A DNA stretch of 63,260 nt, filler included, from Reclinomonas americana ATCC 50394 (taxonomy: Eukaryota): assembly GCA_048213135.1 (NCBI GenBank). It is 10 parts of 6 records of this genome, joined end to end, with 100 filler letters (N's around TTAATTAATTAA, not from the genome) between each part and the next. Parts side by side here need not be neighbours in the genome. Positions count along the whole stretch, not along the records: positions 28,004 to 52,729 come from PS015585.1; 9 more parts are not named here. One strand, 5' to 3'. Positions 1-63,260 of the stretch are shown piece by piece (positions within the stretch are counted from its first letter, which is position 1; each line of letters opens with the position of its first letter). The notes under the pieces are model-generated. The model had not been told where the DNA came from and did not search any database. It worked only from the letters and a program-made list of their open reading frames with translations. Both the position numbers and the translations under genes were made by a program.

Positions 1-242
1 GAAGAAGAAGAAAAAGAAGAAGAAGACTGAGGAGGAGAAAAGAAGAAGAAGAAGAAGAAGAAGAAGACGAAGAAGAAGAAGAAGACGAAGAAGAAGGGGA
101 GGAGGAGAAGAAGGAGGAGGAGGAGGAGGAGGCGAAGAAGAAGAAGAAGAAGGAAGAGGAGGAGGAGGAGGAGGGAGGGGAGGAGGAGGAGGCCAAGGAG
201 GAGGACGAAGACATAGGAGAAGAAGAAGACGAAGATCTTAAG

Positions 243-860
243 AATTCGAAGAAGGACGAATTGTTGTCGTGCTGATCAGCAGTTCTGCAGTGAAGGATAT
301 ACATCTATACATAATCACGACCGGCAAGCATCAAGCTGCCACACAAAACGAGGACGTTGCAACAGTCCTTGCAAGCTTGAGTTTCCGAACATTTGCGCGG
401 GAAATCCATCATCAACACTCACTCAACACACAATGAGCAGCGAGGGCGCCGCCGACGGCTCCTCTCCGCCCATGTCGCCCACCACAGCCGCCGCAGCAAC
501 GGCATGTGTGTAGCCAGGGATCCGGAAAGAAATCTAAAGAAAAGCTTAAGGAGAATTCGAAGAAGAAGAAGAAGAAGAAGAAGAAGAAGAAGGAAGTATT
601 GTCGCGCTGATCTGCAGTTCTGCAGTGAAGGATACACATCTATACATAATCACGATCGCAATAATATCAAGCTGCCTCACACAAAAAAACGCCAACAATC
701 CTTGAGTTTCCGAACATTTGCGCGGGAAATCCATCATCAACAAACAACACACAATGAGCAGCGAGGGCGCCGCCGACGGCTCCTCCCCGCCCATGTCGCC
801 CACCACAGCCGCCGCCGCCGCCGCAGCAGCAGCAGCAGCAGCAACAGCGTGTGTGTGGCC
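243..860 (+). repeat. Tandem duplication (~310 bp) of the 5' flank and first codons of the ADD gene
   Basis: 243-510 and 554-860 share gcagttctgcagtgaaggata(t/c)acatctatacataatcacg...tttccgaacatttgcgcgggaaatccatcatcaac...atgagcagcgagggcgccgccgacggctcc. The upstream copy (ATG 433) stops after ...ATACV*. Confidence 0.9.
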
Positions 861-1124
861 AGTGGACACTGAGGCCAGTGCGCGAGTGATGGAGCTGCAG
901 TTGGTGCGACAGCTGCAGCCGGAGATGGCGTACTTGATGGAGAAGAAGGTGAGGGAGGAGGAAGGGAGGGAGAGAGAGGAAGGGAGGGAGGGAGAGGGAG
1001 AGGGAGAGGGAGAGGGAGGGAGGGAGAAGAGTGTTTGTGTGTGAGAGAGAGAGTGAGTGAGTGTGTGAGTGAGTGTGTGAGTGTGTGAGTGAGTGAGTGA
1101 GTGAGTGAGTGAGTGTGTGAGTGA

Positions 1125-1159
<35 letters not shown>

Positions 1160-3866
1160 GTTTCCACACCGTAACTTTCTCATCTCTCTCTCTCTCTCTC
1201 TNNNNNNNNNNNNNNNNNNNNNNNNNNNNNNNNNNNNNNNNNNNNNNNNNNNNNNNNNNNNNNNNNNNNNNNNNNNNNNNNNNNNNNNNNNNNNNNNNNN
1301 NNNNNNNNNNNNNNNNNNNNNNNNNNNNNNNNNNNNNNNNNNNNNNNNNNNNNNNNNNNNNNNNNNNNNNNNNNNNNNNNNNNNNNNNNNNNNNNNNNNN
1401 NNNNNNNNNNNNNNNNNNNNNNNNNNNNNNNNNNNNNNNNNNNNNNNNNNNNNNNNNNNNNNNNNNNNNNNNNNNNNNNNNNNNNNNNNNNNNNNNNNNN
1501 NNNNNNNNNNNNNNNNNNNNNNNNNNNNNNNNNNNNNNNNNNNNNNNNNNNNNNNNNNNNNNNNNNNNNNNNNNNNNNNNNNNNNNNNNNNNNNNNNNNN
1601 NNNNNNNNNNNNNNNNNNNNNNNNNNNNNNNNNNNNNNNNNNNNNNNNNNNNNNNNNNNNNNNNNNNNNNNNNNNNNNNNNNNNNNNNNNNNNNNNNNNN
1701 NNNNNNNNNNNNNNNNNNNNNNNNNNNNNNNNNNNNNNNNNNNNNNNNNNNNNNNNNNNNNNNNNNNNNNNNNNNNNNNNNNNNNNNNNNNNNNNNNNNN
1801 NNNNNNNNNNNNNNNNNNNNNNNNNNNNNNNNNNNNNNNNNNNNNNNNNNNNNNNNNNNNNNNNNNNNCATTCTCTCTCTACCATCCACCTTCTGTCTCC
1901 TTCCATTCTCATTTTCTCACGCTCTTTCTTCCCTTGCTTATCCACGTTCCGTCGTCTTTGTTCTTCTTTCCTTCTTTGTCTTTCTCTCTGTCCCTTCGCT
2001 TGTCTCTCTCACTCTCTTTCTCCGTCGCTTGTCTCTCTCTCTCTCTGTCTCTCTCTCACTCTTCATTCAATCACCCGCCTTTTATCTCCCTCCATATTCT
2101 CATTTTCTCATGCTCCTTTTCCCCTTGCGTATCCTCGTTCCGTCGCTCTTTCTCTCTCCCATCGCTTCTCTCTCTCCTTTCTCTTGTCGTCTCTCTCGCT
2201 CTCTCTCTCTCCCTTCTCCTGTCTCTCTTTCTCTTCTTCCTCCCTTTATTCAACCACCCGCCTTTTGTCTCCCTCTTTGTTCGTTTCTCACGTTCTCTTC
2301 CCTTGTTCAGCCTCGTTCCGTCGTCTTTCTTCTACTTCTTCCTTTTTCTCTCTGTCCCTTCGCTTGTGTGTGTGTCTCTCTCCGTCGCTTGTCTCTCTCT
2401 CAATGACCCACCTTTGCCTCCCTCTATTTTCGTCTCTCGCCTCTCTTCTCCTCACTCACCCCGCCTCTTCTCCATCTCTCTCTAGAACCTCCTGAGCGGC
2501 GCCTACACCACCTGCGCCGCCTGGGAAGCCGCCGTACGCACTGCCGTCGAGGAAATGATCGAGCTGTTGCCACGGGCTGATCGCCCAGGCAAGGTGCTAC
2601 TGAAGGAGCTGAGCGAGATCTGCGCAGAGGTGAGTCTCATACTCTTGAACGCTGTTGTTTCTCGTGCTCGTCTCACTCACCCTCTCCCTCGTCTGTCTGT
2701 TTTTCTGTTTTGTCTTTCTTTCTCTCGTTCTGCCGTTGTATCATTCCGAAAAATTCTTTTCTCTCTCTCTCTCTCTCTTTGTCTCTCTTCCCCTTTCTGC
2801 CTTCGCTGCCCTTTCCCTCTCTCTCCCTTGTCCCTTCCCTCTCCCTCCCTCTTTCTCCCTCTCCGTCCCTCTCTCGTTCTCTATATGTCTTTATTCCACT
2901 CTGCTTCCATCTCTCCATCCACATTTGTCTCTCTTTGTACTCTCCTCTACTTTTTACCCTTTGTGCCTTTCCCGCCCCCTCTCTCCCTCCCTTTCTTTCT
3001 CTTCCGTCTCCCTTCCTCTCTATTCCACTCTTTCTCTCTCTTCTCCCTTCCCCTCCCTTTCTTCCTTCCTCTCTATTCCACTCTTCCTCCCTTCCTCCCT
3101 TTCTCCCTTCTCCTCTCTTCCTCGCTTCCTCTCTATTCCACTCTTCCCCTCCCTTCCCCTCCTTTCCCCTCCCTTCCCTCTCCCTCTCCCTCTCCCTCTC
3201 CCTCTCCTCCCTTTCCCTCCCTTCCCTCNNNNNNNNNNNNNNNNNNNNNNNNNNNNNNNNNNNNNNNNNNNNNNNNNNNNNNNNNNNNNNNNNNNNNNNN
3301 NNNNNNNNNNNNNNNNNNNNNNNNNNNNNNNNNNNNNNNNNNNNNNNNNNNNNNNNNNNNNNNNNNNNNNNNNNNNNNNNNNNNNNTTTCCCTCTCCACA
3401 CAGACCCCCGAGCGCACCCTCGGCACCCAAATCACCCAAGAAGTCAAACGCCGCCGCTCCCTCTACGTCTGGTGGGGCTCCACAGGCAACGGCCACCAGC
3501 TCTACGGCGCATCGCAGTTCTTCGACCCCGCGTCGTTGCGTACGAGAATCAAAGCCTCTCTCTTTTCTCTCACTTGGACCACGTCTCTCTTTCTCTCTCT
3601 CTCTCTCTCGCGCGCGCGTGGGCGATCTTACCGCTGCATTACTTTCTCATCCTCCATCTCTCTGATTCATTTTGATTTACAGTACCCGCTTCATACTTTC
3701 TCATCCTCCATCTCTCTTACGTGATCTAATTCTTATTCACACACAATACCCGCTGCATTGCTCGCTCATTCTTCATCACTCTTTCACGCACACGTGTGAT
3801 GTTTATCTATTTCACACACAATCTCGCTGTTTTACTTTCTCACCCTTCATTTCTCTCTCTCTCTTA

Positions 3867-3900
<34 letters not shown>

Positions 3901-6900
3901 GATCTCGCTCTGTTTGTGCACAACATTTGCTGGTTTTCTCTCTCTTTCTCCCTCTCCCTCCCTCTCCTTCTCTCTCCTTCCCTCTCATCCCTTCCCCCAA
4001 TATCCCTTCCCCTTTCCAGCCTCTTCGACGACACCTTCATCGCCAAAAACAAGCGCGCCAGCGACGACCAACCACCCCCTCTCCGCTCCATCCGCCACGG
4101 CTGGAGCAAACCCGAACCAGAGACCCCCAGCGAGCGCCCACCTCTCGCCCTCATCGGCAACCGCGTGGCCCCCACCCCATCCCTGCGTACCGCCGAAGCC
4201 AAGGCCGTCGTCGAATCGCAGCACGGAAACCCCATGTCGCCCACCTCCCCACGCTCGCCTCCCGGCCGCCACACCCCCAAATCGCCGCGCACGCCCGCCG
4301 GCATGTCGGTGTTCTCCTCCCGCGGCGACACACTCTCGGCCGTCAAGGGCCTCTCCATGGACGACGGCGACGCGGGCGGCCCGGCGGACATGCTCAGCCC
4401 CATGTCGGTGGACAGTGTTGCCGGTGGTGGCGCAGGCCGCGGCGGTAGTGGTGGTGGTGGTCGACGGACTGGCGCGGAAAGCAGCGCTGGGGTGGCATTC
4501 ACCACGCCGACGGCCGCGGCCCCGCAGTCACCCGCGCTGCCGGCCGCGATTCCGATGTCCACTGTCGCGCAGGTGAGAGTGTAGGGAAGGCCATCTGTTT
4601 AGTGGAAGTGTGAGCTGACTTTTGAAGCACAGAGTGCCGCACGTCGAAGGCAGTCGTACTTGTTCTCGCGACCGTCGCTGTCGTTGCCGTTGCCGTCGCT
4701 TGGTGAGTGGGTGGGGACTGTGGAAGGGAGGTGTTGCACATATAGGCCATGGAGTTTTTGGAGCGACTTGCCCTCCTCCCTTTTCCCTTTCCTCTCTCTT
4801 CTCGTGCCGGTGGGAGGTGTCGCCAACAGAGACTATTGAGACTTTGGAGCGACACGTCTTCCTCCGCTTTCCCTGTCCTCTCTCTTCTCGTGCCGACGGG
4901 AGGTGTCGCCAACAGAGACTGCTGAGACTTTGGCGCGACATGTCTTCCTCCCGTTTCCCTTTCCTCTCTCTTCTCGTGCCAAAGGGAGGTGTCGCCAACA
5001 GAGACTATTGAGACTTTGGAGCGACATGTCTTCCTCCGCTTTCCCTGTCCTCTCTCGTCTCATTGCAAACTCGTGCCTTACCTCTTCTTTTTTCCGTGTC
5101 CTGTGTCCTCTCACTTCATCCATTGCACTTTTCTAACGCTCTCCGTTCTTCTCTCCCCTTTCTTTTCCTCCACCTCCTTCCGTCTTATTATCATTACTCT
5201 TCTCTTTTCTTCCTCCTCTTCCTTCCTGTTGTCTTTCCTCTCCCAATTGCTGTTCCTCCCAAACCACTTTCCTCTTCCATTCTCTATATTACTCCTGTCT
5301 TTTCTCCTCCCGTTTCCTCACTCTCTTCTTTCCGCCTCTTCGCCTCTTTTCTCATTTTCGTGCTTTTCCATCTTTTTCCTTCCTCTATCCCCTCTGTGTC
5401 TTCTCTCTTGCCTTTCTGTGTTCTGTCGCCTTTTTCCGACCTCTCTTTTTTTCTGCCTGTTCTCTATTCGCCCAGCTCCAGTATCCCGTGTCTATCCTCT
5501 TCTCCTTCAAATCCTACACCTCTCCCATTTTCCTTTCTGTTGTATTTCATCTCTCGCATCATTCTCCCTGTCTTCCAGATTCCCTTCATCTCTGTCCCGT
5601 TTGTTCATTCACTTGCTTTGCTCTCTTTTCCGTTTCATGCGTCTCTGCTTTCCCATCGCTTCTCCTCCGGCTGCCTCTTTACTTCTTGCCGTCGTGGGTC
5701 TTCCGCTCTTCTTCCTTCTCCTCCTCTCTTTCTCTCTCTCGCTTGTCTCACTCTGTGTTGTCCTTCCGATTTCATTCCTCTCTGCATCCCCCTTTGTTCC
5801 CTGTCATCTCTCCTATCCTACATACCTCAACCCTAGACCCCTCCTCTTTCTTCCGTGTCCTGTTTCCCCGTTCCCTTCTACCTGTCCCCTTTCCCCTCTC
5901 TCTCCCCTTCCTTCCCAACCCTCTCCCCCATCCTTCCCCCTTCCCCCTTCCCCTTGTCTTACAGGCTGGCCACCACAACGCCCACACTACGCCAAGCCAA
6001 CCACCATCGTGGGCATGCCCGAGGGCTCACTTCCACCTGCCCGCCGCCCCCTGGAAGTCCATCTTCCGCCTCTCGGTGAGCATCTCTCCCCTCTTCCCCC
6101 CTCTCTCTCTCTTCTCATTCCACCCCGCCGCCAGGCTTCGGCAACCCACCACTGCCACCGTCGCTGGCGAATCACAAGCAGTTTACGCAATGCCGACTGT
6201 GCGGATTCGCTGGCACGTGCGACTCGATGTTCCGACACCCGCACTTTCCCGCGCTTCACCTGTTCCTGTGCGACCAGTGCTGCATCAGCGTCATGGTGCT
6301 CACCGAGGCCTACTACAGTGCTCTCGAGGTGAGCTGCAATAAGGGAAGGGCGGGAGAGATATATATGTTCTCTTTCTCACTACTTGCCTATTTGCGTGCA
6401 TGCAGAACGGCACCCTGGCTGAAACGCACGGCGCGCCGTGCTGCTCATGCGGATGCAGTTCGGAGCTGAGCCACGAGCTCGGCGAATCGGACTACGGCAT
6501 CCAGGGTTGGGTCACCTGCAGCTACTGCGATCGCGTGTTTTGCGGCATTTGTCTGACGGCGGTGTTTGGGTTGAGTCCCGGCGAGGATTGGGGATTGGTG
6601 TTGTCGTGGGCGTGCGCCGAGTGTGAGAAGCGGTGAGTGGGACGAGTGGGAAAGGGATGATGAAGGAGAGATAGAGGGAGAAATGGAGGAAGTCAAAGAG
6701 AAAGAGCGGCGTGCAAAGAGGAACAAGAGATCGCGAAAAACTGGGAAAGAAAGAAAAAGTGAGAGAGAGAAGCGATACAAGAGAGAGATACAATGATTGT
6801 CATATTTGCTGTGGAAGATGGAGACGACTCTCTTTTGTCTTTGTTCCTCTCAGTCTTTTAGTTCCTCTTTCCTTGTCTTCATTGAGCAAGAGACAGAGGG

Positions 6901-7171
6901 AGGAATGAAAAGAGAGAGAGAGAGAGAGCCGCAGAGATAGACGGAGAGAGACTGGAGGTTGGAGAAAGTGACTCAAATGATGAGAGCCTTATTCGAGTTG
7001 CATTTCTCTCTGGAGTCCTTCCTCTCATGCATTCTCTCCCCCTCCCCTTCTCCTTTTCCCCGCTCCCCCCTTTCTTCCCCCTTCCCCCTCCCCTNNNNNN
7101 NNNNNNNNNNNNNNNNNNNNNNNNNNNNNNNNNNNNNNNNNNNNNNNNNNNNNNTCGTGGCGCTTGTCTCT

Positions 7172-7212
<41 letters not shown>

Positions 7213-7954
7213 GCCCATCCGAGTGTCGAATTCACTTCCTGCGTACTCCGTGTCTCGATGCCTCACATTGCTCTCATCCCTCCTCTGCGTCTCTGTACTC
7301 ATCACTTTCGCAGTCTCAGTCTTCTCTGTGTCGCTGCTTGTGTTCTCTCTCTCTCTCGGTCTCAGTTACCTCCATTCTCTTTCTCAAGTTCTCTTCGCCA
7401 TCTTCAAAAGCCTCGACATGCACGCTTCTTGCGTTTATCAGACTCTTATTCTCTCCCTCTCGCTCTCCCTCTTTCTCCTCTCTCCCTCATCGCTCTCCAT
7501 GATTACTTTCACACCTCTCTTCCTTTCAGCCTCTCTCCCTCTCTGTCTCACTCTCTCCCCTCCTTCACCTTCCCCTTCCACCTCTCCCGTCCCATCCCCT
7601 CTCCTTCACCCTCTCCCTCTCCCTCTCTGTCTCCCTTCCTTCATCACTCCTTCATCCCTCCTTCATCCCTCCTTCTACCCTCTTCCCCTTTCCCTCTTTC
7701 TCACCCCTTTCTCTCCACCGCAGCTCGCCTGCTTCAACTACAACTTGCACGGCGACTTTATCAAGGATCTCGTGTGCACCGGCAAGTCCATCAAGCGACC
7801 GCACCCGCTGCCGGCGGTGCATGCAGCGGGCGGCAATGACGCAAACGAGGGCTCGGAATTCGCCGCCTTTGGTCGGCCTCCTCCGCGGGGCCGTGGTGCG
7901 ACCACGGGGCGACGTCGCTCTGGATTCCGTCGTGCAGCGTCCGAGCGTGATACA
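754..7954 (+). CDS. Multi-exon protein with an ADD (ATRX-DNMT3-DNMT3L)-like zinc-binding domain; 3' end runs into a gap
   Basis: ATG at 754 (MSSEGAADGSSPPMSP...). GT-AG exons at about 754-948, 2486-2629, 3404-3540, 4020-4572, 5965-6075, 6134-6328, 6406-6632 and 7724-. Spliced exons give CRLC...HPHFPALHLFLCDQC...|...CCSCGC...WVTCSYCDRVFCGICL...WACAEC, the GATA-like plus PHD-like finger layout of ADD domains. Some exon limits are approximate. Confidence 0.7.
4760..5057 (+). repeat. Intronic tandem repeat, ~86-bp period, about 3.5 copies
   Basis: gggaggtgtcgccaacagagact recurs at about 4812, 4898 and 4984 with near-identical intervening sequence. Confidence 0.85.
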
Positions 7955-7974
7955 NNNNNNNNNNNNNNNNNNNN

Positions 7975-10900
7975 TCGTCAGATCGGATAATGGCACAACA
8001 TGCAATAATGCAGGTGCTCTCAGATTACTGCATTTGGAGCACTCACCGGCACGTGCTATATCCGCCTTCGCAAGGCAACCGTTTCGAAGCAGAGTGGCCA
8101 GGAAGCCAGGGCAAGTGCGGAGCAGATGCATGGCCTGTGTGACAAATGGCAGAAGAACATTCGGAGTACCATTTTTGTGCGTCAGCGTTGCTGACTCCTG
8201 TCACCCGAGAAACGAGAAAGTGAGTCAAGAGTCATTGATACACGACAACAAAAAAACACGGTCCGCATGCCTCAGAGTAACCACGCTCATCAATCACAAT
8301 CGGTGGTCTCTCGACAGCATCCACCAGCTCAGCTCCTCGAAGTCCGCTATTCTGATGATTACATACACATTCGTGTCGAGTCAGCAAGCAGGCACGTCAC
8401 TGTCGAATGTAGATCAAAGTCAACACGGAGACACTCACCTCGATAAAGTTGCTCACGCTCTCGAGAACACCTTCAACTGACTTCGGCATCTTGCTGCGTG
8501 CCGTGTTGGCACTGCAGGCAAGACTTTTGCCGAATGCAGACATGACTGCGGCTGACGGGCAACCCAGGCCCTTCGACAGCATGCCGCATTCGTCACAGGC
8601 AAGCTGGAAGAGAACGCGCTGATGATGGAGGACTGTAGATGCCATGGCCACAGAGGCCATGAGGCCGAATGCCTTCACCGATATCCTCTTCTTGTTGCAC
8701 CTCTGCTCTCGAGAGATGGATAGGTGGATGAAAGTGGATGAAAGTGAGCAGGATATGACAGCATCAGTGTCGGCATACAGAGAAACACGAAACAAGCAGT
8801 TTCGCCAGCATCAATTGCTCCTTGAAGCTTAACTTCGCAGGATTACTCTTGCGGCGCTGTGAAACACAAGCCACGCAGTATTGAGACGTACGTCATGCAT
8901 GACAAAGAACGCAGCGTCGGGCGTACCTTCTTTCCCATCGCGTCATCATCCTCATTGCCGCTGTCGTCATCATCTTCTTCCTGCTCACCCTCCCTCTCCT
9001 CCTCTTTCTTCGCCATCTCCATCTCCCTGACGACTGGTCACTTGCTTGTCAGCACATGCATGCACTGTGCAGCAATGAAAAAAGTCATGCAGCCAAACCT
9101 CTCTCACTGCACCACTCGGCGGCGCGTGCAATCTCCGCCTGCGAGAGGCAGCCGTCTCGAAGCAGAGTGGCCAGCAGGTCTGGACAGCTGCGGAGTGCCT
9201 GCCTGGCCTGGATAACGAACGGCAAAAGTACATTAGGAGTGCCTCGCTTCTGCGATTTTGCAAACTCCTACCATCCAGTATGAGCAAGCTTTCAATGCCG
9301 CACATCAGCACACACAAATTCACACGCGCCTCAGAGTAGCCACGTTCGTCAATCACAGTCAGTGGCTTCTCGACGGCATTCACAAGCTCAGCTCCTCGAA
9401 GACCACTCTTCTGATGGCGACATCCACGTCGAAGTCAAGTCAGGTGCCACGCACATAACAATCGGAAGGAAACTGCACCACCACACTGGCACTTACATCG
9501 ATGAAGCTGCTCACACTCTCGAGCACGCCCTCCACTGACTTGGGCGTTGTGGTGCGTGCCGTTTTGGCACTCTTGGCAAGACTCTTGCCAAATGCAGACA
9601 AGACTGCGGCTGAAGGGCAGCCTGGTCCCTCCGACGGCATTCCGCATTCGCCACTGGCCAGTTGGAAGAGAGCACGCTGATGATGGAGGACTGTGGATTG
9701 CAGCGCCACGGGTGCCATCAAGCCAAATGCCTTCATCAGTATCCTGATCTTGTTGCAACCCTGCTCCAAGATGTGGTGAGCAGATGAGAGTGACCGCATT
9801 GTCGGTGACATGCACAGAGATAACAACAACACGCAACAAGCAGTTTCGACAGCATCAATTGCTCGTTGACGCTCAGCTTCGCAGAACCACTCTTGCGGTG
9901 CTGTGGAGGGCAATCCACACAGAGTTGGGACACGCACCTGACTCGCATCTAACGGAAACGGGCAATGGGGGCGTACCTTGCCATCGTCCTCATCCTGCTG
10001 CTCTTCCTCCCTCTTCTCCTCTTTCTTCACCATCTCTATCTCCCTCAGAGCTGTTCAGTCGTTAATGAGCACATGCGCACAAAGTGCAGCAAAGAATCCA
10101 CACAGCCGAACCTCGTGCACTGCACCACTCGACAGCACGTGTGATCTCCGACTCGGACAGACATCCGTCTCGGAGCAGAGCGGCCAGCAGGCTTGGGCAG
10201 TCGTGGAAGGCATCCACGGCCTGCGTGACAAATGGCAGAAGAGGGCATTGCTTGTTGAGCTTCATCCCCGGCATGTTTGACGACTCCTGACAACCGAATT
10301 CCAGGGCACAGAATGTGAGAAAACGCCATTCACGACATACAACGTACACAGAGCACAAGGCTGGCATACCTCAGAATAGCCGCGTTCATCCACCACAACC
10401 AGAGGTCTCTCAATGGCGTCCGCCAGGGCAGCGCCACGCAGTTCACTCTTCTGCATTGCGATACATACTTTAGAGCTGGCCGTTGATTGATTCAGTCAAG
10501 TAATATGGACGATACCCACCTCGAGAAAGTCGCTCAACATCTGAAGTACTCCCTCAACTGACTTGGCCGTCCTAGTGCGCGCCGATTCGACGACACTGAC
10601 AAATATCTTGCCAAATGAGCTCATGACTGCCGACGACAGACAATTTGCTTTCGATGAAGCAACGCCACACTCCTTGCATGCCAAGTCAAGAAGAACACGC
10701 TGATGATGGCGGACGGTGGAACCCATCACGGTCGGTGCCATGATGCCGAAGGCCTTCACCAGTATCTTCTTCTTGTTGCAGCACTGCTCCCGCATGAAAC
10801 ACATCGGTCACTCAATCAGCCAGACGACTGCCAGAGAAGGACATAAATGCAAACACACTCAACAAGAAGCCTTGCTAGCAACAGTTGCTCGTCAATGCTC

Positions 10901-13900
10901 ATTGTTGCAGAACCTCTCCCTCGTCGCTGTGGACACACATCATGAGATGCTGTTACAGTGTGCACAACCGCCACACCAACCATGGTCGTACCTTGCTCCT
11001 TTCACCATCGCCCATATACTCGTCCTCATCGTCGTCCATTTCCTCCCTCGCATCATCCTTCTTCTCCTCCTCCTCCTCTTTCAACTCTTCTTTTTTCATC
11101 GCCTTCGCCTCCAGAAGAGCTGCAACTCGCTCGTCAGTTCTGACCCCAAGCACGGTAGGACGTACTCGATGCCATCAGACCTCTTTCGGCGCACCACTCG
11201 ACGGCCCGTGCGATCTCCACCTCCGAGAGACAGCCGTCTCGAATCAGCGACACTTGCAAGCCAGAGCACTCACGCAGGGCCTGCGCGGCTTGGGAGACGA
11301 GCGGCAGGAGCCGGTCGTTGCTCCTCCCTTTATTCGCCACCGTCTTCCATGACTCCTACAGCACGACCGACATTGTGTATGAAGCATGAAGTCAACAACT
11401 CAAAGCAGAAGTACAAAAAGCGCACAGGGAAAAGTTGGCGCACCTCCGAATGGCCACGTTCATCCACCACAATCAGTGGTCTCTCGATGGCATTCGCCAG
11501 AGCGGCGCCGCGCAGTTCGCTCTTCTGCAAAGAGTTGCACACGCATCGTTGTTGGCTCACTTTCCAGATATGTGTGAAATAGATCACACAGACAGATACT
11601 CACCTCGATGAACTTGCTCATGCTCTGGAGCACTCCTTCAACTGATTTGGGTGTGTTGGCGCGTGCACGTTGGACGAATGAATCAAGGCTCTTGCTGAAT
11701 GAGTCCATGGCTGCAGGCGACGGGCTACCAGCTCCTGATGAAGGGATGCCACACTCCTTGCATGCGAGTTCAGCGAGAACGCGCTGATGATAGAGGACGG
11801 CGTTTCCCTTCAGAATAGGTGACATGGAGCCGAATGCCATCACCAGTATCTTCTTCTTGTTGCATCGCTGTTTGCACATACACAATGCAACAAGTGTTAC
11901 GACAAGCATGCACACGGAAGAATCAATCACTCAGCCTTGGTAAGGTGCTGCGGACATGCACACGACACGCAACAAGCAGTCTGTGCAACATCATTCGCTC
12001 GTCCTTGCTCATCTCCGCATCTAAAGCATGGCGACCACACTTGTCGCGCTGCAAATGCACACGCAACGCGACATCCACAATCAGCAAGCCTGCCTCACCA
12101 ACCATACACAGACATTACCATCGTCTTACCTTGCTCGGCTTCGATTCTTCGTCACTGTCACTGCCGGTCTCCACCTGCGGACACACAAGGCATCAACGCT
12201 TGACCGAGACTCGCACATTCGCTACAAGCCTCTCTTACTCATGCATTATTGCTGCGTACCTTGGTGTCATCATCTTCAAGCTTGACGGCATCCTTCTCTT
12301 CTTCCACATCCTTCTCCTCCTTCACCAGCAAGTTCACACCGCCAGATTCTGCGTGGTGCTGATCAAAACCAATGCAAGCAACACTAACTGCCACTTGAGA
12401 TCGCAGACCTTTCGCATGGCACCATGCGACGGCGTGTGATATCACGGCCTCGGAGAGGTGGCTGTCTCGAAGCAGAGCAGTCTTGAGACCGTCGCACTCG
12501 CGCAACGCAGTCACGGCCTGCTTGACAAAAGGCCGAAGGTGGTCTTTCTGGGACTTGCTTGAGGGGCGCAAAATCTCCCACGACTCCTGTCACGTTCAAG
12601 CAGTGTGAATGAAAATCAATAGACATGATCACAAAAGACACTGAAGATCATACAAATCAAACGAACCTCCGAATAACCGCGCTCATCCACCGCAATCAGT
12701 GGTCTCTCAACAGCATCCACCAGAGCCTCGCCAGAGAGCTGGCTCATCTGCAGATTGCAATCACCTGCATGTCGGTTCACATGCCACGGTCGTTTCAGGC
12801 GTACATGCTTGCTCACCTCGATGTAGTTGCCCACTCGCCGGAGCACACCTTCCACTGATTTTGGCGTTCTGGCGCGTAAACCCATGGCACTCAAGCCAAG
12901 ACTCTTGCCGAATGCACACTTGACAGCGGACGACGTGCGACTCCGTTCCGACAACGGAATTCCGCGCTCGTCACAGGCCAGCTCAAAGATAGCACTCTGA
13001 TGGTAGAGGACTGTAGATTTCTGAACAAAAGGCGCCAACAGGCCGAATGCCTTCACCAGAACCTTCTTCCGATTGCATCCCTGTCAGCAACACATGAAGA
13101 ATGGTGAGTGCACTTAAGAGTAGAAGGAGGCGAAGCAGCAATGATGACTTATAGAGCATGCACACGAAACGAGCAGCCTGTTCAGCAGCAGCTTCTCGTC
13201 TGCGCTCAACTCCACCGGCTCTTTCGCAGCTCGAGTCTTGCCGCGCTATGAATCCATAACAAGCAGCATTGACACAAGAGCCCACGTGCAGATCGATGCA
13301 CAAGCACAACAACGTCAATGTCAGAGAATCCAAACCTTCTTATTCTTCTTTGGCGGTGCAAGCTCGTCCTCGCTGGATGCATCACCCTGCAGAGAATGAA
13401 GGATAGAATCAGGTGTCAACTGCGAAGCAAGCGAGAGGCAAGTTGAGACGCGTGTCTTATTGGAGCTCACCTCCACAGAACGCTTGCGGGACGATGTCTC
13501 AACTGAGTCACGTGCAGGCAAGTCCTTTCTGTGATCCACCAGAGACGAGTCGACTCGCCGCCTCCTCACACGTTGCTGTGAAATCATGCCAAGAGAGAGA
13601 GATGGTTCAGTGAGAGACACGCTCATCTTGGGATGACACACAATCAGTGTACCTCGATGATGCCTTCCATCGGTGAGTGTTCCATGTGCTCCTCGTGAGC
13701 AGCTGTGTGAAGGCACCGCTCAGGTGAGACATCACGTGACGCGAAGACACCGACAACTGTGGGAAAGAAAGAAAGAAAGAGAGAGAGAGAGCGAGAGAGA
13801 GAGAGACTCACCCTGCGCAATGTGATTCTCCGCGTCACTTCGGGCAGCGGCAATGGCGGCTGTGCTCTCGTCGGTGCGCTGCTTCTTCTTCTTGTCCCCC

Positions 13901-14265
13901 AAGAAGCCAGCTAGTTCTGCAACAGGGGAATGAAGCAACGACAATCCACGATGAGAAGGAGGAGGAGGAGGAGGAGAAGAACAAGAACAATAACAAGAAC
14001 AAGAAAAAGAAGAAGAAGAAAAAGAAGAAGAAGAAGAAGAAGAAGAACAAGAAGAAGGGAGAGGAGGAGGAGGAGGAAGAGAGAAGCGATGCACTCTCCG
14101 TCAGCATCATTCAGCATCACACTGTGAGGACAACAGATGTTGGGCCAACACAGTCACATAAACACACACAGAGAAGGAAGAGGAAGGGAGTACGCGCAGC
14201 TGTGGCCACATGAAGAGCACAGCGAGCACATCGTCAACACGCAAGTGCAACAGGCACATGGAGAG

Positions 14266-14329
<64 letters not shown>

Positions 14330-15403
14330 ACACACACACACACACTNNNNNNNNNNNNNNNNNNNNNNNNNNNNNNNNNNNNNNNNNNNNNNNNNNNNNN
14401 NNNNNNNNNNNNNNNNNNNNNNNNNNNNNNNNNNNNNNNNNNNNNNNNNNNNNNNNNNNNNNNNNNNNNNNNNNNNNNNNNNNNNNNNNNNNNNNNNNNN
14501 NNNNNNNNNNNNNNNNNNNNNNNNNNNNNNNNNNNNNNNNNNNNNNNNNNNNNNNNNNNNNNNNNNNNNNNNNNNNNNNNNNNNNNNNNNNNNNNNNNNN
14601 NNNNNNNNNNNNNNNNNNNNNNNNNNNNNNNNNNNNNNNNNNNNNNNNNNNNNNNNNNNNNNNNNNNNNNNNNNNNNNNNNNNNNNNNNNNNNNNNNNNN
14701 NNNNNNNNNNNNNNNNNNNNNNNNNNNNNNNNNNNNNNNNNNNNNNNNNNNNNNNNNNNNNNNNNNNNNNNNNNNNNNNNNNNNNNNNNNNNNNNNNNNN
14801 NNNNNNNNNNNNNNNNNNNNNNNNNNNNNNNNNNNNNNNNNNNNNNNNNNNNNNNNNNNNNNNNNNNNNNNNNNNNNNNNNNNNNNNNNNNNNNNNNNNN
14901 NNNNNNNNNNNNNNNNNNNNNNNNNNNNNNNNNNNNNNNNNNNNNNNNNNNNNNNNNNNNNNNNNNNNNNNNNNNNNNNNNNNNNNNNNNNNNNNNNNNN
15001 NNNNNNNNNNNNNNNNNNNNNNNNNNNNNNNNNNNNNNNNNNNNNNNNNNNNNNNNNNNNNNNNNNNNNNNNNNNNNNNNNNNNNNNNNNNNNNNNNNNN
15101 NNNNNNNNNAGAGGTGGAAGAAGAAGAAGAAGAGACAGGCACTCGTCGCCTCGCCATCGCAGGCACACCACGATGAGCAGACGACCCCAATGCGCTCTTC
15201 TTCTTCTCCTCATCATCATCGTTGCTGTTGATGGATGGAGAGTAGGAGGAGTGCATCATCGTCGTCGTCACATGCTGCTTGCTGTCGATGAGCATCATGT
15301 CTGCTTTCTCAACGTCGCACGGAGCAGAGGCTGACATTGACAGCGAAGGAGTTGTTGTTGTTGTTGAGTAAGGGCGTGGTGGAGGAGGAGGTCGAGAGGC
15401 CAT
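7975..15403 (-). CDS. Large hypothetical protein: low-complexity N-terminus followed by five tandem copies of a ~250-aa module, each encoded by five exons
   Basis: Probable ATG at 15403 (MASRPPPPP...). Units of ~1.05-1.25 kb between about 7975 and 13250 have introns at homologous positions. Unit 4 spliced: HRKSGSAKLSVNEQLMLSKLL|GCNKIRILMKAFGLMAPVALQSTVLHHQRALFQLASGECG...PKSVEGVLESVSSFID|KSGLRGAELVNAVEKPLTVIDERGYSE|EFAK...LLPFVIQARQALRSCPDLLATLLRDGCLSQAEIARAAEWCSER|VVREMEMAKKEEE(acidic linker). Joining across the gap at 14347-15109 is assumed. Confidence 0.75.
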
Positions 15404-16705
15404 TTGTGTGTGTCTTGGTTGTTGTTTCTCGCACACACGCGCGCGCTGCGTGATGCAAGAAACGAAGAGAGTGAGAGAACGAAGATTCGTTGATCCGAAC
15501 AGCAAGATGAAAAGGTGACAAGTCGTGATGGGAAGAGAGAAGGAGGAGTGGGAGAACGCGCAGAGAGGGTGGTGTCAGAGCACTGGGCAACCCTGGGCGC
15601 ATCGTCAACTGCGATTGTTCTCCATGACAAGCAATGCATGTCTCTTTGTTTCGATCTTTCTCTCATGGAGAGAACATGGATCAGGGGAAGGTGGTGCTGA
15701 GATGATGATGGACAACAGCTCCACGTCGAGTTACAACAGCGCACGTGGGCAGCTGCATCATGGCAGCATCACCTCGAGGAAGAGCCTCAGACAGACACAA
15801 TGAGAAGGTCACGATCTCGGCGATGCAGCTGAAAAACCACAACACTGATCGTCATCGAGACTGCATTCCAACCGCACCCGTTGAGATGGTGCCGATAAGA
15901 GGTGCAGGAGTATCCACAGACCCAACAAAGCAGCACTTCCTTGTGCTCGATCCACATCGAACCACCAAGAACACGAGTCATCTGCACAATCTCGTGATGG
16001 GTTACTCCCGTCCTCGCAGCTGTTGGTGGGCCATCATGCACCAACGATGTGCTGCTCTGCCGCAAACATGAACACAGAAGAAGCACGTGTCGTTGGTTAC
16101 CAATCTGGCTGGACTTGGTCAACAAGACAGCCATTCTCGTGTTTGTTGTTGATGAGAGTGAGCAACACGCACGAATACAAATGGATGCCCCGGGCGGCTG
16201 CACCCACAATACCATGATGGCCCCTTCCAACCATTTTTCATTCGTCTTGCTCCTCCACCTGCCACAACAACAACAACAGTCAGCTGCATGAAGACAAGAC
16301 TCAGATGCAGAGTCCATCCCGCACAACACAAGGCAACTTCTCAATTAAGCCCTCTTGGTGCACTGTGATTCTGCTTTTGTCTTCTTCTTTCCCGACAAGC
16401 TCCATCAATCTCACAAGCAACATGCATGTGTTGCCTGCCCAGTGAAACCTTTCTCCCTCTCTCACTCATCCGTCCGGCTGCCCCTCATTCCCACTCTCTC
16501 AGCACGCACCGATGCAGGTATGTCACAGTCCATCAACAGCAATGTCTTGCTCTCCACATCAAGCTCCTTCTCCATCACCACCACTCTGAATTTCTTGCTC
16601 TACATGTCCTCGTCCTCGTCTTCCTGTTCATCCTCCTCATCCTCGTCCTCCTCCTCCTCCTNNNNNNNNNNNNNNNNNNNNNNNNNNNNNNNNNNNNNNN
16701 NNNNN

Positions 16706-16717
16706 TTAATTAATTAA
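16706..16717. other. Artificial contig-concatenation linker TTAATTAATTAA (also at 18406, 20268, 27948, 52774, 56918, 59071, 60545, 62135)
   Basis: Identical 12-mer with stop codons in all six frames, each time embedded between N runs of ~44. Confidence 0.97.
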
Positions 16718-16764
16718 NNNNNNNNNNNNNNNNNNNNNNNNNNNNNNNNNNNNNNNNNNNNAAC

Positions 16765-16829
<65 letters not shown>

Positions 16830-16833
<4 letters not shown>

Positions 16834-17295
16834 TTCTTGGCAGTCACACTGGTGGCGGTGACAGACGTGGAAGAAAACGAAGAGACAGGCACTCGTCGCC
16901 TCGCCATCGCAGGCACACCACGATGAGCAGACGACCCCGATGCGCTCTTCTTCTTCTTCTCATCACCATCATCACCGTTGCTGTTGATTGAGAGAGAGGA
17001 GGAATGTATCATCGTCATCGTCGTCGCCGTCACATGCTGCTTGCTGTCGACGAGCATCATGTCTGCTTTCTCATCGTCGCACGGAGAAGAGGCAGACATT
17101 GGCAGCGAAAGAGGAGTTGTTGTTGTTGAGTGAGAGCGTGGAGGAGGACGAGGGCGAGAGGCCATTTGTGTGTGTCTTTGTTGTTGTTTCTCTCACACAC
17201 GCGCGCGCTGCGTGATGCAAGAAACGAAGAGAGAGAGAAAATGAAGATTCGTTGATCCGAACAACAAAGATGAAAAGGTGACAAGTCGTGATTTG
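16830..17295 (-). repeat. Second (paralogous or allelic) copy of the first exon and 5' flank seen at 15110-15530
   Basis: MASRPRPPPRSHSTTTTPLSLPMSASSPCDDEKADMMLVDSKQH...GSSAHRGVPAMARRRVPVSS (ATG 17165) versus MASRPPPPPRPYSTTTTTPSLSMSASAPCDVEKADMMLIDSKQH... (ATG 15403); upstream DNA is also similar. The copies lie on different contigs. Confidence 0.85.
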
Positions 17296-18846
17296 AAGGG
17301 AGAGGAGTGGCAGGGGAAAGGAGGAGAGCGGAGTGGATCGTCAAACCAGACTGCCTTGGGTGCGGCTGGCAAACCATCGCAACGTCGAGCAAGTTGTCCC
17401 ACACCGATCACTCAATGGCCAGCACGCCTCACTCACACGTTCCCCGGCTCACTCGCTGGCACGACATCACCGATGCTGACGACGACGATNNNNNNNNNNN
17501 NNNNNNNNNNNNNNNNNNNNNNNNNNNNNNNNNNNNNNNNNNNNNNNNNNNNNNNNNNNNNNNNNNNNNNNNNNNNNNNNNNNNNNNNNNNNNNNNNNNN
17601 NNNNNNNNNNNNNNNNNNNNNNNNNNNNNNNNNNNNNNNNNNNNNNNNNNNNNNNNNNNNNNNNNNNNNNNNNNNNNNNNNNNNNNNNNNNNNNNNNNNN
17701 NNNNNNNNNNNNNNNNNNNNNNNNNNNNNNNNNNNNNNNNNNNNNNNNNNNNNNNNNNNNNNNNNNNNNNNNNNNNNNNNNNNNNNNNNNNNNNNNNNNN
17801 NNNNNNNNNNNNNNNNNNNNNNNNNNNNNNNNNNNNNNNNNNNNNNNNNNNNNNNNNNNNNNNNNNNNNNNNNNNNNCGCTCAAAGTGCGACAAGGCCGT
17901 TCGCAGGTGCGCCGACGGCCGTCCGACGTACGGCTCAAAGCCGTCGACTTGCTCGCCCTCGTCCAGTTCGTCGCCCCACTCCGACTCGTGCTCCACCAGG
18001 TCGGAGACCACCAGACGGACGTTTTGTCGAACGACTGCGGGTGGGAGAAAGAAGAGAGAAGAGGGAGATGCGTTATGCGTGTGAGAGCAGCGATCGCTAT
18101 GTCAATCGTTGTCACACGTGTGGGCGCGAAAATGCTTTGACAAACGCAACAGTCGACCAGCTCAACAACGCATCGACGGAGAACGGGTCCATGCGAAGCG
18201 TGTCGGCTTTGTAGTTGTGGTTGTGTAGTTGCAGTGGCGGTGGTGGAAGACGACGACGAGGAGAAGGAGGAGGAAGAAGCTGCGGTCTTTGAGATTGGAA
18301 GGCGCTCGGGTGGCGAGGAGAAGGAGTAGTCGTCGCCGTCTTCGTCGTCTGCATCGTCGTCNNNNNNNNNNNNNNNNNNNNNNNNNNNNNNNNNNNNNNN
18401 NNNNNTTAATTAATTAANNNNNNNNNNNNNNNNNNNNNNNNNNNNNNNNNNNNNNNNNNNNTCTTCTTCTTCTCTTCTTCTTCTTCTTCCTTCTCTCCTC
18501 CTCCTCCCCTCCCTCTCCTCCTCCTCCGTCCTCTTCCGTCTCCCTCCTCCCCCTCCTCCGCCTCCCCTCGCCTTCTCCTCCTTCCCCTCCTCCTCCTCCT
18601 CCGCCTCCTCCTCCGTATCCTCCTACTCCACCATCCTTCTCCTCCACTTTGTCCTCCTCTTTCTTCTTCTCCTCCTCCTCTTCTTCTGGCTCCCTCCTCC
18701 ACTTCCATCTTTCCCTTCGTTCTCTCTTTTCCTTCATTGTGCTGATGCCGAGATATTTGTTGAACGGCTGGCACTTGTTTGCACAGCTATTGCTAACCTT
18801 CCTCACTCTCTGTCTTCTGATTTCTCCCTTCACTTCTCTCTCCCAG

Positions 18847-19441
18847 CTCCCGACCGTCGCGCTGTCATCCATTCGCTCCGACTACTACATGTGCGAAAAG
18901 TCTGTGGTCATTCGTGGCCTCTTCTCCGACTGGCCGGCACTGGAACTGTGGCCGCAACTTACCACATACTGGCGCCAACGCAAGGAGCTGGCCATGCGCA
19001 CAGTTTGGTTGGCGGTGATCCCCCTTTCAATGGCGTGTTAGCTGACACAGTGCACGCGCGCGCGCAGGTGCCCGTGGAAATCGGCCGGTACCACCGTGCG
19101 GCGTCGTTCCGCGAGCAGACCATGTTTCTCGGCGATTTCATGGCCGAGTTCATGGAGCCGTCGGTGGCCGATCAAGCGCAGCAAATCGCCGGCCTGGCAC
19201 CGGGAGTTAGTGGCGCCACCGATGGCAGCGTGGACATGTCGCGTGTGGCGTATGTGGCGCAGGTGTGCTTTGTTTCTCTCATTGTCGGTGGTGACGATAT
19301 CACTTATCCGATTTTGCTTGTCACCAGCACAATCTGTTTGAGCAGATCCCGGCGTTGGCGGGCGACTTTGAGGTGCCGACGTTGATTTCCATGCTTGGGG
19401 AGCTGTCCAAGATCAAGGCGTGGATGGGGACGGCGCACACG
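18847..19441 (+). CDS. JmjC/cupin-8 (JMJD5/KDM8-like) oxygenase, internal fragment (3 exons)
   Basis: SVVIRGLFSDWPALELW...RT|VPVEIGR...FLGDFMAEFM...AYVAQ|HNLFEQIPALAGDFEVP...KAWMGTAHT|, matching JMJD5-family motifs PV.I.G....WPA...W, RTVPVEIG, YLAQH.LF.QIP.L..D and NAW.GP.GT. Confidence 0.8.
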
Positions 19442-20149
19442 GTAATGAGCGGAGAGGGGGGAGAAGGGGAAGGGATGGGAAGGGGAAGGGGGGAAGGGGA
19501 AAGGGATGCAGGGAGGGAGGGAGAGAGAGAGGGAGGGAGAAGAAAGAGAGAGTGGATGAGACAGTAACTGGGAGCGAATGACAAGACAAGTCAAGACACA
19601 AGAGGTGGCTCAGTGGAGTGAAGAACGGGACATGTTGTGAAGAGTTACATGAAGATTCAACGAGATCGAGAAGGAGTTGGAGAGAAGGGGGATGGAAAGA
19701 GAGAGAGAGAAAGAAAATGAAGGTGAAGGGGAAGAGAGGGGAAAGGTAAAGGGAAGGGGAAAGGGAGAGAAGAGAAAAGTGAGGCGACATGCGCCAGGCG
19801 AAGATAGCGTTAGGCCAAGGCAAGTCGAAAGACAAGTACGGACTGCAGTGGAGTGAAGAAGCGGAACAGGTGGTGGAGAGGAATGGAGAGGGAGCAATCG
19901 TGCGAGTCAGGGCGCGATCGACAGGCATGCGAGAAGCCATTAGACGAGTGAGAGAGACAGAGAGAGTTTTGATTTGTATACAAAAATGCGAGACAGCTTG
20001 TGCCAACGAAGACGGAAAGGAGGGGAAGCGAATGAGAACATTTATTCGGGCGAGTGGCGACGGTGGACAAGTGTGGAGAGTTGCCTGAGAACAGGAAACG
20101 GGAGACTCAACGAGATCGAGAAATGCCTGCCATTTAATCTGTCGAATAG

Positions 20150-20203
<54 letters not shown>

Positions 20204-20499
20204 GAGAACGAAGTAAGTAGTAGNNNNNNNNNNNNNNNNNNNNNNNNNNNNNNNNNNNNNNNNNNNNTTAATTAATTAANNNNNNNNNNNNNNNNNNNNN
20301 NNNNNNNNNNNNNNNNNNNNNNNTTTTGAGCGCGGGAAAAAATGAATGTGTCGATTGTCTAGAAATGGGTGGGGAGGTGAGAAGAGAGTGAGGAGATGGA
20401 GGTGGTGGAGAGAGGAGGTGCGAGAGGGAGAGACAAGAGCGGGAAGCAGGTCTTGGAGCTCACCGCCGCCGCTGGTGGAGTTGTCTACCTTCCCGCCAA

Positions 20500-20571
20500 G
20501 CGCTTATAGTCTAGCGGTTATGATTCTTCCCTTCCAAGGAAGCGGTCCGGGTTCGACTCCCGGTGAGCGCA
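20500..20571 (+). tRNA. tRNA-Gly (anticodon TCC), intronless
   Basis: Acceptor stem GCGCTTA/TGAGCGC plus discriminator A; D-loop TAGCGG; anticodon arm CTTCC-CT-TCC-AA-GGAAG; T arm CCGGG-TTCGACT-CCCGG. Confidence 0.95.
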
Positions 20572-20573
20572 AA

Positions 20574-20592
20574 TTTTTTTAATTTTTTTTTT
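20574..20592 (+). terminator. RNA polymerase III oligo-T terminator
   Basis: T7 and T10 runs immediately 3' of the tRNA. Confidence 0.8.
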
Positions 20593-20899
20593 GCATTCAC
20601 GATCCGCAGCAGCACGATGAGAAGCAGTGCGGGAGAAAGGCGGAGCGTCGTGCGCGTGCAGATGGCAAAATGCACAAAAAAATGCGAAGCAATGGGCGCT
20701 GGTGGCGCGTGACGGCAAAGGCCAGGCGGCAGTGCAGGGGGGGAGAGACATCCTCAAAGGTGCGTTACTCTCCATGAAGCTCCCTTCTTCACTCTCAGGC
20801 ATGCGACAAGTTATTTCACTCTCTACCTCATCCCACCACCTCCTCTTGCCGCCTGTCTCATCTGTGATTCCGCTCCCGCTCCCGCTCTCGTGCATGACT

Positions 20900-23310
20900 C
20901 TGACGATGCGAGCCATTCACCGGCGACGGTTCGCGGCGTCGATCGTCTGTCTTGCGTCGCTTGGAATCCGGCTCGTCAGAGTCCTGCATGCGTGTGTGTG
21001 AGGGAACGAGAAAACTCCAAACCCGCAACGACCTGCTCCCTGCCTACCTTGCGGTCGGTGCGCACCACCGGTGGCGAGGATATGTGACTGTCGTCGGCTG
21101 GACGCGGTCGCTTCCGGGCGCCCTCTGGGATGGCGACCTCCTCTTCGATAGGCGGCTCGATGCGGCGCTTCAGGCGCGGCGAATCGAGCAGGAAGTCGAG
21201 GTCGGGATCGAAGGACGAGTTGGCGCCGGCCATGCGAGGTGATGATGCGGAGGTGGGTGGTACGGAGATGGCCGGGGTGGAGGCGGATGCTGAGAGGGGG
21301 GAAAGGGAATGGAGAGGGGAAGGGAGAGGAGAAGGAGGGCGAAGACTATGTCAGCAACTTGCGTCACTCACAGGTCTTCCGAGCAATTATCTCTCGTGCT
21401 CGTGTCATTCATACCTTCTCCCACAGAAATGTGCAACTCTCCTCTGCGCCAACTACAAGTGGTGCACACACGACAACACGGGCCAGGCGAAGGAGAATGC
21501 AAAAGATGCGCGGGCAAAAAGAAGGCAGTGCGCGCTCACTCGTAAATCTCTGGTCTTAAGTGTCTCCTTCCTCTGTTTTACAAACAGAACTTTGGCGATT
21601 CAACACGAGAAAGACACGAGTGAAATAGTGAGTGGCTAATGCACAAGACAAGAGTGTGCACATCTTGTCCTATTCGTCAATTTGCTTCCCCATGCCACCC
21701 CCTGCACGCAACATCCCCCTGAAGCCGGTGCCGCCGCCGCCGCTGGAGGTGGTGGCGCTGGCGGTTCTTCCGCCGCCGGCGTCGACGTAGTACGACGAGA
21801 AACAACAGCCGGCGGCGACGACGAGCGTGCTGCGGCAAGAATGAGATACACATCTCTCTTCCCCACATTCACCTCCACACATCCAGACCTGCTGCAGCTT
21901 GCGGTCGCAGCGACGAGCCATTCCGAGCTGTCGTCCGCGAGGAGGAGGACGTCGGTCGCGGCTCGCAGTCTCGACTCCTGTCGTCGCGCGGTGACCGCGA
22001 TGAGGCGGCAACGGATTCGAGCTTGAGCGAGTCGCGCTTCGGATCCCTGCCGTCGGTCCTGGGTGTTGAGGACCTTTCCCAGCCCGTCGACTTGCCGCCG
22101 GAATTCCTGTCGCTCCTGCTCGCGTCGCTGCTCTTCGAAGCCGAGCGCGCACTCTCTGCGACCTCCGACTTGTCCCATCCCGTGGTGGACGAGCGGGCAC
22201 TGCTGCTCTTCTCACCCTTGCTCGCACCCTCGCTCGAGTTGCTCACACGCACAGGAGCGGACGAGTCGGGTTTCGCCCGCCGATCGAAGCCGCCCTTGGT
22301 GTCTGCCTCCTTTGTCTCGCCCCTGCCCTTGCCTGCATCCTCCCGTCTCTCGCCGCCCTTGCCAGCATTGAGATGCGCACTGGCCTCCTCCCTCGTCTCA
22401 CCTCTTGTCGGCGGCCGATCACTGCTGGCCTTCGCACTGGCACTCTCTTTCGCCTCGCACTTGACCGCCTGCCGGTCGCTGCCGCCCTTGCCAGCATTGG
22501 GATGCGCACTGGCCTCCTCCCTCGTCTCACCTCTTGTCGGCGGTCGATCATTGGTGGCCTTCGCACTGGCACTCTCCTTTGCCTCACCCTTGACCGCCTG
22601 TCTGTCACCAACGCCCTTGCCAGCGTTGACACTCGCACTCGCCTCCTCCCTCCGATCGCTGCTGGCCTTCGCACTGGCACTCTCCTTTGCCTCACCCTTG
22701 ACCGCGTGCTGACGCTGCGGCTCGCTCTTGCTCGCCTCGGCCGGTGACTCTGACTTGCCAGCGGGGCGCGCGGCAGTCGTGGTTCGCCTTTCTGCGCTGT
22801 CCTTGACGTCTTTCGATGACGACGACCGTCCGTTACTTTCGCTGCCTTCTCGCACGCGAGGTGTTTCCGTGTCTTTCGCATCGCTGTGCGAGCTGCTATG
22901 GGAGGAGGGCCACGCAGAACGACAATCATCAGCGCCAGCTTGCGACGACGCGGCGTGCGTGCTCAGTCGATGACACACCTAGCGGCCATCGCCACACGCG
23001 ACGGCTGCGGTGGTGCTGGTGGTGGTGGTGGCAGCAGTGGCGGCGGCGCCGTCAGTGCTGGTGACGGTGGTGGAGACGACAGGTCCTCCAGTAACCGAGC
23101 CAGTGCTGGCGACGGCTCCAGCTTTTCGACGAGCAGGGAGACGGCCTCGCAGTGGAAGACTATGGCAACGGTGAGGGTCAGATGAGTGGAAACGGGAAAG
23201 GGAGATTGGCGTGCTCACCAGAAGGCTTGCGGTCCCGTGAGATGCCGAGGGAGTACAGGCAGGAGTTTTGGAGGAGGTGGTGCAGGCGACCGGCGGTGAT
23301 GTCGCTGACG
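20900..23310 (-). CDS. Hypothetical protein, Ser/Ala/Lys/Arg-rich and low-complexity, with internal ~40-aa repeats (partial)
   Basis: Long open frame 21869-22978 with GT-AG-bounded neighbouring exons; no recognisable domain; ends uncertain. Confidence 0.5.
22300..22710 (-). repeat. Coding tandem repeat, ~120 bp (AVKGEAKESASAKAxxDRPPTRGETREEASAHxNAGKGGxDRQ), about 3 copies
   Basis: Visible in the 21869..22978 translation and in the DNA (gccttcgcactggcactctc at ~22428, 22557 and 22666). Confidence 0.85.
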
Positions 23311-23374
23311 AGGGAAAGGGGTGAGGGGGGTAAGGGGAGGGAATGGGGAGGACGAGGAAGAGGGGGATGAGGGA

Positions 23375-23456
<82 letters not shown>

Positions 23457-23829
23457 GAGAGAGAGAGANNNNNNNNNNNNNNNNNNNNNNNNNNNNNNNN
23501 NNNNNNNNNNNNNNNNNNNNNNNNNNNNNNNNNNNNNNNNNNNNNNNNNNNNNNNNNNNNNNNNNNNNNNNNNNNNNNNNNNNNNNNNNNNNNNNNNNNN
23601 NNNNNNNNNNNNNNNNNNNNNNNNNNNNNNNNNNNNNNNNNNNNNNNNNNNNNNNNNNNNNNNNNNNNNNNNNNNNNNNNNNNNNNNNNNNNNNNNNNNN
23701 NNNNNNNNNNNNNNNNNNNNNNNCAGCTCGGTTCGCGTCCTCACTGCTCGGCTGGTTTCCGACATATTAGATGGTGCAGTGTGATCATTCCTCCGTTGTG
23801 CGTCGTCTTTTGCGTCAACTCATTGTGCT

Positions 23830-26800
23830 GGCGAAGATGTTCCGAGTGCTGTGGCTCTCGTGTCGCCGACAGACCTGCTGACTTCGATTGCGAGTCTGCT
23901 GCACGACAAAATGTCGTGTCTCACGGCACTCGAGCTGCTGCGACAGTGTGCAGCAGGTTGCGTTCCGCCTCTCTCTCTCTCTCTCTCTGGCAGCTTGTAT
24001 GCCGTCATCATCGACTGCGCTGACACGCGCACACACAGATTTCGCCGAGGATGTGCGCGATTGCGGTGTGCTGCTGGCGGTGCGCGATCTGTTGCTGATC
24101 GATGATGGCGACGGCGAATCCGAAGACATTCGCAAGGGCGCCCTGGTGTGCATGCAGGACATTCTCACCTATCGTGGCGTACCGCTGCCCGCCTCATACC
24201 GTGACTCCACGCCCACCCTACTTACACGTTCGTCACCATCGCAGACTTTACACTGCAAGACCTGCGGCGCCTACCAGTCGTCTGTTCGATTGCGAGACAG
24301 AAAACAAAGAGCGGAGCCGTGATCAAGAAGACCACCCTGTTGCCACTGCGGTCGATTGCCATTCCGTACGATGCCGCCGACAACCACGTCGGCAGTTGCT
24401 CGGTGGTGAATCCCGACGGCGTCTCCAAGGAGGAACGGTTTGTGCGGCTGCGTGCCAATCTGGCCCGGGTGCCCGGTGCCACCGACACGGTATGTCGAGG
24501 TGCTGTGAGTTTGTACAGCAACTGTGTGGCTCACTGGCGAGCGACAGCCGCTGACGGAGTTGGATGCGTGGCATGATTTGGTGGTGGGTGTCTCGTCGAA
24601 TACTCGCAAGTGGTTCCGTGCTGAGCCGTTGTTGGTCTGTTGCAGGCAACCATGCGCGCTGACGAATCTACGTTCTTGGTGGTGGACGGAGACACAAAGG
24701 AGCTGGTGCGCTGCCTACCATGATGTGTGTGGTTTTCTGCGTGATTGCTGACTCCCTAGTGTCTGTTGGAAAACAAACCAGGTGGCAACCATCGCCGGTC
24801 GTCCGTTCAACATTGAGATGCAGAATGCGCTGCGCGGTCGGCTGCCGTCGATTCGGCGAGAGGGATTTCGGTGAGCGAACAGCCATCACAGGAGTAGCAT
24901 TTCTAACGCTAACTGCCTCTTCCATTGTGTCAGCATTGCCGGTGCGAGTACTCCGAGTCTGGCGGTGCGTGCGTCTGCACACATATTGACTGTCCTTGTT
25001 CAGCCAACTCAGCGGTGAATATTGGCGCAGGATGCTTCGCTCATGTCGCCAGCCATGAGCATGGGTGACGGCTCGGTCTCCGACGCTTTCTCGCCGGCCA
25101 ATCAGCCGACACCGGCCCCAGAGCCAGCGGCACAGAGTCGATCGCCGTTGGCCAGCGATGTGGTTATTGTTGGGTCCTCGGTTGCTCTGGTGATTGTGCC
25201 TGCCTCTCATTTTCACGCTTGGTGTCGCAGGCTGAGCCAACCATCCGGAATCCGGCTCCTCCTCCTCCTCCTGCTGCTGCTACAGCGGCGCCTGCAGAGG
25301 CATCGACCCAGCAGCGCAGTGCGCCAGTGGTGGTTTCCTCGACTACCACCACCACCACCACCACCACCACAACCACAGCCACAGGCACTGCAGCAGCTGC
25401 TGCCTCTGCTCGCTCCAACCGCACGAGTCCCACCAAAACCACTGCCACGAATCAGCGACGTGTATCGTTTGCGGCGAGTGAAGAGGGACAGCAGCAGGTA
25501 CACGCTGCTTTCTCTGTCGACGTCTGGCTCATCATACTAACACCACCTTCACGTTCTGCCAGGTGCAAGCATTTCGTGCTGCCATTCCACCAGTTCAGAC
25601 AGTGGCGACAACGACAAGAAGCGACGTATCCAAACCACCACCGCCGCTCGGCCGACCGCCGACCGCGCAAAGCAATCGCTTCAGTGGACAGCAGCTGTAC
25701 AAGTTTGTGGCCGCCGAGACGCCGGCCGATCCCTCTGGGATCGAGTTTCTTGTGAGTGCCTCCTCCGCCTGTGGCGGTAGCAGCAGTTTTGATTCTCACT
25801 CCAGAATCATCGCAGGATGATGCAGACATGCACGGCGAGCAGGTGGCCATGGAGATTCGGCTGATTCTCATCGGCGACGCGCGAGGTGTGTACTGATGAA
25901 TGGAAGGGTTGAAGTGTGCGTTTCCAGTGCGTGTGTATAAACAAAGTCTGTGTATGTTCAGTGGGTAAGTCGACGTTTCTACGGAAGTTTGGTACACGAC
26001 GCACCCGGAATGGAGAGGATTATGGTGCGCTGGCTTGTGTTCCCATGTTTGCGCGGTGCCGTATACGTCATTCTCACTCACTGTCATAGTGAGCGCGTAT
26101 GCCCGTGACGAGCACGGCCGATTGTTACTGGTGAAAGTTGCGAAGTGCGGTCTCCGGCGAACATCAGGTACATCATGCTCACCATCCTTGTTGTTTTCGA
26201 CAGGTACTCGAGTGCTTACGTTGCGTAGCAGTATGCGACACATCTTGTTTGGTTTGCGTCCACTGCACTCACACAGCGCTCCCTTGTATGCAGCCGACAC
26301 TGCGGCACCAGACAACATGTTCAAGATGCTCAACGTGTTCAGACGCGCTCACGGCCTCGTGTTTATGTTCGATGTCACGCGAGCGCACACGTTTGAAGTT
26401 GCGCACCACGCGCGCCTCACCTTGCCCTTTTTCTGAGTTGACATCCAACCTTGCCTGGTTCCAGGTGATCTCGAATCTATATCGACAGGCCATGGACATT
26501 GGTCGGCAGCGGAACCGCTATCAGTTTGTGTGTCGCACAGTGTTGGCCAACAAGGTATGCTGTGTGTGCACGACTTGTGTGTGTGATTCTCGTCGTTCAA
26601 ATGCGCCGCAGGTGGACAGTCCGGAGACTGAGAAACGCGTCACTTTCCGGCAGGCGCTGACATTGGAGGGATCGTGTGGTATTCAAATGTGCGTCGTCTA
26701 CGTGCGGTGTTATGTATCTGTCGTCTTGAGCTGGACCGACAGTGCGTTGCAGAACGGAGCTGTCGGCTGAGAATTCTCCTGCTGCGCTGCTGCGCACCGC

Positions 26801-26922
26801 ACTTGGGCACACGGTGGAGGAGGTGGTGCAGAGGCGTGATGAGAGCTGCTTTGACGACGTTCTGTCGGCCAATGTGGAGTCTGAGTGGGCCATGTGGAAG
26901 CGGAGCACTGTGGAATTGGGTG
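23830..26922 (+). CDS. Multi-exon protein with an N-terminal helical (ARM/HEAT-like) part and a C-terminal divergent Ras/Rab-like small-GTPase domain (partial)
   Basis: C-terminal exons: EIRLILIGDAR|VGKSTFLRKF (G1), ...DTAAPDNMF (G3-like), FRRAHGLVFMFDVTRAHTFE, TVLANK|VD (G4). N-terminal: LLHDKMSCLTALELLRQC..|DFAEDVRDCGVLLAVRDLL...IRKGALVCMQDIL. That both parts form one gene is inferred. Confidence 0.6.
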
Positions 26923-28003
26923 NNNNNNNNNNNNNNNNNNNNNNNNNNNNNNNNNNNNNNNNNNNNNNNNNNNNNNNNNNNNNNNNNNNNNNNNNNNNNN
27001 NNNNNNNNNNNNNNNNNNNNNNNNNNNNNNNNNNNNNNNNNNNNNNNNNNNNNNNNNNNNNNNNNNNNNNNNNNNNNNNNNNNNNNNNNNNNNNNNNNNN
27101 NNNNNNNNNNNNNNNNNNNNNNNNNNNNNNNNNNNNNNNNNNNNNNNNNNNNNNNNNNNNNNNNNNNNNNNNNNNNNNNNNNNNNNNNNNNNNNNNNNNN
27201 NNNNNNNNNNNNNNNNNNNNNNNNNNNNNNNNNNNNNNNNNNNNNNNNNNNNNNNNNNNNNNNNNNNNNNNNNNNNNNNNNNNNNNNNNNNNNNNNNNNN
27301 NNNNNNNNNNNNNNNNNNNNNNNNNNNNNNNNNNNNNNNNNNNNNNNNNNNNNNNNNNNNNNNNNNNNNNNNNNNNNNNNNNNNNNNNNNNNNNNNNNNN
27401 NNNNNNNNNNNNNNNNNNNNNNNNNNNNNNNNNNNNNNNNNNNNNNNNNNNNNNNNNNNNNNNNNNNNNNNNNNNNNNNNNNNNNNNNNNNNNNNNNNNN
27501 NNNNNNNNNNNNNNNNNNNNNNNNNNNNNNNNNNNNNNNNNNNNNNNNNNNNNNNNNNNNNNNNNNNNNNNNNNNNNNNNNNNNNNNNNNNNNNNNNNNN
27601 NNNNNNNNNNNNNNNNNNNNNNNNNNNNNNNNNNNNNNNNNNNNCCAGCGGTCGCGACGCGCACGGAGACGATCGGGAATCGGGCGGATGGCGGTGTTGT
27701 GCATGATGTATAGAATACACTAGTTCAAATGTGTCTAATCGGCGGATTAGGTTTCCTATGTGACGGCTGTCGGCCGTCGCTGTGCTGTTGCGGCTATCAA
27801 GAGAGAAAATATGGCGCTGCTGCCGTGCGTCAACGCGTGTGACGGTCCTGTTTCATGCAGCCTGGAGCGTTGGGGTTCTTCGTGTAGCAGCATGACCACT
27901 GTGNNNNNNNNNNNNNNNNNNNNNNNNNNNNNNNNNNNNNNNNNNNNTTAATTAATTAANNNNNNNNNNNNNNNNNNNNNNNNNNNNNNNNNNNNNNNNN
28001 NNN

Positions 28004-30773
28004 AGCAGCGCAGCGTAGAGTTCTGTGCAGGTGCGGAGGACAGTGAGTGGGGTGTGGATGCAGTGCGAGAAGAGGAGAGTGCTCACCAGTAAGCGGTACA
28101 GGGAGAGTTGCATGATTTGCTGCGCGACATCTCACCTCCTGCAGCACAGTGTCAGCACGAGAAGCATGCATGAACGAGAGTATGGCGTCAACCATCGACG
28201 AACCCACTGTGCGTGTTTGACATTCGAGGATTCGTGAAGAGAGAGAGAGAAGATCAACTGGTGAGTGAGCGGTGGGTGATATGACACTGCGGTAGTAAAT
28301 GTCACACTGACCTCCTACGAACCGCAAGAGGCATGTGAGTCACACGCATAAGCAGATGGAAACGGGAACAGCACACATCAACTCACTTCCTGTTTTCCGT
28401 AATCCGCAGGCACGAGCAAAAGCAAGTCGGTAAAGGTGAGTTAACGCACACAGAAACCACTCAACACTAAGGGTATAACACACGCACATCCTGCAACAAA
28501 CAAATCAGAGTGAGACACAACAGACAGCGAACTACAACTACCCACAACATGTGCGACTCACATCCTGCAGCGAAGAGGGGGAGCAAGAGTGAGTGAATTC
28601 TTCTGAGAAGCATCCGACAAGAGGGACGTGATTACGCACAAACTGGAGGTGGAGTAGTTGTCGAAGCGCAAGCGATGAAACACAAGTGAGCAAACACAGT
28701 CGACAGCAAATCAACATGAATGAATGAGCATAAAAGCCGCAACGTCCTGCGCAGATCAGATAGGGTTAGTGACACGCTGCAAAGAAGGAAAAGGCTGACG
28801 GATCGTAGTGAATCAACGCACCAGCTGCAGAACAGGATGATGACGCGGGGAGAGAGAAGAGAACACAGGTCAGTTGCTGAAAGGCAATTGAAAGCAAATG
28901 TCACAAACTGCGGCTCACCAACTGCACATCAAAAGACAAGTGAATAATGAGTGAGCAAAGTGATAAATAGGAAGCATAGTGCGGCAAGGGTGCTCACTCA
29001 CATACTGATTTGTAGCCGGTCGAGAACAAGAGCAAGGCACAGTGAGTGAACTGCAAACAAAAAGGAGGCAATTGCGCGGCAACACGGGCACTCACATACT
29101 GCAGGTGATAAACGAGACATGGTTAGTTCACTCTGCTATGAATGTATGAAACAAGGCGAGTCACAGACAGCTCACCTCCTGTTCCACCAAGTTCGCACGG
29201 GCACGACGGACACACGCAAATGAGCAACACAGGAAAAGCATCAAGGCGCAGCAGCAGCAAGATCACAAAAGCACAAACCCCCTGCGATGCATGGACAACT
29301 TGGTCAGCAACCAGAATAAGACAGCTCAAACAACTGCCACACACTCACCGGATGGAACCGGCACTCGCTGCACTCCGGTGACGAGACGCACATGTTGCAC
29401 TTGTTGCACTTCCACAACTGTTCGTGTTGTCGCCTGTGAGAACGCGCAGGAGACGATCTCCCTCATGTGCAACACACAAACCTTGCTCTTGACAGACTGG
29501 ACGCGTTCAATGGCCAATCCAAACTCGTCAAACGTCGTCTCCATGACCATCTGGTTATCATGGTTCGGTTGTGAAGCCAGCGGTCGTCGTCTCCTGCGCT
29601 GGCCAGTGAGCTGCTCCTCGAGAGCTGCCACCTTTCCGCACAGTTCCTCTTTTTCTTGCTGATGATTCTCGACCATCTGCATTGCACATGTCAGTCTTTG
29701 CATGCAACTGGCTCTTGTGGGATGAGGGCAGGAGATGGAGAGGCAGACCTTGCGCCGCTCCACCTCGGTCTCCGACAACTGTTTTCGCAGGTTGGCCACC
29801 TGTGTGCAGATGGCATCGTGATTAGCATACTGTTGACGAACGTGTGTCATGCGTGGATAAGCTAGCTGACCTGCTGCTGCAGCAAGCGCACTGTCGGACC
29901 CAGCGCGGCATACTCGCACTTGTGTTTGGCCATGTCGCATGCTCGGCCGGTCCATTCGCATCCCACATCGCTCATGGCGCAGCAAACTTGACGCAGCGAG
30001 CACTCAAGCACTGGCGACAAGCAGAGTCAGTGGGTCGTCGGCATGCACTTGTCGGCCAACACTTACACACGCACCGTGATGCCTGTCCATGTCCCTGTAC
30101 GCAATGTGGTCGGCTCCACAGCGATCGCACACGTAGTTGCACTCAAGTCGGTGCGTCTCCATGTACTCGCGCACTGTACCTGTCCATCGGCACGGTGCCG
30201 CACCGGTCAACACATCGTTTCGCCGCGGGCATCGCACCTCCAGATTGTAAAACTGGCGCAAGTTCACCGACGGTGGCGTCACCGCATTCAGCAGTGTGGT
30301 GCCTCCGCAGCCGCAAAAGTTCAACGGACTGTGCGGAGTCAAGTGGCCTGCCAAAGCACCAAGTTTAGCGGCAGTCACACACGCACACACACGCAGCCAA
30401 GAGGCAATATTCGACGGCACACACAACTCTGGCAGGCGTAGTGCTCGCCGCGCAAGCACAGCAAGAAGGGAGCCTCGGCCAGGTCCTGGCACACACCGCA
30501 GCGGTAGAGCGACGACGAGGCCTCGTGCAGCAGGTCGTCTTCCGTCAGCGGAGGCGGAGGAGCACCGATGACAGTACTGAGCGTGCCGGTGGTAGCCGGT
30601 GGTGCTGAAGAAGAAGACGAGGAGGAGGAGGAGGAGGAGGAAGAAGAAGATGTGGAGGTAGTTGACGCCACTGATGGCCTCTTTTGTGGGTGGACGTGGT
30701 GGTGGTGGTGTGCGTGAGGCGACGCGTGCCGGTGGTGGCACACTGACGCGTTCGAAAGTACTCCGGTCAACAT
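28004..30773 (-). CDS. TRAF-like protein: RING, TRAF-type zinc fingers, coiled coil, then a CxxC...CxFHPG zinc-finger-like domain partly encoded by single-codon exons; 3' end truncated by the contig end
   Basis: YRCGVCQDLAEAPFLLCLRGEHYACQSC (RING), NLEVRCPR...CRWTGTVREYMETHRLEC and VCCAMSDVGCEWTGRACDMAKH (TRAF zinc fingers), QVANLRKQLSETEVERRK|MVENHQQEKEELCGKVAALEEQL (coiled coil), exon 29349-29417 LWKCNKCNMCVSSPECSECRFHP, 14 microexons, then NSTLRC at 28004-28022. Start codon (30773) uncertain. Confidence 0.8.
28136..29281 (-). other. Array of 14 consecutive 3-nt phase-0 microexons (one codon each)
   Basis: Minus-strand YAG|NNN|GT units: 29279-81 GGG, 29176-78 GAG, 29096-98 TAT, 29002-04 TAT, 28919-21 TTG, 28822-24 CTG, 28744-46 GAC, 28640-42 TTT, 28562-64 GAT, 28488-90 GAT, 28387-89 GAA, 28312-14 GAG, 28204-06 TGG, 28136-38 GAG. 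Intervening introns are 65-105 nt with this genome's typical donors and CTSAC-like branch sites. Confidence 0.88.
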
Positions 30774-30962
30774 ACTGCGCGATAAAATGCAATACACACG
30801 GGTCAGCGCAGCAGCAGAGCGAGGTGTCGACGGAGTGCCTCTGACGCAACGCGCACACGCGATCGGGCAAGAGTGAAAAACGACAGAATGCGATCTCTCG
30901 CCGATTGGGGCAATGATGAGCAACGGTCGACAGGACGAACATCGATTGTCCCGACATCGCGA

Positions 30963-33870
30963 ATGCTGTCACTTCTCGTGCGCCGGCGCTGTTTCGCCTC
31001 TGCGCCTCCGCCTCTGGCCAGCTTGTGTGTTGCGTTGTTGGCGACCAGAGAAAGAGAGACGCAAAAAGAAAAGGCGACTGATGAAGTGTGCACTGCAGAC
31101 GTCGAGTGGCTTGCATTTCCTGGAGGTCGCTGGCACCAGTCCGCGCGCCACGGAGCACCCTCCGCTGCTCGTGCTGCACGGTCTCCTCGGGAATGCACAG
31201 AACTGGTGCGTCCGCACAGGCGACTATGATGCATCATTGTGTCAGCTGCTGATCGCTTGTGTGTGTGTGCTTGCAGGAGTACGGTGATTGCCCGCTCGTG
31301 TGTGTCAACGGAGGGTGAAACTGACGGAAACTGACTGTTGTTCTCGTTCTGCGTGTGAGGTGGTGCGACGATACGATGTGGCGGCCGGTCGTAGAGCGCT
31401 TCTGATCGATCTGGTGAGTCGTGCACGCACTGATGCAGTTGCGTGTGTTGGCTGACTGCGAGCGGGCGAGCGACAGCGCAACCACGGCAAGAGTCTGCGA
31501 GCAGAGACCATGTCGTACGTAGAAATGGCACAAGACATTCTGTTGCGTGTCGGTGTGGGTGGGGAAGACACGATTGCGAGGCTCATCGTGATCGTGCAGA
31601 ACTTTCATGGACGAGCGTGGCTTGCCGGAGGCCGCCATTCTTGGTCACTCGTTGCGTTTGCATGTTGCATTTGTGTGCTCTGCGTGGAGCTGACCGACGG
31701 GCGCAGCATGGGAGGCAAGGTGGCGATGCAAGTGGCGCTGGAGGCACCCGAACGGGTCAGTCGCTGTCGCAGATTGAGAACGAGGGGGTGGGAAGCTGTC
31801 GTGGTGTGGTGACAGTTGCTGTTGTTGTTGTTGTGCAGGTGTCTCGCTTGATTGTGGGTGATATTGCGCCGATGAACTACACGGCGCACGCCTCGTGGAC
31901 GATCCCGCGGATCATTTCGGCCATGGAGCACATGGATCTGCGTCGCATACGCAACAGAGCGCAGGCGGAGGAGTACCTCGTGCGTGCACACATTACGGTG
32001 CGTTGGTGGGGCAGCGAGGAGCAGACGAGGCGGTGGGATCGATTGTAACGTGTGTGTCACCACTGGCCAGGACGCCCGCGTGAGGCAGTTTATCATCACC
32101 AACCTGGTGAGTGTCGACAGCGCTGTGGACCCCGCTCAGCCGGCGTACGAGTGGCGCGTGAATCTGCCGGTGGTTGCGTTGGAAGGAGGGGAAGGGAATG
32201 GGAAAGGGAGATGCGAAGGGATAAGGGGGAAGGGAGAAGGGAGAGGGAAAGGCGGGGAAAGAGAACGAGAGAGTGAGGGCGAGTGTTGAGGAGGAGTACA
32301 GGAAATCGGAAAGGAGGGAAGAGGAACGAGAGAGAGAGAGAAAGAGGGCGAGTGTAAGAGAAGGGAGAGGACGGCATGTGAGAAGGAGAGAAGAGAAAAT
32401 GGAAGAGAAAATGGAAACGAGAGAGGGGGAGTGTAAGAGGAAGGCATGTGAGAGATGAGGAAAAGGAAATGAAAGAGTGACTGAGAGAAGGCGAGTGTAA
32501 GAGAAGGAGAAGGCACGCACGATGAGATGAGAAAGGAGGGAAGAGGAAACGAGACAGAGAGCGCGAATGTACAAGGAGAAGACGGCATGTGAAAAGAAAA
32601 GGGGAGGGAGGAAACGGGGAGGGNNNNNNNNNNNNNNNNNNNNNNNNNNNNNNNNNNNNNNNNNNNNNNNNNNNNNNNNNNNNNNNNNNNNNNNNNNNNN
32701 NNNNNNNNNNNNNNNNNNNNNNNNNNNNNNNNNNNNNNNNNNNNNNNNNNNNNNNNNNNNNNNNNNNNNNNNNNNNNNNNNNNNNNNNNNNNNNNNNNNN
32801 NNNNNNNNNNNNNNNNNNNNNNNNNNNNNNNNNNNNNNNNNNNNNNNNNNNNNNNNNNNNNNNNNNNNNNNNNNNNNNNNNNNNNNNNNNNNNNNNNNNN
32901 NNNNNNNNNNNNNNNNNNNNNNNNNNNNNNNNNNNNNNNNNNNNNNNNNNNNNNNNNNNNNNNNNNNNNNNNNNNNNNNNNNNNNNNNNNNNNNNNNNNN
33001 NNNNNNNNNNNNNNNNNNNNNNNNNNNNNNNNNNNNNNNNNNNNNNNNNNNNNNNNNNNNNNNNNNNNNNNNNNNNNNNNNNNNNNNNNNNNNNNNNNNN
33101 NNNNNNNNNNNNNNNNNNNNNNNNNNNNNNNNNNNNNNNNNNNNNNNNNNNNNNNNNNNNNNNNNNNNNNNNNNNNNNNNNNNNNNNNNNNNNNNNNNNN
33201 NNNNNNNNNNNNNNNNNNNNNNNNNNNNNNNNNNNNNNNNNNNNNNNNNNNNNNNNNNNNNNNNNNNNNNNNNNNNNNNNNNNNNNNNNNNNNNNNNNNN
33301 NNNNNNNNNNNNNNNNNNNNNNNNNNNNNNNNNNNNNNNNNNNNNNNNNNNNNNNNNNNNNNNNNNNNNNNNNNNNNNNNNNNNNNNNNNNNNNNNNNNN
33401 NNNNNNNNNNNNNNNNAGGAAGAATGAGATACGCTGCAGAACGAGATCATTGCTGTCCTCGCCATGTGAGAATCACACTCCGTCGTGCAGATCGTCAGGC
33501 AGCTGGGAGAGATTGGCGACTTTCCCGACACCCAAGGTACGATCCGCATCGCCGCCGCCACGTCTCTCGTCACCGTGCCACTCACTGCACGTCGCCGCAC
33601 TTGCAGCCGTCTACACCGAGCCCGCGTTGTTCATTGGCGGCGATCGCAGCATCCACATGAAGGGCGAGAGTGCCGAGCGCTCAATCCACAAGTACTTTTC
33701 GCGGCCACTGGTGCGTCGGCACACACCCGTGTCTCGATCAATCGAGCGCATGACTCACCTACAGCCTGTAGATCGAATTCATCCCCGACACGGGCCACTG
33801 GGTGCACTCCGAGTCGCCCCTCGAATTCTCCCAGGTCGTACGCAAATTCCTGACGCCACTGCAGGAGTAG
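30963..33870 (+). CDS. Alpha/beta hydrolase, ABHD11/YbfF-like
   Basis: Spliced motifs PPLLVLHGLLGNAQNW, LIDL|RNHGKS, MSYVEMAQDI, ILGHS|MGGKVAM (nucleophile elbow), LIVGDIAP, WRVNLP, ALFIGGDRS, TGHWVHSESP...TPLQE*; Arg-rich N-terminus (MLSLLVRRRCFAS) resembles a mitochondrial presequence. Confidence 0.9.
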
Positions 33871-33903
33871 CATCGCTGGAATGCACAGTTTTGTTGTTAT
33901 GCT

Positions 33904-47137: not shown

Positions 47138-48546
47138 TTAGTCTTGCTGTGAGGCGGGAGGAGGGTTGCGTGAGACGAGTTGATGGCGAGTGGGACAAGC
47201 AAACATACAAACAAACCTTGGTGCACCATGGGTTGCGCTCCATCTGCAACCGCAACAAGAAGAGAGGATTAGGACGACGGTGTATTTGCAACTGCTGCTG
47301 CTGCTGCTGCTACCAACACATACACGCACCTGTGCTTGTTCAGTCTCGGGTGTCCAGTCCTGCGAAAAGAGAACAGTGAGGAAACACAGTCGACTTTGGC
47401 GCACAACCCACTGCCACAGCGCACATTGACAATGTTGAACATCTCGCGCACTTGCTCCGGTGTCTTGCCCTGTGTGGAAACGAGTGAGACGACGAGGAGT
47501 TGCACAAAATTCACTCGGAAAAACACGCACCTTGATCGTGCTGGCCACTGCGCAATGTCGGCGCGGCAAGGGCAGTTAGCATTCCGACGCAGGGTGCTCA
47601 CACATACACATACACAGAGTACAAACCCTTGGCGCACGCCAGCTCCAGCAACTCTCGAATGTCCATGTAGTTGGCGGCCTTTTTTATAGTCAGCATCACA
47701 CCTTGGCAGTGGCAAGGAAACAGGCGAGGGCACACGCACCAAAATCAAGTTGAACAACTCCTCCGTCTCCAGTGCCACAAAGTCACCTGCGTGCGCCTGC
47801 AGTTAAGCGCGAGGACGAAAGCAGGCATGTTCCTCTCATTATCGTACACAACGATCAAACGGCGAGACAAGGTCCTCAAAGCGACCCTTCAGCGGCTTCT
47901 CAATCTCCAGCGGCTGCTGGTCGTAGTGGTGCCTCAGCCACTCCACCACTTTCCGCAGCACGTCGGCCTCCACCATCGGCAGCGGGCACGCAGCACCATC
48001 CTCCTCAGTGTCTATACACAAAAACAATAACTACTAGTGAGACACATAGCGTGTGGCACTGCGTGTGTGCGTGGGAGGGGCGACTGACCCTCCGTCATGG
48101 TCTTGCACAGCACGCTCTTCTCAATCACCGGTCTCGGAACCTGTGCGCACGTGTGTGTGGTGAGTGCGGGAAAGCGAGATGTCCATCGCACAAACACTCT
48201 CTTCTGCTCTACACAAGCACACGCGCGCTCAAAGCGGGGTCGCGGAGAACAAGACACACATGGTGCGTGCGCCCAAACATGACACACGCATTCAGCAAAA
48301 ACGTCCCGAGCGCGGATTCTCAACAGCAAACTCTCTCTTGGTCTCACTCCCGCCCTCACTCTCTCATTCACACACTCGTACACACACACACAGAGGTACC
48401 GAGTGTGCGCGGGAGAGACAGACACACACACACACAGACAAGAGTGCGTGTTGAGTGGTTATGCTGACCTCAATGCACGTTCCGTCCTTGGCGATCAAGT
48501 TGACCTTGGGCGCAGTGTCGAGGCGGTTTCCTGATGCTGATGCCAT
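47138..48546 (-). CDS. SKP1: Skp1-family protein
   Basis: Spliced: KVNLIAKDGTCIE|V...CPLPMVEADVLRKVVEWLRHH...LFNLIL|AANYMDIRELLELACAK|VASTIK|GKTPEQVREMFNIVN|DWTPETEQAQ|MERNPWCTK|QD*. Confidence 0.92.
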
Positions 48547-49299
48547 GGGGAGTTCTACATAAAGGAAACAGAGAGAGGGAGAAGAGAGAGAGAGAGAGAC
48601 AACACAGGAAGAGTGAGTGATTGTGTAAACCAACGCCTGACTGACGACAGTCGCGGTTGTGTTTGCGCGTTCAGAGAGAGAGAGAGAGAGAGAGCAGGGA
48701 AGGAGAGAGAGTGGGGAGGAAGCAGGGAAGCAGAGTGTGTGAAAGGGTGCTTCGGGCAAATGTCGACACTTTGATGATGAAAACGAGGTGCGAGTTCAAC
48801 GCACATGATAACATCAAGAGAAGCACAGAGCGCGCAGGTGTTGTGGTGGTGGTGGTGGAGGAGGCGAGTGAGTGTGTGTGCGTGTGCAAGGAGCAGAAAG
48901 AAGCGCACAAGGTGAGGAGAGAACGAAAGAGAAGAGTGCGTCACAAGTCGTCGAGAATAAGACAGAGAGCGCATCACAGCGTGTATGTGTCTCTCATGTG
49001 TGTCGCACTCTTGCTCTCGCTGTGTGCGTGTGTGTGTGCATGCAGTCACCTTGGCGCAAAAATCGACACGAAATCGAAATGGGACAATGCAAAGGACAAC
49101 AGTCAGTCTGATCAAGTCCGACAAAAAAGGAAATACTCAAAAAAAGGAAATGCGAGCGCTAGCACTCCCGCCTGGCCACCGTGGCGGTTACTCCCATGGA
49201 AGAATGGAGATCATCGTGACCACTCTCTTCGAGATCACACTCATTCCATTCTGCCCGAGAACACCTGCTTGTCATTTAGAATTTTGTTAATTAATGCAC

Positions 49300-50181
49300 A
49301 TGTTCAAATTCGCAGCATGCGCACTCTGCGATCGCGTCTTCGTCGGCTGCGCTCTGGCGCCTGTTTCGCGTGTCTGTGCTCTTGCGAGAAGTGAAGTGAT
49401 GCAGCGGCTTTTCGGGGTTGACTGTGCGAGAAGTGCGCGCAGTCGAACGACGGAGTTTGTCGGCGCACTTTTATTTTTCCTCTTTTCAGAGCGCTGGCAG
49501 GTGCCTGCGGTGGGTAGACCCCGTGCGATATACGCGAGTACGTGGCCTTCACTGGTGCACGGTACTCCGCGGATCTGCACGCATGCGCAGCGGTGTCGAC
49601 TCCAGACGTGGCGCGCATGCGCAGCGAGCTCGGAACGCGTTCTTTTTTCTCTCGCTTGCTCGATCTCCTGATTCATATTCTGTGGCAAGTGCGACGTGAG
49701 TCCCGCCGTGGCACCACCGGCGTTTATGTGTGTTTTGTAGAGTGTGGTGTCTCGGTGTTCTTCCTCTTTTGCTTGTTGTGTAGTAGATTCTGGAGACGCG
49801 GACTGTCCGGGCACCGGACGGTCACCAGCAACGCTAAGCCAGTGAGCGTTGGTAACGCCTCAGTAGCAGCGGCTGGCCGGCACTTGCACCCATGGTGAGT
49901 TGCCGCTGATTTGTTTGTTTGTTCGCTGCGTTGCGTGCTGATTACTTCCTTCCGCCGCTGCGGTGCCCGCGGTTGGCCTCTCTCGTAGCATGTGCCGAGC
50001 CTGCAACTGCGGTAGAAGCCTGGTGCGGCAGCCACGGCGCTGGCAGCGTGAATATTCGGCCGCGTAATGCGCGTTGGCCAACAGAGATGTTTTCTCACAA
50101 AGAAGTGTCTCCAGACTTTATGTGAGTTGTGCCTCCTACGCGTGCTTCTACATGGTTGTTATGTGTCATACTCACGCGCAT

Positions 50182-50248
<67 letters not shown>

Positions 50249-50600
50249 CGATCAACAGGAAAAATAGTTGCGTTGTTGACGTCTGCGCATGCTAGCGCTA
50301 GCGCTTCGATCGCGAATTCGGAAGCGCAGGAAGCAAGTTGGTTCTTACCATTTGTGCGTCTTCTTGTGTGTCTGCAACTGTGTTCCTGCCGTGTTCCGAC
50401 ATCTGCAGGTGAAAGGTGAGCTTGTGTCTGCGCCCTCTCTTATATGATGATGGTTGCTGACTTGTTTTCCCGCCATTTTTGGTTTCCTTTTTTGTCGGAA
50501 TGTTTCTGACTGACAGTGGTCATCAAGACAGCGTCTTGGCTCTGTGCGGGTACCTGTGCACTGTGCTCTCTTTAAATTATCCTCCTACTCTCGCGCGCGT
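49300..50600 (+). CDS. Possible multi-exon hypothetical gene
   Basis: Series of plausible splice sites (donors 49895, 50122, 50416; acceptors ~49488, 49988, 50258, 50408, 50516), but no frame could be assigned with confidence. Confidence 0.25.
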
Positions 50601-50849
50601 CGGCGTCGACGTCTCTCAGTCACTTATGTTGGAGAGAGCGAGTACGACAACAACAATGCACCCGCTTGGGCGTAGAGAGCGTTGTGACAGTCCGATGTAC
50701 ATGGTGATCATTGGTAGATGCTCATTGTTGGTATGGATCAGTGAAGTTAACAACAAATTCATTCTCCAACAAACAAGCAACAGCTCTATTATTAAAGAGC
50801 GGAGTCTTTACATCAAAGAAACACGACGCACGCTAAAAATCCTTCAGCA

Positions 50850-52729
50850 TTAACTTAAGTGCAACCGATAAATTCCTGTATCTGCAACAGCGACGATTTT
50901 GGTGCCGTCGCTGTTGCAGATCACCGACAACCAAGTGCGACTGATATCGCGAGCAGTCCACGTCGCGCCAGAATCAGTGGAGACGTATATCGGAAACACG
51001 CCCCCAACAGCCACCAGAGTGGTTCCGTCACTACTGGAGGCTACTGATCGCCACTGACGGCTGGATTCGTGTTGCGTCCAATTCACACCCGAGTCAACAG
51101 AGATGAAAATCCGAACACCAGAAGCCACAGCTACCAGCTTCGTACCGTCACTGCTGGAAGCCACACCCCACCAGCTACGAATGCTCTCACGACTCGTCCA
51201 CGTGCCGCCAGAGTTAGCGGATGTGAGGAGCTGCGAAATATTCGGCGCGGCCGCCAACTTGGTACCGTCACTGTTGGAGGCTACTGCACGATACTGGCGA
51301 GATGGGCCCGCAACCCAGGTCTCACCAGAGTCAGCAGAGACGTAAATCGCACCGTTGGTCAAGGCAGCCACCAGCTTCGTACCGTCGCTGTTGGAGGCCA
51401 CAGCAACCCATGCGCGACTGGACTCGCGAGCCGTCCACGTCAAGCCAGAGTCCGCTGAGGTGTAAATCAGGCCGTTATTCACCACAGCCACTAGCTTGGT
51501 GCCGTCACTGCTGGAGGCTACAGATTTCCAGTCGCGGTGGGAATCACGAGGCGTCCACATCGCGCCAAAGTCAGTAGAGATGTAAAGCTGAGTACTCCTT
51601 CCAGCAGCCAACAGCTTGGAACCGTCACCGCTGGAAGCCACTGAAAGCCATACAACAGTACTATTTGCACGCAAGCCAGCGGTCGACGCTGACCACGTTG
51701 CACCAGCGTCGGTAGAGGTGTAAACCTGACCAGGGCTAACCGCGGCCACAAGTATGGTGCCGTCACTGGAGGAAGCCACGGAAGCCCAGGCGCGAGCGGT
51801 CTCCTGAGCCGTCCACGTCGCGCCCGAGTCAGTGGAGGTGTAGATCTGCCCTACATTCGCCACAGCAACCAGCTTGGTGCCGTCATCACTGGAGGCCACT
51901 CCACTCCACTGGCGACTGGAATCGCGAGCCGTCCACGACACACCAGAGTCAGCAGAGGTGTAGATATTGCCATTATTCGCTACAGCCACCAGATTGACAC
52001 CGTCACTGCTGGAGGCTACAGATTTCCAGTCGCGAGCTGAATCACGAGCCGTCCACGTCAAGCCAGAGTCCATGGAGGTGTACATGGAACCATTGCTCAC
52101 CACAGCCACCAGGTTGGTGCCGTCACTGCTGGAGGCCACCGAAGTCCAGGCGCGATTAGAATCATGCGCGGTCCAAGTGACGCCAGAGTCGGCAGAGGTG
52201 TAGATCTTGTCGCTAGTCGCAGCGGCCACCAGCTTGGTGCCGTCACTGCTGGAGGCCACTGCGCTCCAGCTGCGATTGGCATCCGTAGCTCGAGCAATCC
52301 ACGTTACGCCAGAGTCAGCAGAGGTGTAAATCCGGCCATTTTGCACAGCAGCCACCAGCTTGGTGCCGTCACTGCTAGAGGCCACTGCGAACCAGTTGCG
52401 ATTGGAATCGCGAGCCGTCCACATCGCACCCGAGTCAGTGGAGGTGTAAATCCTCCCGCCGAGTTCCGCAACCACGAGCATGGTGCCGTCACTGTTTGAG
52501 GCCACAGAGTGCCATGTGCCAACAAATGTAAGTGTTGGAACAGCACTGAGGGTTGAGCACGTGGAACCTGCCCGCGACAAGGTGAATCGGTCAACACTTA
52601 CACACACCAACACACACCAAAACTAAAAAAGACCAACAGATATGAGAGGCCAGCTACTCACCACTCCATGAGAATGCACAGCTGCAAGAGCCATCAGTGG
52701 CGCATGTTCCGTGTCCAGAGCACGTAGTG
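50850..52729 (-). CDS. EGF-like domain followed by 14 BNR/Asp-box repeats (likely two 7-bladed beta-propellers); 5' truncated
   Basis: Exon 52662-52729 TTCSGHGTCATDGSCSCAFSWS joins in phase 1 to exon 50850-52567 (G|STCS...), which has 14 copies of WxxVASSSDGTKLVAxxxxGxIYTSxDSGxTW. Confidence 0.9.
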
Positions 52730-52829
52730 NNNNNNNNNNNNNNNNNNNNNNNNNNNNNNNNNNNNNNNNNNNNTTAATTAATTAANNNNNNNNNNNNNNN
52801 NNNNNNNNNNNNNNNNNNNNNNNNNNNNN

Positions 52830-54191
52830 GTGTGGCGAATGCAGAGCGCACGGATGTGACGGAGGAGCAGATTGCAGAGGCGGTGGATGGACTCGATGTG
52901 TTGCAGTTGCCTGGTGAGTCTCGTCACTTTTTTGTGTGTGATGTCACACCTTGTGACTGACGATTGGATTATTCCGACGACTTCGCAGCCGGCTTGACAC
53001 TGACGGTGCGCAATTCGCGTCTCTTGTGCGCCGCCTTGCGAGACAACACGACGATCCACACGTGCGATCTGTCGTCGGCGCTGCTGGGCACGAGCTGCAT
53101 GATGCGATTGGCGAGTACGTTGGCGGAGAACAATTCGATTGTGAGTCTCTCGCTGGCACACAATCCGGTGGGATCGTTGGGCGCGGGCTTTTTGGCGGAG
53201 GCTCTCGTTGCGTGCCATTTACTGCGTGCCGAAGGGGAGGGGAGAGAAACCAGCTGCTGACCGTCTTCTCTTGCGCAGTCATTGAATACGACGCTGACGA
53301 CCCTCGATTTGCGCGACTCGTGCGTCGGTGTGGTGGGCGTGCAGGCACTGGCCAACGCCATGTCGCTGAATCGCACACTGCTGACGCTGCATCTGGACGA
53401 GAACCACATTGGCGACGATGGCGTGCAGGCGCTGGCCGATGTGTTGGCGTCCACGACTAGCGCGGTGCAGTCGCTCAGTCTGTCGTCGTGCTCGGTGTCG
53501 GACACGGGCGCCTCGGCACTGGCCGCCACCTTGCACACGAACCGCTCGCTTCTCCTGCTCGACCTCAGCCNNNNNNNNNNNNNNNNNNNNNNNNNNNNNN
53601 NNNNNNNNNNNNNNNNNNNNNNNNNNNNNNNNNNNNNNNNNNNNNNNNNNNNNNNNNNNNNNNNNNNNNNNNNNNNNNNNNNNNNNNNNNNNNNNNNNNN
53701 NNNNNNNNNNNNNNNNNNNNNNNNNNNNNNNNNNNNNNNNNNNNNNNNNNNNNNNNNNNNNNNNNNNNNNNNNNNNNNNNNNNNNNNNNNNNNNNNNNNN
53801 NNNNNNNNNNNNNNNNNNNNNNNNNNNNNNNNNNNGCAACCACGTGACGGACGCCGGCGCCGCGGAGCTCATTGACGCGCTGCGCACGAACCAGACGCTG
53901 GCCACCCTCAATCTGCTGGAGAACACGGCCATTGACAACGACAACGTGATGCAGTTTGCGTCGAATGCCCCTCCGTCGGTCGCCGGTCGCAGCATGATTG
54001 ACGAGGACTCGATCATGCGCGACGACGAGGACGGCAGTGTGGTGTTTTTGGTCGATCGCATGAATCCGTACGAGGCCGTCGGTCGTGCCATCATGGCCGA
54101 CATTGTGCACCCGCGGAGACCAGTGAGCGCGGCGGGCGAGCGATTTATCGGTGCGCAGAGTGCGGCGATGGATTTGTCGGATGTGGGCTAA
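52830..54191 (+). CDS. RNI-like leucine-rich-repeat protein (NLRC3/LRR_6-type repeats), 5' truncated
   Basis: 28-aa repeats such as NTTLTTLDLRDSCVGVVGVQALANAMSL, NRTLLTLHLDENHIGDDGVQALADVL and NQTLATLNLLEN; stop at 54189-54191. Confidence 0.88.
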
Positions 54192-55029
54192 CCGGGGGAA
54201 GGCGGCCATAATAATGTAAAACCAAATAATGATGTGAAAGAAGGGGAGAAGGAGGAGAANNNNNNNNNNNNNNNNNNNNNNNNNNNNNNNNNNNNNNNNN
54301 NNNNNNNNNNNNNNNNNNNNNNNNNNNNNNNNNNNNNNNNNNNNNNNNNNNNNNNNNNNNNNNNNNNNNNNNNNNNNNNNNNNNNNNNNNNNNNNNNNNN
54401 NNNNNNNNNNNNNNNNNNNNNNNNNNNNNNNNNNNNNNNNNNNNNNNNNNNNNNNNNNNNNNNNNNNNNNNNNNNNNNNNNNNNNNNNNNNNNNNNNNNN
54501 NNNNNNNNNNNNNNNNNNNNNNNNNNNNNNNNNNNNNNNNNNNNNNNNNNNNNNNNNNNNNNNNNNNNNNNNNNNNNNNNNNNNNNNNNNNNNNNNNNNN
54601 NNNNNNNNNNNNNNNNNNNNNNNNNNNNNNNNNNNNNNNNNNNNNNNNNNNNNNNNNNNNNNNNNNNNNNNNNNNNNNNNNNNNNNNNNNNNNNNNNNNN
54701 NNNNNNNNNNNNNNNNNNNNNNNNNNNNNNNNNNNNNNNNNNNNNNNNNNNNNNNNNNNNNNNNNNNNNNNNNGGAGGAGAAGAGGGAAGAGGGAAGGGG
54801 AGAGGGGAGAGGAGGGGAGAGGGGAGAGGGGAGAGGAGGGAGAGGGGAGAGGGGAGAGGGAGAGGGGAGAGGGGAGAGGGGAGAGGGAAGAGGGAAGAGG
54901 GAAACAGGGAAGAGGGAAGAGGGAAGAGGGGGGAGGGGGAAGCGTCGCCAACAAGTCCTCAAGTCTCCTGCTTGTGCACAGCGACGCCGATATCACCCTT
55001 GCCAACAGCACGCCACGCTCTCTTTTGAT

Positions 55030-56745
55030 CTACGATCTCTTGTACAAGAGTTCACTCACGACAAACAAACGTACGGACCTTCCTTGTTTGCCTTGCCTTT
55101 TCCCGAGATTGGATCTGTCGTGTGATCGCAGAACGCTCGCGAATGCGTCAAATCCACTGTTCAGCTACGCGTATGCGATGAAGATCGACGAACACGCACA
55201 CAGCAAAAGCTGCTGCTGCCCTCAAGGCTGCTGTTTGTGTTGATGTGGATAACCTGGTCCAGCAAGACAGCCGCTGTTGTCTTGCAGGCGGAGACGCTGC
55301 TGTGACCCAGCTCGACCATATTATTTCATCTCTCGATCTGACTATTCCTCTCTCTTGCACCTTCCTCATTGCTTGCCACGGCGTTACTATTATTATGTAT
55401 ACCACACAGCTTGTTGTTGTCGCGCAGTTGTCGGAGAAAGTCGAACTCACGATGTTGTTGTTGACATGTGTCCACCAGATCCACCATCCCTTCCCTCTAA
55501 CTGCACGGCGGGTCAGAACGAGTACGATTTGTAGAAGAAGAAGAGAGAGGACACAGCGGCCTGTATCAGTATTGATAGCAGAACATCCGCATTCGTACAG
55601 TGCGTCGATGTCGAGTGGGGAACGAAGATTCGCGACAAGCTCTGCGTGCACGCACCGCCCACATCGCCAATCTACTTCGTTGCTCTCCGAGTCACACACA
55701 CATTGCGTTCGATAACAGTCAAACCTTTTCACTCTACACACCCACCACCACCACCACCACCACACAACCAAGCAAAACACACACACACACGAAGACACAG
55801 AGACTCAGACACACACACGCACATGCACACGCAGAGAGAGAGAGAGAGAGCGAGAGGAACCAACACGCGCAGCAGTTCCATTCTGCTTGCGCGGCCACGT
55901 TTTCTCATTTCACACAAACACACAAACACACAAACACACATTCGCCTCTCCTCCACACATCGTTGTGATCGTCCGAGCCCCTCGCCTCCTCCTCATCCTC
56001 CTTCTCCTCCTCCAGCCCTTCAGACTCTCAGGGTCCAAAGTCTCCACAGGCGCCGCCAAAGCCGCCCGATCCGTACGATTCCACCACCACCTCGCCTGAA
56101 TAGTGTGCCGTCGCCCATTGACCACCGACATTTGTGTTCACCTCGCCACCATGCGGTGCGCCCAGCTCCTCTGCAAACTCGGCCGAGATGGGCTCCATTT
56201 CAAAGGTTACTGGCCTGTGTGTGCGTGATGTCGAGTGTGTTCAGTAACAAAGGAGACGCATAAAAAAAACGGACGACACAACACAGAGAGACACACGCAC
56301 GCGCACGCACAGACGCGCAGTGTGTGTGTGTGGAGCAAAAGCGGCCAGTGCGAGAAGGTTTAAGGCGACTTCTCGCAGCACTGAACTGAACACGAAAAGA
56401 GATCGATGCCACGCACAAGTAGTCGGGAGAGCAGTGGCATAGAGAGGCACACACTCATACACAGAGAGAGAGAGGAGCGCGCGATGTATGAGAGTGCGCA
56501 CACGCGTGTGAGAACAGTCGCGTGCGAGACTTCTCGCACACGTCATTGCGGTGTCAGGCGTGCGCACACACGCAATCGCGCACAACGCAAGTCACACAGG
56601 AAGACAGCGAGAGGGGAGAGAGGGGGAGGGGCAGCGAGAGGAAGACATGCCCGTGTGCGTCTGCGTGACTGCGCGCGAGCACACACTGACCCCTGAACAC
56701 TCACCAGGCGCTCTCCACTGTGCCGTTAAAGTAGTAGCGTGACAT
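55030..56745 (-). CDS. Hypothetical multi-exon protein
   Basis: MSRYYFNGTVESAW|PVTFEMEPISAEFAEELG joins in frame over a GT-AG intron; a later Cys-containing exon reads FDCYRTQCVCDSESNEVDWRCGRCVH. 3' end uncertain. Confidence 0.35.
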
Positions 56746-56973
56746 CGCTGTGCCTCCTTGCCTCCTCTTTTTTTCTTTCTCTCTTTTGTGTGGGCGGCTG
56801 GCCAAGGCCAGATGGGCGCGCGCGAAGAAAATTGTGAACTCTGATTCCACTGTCCAATCCGGCCGATGGATGTNNNNNNNNNNNNNNNNNNNNNNNNNNN
56901 NNNNNNNNNNNNNNNNNTTAATTAATTAANNNNNNNNNNNNNNNNNNNNNNNNNNNNNNNNNNNNNNNNNNNN

Positions 56974-58920
56974 CAGTGAGTCTTGGTATGGCGGCCGGCT
57001 TGCTCCGCGGGCGGCTGTCGCATCAAGTCAGAAACTGCGGCACGACACATATGGGGAGGAAGAACAATGGACAAGAATAAAACCTATGGCGACGGCCACC
57101 GAGGAGAGTGCTCTCATGCCAACATCGCGCTCCAGTCCAGCATCCCGAGACGGACGCAGGCACACCACGTTGAATTTGCCCTCTGTCGCCTTGCCGAGCG
57201 ACACATTGACACCGCGCAGAGAGACTTGGATGACCCAGTGAGCGGCCGCGCCGGGCGGCGACTCGGCAAGTGCCAGCGCCTGCCGCCGCAGACAATCGAC
57301 CAAGGCGAACACGTCCTTTGGCGATTGCACCGACACTTTGACGCAAAGCGCATGAGACCACAGTGCAACACACAAGCACGAGCAGGAGGAAAATGACACA
57401 CCGCTGGTGGCGCCGCGCACCGAGGTTGTGCGAGTCGCCTGGTCGCGCACCACCTCGCAAACGGCCTTTGAAGGTGAACACAAGTCGACCACAGCGTGAT
57501 CTGCGAGGCAAGGGAGGGAGGGAGATAAGGGAAAGGGGGAGGGGGGAAAGGAGAGGGAATGAGGGAGAGGGAGACAGGGAGAGGGAGGAACAGGGAAAGG
57601 AGGGAATGAGGGAATGAGGGAGAGGGAGCGGGAGAGGGTGAGGGAAGAAGAGAAGTAGGGAAGAGGGAAGAGAAAAAAGAATGGAAGAGGAAGGGTAAGG
57701 GCAGAGGAGAGAAAGAGAGAAGGAGAAACAGGAAATGGAGGCACAAGGCGAGAGAGGGAGAGAGAAGAAGAGAGAGGGAAGTGGACTTGCTTAAAAGGAG
57801 AAAGTTGATGGGAGATAGACGGCCAGGAAGAGGAAGAGACCACGAGTCCAAGACTCAGGAGGACGGCGCGACCACGGCACTCTGTTCCTAAATAAAACGG
57901 CCTCTTGCTTACTCACCCGACACTTGCAGCATGGAGACAAACGCGCGATGCTCCCAACCGCTCTCGCGATCCATGTCGCTGAGAATGAGAACGTACGCCA
58001 GCAGTCGACCAAGCAGGCCGCCACCGGCATCCGCACCGTCCCCAGACACACGACCGCCCAACAACGTGTGCATCTTACCGCTGCGTGCTGGCCCGAAGCT
58101 GACGAGATGGGATTGTCATGTGAGAAACCACTGTGAGACTCACACACACACACTCTTCCGTTGCGGTACGCAACAGGAAAAAGTTGTTGCAAAACTCCTC
58201 CTCGAACGCCGCTTGCACCAGTGGCGCCAGATCCTCAAAAATGTCATCCACGCGCTCACGCGTAGTCTCAATGCCGTTGAATTCAAATGTTCGATGGGCT
58301 GCCGCCGGGTTCTAGTTGCATATGACGTGAGCGTCAGTACCCGCTGTTGTTCTCACACCACTACCACATTGACTACCAACCGCTACATCCGAAAACACCA
58401 CTACGTTTTCGTTTTCCACCGGCAGTTCTATCCGCGTGCGTTGCGTCTCACCGTCTGCGGCAATGGAAACTCAGACGCACCCACACTCGCAAGCGGAAAA
58501 AACACAGGCTGCAACGAACCGAGCAACGGCCGCACACGACACATGGTGCAAATATTGCCGCGCGCTTCCTGCATACCGTAGCGAAGCTCACGAGCAAGTG
58601 CTCGATCTCCTTTTCGGCGAGTGGTGAGATGCTTGAGCGTGGCAGCTCGCGAGGCACATTCCCGTTCCAGTTCCGCCAGTCGCGGCTCGAGTTCCACAAA
58701 TCGCTGGTTCGCCGTCTGTGTGCATTTGTGAGTGGTCACGCTCATCCTGCACCAGGAACAACAACTCAATGCTTACCTCGGTAGACACGGTCGCAGTTCG
58801 CAGATCCCGTTCCAGTGACCTCCGCAATGCCTCCTTGTCGAAGTGGTCAATGTCGTACTGTAACCTGGAGCGCAGTGCCTCCACCTCCTTGTCACACGAC
58901 TGTCACGCGGCGGAATCGGT
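56974..58920 (-). CDS. Kinesin-14-like (C-terminal motor) protein with degenerate catalytic motifs (partial)
   Basis: Coiled coil, then neck QEARGNICTMCRVRP; RTFEFNGI...IFEDLAPLVQAAFE; FFL|FGPARSGKMHTLLG; GLLGRLLAYVL; AFVSMLQVS; VSVQSPKDVFALV; AAAHWVIQVSL; TEGKFNVVCLRPSR; MRALSSV. Confidence 0.78.
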
Positions 58921-59126
58921 GAGAGGAAGAAGAGAGACACACACACACACACACATTCACGACAACAGCGTGAGGAGTCTGCTGTCACCTCTTTCGTTTG
59001 CACTGCCTCTCGACGGACCACGGCGANNNNNNNNNNNNNNNNNNNNNNNNNNNNNNNNNNNNNNNNNNNNTTAATTAATTAANNNNNNNNNNNNNNNNNN
59101 NNNNNNNNNNNNNNNNNNNNNNNNNN

Positions 59127-59452
59127 AGACATGGAGGCACCAAAGAACGTCCACGACCAGGGGCTCATGTTCTGCACGCACACACACGCACACACACACG
59201 CACACACACGTGACATGTCAGCCTTCCCTCTTCACCTCTCCCCCTGCCCACAACACACACAGACAAACCGCAAAGATGTACGCCCAGTAGTCCCACTCAG
59301 GCCACACACTCTTGCCCAGAATGGGGAACAGCACAAAGAGCACCGCGAGGAGCCCCACAATGCCACCAATGATCCAGCCAAGCACCGCAAGTCCATCGTC
59401 GGGCGCTTCCCGCTCGCGTCCCATTACCTCCTGCTCCTTGTTCGCAGCCATG
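59127..59452 (-). CDS. Small membrane protein (two hydrophobic segments), 3' truncated
   Basis: MAANKEQEVMGREREAPDDGLAVLGWIIGGIVGLLAVLFVLFPILGKSVWPEWDYWAYIFA|... Confidence 0.5.
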
Positions 59453-59726
59453 TTGCTTATGTGCGACGAGTGTGTGTGAGAGAGTGACGGGGGGACAGAT
59501 GGCGATTGTCCATCGTGCATTGTCCATTGTCACCCAGCGCCAAAACTCGTCTGCTGTGCGTCTTCTGTGTGTTGCGCGCGCGGCTCACCTTCCCCGCGAT
59601 TCGCTCACTGGCGAACCTCTGCCTCGTGTAACACACAGCGATTGTCCGTTGCTGCGCGAGCATCTCTGTCCTCTGTCACACACACGCACGCTCTTGCTCA
59701 CTCTCTCCTCGCACTCACGCTCACTC

Positions 59727-60410
59727 ATGGAGGGGTGGCTGGTGTGCACGTTGAATGATGAGTCACCGCGCACAGTGTATGCCACATTGAGAGGCTGTTG
59801 CGTGTCAATGCGTGATCCAGTGTGTTGTGAGCGAGAAGGTGGCACTCACTTGCGTGCTCTTCCCCTGCGCAGACAAGATGTACTTGTATCGAGATCCAAA
59901 GGTGCGCCTCTTCTCTCTCTCACACACACATTCTCCTCAGTCGCCTCTCTCTCTCTCTTCCCGGCCCTCGCTTCTCTCCACTTTCATCTTCCCAGTCTTT
60001 CTCTCTCCATCCTTTCTCTGTCTCTCTTCACCTTTTTCTCCCTCCTTCTTTATCTGGTGAGTGGAGTCGCGAGGCACTCATCTCATTTCCTCATGCAAAC
60101 AAAGGACACATCATACATGGACAGCTTGCTGTTGCGCGACTACCAAGTGGAGACACCGTATCACTTTGACACGTTCTTTGAGCTGCGGAGTGCGGAGCAG
60201 GGCAGAAAGTGTCGGTTTGTGTAATGTGTGTCGCGAGAACAGAGGCCGTGCTGGGAGTACCGGTTTTCATCCGTGCCCCGTATCTGTCTCTGCATTGTAG
60301 CTTCCAGGCTCCATCGTATGCCATGCGGCGATCGTGGCTCATCACGCTGCGTGCGGTGATCTCCATCTTTTACGGGTGCCAGGACGAGCTCTCCAGTGAA
60401 CTCAGTTGCG
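59727..60410 (+). CDS. PH-domain-containing protein (N-terminal fragment)
   Basis: MEGWL, DKMYLYRDPK, SLLLRDYQV, FFELRS, FQAPSYAMRRSWLITLRAVI (PH C-terminal helix with the conserved Trp); exact exon limits uncertain. Confidence 0.6.
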
Positions 60411-60459
60411 CGAGTGCCACTCTCTCTCTTCTCTCTCTCAGTCTCCCTCTCTCTCTCTC

Positions 60460-60500
<41 letters not shown>

Positions 60501-60865
60501 NNNNNNNNNNNNNNNNNNNNNNNNNNNNNNNNNNNNNNNNNNNNTTAATTAATTAANNNNNNNNNNNNNNNNNNNNNNNNNNNNNNNNNNNNNNNNNNNN
60601 GAAGAGAGGGAATGAGAGAAGATTAAGAAGAAGAGAGAGAGAGAAGATCAAGAAGAAGAAGAAGAGAGAGAGAGCATGCATGTGCAAGCGCAATTTGGTA
60701 CGCGAGACAGTGATTGCGCATTCTCACTTGCATGTGTGCACTTCCAAGAGGTGCATGCATGCAGAGGAGGTGCAGAGCTTAGGCAGAGTTGGCACAGAAT
60801 TGTCTGTGTGGTTTTGATTGACTGCGAGTGAGTTATGTTTATCTGATGCATCTCTTGTTCATCAG

Positions 60866-61178
60866 GGGTATTTTCATTTGCGGATCGTCATTGATGGGCG
60901 CTGCTGTGCGTACGCCGCGCATTCGCTCGAAGAACTTGATTAGGTGTGCAGCTGCGTGTGTGTCTTTGTGGTGATGCAGGCCGTTGCTCATGTTGTTCTT
61001 CCCCCCTCCAAAATTCCAGTGTCATCTTTTGCGAGGCCGTCGCCATCTACGGCATCATTATCGCCATTGTGTTGCAGGGCAAGGTCGGCAGCCACGGTTT
61101 GCCGGATGATATTCAGGCGGCTGGCTACGCGGCGTTTGCCACTGGATTCACCGTGTCGTTGTGCAATTTGAGCTGCGG
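60866..61178 (+). CDS. ATP6V0B: V-ATPase V0 proteolipid subunit c'' (internal exons)
   Basis: GIFICGSSLMGAAVRTPRIRSKNLI|SVIFCEAVAIYGIIIAIVL...AGYAAFATGFTVSLCNLSCG; the RI.SKNLISVIFCEAVAIYG motif is characteristic of Vma16/ATP6V0B. Confidence 0.93.
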
Positions 61179-61845
61179 GTGAGTTGGGGGAGGAAGGGAA
61201 AGGGAAAGGGAGAGGGAAGCGAGGGAGGAGTACGGGGAGTGCGAGCGAGGGACACATGAGAGGGAGTGCAAGTGATGCACGAGGCACGCTCAGCGGGTTG
61301 AGATGGATAAACATAGAGATGAGAGAGTGCAAGCACATGCAACGCGTTGCAGAGTGTGGGATGCCGCGAGGGAGTGAAAATGAAGCACCAGACACGCACA
61401 CCGGGGTATGACCAGTCGTAAGCCAGGCGCATGCAACGCGTCGCGGAGAGTGAGATAGCCAGAGAAAGTGCAAGTGATGCACCAGCGGGTTGAGATTAGG
61501 GGGACCAGAGTCGTGAGAAGCAAATGATAAACCAGACACACGCAACGCGTCGCAGAGAGTGGGATAGCGAGAGAATGTGCAAGTAATACCAGAGCACGCG
61601 CAGCGGGCTGAGGTTGAGGGACCAGTTGCGAATGTTAAGCCAGACACACGCAACGCGCGCAGAGAGTGAGATGACGAGGAAGAGTAAAATGAGTCAGTTG
61701 ACAGCGCAGGCAGTAGGCTGCAGAATGTAGATATGTGAGACAGATTGCATTGCATGATGTACCAGCTGGGAGAAGTGACCTGAAAGAAAGAAATAAGTGC
61801 TGCGTGACCCACGAAGGGGCAAGTGATGTACCAGGCCTCGGCAGC

Positions 61846-62090
<245 letters not shown>

Positions 62091-62190
62091 NNNNNNNNNN
62101 NNNNNNNNNNNNNNNNNNNNNNNNNNNNNNNNNNTTAATTAATTAANNNNNNNNNNNNNNNNNNNNNNNNNNNNNNNNNNNNNNNNNNNN

Positions 62191-63235
62191 CGGAGAGCGG
62201 GGAGGCACAGCAGGCGCGCGAGGAGCGAGAATACCGTGAGCGGCGTGAGATCCAGCGACGGCTCGAAGACGAACGACGTGAAGGAGATCGACGACACAAA
62301 CTGGCACAGGAGGCGGCCGCAGTGGCCGAAGTCGACGCAGAGCATGTGGCATCGGCGACGGTGGTGTCGGCGCGCGAGAGTGAGGCGAGGGAGTTGCGCG
62401 ATCGATTGATGCGGGAAATGGAGCAGGAACGCGATAGGCAACGCGTGGTGCAGCAGGAGGTGGCGAGAGCGCACTCCATTCCCACCTCCATGCTCGACAT
62501 GCCGCGCGGTCGCCGCCTGGAGGACGAGTGCGTTGTCTTTTTTCGATGCTTTCTTCTGTGGTGTAGTGTGCCTCATTGTCATGGTGGTGTTGCACAGACG
62601 GCCTTCTCCCATTCGCGGACCGCTGTCACCTCGCGCCGCATCCTTGTCGCCACCGGGGCGCTTGCGCGCTGCTGGAGGTGGCAGTGGAGTCGAGACGCGC
62701 ACTGACAATGTCCCTCCACGCGTGCGCTTCAATCGCTCGTCGCCGATGCGCAGCGAGTCTGCCCGTCGACTCGCCAGCTCTGTCGGCCCCTCGACAGTGT
62801 CACCTGGTCCGGCTCTGCGCCGTTCGGCCAGCAGTGCGGCATCAGCCCGCTCTGTGGTGCGTCTGTGTGGAAAAAGGAGTGTGTGAGGGCGTGATCTAAT
62901 AGCACGAATCGCAGAGCCCCGAAGCTGTCGAGCTGATGGAGTGTGTGGCGGATCTGCATCGCGCACTCGGGCGAGCACAGCGATCGGCGAATGATGCCGC
63001 GGCAGCACCGACGAGTGTGGCCGCCGCACTTGGCACGAGCGGGAGTGCACAGAAAAAGGTGGGCGCGCACAACAGAAGGGAGGTCGATGGTCGAAGATCG
63101 CTTAATCTTTTGTGGTTGACACAGCGCCTGTCGGTGCGGCGACAGACCACGTCGACAGTCGCCAAGCAGACCAAGGTCGCCAAGCTCCGCGCCCTCGACA
63201 AGTTGCGTGCGCGAGAGACAAACAGATTGTGTTGA
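62191..63235 (+). CDS. Hypothetical coiled-coil protein fragment
   Basis: EREYRERREIQRRLEDERREGDRRHKLAQE...ELRDRLMREMEQERDRQR, followed by GT-AG-bounded exons; no family recognised. Confidence 0.45.
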
Positions 63236-63260
63236 AGTGGGAAATCTCACCTCTGTTGCA

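Follow-up and report, generated by a model that had tools for sequence, protein, structure and literature searches.

A candidate array of fourteen consecutive one-codon exons in a predicted RING/TRAF zinc-finger gene of Reclinomonas americana

Can a coding sequence be put together by splicing one codon at a time? The question is raised by a locus in the genome of Reclinomonas americana ATCC 50394 (assembly GCA_048213135.1), where the minus strand between positions 28136 and 29281 repeats the unit YAG|NNN|GT fourteen times, with exactly 3 nt between acceptor and donor in 14 of 14 cases. The locus lies in a stretch of 63,260 nucleotides (hereafter the window) whose parts are joined by 100-letter fillers and need not be neighbours in the genome; positions 28,004 to 52,729 represent record PS015585.1. 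The sequence itself shows a full set of splice signals of the kind usual in this genome and a spacing of three bases every time; the array stands between two predicted coding exons of the same strand and is frame-neutral between them. We consider it rather likely that these units, at least 14 in number, are genuine one-codon (3-nt) exons set in a chain of 15 ordinary short U2-type GT-AG introns, and the 14 codons would then probably end up in the mRNA.

An earlier note on this DNA had located the fourteen units by the last base of each, and all of them were recovered on the minus strand with the codons and donor hexamers that it had given. Numbered in the direction of the gene, micro-exon 1 is GGG (Gly, 29279..29281), with acceptor cag and donor GTTTGT. 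It is followed by GAG (Glu, 29176..29178, donor GTGAGC), two TAT codons (Tyr, 29096..29098 and 29002..29004, both with GTGAGT), TTG (Leu, 28919..28921, GTGAGC) and CTG (Leu, 28822..28824, GTGCGT). Micro-exon 7, GAC (Asp, 28744..28746), has the donor GTTGCG, a hexamer shared with lipin intron 1; next come TTT (Phe, 28640..28642, GTGCGT), two GAT codons (Asp, 28562..28564 with GTGAGT and 28488..28490 with GTGCGT) and GAA (Glu, 28387..28389, GTGAGT). The array ends with GAG (Glu, 28312..28314, acceptor tag, donor GTCAGT), TGG (Trp, 28204..28206, GTTCGT) and GAG (Glu, 28136..28138, GTGAGA) as micro-exons 12 to 14. None of the 14 codons is a stop, in keeping with the original description. With an intron on either side, in frame and stop-free, all 14 answer to the description of a coding micro-exon, for which the upper limit was set at 30 nt. 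The whole chain of introns occupies 28023..29348 on the minus strand, with lengths of 67, 100, 77, 91, 80, 94, 75, 101, 75, 71, 98, 72, 105, 65 and 113 nt (1284 nt in total) and the 14 three-base exons interspersed. The range of 65-105 nt proposed for introns within the array is thus borne out; the intron before the array measures 67 nt and the one behind it 113 nt, so that all 15 fall within 65-113 nt. Four further matches to YAG-NNN-GT, at 29496, 29367, 28907 and 28776, do not belong to the chain.

Could such a series arise by chance from the composition of the strand? A stretch of 1416 nt covering the array contains 17 YAG-NNN-GT sites, compared with 0-11 and most often 3 in 2000 dinucleotide-preserving shuffles. 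Chains were scored by the number of candidate introns that follow one another with exactly 3 nt in between; the longest in the array counts 15, while the shuffled sequences yielded a longest chain of 1 in 1572 cases, of 2 in 413 and of 3 in 15. The comparison with shuffled sequence had been set beforehand as a test of the array, and chains of equal length are absent from it. A scan for clustered units, likewise proposed earlier, for the genome, and carried out here over the window, gave a longest chain of 2 on the whole plus strand and, outside the array, of 2 on the minus strand too. When a strict donor pattern was required, the two strands of the window held 24 three-base matches, 11 of them inside the array. 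A search for a paralogous copy of the array within the window returned none. Chance does not hold as an explanation of the array.

The individual introns were compared with 19 control introns from the Skp1, lipin and Rab genes and from the host gene itself, all backed by homology or reading frame. Every array intron starts with GT and ends in a YAG acceptor (15 of 15 each), and 11 of the 15 donor hexamers recur among the controls, which agrees with the claim that the donors are of the types used in conserved genes. Branch-like sites had been reported for most introns; the motif CTNAY is present in 15 of 15, compared with 15 of 19 controls. Array introns, at 65-113 nt with a median of 80, are slightly longer than the controls, at 61-180 nt with a median of 70 (Mann-Whitney p=0.017). 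Thymine is plentiful and adenine scarce on this strand (T 0.34, A 0.16). An AG-free stretch of at least 30 nt precedes the acceptor AG in 13 of 15 array introns, as opposed to only 4 of the 35 other AGs of the region (Fisher p=6e-7); the AG-free tail reaches 30 nt in 11 of the 19 controls. In one respect the array is stronger than usual, since GTGAG donors make up 8 of its 15 against 1 of 19 in the controls (p=0.004). Strong flanking splice sites are expected around tiny exons.

On the minus strand throughout, the predicted host gene specifies a protein with zinc fingers of the RING and TRAF types, a coiled coil and, at its C-terminus, a Cys-rich region, in which the array is situated. Its first coding exon (30421..30773, candidate ATG at 30773) comprises a low-complexity N-terminus and a RING finger with a weak Pfam match to Sina_RING (E=0.0023, below the curated cut-off); the 3' end of this exon is approximate because three GT sites occur at 30419-30424. 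The TRAF-type zinc finger exon (30076..30347, boundaries approximate) matches Pfam TRAF2_zf weakly (E=0.033) and shares 37% identity with a protein fragment, P0003. A second Cys/His-rich stretch, also present in P0003, is encoded at 29871..30010, where the 5' boundary and phase are ambiguous. Three exons then precede the array, all of phase 0: a coiled-coil-like exon of 51 nt (29749..29799, phase 0-0), one of 195 nt (29482..29676, phase 0-0) and a Cys-rich one of 69 nt (29349..29417), which ends with ...CRFHP in phase 0 as had been noted before and is followed by the donor GTGAGT. The domain composition suggests a cytosolic RING/TRAF protein.

On the far side of the array, the next exon begins NSTLRC at 28022, again as first described, behind the acceptor cacag. 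This beginning (28005..28022) comprises at least 18-19 nt without a GT and is cut by a gap at 27904..28003, which consists of 44 N, 12 linker letters and 44 N and lies between two contigs. Since this exon is incomplete, the array may continue into the gap. A putative last coding stretch, (Q)WSCC...GC...H, lies beyond the gap at 27830..27901 on the minus strand, with the stop at 27830-27832; its contig begins with 'cacag', so the last exon may start at TGG (27898). This exon matches positions 11-27 of the 30 in the Pfam BTK motif PF00779 (E=3e-5, 24.3 bits, cut-off 24), the first ten profile positions, including the His, not being placeable owing to the array and the gap. As it corresponds to the second half of the BTK motif, translation would be expected to continue across the array.

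The earlier note had also proposed that the first micro-exon, by adding Gly to the preceding exon, completes a CxFHPG motif. The Gly does fall there, but the parallel is only suggestive, HPG being a motif of CHORD domains. Only about 8-10 residues separate HP(G) from W-x-CC in the BTK and CHORD motifs, against at least 19 residues plus the content of the gap here. This spacing implies either that the array forms an insert in a loop or that the two halves are not parts of a single motif.

What would the array contribute to the protein? If it is spliced as predicted, the mRNA would gain 14 residues (4 Glu, 3 Asp, 2 Tyr, 2 Leu, 1 Gly, 1 Phe and 1 Trp), which would probably sit in a permissive loop or linker that joins two zinc-binding parts. 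The three-base exons preserve the frame each time. Of the 14 codons, 8 begin with G and 5 with T, 9 have A in the middle, and 7 end in G and 5 in T. These letters follow splice-site preferences, and the peptide therefore carries no independent sign of selection; its acidic and aromatic character may be a by-product of splicing signals rather than the remains of an old peptide cut by introns. Fourteen stop-free codons would arise by chance about half the time. Both codons beginning with TA are TAT and not TAG, although TAG would suit the donor better.

Searches for relatives of the host gene gave a short list. Word-indexed protein searches with the 65-aa exon, with the 85-aa TRAF exon and with an alignment of the TRAF exon and P0003 returned none, and a full HMMER search with the 85-aa exon produced 6 matches, among which only P0003 (195 aa) was judged a convincing relative. 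P0003 is alone in its cluster, derives from a contig of 1120 nt and ends before the C-terminal domain. Protein searches and metagenome scans for a protein or locus with the same C-terminus found none, and no useful match came from PDB sequence searches, for which the TRAF exon and the two 23-aa exons served as queries.

What could have generated such a structure? A recent tandem duplication was considered and rejected: Tandem Repeats Finder reported no repeat in the array, its single match (29388-29411) being in the upstream exon, and the array introns are little more similar to each other than to unrelated introns (mean alignment score 15.1 against 14.2). Nevertheless, not one of the 30 splice dinucleotides or of the 14 three-base spacings has been lost while the intron bodies are unlike each other, which argues for selection. 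Traces of an older order may be seen in the intron lengths: short and long introns take turns (lag-1 autocorrelation of the lengths -0.71, p=0.002 by permutation), and neighbouring pairs sum to 173-184 nt in 13 of 14 cases; similarity with z>3 occurs in 3 of 21 long-long intron pairs and in 0 of 28 short-short pairs. The two-intron period of about 178 nt points to the repeated duplication of a module consisting of a codon plus its intron as the likely origin, frame-neutral at each step. Long divergence would have followed, with selection keeping the splice sites and the distance of three bases. Two other origins fared poorly. Intron insertion with duplication of a 3-bp target would make neighbouring codons alike, but they are not significantly so: 19 of 39 bases match (permutation p=0.14), and 2 neighbouring codon pairs are identical (p=0.14). 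The chopping of a long spacer because the spliceosome fails on long introns is weakened by introns of 695 nt in the lipin gene and of about 330 nt in Skp1, which appear to be tolerated, so that nothing forces a long spacer to be cut; that the 695-nt intron appears to be removed without trace is a judgement from lipin spacing.

How could the spliceosome handle these introns? Each would be recognised across itself (intron definition), a mode suggested by the exons of 17 to 45 nt in the neighbouring Skp1 gene. There, consecutive exons of 17, 45, 30 and 27 nt alternate with introns of 61-86 nt, and the last coding exon contributes no more than 6 coding bases ahead of the stop; the 45-nt exon alone was matched by Pfam Skp1, the remaining ones being assigned by comparison with a Skp1 consensus. 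Tiny exons thus appear routine in this genome. A donor and an acceptor 3 bases apart could not both carry splicing complexes at the same time, and neighbouring introns would therefore be removed one after another, in a stepwise process resembling recursive splicing that would leave one codon behind at each step.

A more ambitious reading would make the array a working 'codon cassette', built by module duplication, in which the alternation of short and long introns, neighbours not being spliceable at once, would impose splicing in two forced waves, non-adjacent short introns going first and long ones next. Codons would be kept or skipped independently, giving graded in-frame linkers of 0-14 residues within a zinc-binding domain. 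We hold this elaboration to be unlikely. If true, it would represent the densest intron packing known and a new, splicing-based way of tuning a protein loop.

Full use of the array has to be weighed against readings that accept its signals and doubt their consequences. The splice sites may be real and the array used only partly or in varying combinations, producing isoforms with 0-14 extra residues, of which the main product may carry few codons, e.g. only the first Gly. All exons being 3 nt, every combination would stay in frame. The binding footprints of U1 and U2AF overlap across a 3-nt exon, and its flanking sites should accordingly favour skipping. The GAG codons of micro-exons 2, 12 and 14 place AG directly before the donor, so these codons could be skipped, and the spacing of BTK and CHORD fits a short linker better than a long one. 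Set against this, nearest sites pair by rule when introns are short and recognised one by one, exon skipping is uncommon in organisms with short, intron-defined introns, and the above-average donors of the array, with their excess of GTGAG (8/15 against 1/19), look like the result of selection for efficient use. We regard partial or variable use as somewhat unlikely.

Less probable again is a relic or neutral by-product: a splice-junction module would have been duplicated in tandem long ago inside what are now one or a few larger introns, and most internal sites would be ignored or serve as transient stepping stones. The length alternation and the pair sums do hint at an old two-intron unit, as does the similarity confined to long-long pairs, and the large introns of lipin and Skp1 appear to be removed in the neighbouring genes. 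Unused sites, however, should have decayed along with the intron bodies, and here 30 dinucleotides, 15 branch-like motifs, the AG-free tails and 14 spacings persist; the nearest-site rule would moreover use internal sites regardless. An origin unrelated to splicing, be it chance and composition, a degenerate minisatellite whose conserved core has another function or a host gene for small RNAs in its introns, seems highly improbable. The T-rich, A-poor strand would by itself lengthen AG-free stretches, but within the region such tails are specific to acceptor AGs, and 0 of 2000 shuffles gave a chain above 3. The conserved 'core' coincides exactly with the donor, acceptor and branch signals of this genome, and exact three-base spacing would be needless for a small-RNA host gene. 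An Rfam search of both strands of 27650-29900, with E up to 1, found no RNA family, which also argues against introns hosting small RNAs.

Is anything comparable known? The earlier note knew of no run of 14 adjacent one-codon exons, and in line with this a full-text literature search found no run of adjacent one-codon exons. The transcripts of schistosome micro-exon genes (MEGs) are alternatively spliced in frame. MEGs contain 10-20 very short, mostly symmetric exons per gene, most of them 15 bp long, with introns of 100 to about 5000 bp, and are hard for automatic annotation; the abstract of the source gives an exon range of 3-81 bp and its text a minimum of 6 bp (PMC10526429). MEGs share with the array the runs of tiny symmetric exons, but the array exons are all 3 nt and its introns 65-113 nt. 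In a MEG, symmetric exons of 6-81 bp with long introns make up most of the coding sequence, whereas the array comprises only 42 nt of coding sequence and the other exons of its gene 51-350 nt. MEG products are secreted parasite proteins, in contrast to the predicted RING/TRAF zinc-finger product here, and a relationship in sequence is not expected.

The ordered removal of introns proposed for the array resembles recursive splicing at ratchet points, as described for long introns such as those of Drosophila Ubx, where a donor comes immediately after the acceptor and the intron is removed stepwise (bioRxiv 10.1101/006163, PMC8605326). Removal is likewise one step at a time, but at a ratchet point the AG touches the GT with zero bases in between, and no trace stays in the mRNA, whereas the 3 bases present in 14 of 14 array units would stay. 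AG abutting GT, the mark of a ratchet point, is found here only where the three GAG micro-exons also put AG beside GT. Ratchet points serve very long introns, while the steps of the array are only 65-113 nt.

Very small micro-exons are documented as 1-nt exons with conserved GTRAGT donors in plant APC11 and VPS55 and as neighbouring micro-exons of 5 and 12 nt in a rice example (PMC8831610), and also in RPS24, where micro-exons of 18 and 22 bp accompany one of 3 bp (PMC12207440). Such isolated micro-exons of 1-3 nt resemble the array in their strong flanking sites and in being routinely missed by annotation; they are single or have at most 2-3 neighbours of mixed size, while the array has 14 in a row, all of 3 nt. 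Within the window itself, the Skp1 exon chain agrees with the array in its strand signals and in the types and sizes of its introns; its exons, however, encode a conserved protein and are 6 to 15 times longer than one-codon exons.

If the array is spliced as predicted, 15 introns would be distributed across 42 coding bases, or about one intron per codon, a density for which the full-text literature search found no published counterpart. It would then offer a test case for how the spliceosome deals with a donor and an acceptor within one footprint, and for whether the order of intron removal is forced. The frame-neutral duplication of a codon together with its intron would be a route by which introns and protein loops grow together. 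Gene finders and read aligners would call the array intron or intergenic and truncate the protein, and in genomes like this one, with a 17-nt exon in Skp1, standard annotation probably misses coding sequence systematically. Among the long open frames of the window, Pfam gave no match for 90 from the first half and recovered lipin, Ras/Rab, Skp1, PAS, EF-hand and BNR among 83 from the second.

On the minus strand, from 29348 down to 28023, 15 units that begin with GT and end with YAG tile the sequence without remainder, the gap between consecutive units being exactly three bases at all 14 junctions. In order, the units measure 67, 100, 77, 91, 80, 94, 75, 101, 75, 71, 98, 72, 105, 65 and 113 nt. 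The three-base pieces start at 29281, 29178, 29098, 29004, 28921, 28824, 28746, 28642, 28564, 28490, 28389, 28314, 28206 and 28138 and read GGG, GAG, TAT, TAT, TTG, CTG, GAC, TTT, GAT, GAT, GAA, GAG, TGG and GAG, with no stop codon among them. The 14 YAG-NNN-GT units described in the earlier note are present where it placed them, its coordinates marking the last base of each piece, and its claim of an array free of stop codons holds for all 14 codons. The array is a confirmed observation, and it is far from chance. YAG-NNN-GT sites number 17 in the 1416-nt region, against 0–11 (mode 3) in 2000 dinucleotide-preserving shuffles. Under a loose definition of a candidate intron (GTNN[GC]N at the start, 50–130 nt in length, CTNAY within the last 60 nt, YAG at the end), the longest chain of introns joined by 3 nt has 15 members in the real sequence. 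Shuffled sequences, a comparison the earlier note had proposed, do not reproduce such density: their longest chain is 1 in 1572 cases, 2 in 413 and 3 in 15, and in the genuine sequence it is 2 both on the whole plus strand of the window and on the rest of the minus strand. A strict donor pattern gives 24 three-base matches on both strands of the window, 11 of them inside the array, and when spacings of 0–15 nt are counted the excess is found at 3 nt, on the minus strand only. A spacing that is always 3, and never 1, 2, 4 or 5, suggests that keeping the reading frame is important.

The candidate introns were compared with 19 control introns of the same window (Skp1 contributing 8, lipin 3, a Rab5-like gene 5 and the host gene of the array 3), whose exons were placed by homology or reading frame, partly on the basis of what is known of these protein families; Pfam backs the lipin, Ras and Skp1 identity of the control genes. 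Array introns span 65–113 nt (median 80, n=15) and controls 61–180 nt (median 70, n=19). As the earlier note had it, the array donors are of the types used in the conserved genes of the window: 11 of 15 carry a hexamer also seen in the controls, the common types including GTGCGT, GTTTGT, GTCAGT, GTGAGT and GTTGCG, the last an unusual donor that serves lipin intron 1 and recurs in the array. The branch-like site it ascribed to most array introns is in fact found in all 15 as CTNAY, and in 15 of 19 controls. A tail of at least 30 nt free of AG precedes 13 of 15 array acceptors and 11 of 19 control acceptors, against only 4 of the 35 non-acceptor AGs of the region (Fisher p=6e-7 versus the array acceptors). 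Since the region contains 50 AGs where base composition predicts 48, these tails reflect the placement of AG rather than its depletion. Strong splice sites are expected on both flanks of very small exons; GTGAG donors occur in 8 of 15 array introns and 1 of 19 controls (Fisher p=0.004).

Tandem Repeats Finder detects no repeat in the array, its sole match (29388–29411, period 9) lying in the upstream exon. Mean local alignment scores of intron bodies are 15.1 within the array, 14.2 between array and controls and 13.7 among controls, and judged by these scores the intron bodies of the array have either drifted to the level of unrelated introns or lack a common origin. Along the array, short introns alternate with long ones (S L S L S L S L S S L S L S L), with a lag-1 autocorrelation of -0.71 (permutation p=0.002). 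For 13 of the 14 pairs of adjacent introns, the two lengths with two codons add up to 173–184 nt, which corresponds to a period of about 178 nt, and within units the short and long lengths vary inversely (r=-0.77, p=0.04). When seven units of about 178 nt are aligned, nothing is preserved but the splice signals and a block resembling CTCAC; similarity exceeds z=3 in 3 of 21 long–long pairs and in none of the 28 short–short pairs. An old repeat unit of two introns may have left this regularity behind, or it could stem from a two-wave order of splicing or from spacing set by chromatin.

What could such an array be? We consider it probable that it is a genuine chain of at least 14 one-codon exons. 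The main argument for its use is that the intron bodies are unlike one another, yet none of the 30 splice dinucleotides, 15 branch-like motifs or 14 exact spacings is disrupted, which points to sites under selection and hence used. This sits poorly with the array being an unused relic, a reading we hold to be unlikely. Partial or combinatorial use of the exons appears a somewhat better, though still doubtful, explanation; three of the micro-exons read GAG and could be skipped through their own AG, which speaks against the full chain. Were the complete chain of one-codon exons spliced, the introns would be recognised by intron definition. Donor recognition takes in 3 bases upstream and 6 downstream, and acceptor recognition reaches the first exon base; around a 3-nt exon, donor and acceptor would have a common footprint that precludes simultaneous occupancy, so that neighbouring introns would be removed in turn. 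Each removal would fuse a one-codon exon to a longer neighbour, leaving the next site in an ordinary context. The mature mRNA would gain 14 residues (4 Glu, 3 Asp, 2 Tyr, 2 Leu and one each of Gly, Phe and Trp). The letters of the micro-exons track exonic splice-site preferences—G is the first base in 8 of 14 and T in 5, A is the second in 9, and the third is G in 7 and T in 5—and the composition of the peptide may therefore be set by splicing rather than by protein function.

The stepwise removal would resemble recursive splicing, except that 3 bases would be retained per step: at ratchet points acceptor likewise adjoins donor and removal is stepwise, but 0 bases lie between them. The nearest described kind is that of the schistosome micro-exon genes, in which 10–20 exons, very short and for the most part symmetric, measure at least 6 bp and mostly 15 bp, while the introns range from 100 to about 5000 bp and the products are secreted (PMC10526429). 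The array departs from them in the size of its exons and introns, in its extent and in its host gene. Single exons of 1–3 nt are documented in plants (PMC8831610) and in RPS24 (PMC12207440). A full-text literature search, with most subscription journals outside its coverage, returned no run of adjacent one-codon exons, in line with the earlier note, which knew of none. Set against these, the array extends a known kind to a new extreme rather than founding a kind of its own.

The host gene, on the minus strand, has upstream of the array a RING-like finger exon (Pfam Sina_RING, E=0.0023, below cut-off), a TRAF-type finger exon (TRAF2_zf, E=0.033, below cut-off) and a further Cys/His exon. Directly before the array (29349–29799) lie three symmetric phase-0 exons of 51, 195 and 69 nt, with which the whole C-terminal half of the gene takes the form of frame-neutral modules. 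The phase-0 end at CRFHP and the downstream start at NSTLRC (28022) are as originally reported, the former closing the Cys-rich 69-nt exon and the latter opening an exon broken off after 18–19 bases by an assembly gap (27904–28003; 44 N, a 12-letter linker, 44 N). Past the gap the frame gives (Q)WSCC...GC...H before a stop codon; this last coding stretch matches positions 11–27 of the 30 of the Pfam BTK motif, its second half only (E=3e-5, 24.3 bits, cut-off 24). As the contig there opens with cacag, Trp may be the first codon of the last exon, and the gap may conceal additional exons. The first micro-exon supplies a Gly after FHP, in keeping with an HPG motif, though this lends the array little weight. 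In BTK and CHORD motifs the stretch from HP(G) to W-x-CC is about 8–10 residues long; the array would extend it to at least 19 plus the gap, making the insert either a long loop or a linker joining two separate zinc-binding parts. Word-indexed protein, full HMMER and metagenome searches returned no protein or locus spanning this C-terminus.

Very short exons seem commonplace in this genome. Skp1 (minus strand, about 47138–48545) is made up of at least 10 exons; those of its C-terminal part measure 17, 45, 30 and 27 nt and are separated by introns of 61–86 nt, and the last coding exon has 6 coding bases before the stop. The Pfam match covers the 45-nt exon only; the others are presumably Skp1 exons, assigned from visible splice sites and the known Skp1 sequence. 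They raise the prior for a spliceosome that matches donor and acceptor across the intron and copes with exons of this size. Skp1 intron 4 ends in AAG, not YAG. Neighbouring genes appear to cope with long introns too (lipin with one of 695 nt, Skp1 with one of about 330 nt), and there is thus no apparent need to subdivide a spacer, a point against the full chain. The lipin intron (43155–43849, minus strand, including 20 N) abounds in CT-rich, low-complexity sequence and contains one cag|TTT|gtccgt unit at 43581; the other lipin introns examined are 64–65 nt long.

A scan of the window allowing exons of 1–30 nt yields, besides the array and the Skp1 chain, only three short chains, all unverified. 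The three, candidates from this loose scan, lie at 39393–39870 (plus; exons of 29, 12 and 28 nt), 39944–40438 (minus; 13, 22 and 15 nt) and 22896–23218 (minus; 17 and 13 nt). Pfam also identifies the Rab5-like GTPase (35650–37990, plus; Ras family, E=1e-14), an EF-hand frame (39140–39658, plus), a PAS-domain frame (40758–41417, minus) and a 590-aa open frame with BNR/Asp-box repeats (50853–52622, minus). Blocks of 100 nt, each composed of 12 letters between two runs of 44 N, occur at nine places (16662–16761, 18362–18461, 20224–20323, 27904–28003, 52730–52829, 56874–56973, 59027–59126, 60501–60600 and 62091–62190) and resemble contig-joining linkers with stops in all frames, the letters having been read at 27948–27959 only.

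Follow-up and report, generated by a model that had tools for sequence, protein, structure and literature searches.

The window, by which we mean the whole stretch of 63,260 nucleotides of DNA that was analyzed, contains a minus-strand gene that begins with an ATG at 30773 and is truncated at 28004 by a contig linker (N44-TTAATTAATTAA-N44, positions 27904..28003, no strand assigned). The 3' end of the gene is therefore missing from the window. Our model of the gene consists of six conventional exons, 14 exons of 3 nt each, and a last exon that begins at 28022, with an open frame of 379 codons and a GC3 of 0.72. The N-terminus of the model is rich in His, Ser and Pro and lacks a hydrophobic stretch and so, by inspection, there is no evident signal peptide. 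The organism is an intron-rich eukaryote, and the gene is ubiquitin-ligase-like.

All of the exons are on the minus strand. Exon 1 (30425..30773) encodes a His- and Ser-rich low-complexity N-terminus and the first part of a RING-like CxxC...C..H..CxxC motif, and it ends in phase 1 with the donor GTGTGT. The remainder of the RING-like motif is in exon 2 (30075..30347), together with the first half of a putative TRAF/Sina-type zinc finger whose second half is in exon 3 (29871..30010). A charged, Leu-rich helical stretch resembling a coiled coil begins in exon 4 (29749..29799) and is completed in exon 5 (29482..29676), where it is followed by a basic and polar linker and the donor GTTTGT. Exon 6 (29349..29417; P0003) has 69 nt, or 23 codons, is in phase 0 at both ends, and encodes a Cys-rich knuckle (W-x-C-x2-C-x2-C-x5-C-x2-C) ending in CRFHP. 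The five introns separating these exons are 64-77 nt long and have the donors GTGTGT, GTGCGT, GTCAGC, GTCTGC and GTTTGT. For exon 6 we used the acceptor gaacag at 29418, which gives a GC3 of 0.91 in the chosen frame compared to 0.46 in the other. This choice sets the frame, and the array of 3-nt exons described below is in phase 0 because of it. The donor of exon 6, CCG|GTGAGT, is strong and in phase 0. On the far side of the array, only the first 19 nt of the next exon (28004..28022; N-S-T-L-R-C...) are present before the contig end.

We looked for relatives of the protein encoded upstream of the array. A RING-like pattern, CxxC...C..H..CxxC...CxC, is visible in the model. All Pfam matches of the exon pieces were under the curated cut-offs: Sina_RING in exon 1 (15.1 bits against a cut-off of 29.3, E 0.027) and Sina_ZnF in exon 3 (14.4 against 32, E 0.051), as well as TRAF2_zf in exon 2 (14.6 against 27, E 0.026) and zf-TRAF in exon 3 (15.3 against 27, E 0.034), the last two being scores of exon pieces split by an intron and not of the spliced protein. 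An exhaustive search with exon 2 (92 residues) against 1.84 billion representatives, with E up to 0.001, gave six weak matches. Reading of the sequences indicated that two of these, P0005 and P0008, are real relatives; P0007 is a repeat protein, P0006 and P0009 resemble C2H2 zinc-finger repeats, and P0004 was left out. The alignment of P0005, which includes exon 2, covers model residues 118-263 with 32% identity over 149 residues (pairwise E 1e-24) and spans the exon 2/3 and 3/4 junctions without gaps. The predicted upstream gene structure is thus backed by homology to P0005. The Pfam scores of P0005 itself were also below cut-off (zf-TRAF, 24.4 bits, E 4.7e-5; Sina_ZnF, 23.2 bits against 32), and a cluster look-up returned both P0005 and P0008 as singletons without names.

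Other searches with exon 2 added no relatives. There was no match in a word-based protein search among proteins of 162-2000 aa, and a PDB sequence search recovered only C2H2-finger noise, with a best E of 0.012. In a metagenome scan, one of 597 pattern matches (L001) passed tblastn. It is a bacterial protein with only a short NAVTPPSV stretch in common, and we rejected it as a false lead for this reason. A tblastn search of the model against the window found the gene itself and no paralogue. We consider a RING/TRAF- or Sina-type zinc-finger reading of the upstream exons plausible. The first-pass annotation had described the protein as RING plus TRAF zinc fingers plus coiled coil; the zinc-finger part of this description stands as plausible with sub-cut-off Pfam scores throughout, and the coiled coil comes from composition only.

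Pfam gave no family at E up to 10 for exon 6 or for the 52-residue frame around it, and neither P0005 nor P0008 has an equivalent of exon 6 or of the array. Zinc fingers of the RanBP2/NZF type have the pattern W-x-C-x2-4-C-x3-N-x6-C-x2-C. Exon 6 was considered as such a finger and rejected, given a spacing between its Cys pairs of 8 rather than 10 and the lack of a Pfam match. These properties bear on two proposals of the first-pass annotation. It had placed the array between zinc ligands, but a CxxC...CxxC set is already complete within exon 6, which fits no family model. It had also located this domain at the position of MATH in TRAFs; the gene breaks off 19 nt into the exon after the array, and the part that is present gave no MATH match. 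We could support neither assignment.

Downstream of exon 6 there are 14 microexons, every one of which is exactly 3 nt long, in phase 0, and free of stop codons. In order along the gene, they are GGG (Gly, 29279..29281; cag|GGG|gtttgt), GAG (Glu, 29176..29178; cag|GAG|gtgagc), TAT (Tyr, 29096..29098), TAT (Tyr, 29002..29004), TTG (Leu, 28919..28921), CTG (Leu, 28822..28824), GAC (Asp, 28744..28746; weak donor GTTGCG), TTT (Phe, 28640..28642), GAT (Asp, 28562..28564), GAT (Asp, 28488..28490), GAA (Glu, 28387..28389), GAG (Glu, 28312..28314; acceptor TAG, donor GTCAGT), TGG (Trp, 28204..28206; donor GTTCGT) and GAG (Glu, 28136..28138). Following CRFHP, the array reads G, E, Y, Y, L, L, D, F, D, D, E, E, W, E and continues into the exon encoding NSTLRC. 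The description of 14 single-codon, phase 0, stop-free exons that prompted this analysis holds at the DNA level. Because each microexon is 3 nt, in phase 0 and without a stop, any subset could be skipped in frame. The 2^14 = 16,384 inclusion patterns counted in the first-pass annotation are a matter of arithmetic; the number of distinct peptides is smaller, as it had also said, and we computed it to be 3586 including the empty one.

The 14 encoded residues are seven D/E, four Y/F/W, two L and one G, with no basic residue. All are within the set D, E, Y, F, W, L and G, a set that accounts for 28% of the rest of the protein. Eight of the 14 codons start with G and seven end with G. The splice-site consensus alone favors part of this G bias, and the argument from composition is therefore weaker than the raw probability would imply.

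The splice signals around the microexons are uniform at their core. There is a YAG directly 5' of all 14 (13 CAG and one TAG) and a GT directly 3' of all 14. The donors begin with GTGAG in seven cases and GTGCG in three, and the other four are GTTTGT, GTTGCG, GTCAGT and GTTCGT. The 15 introns of the array are 65-113 nt long (mean 85.6), with four of at least 100 nt. Each of the 15 contains a CTNAY branch-point-like candidate, located 9-59 nt 5' of the acceptor. Three of the introns have no AG besides that of the acceptor, and in the other 12 the nearest upstream AG is 15-69 nt away. The gene strand across this region is T-rich and A-poor (T 34%, A 16%), and some of the acceptors have poor pyrimidine tracts. 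In length and signals, the array introns look like the five upstream introns of the gene. Two of the 15 have a length that is a multiple of three and no stop codon, a proportion that is uninformative as a signature of intron retention. Retention would thus not always be caught by frame.

We compared the frequency of the motif to that expected by chance. The pattern YAG-NNN-GT[AGT][ACT]G has 41 matches in the whole window on both strands, 25 of them on the minus strand. Twelve of these 25 lie in 28136-29281. When spacings from 1 to 20 nt were compared, only that of exactly 3 nt was enriched, with 10 of 25 minus-strand matches in the region; none of the other lengths gave more than 0-3. With the looser pattern YAG-NNN-GT, there were 16 matches on the minus strand between 28023 and 29348, whereas 5000 first-order Markov simulations gave a mean of 2.85 and a maximum of 10. 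The background of the looser pattern is 1.3-1.5 per kb, and there were three matches on the plus strand of the same region. Two of the 16 sites (28907 and 28776) were not counted as microexons because they would require introns of 11 and 27 nt. The clustering of the motif is far above chance, strand-specific, and specific to the 3-nt spacing.

The array probably grew by tandem duplication of a unit consisting of one codon and one intron, as suggested by one alignable pair of adjacent units and by codons that are alike in register. Units 3 and 4 each consist of a TAT microexon and its downstream intron (29095-29005 and 29001-28922, respectively). They are homologous: their local score of 19 exceeds that of every other pair among the 105 intron pairs compared (mean 9.3, sd 2.35), and none of 3000 dinucleotide shuffles reached it. 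In this alignment (A1), the identical parts are the first 10 columns (the codon and GTGAGTG), a branch-like heptamer TCACTCA, and the final CAG; elsewhere the identity is about one-third. Neighboring codons are similar in register (GGG/GAG, TAT/TAT, TTG/CTG, GAT/GAT and GAA/GAG), with eight summed differences (permutation P = 0.02), and there are four identical adjacent residues (P = 0.047). We found no similarity between the other 13 pairs of adjacent introns. Because intron homology is present in only one of the 14 adjacent unit pairs, we extrapolate when we extend this origin to the array as a whole. The probable route would be unequal exchange between the splice-signal motifs common to neighboring units, and each such exchange would gain or lose exactly one residue and leave the frame and the splice sites intact. 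Tandem Repeats Finder reported no arrays in 28004-29400, and a repeat search turned up, besides the splice-signal motif, only short two- or three-copy families of the size expected by chance. The array is thus not a recent satellite.

A related model of intron origin has been proposed. According to the Rogers model, introns are reportedly gained through tandem duplication of a segment containing AG|GT. The pair of TAT units looks like such an event, in that a tandem duplication would yield a new donor and acceptor pair and a new intron with the frame undisturbed. In contrast to that model, the duplicated segment here would be an existing intron plus one codon, and its repetition would generate a serial array. 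We met no description of serial duplication of this kind in the literature searched.

What the analysis shows is the pattern in the DNA with its statistics, a gene model upstream of it, and homology between two of the units. Our interpretation is that a RING/TRAF-zinc-finger-like gene carries in its 3' part an array of 14 genuine single-codon exons, which would be serially spliced with all 14 codons normally included. We give this interpretation about an even chance of being correct. The short introns (about 65-115 nt) would be removed through intron definition. The 3-nt "exon" would not be recognized as an exon, and would instead be the junction of two independently defined introns, lying wholly under the footprints of the upstream acceptor complex and the downstream donor complex. 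With both complexes covering the same 3 nt, the 15 introns would most likely be removed successively, and each ligation would restore the exonic flank of the donor that follows. This resembles recursive splicing, except that every step would leave one codon behind. The normal product would then carry all 14 codons as an acidic and aromatic stretch behind the small Cys-rich knuckle, in whatever role this peptide may have.

The preservation of the sites is consistent with their use. The divergence of the intron bodies has left the splice signals of all 14 units intact, and this suggests that none of the sites is idle. Similarly, the retention of AG, GT, the 3-nt spacing and a sense codon in every unit fits purifying selection on sites in use. 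Signal retention and growth by unit duplication together lean towards routine use of every site, and are compatible with some skipping.

As the first-pass annotation proposed, skipping might also be frequent, either regulated or stochastic, so that the E3 ligase would exist as isoforms differing by single residues in the acidic/aromatic segment. We think this unlikely, and the evidence is mixed. All 16,384 patterns are in frame and would evade frame-based surveillance. Several splice sites are weak, and the four weak donors and some weak acceptors could allow skipping; by our own arithmetic, an error of 2% per exon would leave about a quarter of transcripts short of a residue. There are also precedents: micro-exon genes of schistosomes vary by alternative splicing of central symmetric exons (10.1101/2023.06.21.545858), and the consecutive microexons of RPS24 are alternatively spliced (PMC12207440). 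The weak sites in the array, however, are no weaker than those of the upstream introns, whose removal is required by the alignment to P0005. Where introns are short and intron-defined, missplicing usually takes the form of intron retention and not of exon skipping. The persistence of 14 site pairs after the intron bodies diverged suggests that loss of any one is selected against. In addition, the product looks intracellular, unlike the secreted, host-exposed proteins known to diversify in this way. A broader version, a "codon accordion," would combine one-residue variation at the DNA level, through gain or loss of units by unequal exchange so that strains would differ in residue number, with skipping at the RNA level to produce up to 3586 variants of an acidic/aromatic motif. 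We regard this as doubtful. Microexons 5-9 (L, L, D, F, D) fit what we take to be a clathrin-box-like pattern, L-hydrophobic-x-hydrophobic-[DE]. If the accordion were real, splicing would serve to tune or switch the docking motif of a ubiquitin ligase, and no exon array of finer grain would be known.

It is also possible, though improbable in our estimation, that the array is outside the mature coding sequence. Either the gene would end soon after exon 6, or the interval of 1.33 kb would be a single intron, and the units would be decaying relics of duplications, or pseudo or decoy sites with no coding role. In an ORF at 29304-29462, read-through past CRFHP into the first array intron stops after 15 codons, making a shorter, array-less protein a possible gene end, and joining 29348 straight to 28023 would likewise keep the frame. 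Exon 6 fits no family, the protein searches that gave relatives (six weak matches, P0005 among them) showed none with the C-terminal part, and 3-nt exons are hard for spliceosomes. Against this, a neutral relic should have lost an AG, a GT or the 3-nt spacing somewhere, given that 13 of the 14 neighboring intron pairs can no longer be aligned. None of the 14 units has lost any of these or gained a stop codon, and in the paralogous pair conservation is higher in the splice signals than elsewhere in the unit. The minus strand of 28004-29348 contains no AATAAA, a weak point as the polyadenylation signal of the organism may differ. Finally, the motif could be a mirror image of signals on the other strand: its reverse complement resembles a plus-strand branch point and acceptor (CTCAC-NNN-CTGCAG, in which CTGCAG is a palindrome) that would belong to introns of an antisense transcript. 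Six GTRAGT donors and six YYNCAG acceptors are present on the plus strand in 28004-29350, and four of these acceptors fall on microexon sites with the CTGCAG palindrome. A plus-strand AG is present at only these four of the 14 sites, however, and the composition of this strand, with 34% A and 16% T, is rich in A and poor in T. Its open frames are short, with a GC3 of 0.46-0.67 compared to 0.72 for the minus-strand model, and the loose microexon pattern occurs three times there and 16 times on the minus strand. The array also continues on the same strand and in phase from a gene supported by homology. We consider such an artefact very improbable. An Rfam search of 28004-30900 gave one match, outside the array and below threshold (21.2 bits against 50), leaving a reading as a snoRNA host gene without support.

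We compared the serially spliced array to known systems. The closest are the micro-exon genes (MEGs) of Schistosoma mansoni and isolated 3-nt exons, and the array would be an extreme new variant. Like the MEGs, which have ten or more very short exons with lengths in multiples of three between conventional exons and central exons that can be dropped in frame, the gene has 14 symmetric 3-nt exons between a 69-nt exon and a further exon. MEG exons are mostly 6-81 bp and most often 15 bp, the introns are 0.1-5 kb, and the products are secreted, with signal peptides, in a family specific to schistosomes (10.1101/2023.06.21.545858). In contrast, the exons here are all exactly 3 nt, the introns are 65-113 nt, and the array contributes a short stretch to a RING/zinc-finger protein that has no evident signal peptide. 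The resemblance is one of architecture and not of family membership, and we claim no sequence relation.

Exons as short as these can be spliced. The 3-nt exons of mammalian MAP4K5 and RPS24 and the 1-nt exons of plant APC11 and VPS55 are included by spliceosomes, and ultra-short exons (1-3 nt) can be conserved and constitutive (PMC8831610; PMC8632122; PMC12207440). Those exons differ from the array in being single or, as in RPS24 (3, 18 and 22 bp), at most three in a row with mixed sizes. Our literature search turned up no microexon run longer than three outside the MEGs, and no run made up of 3-nt exons. The array also resembles the ratchet points of recursive splicing in Drosophila, where an acceptor lies beside a donor, one splice rebuilds the 5' splice site, and a long intron is removed stepwise (PMC8605326). 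At ratchet points, AG|GT are juxtaposed, the introns are very long, and nothing is left in the mRNA. In the array, exactly 3 nt separate the AG from the GT at each of the 14 sites in place of a zero-length exon, the steps are under 115 nt, and each would add a codon.

Confirmation from transcripts would make the array the most extreme exon miniaturization described. At 14 successive sites the spliceosome would have to handle an acceptor and a donor separated by only 3 nt. The array would thus test the lower limit of what can be recognized, and would touch on steric constraints, on the sequence in which introns are removed, and on intron as opposed to exon definition. It would also bear on the multiplication of introns by tandem duplication of a codon-plus-intron unit, and on residue-by-residue splicing variation beyond the secreted proteins of parasites. 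On the practical side, the gene would be modeled wrongly by any standard gene finder or RNA-seq aligner.

The gene carrying the array lies on the minus strand of the contig at 28004-32623 and has its ATG at 30773. We modelled six conventional exons (30773-30425, 30347-30075, 30010-29871, 29799-29749, 29676-29482 and 29417-29349, all minus strand), separated by five introns of 77, 64, 71, 72 and 64 nt. Downstream of exon 6, within 28136-29281, are 14 minus-strand sites at which an acceptor (13 CAG and 1 TAG) is followed by exactly three bases and then GT. The three-base pieces are, in order, GGG, GAG, TAT, TAT, TTG, CTG, GAC, TTT, GAT, GAT, GAA, GAG, TGG and GAG. The 15 introns of the array are 65-113 nt long (mean 85.6); all start with GT and end with AG, and in each a CTNAY motif, a candidate branch point, precedes the acceptor by 9-59 nt. 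In three of them the acceptor supplies the sole AG; each of the others has its closest preceding AG 15-69 nt from the acceptor. On the gene's strand the region is 34% T and 16% A. The last microexon is followed by a 113-nt intron and an exon starting at 28022 (N-S-T-L-R-C), and the contig ends 19 nt later. Together, the conventional exons and the array make an open frame of 379 codons (GC3 0.72). The first-pass annotation had described the array correctly in every sequence detail that could be checked.

These sites cluster beyond chance, and they do so only when AG and GT are exactly 3 nt apart. The moderately strict pattern YAG-NNN-GT[AGT][ACT]G has 41 matches on both strands of the 63-kb window, and 12 of the 25 on the minus strand fall within the 1.15-kb array stretch. 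With the loosest pattern, YAG-NNN-GT, we counted 16 matches in the 1326-nt interval between exon 6 and the exon at 28022. Markov simulations matched in composition (n = 5000) gave a mean of 2.85 and never more than 10. Outside the interval, the window has a background of 1.3-1.5 matches per kb, and within it 3 matches lie on the plus strand. Two of the 16 are surplus to the array and were ruled out as exons, as they would require introns of 11 and 27 nt. When the spacing between AG and GT was varied from 1 to 20 nt, the region held 10 of 25 minus-strand matches at 3 nt and between 0 and 3 at any other spacing.

The upstream part of the predicted gene is backed from outside by P0005, a relative from the protein representative library and the sole clear relative found. 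This 195-residue sequence aligns with residues 118-263 of the spliced model (32% identity, pairwise E 1e-24), and the alignment spans the exon 2/3 and 3/4 junctions with no gaps at those points. P0005 comes from a single 1120-nt contig in which one continuous open frame covers what exons 2-4 encode here, so the two introns splitting this region here are absent in that organism (or transcript). Single-exon Pfam matches were consistent with each other (Sina_RING, TRAF2_zf, zf-TRAF and Sina_ZnF), and with zf-TRAF, where the cut-off is 27, P0005 itself scored 24.4 bits. Every match was under its curated cut-off, so RING/TRAF- or Sina-like E3 ligase is a reasonable label for the gene, short of demonstrated membership; placing the upstream exons in these families is plausible, if weakly supported.

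Phase 0 of the array hinges on the join between exons 5 and 6. Reading straight on from exon 5 across the intron stays open and leads into a frame whose GC3 is 0.46, compared to 0.91 in the Cys-rich frame. The latter is entered in phase 0 by way of a predicted 64-nt intron that has AAG|GTTTGT (29481) as donor, gaacag (29418) as acceptor and CTCAC 19 nt before the acceptor. We accepted that frame for the putative exon 6, as the first-pass annotation had. The exon has 23 codons, is Cys-rich with CRFHP at its C-terminus, and ends in phase 0 at CCG|GTGAGT. The array had been placed between two zinc ligands, a reading that is not upheld: exon 6 alone has two CxxC pairs, so a zinc site need not enclose the acidic and aromatic stretch, and the exon 6 peptide (P0003) matched no family model. 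Nor can it be stated, as was proposed, that the segment replaces a MATH domain, because the contig ends so soon after the array.

The argument that the sites are used is an indirect one and starts from what has been conserved. Neighbouring introns have diverged beyond recognition in 13 of 14 pairs, and AG, GT and the 3-nt spacing are intact in all 14 units (each one codon with its downstream intron), with no stop codon gained in any. Such retention is as expected if failure at any one site is selected against; a neutral relic, or a single splice taking out the whole interval, would hardly account for it. We regard the possibility that the array is non-coding or a relic as unlikely. All 14 array residues are D, E, Y, F, W, L or G, a set that accounts for 28% of residues elsewhere in the protein; we do not lean on the raw probability, since part of the D/E excess comes from the preferred G after the acceptor and the preferred A-G before the donor. 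Five of the codons begin with T and five end with T, and the array residues differ from what splice consensus alone would give. Judged from the DNA, constitutive inclusion of the array codons is about an even prospect.

The first-pass annotation raised the idea that skipping of one-codon exons could diversify the protein. Skipping in frame is indeed possible by construction, and we computed 3586 distinct peptides, the empty one included. Skipped forms would keep the frame, so that some heterogeneity would follow even if each of the 14 exons were missed at a modest rate. We consider substantial skipping improbable. A mirror-image reading, in which the motif is a plus-strand branch point and acceptor, draws on the palindromic CTGCAG, on GTGAG being the reverse complement of the branch-like CTCAC, and on the 6 GTRAGT donors and 6 YYNCAG acceptors on the plus strand of the region. 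However, that strand has AG at only 4 of the 14 sites, is A-rich and T-poor, and has short open frames with no clear codon-position bias, and the array runs on in phase from the minus-strand gene. We give this reading very little credence.

The array is not a recent tandem repeat: Tandem Repeats Finder found nothing in the region. Its sole clearly repeated element is a 14-15-nt splice-signal motif, with 7 copies at ≥78% identity. On the plus strand (28130-29399) the motif reads ACKCAC-NNN-CTGCA (14 nt), the reverse complement of acceptor, codon and donor. Six copies are at microexon sites; the seventh (29386-29399) is a chance or relic match, given its position inside exon 6. We compared the 15 array introns by all-against-all local alignment after trimming the splice consensus (105 pairs). 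The introns following the two TAT codons (units 3 and 4) gave the top score, 19 (mean 9.3, sd 2.35), which was reached by none of 3000 dinucleotide shuffles. In the alignment of these units the identical columns are the codon plus GTGAGTG (10/10), a branch-like TCACTCA heptamer and the final CAG; about one-third of the remaining columns are identical. This pattern marks the pair as a tandem duplicate of a codon-plus-intron unit, the splice signals of which have been preferentially kept since it was duplicated. Codon likeness in register (pairs 1/2, 3/4, 5/6, 9/10 and 11/12; summed differences 8, permutation P = 0.02) and four adjacent identical residues (P = 0.047) were also seen. We infer that the array grew by repeated single-unit duplication, an extrapolation beyond the one pair, with exchange between common splice-signal motifs as the probable route; the intron bodies would no longer show older duplications. 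In the intron between microexons 6 and 7, a very good acceptor (28760-28777, minus strand; a long pyrimidine tract, then gcag) lies 30 nt upstream of the modelled one. Its use would add 30 nt with an in-frame TGA; the site may serve unproductive alternative 3' splicing, or it may be left over from an earlier unit boundary.

The short, narrowly sized introns of the gene suggest intron definition. A 3-nt exon would be covered by the acceptor complex and the donor complex alike, so that adjacent introns could hardly be committed together and sequential removal would be expected, every ligation completing the exon side of the next donor. Such a process would resemble recursive splicing with one codon left behind per step, and in the product a small Cys knuckle would be followed by an acidic and aromatic stretch.

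Single 1-3-nt exons are established in plants and mammals (PMC8831610, PMC8632122), and RPS24 has three microexons in a row of 3, 18 and 22 bp (PMC12207440). Schistosome micro-exon genes likewise have a run of symmetric microexons and resulting in-frame variability, but differ in that their exons are mostly 6-81 bp, their introns 0.1-5 kb, and their products secreted with a signal peptide (10.1101/2023.06.21.545858). Recursive-splicing ratchet points have zero-length exons (PMC8605326), compared to 3 nt in the array. Our full-text literature search turned up no published run of 3-nt exons, so we consider the array an extreme, new form among microexon structures in the literature searched.

The draft assembly consists of short contigs, chained in the window by N44-TTAATTAATTAA-N44 linkers at 11 places (e.g. 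16662-16761, 18362-18461, 20224-20323, 27904-28003, 52730-52829 and 62091-62190). Further N runs are numerous, and the total is 7292 N. Genes are frequently cut short, and adjacency across a linker does not imply adjacency in the genome. On the contig of the array gene, our three-frame translation indicated a divergently oriented neighbour gene, ABHD11-type alpha/beta-hydrolase-like (31081-32140, plus strand), with many exons of roughly 20-120 nt and, successively, HG..G...NW, DLRNHGKS-like and GHS.GG-like (nucleophile elbow) motifs; overlapping ORF pieces (30877-31284, 31456-31809 and 31876-32286, plus strand) had no Pfam match. About 480 nt of purine-rich, GGGAAG-/GAGAGA-like low-complexity sequence (32140-32620, plus strand) directly precedes an assembly gap. 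Microexons are not general to every gene here, as a lipin gene (42967-46372, minus strand; Lipin_N and three consecutive LNS2 pieces, E 1e-19 to 1e-22) has exons of about 60 codons and loses no residues at junctions. The genome also has introns longer than those of the array: the first intron is about 175 nt in a gene for a Rab5-like small GTPase (35640-36137 and 37326-37985, plus strand; one exon matches Pfam Ras, E 1.3e-14), which is broken by an assembly gap of 978 N. Other features in the window were a PAS-domain protein fragment (40758-41417, minus strand), a 590-codon open frame with BNR/Asp-box repeats (50853-52622, minus strand) and a leucine-rich repeat (LRR_6) fragment (53261-53569, plus strand).
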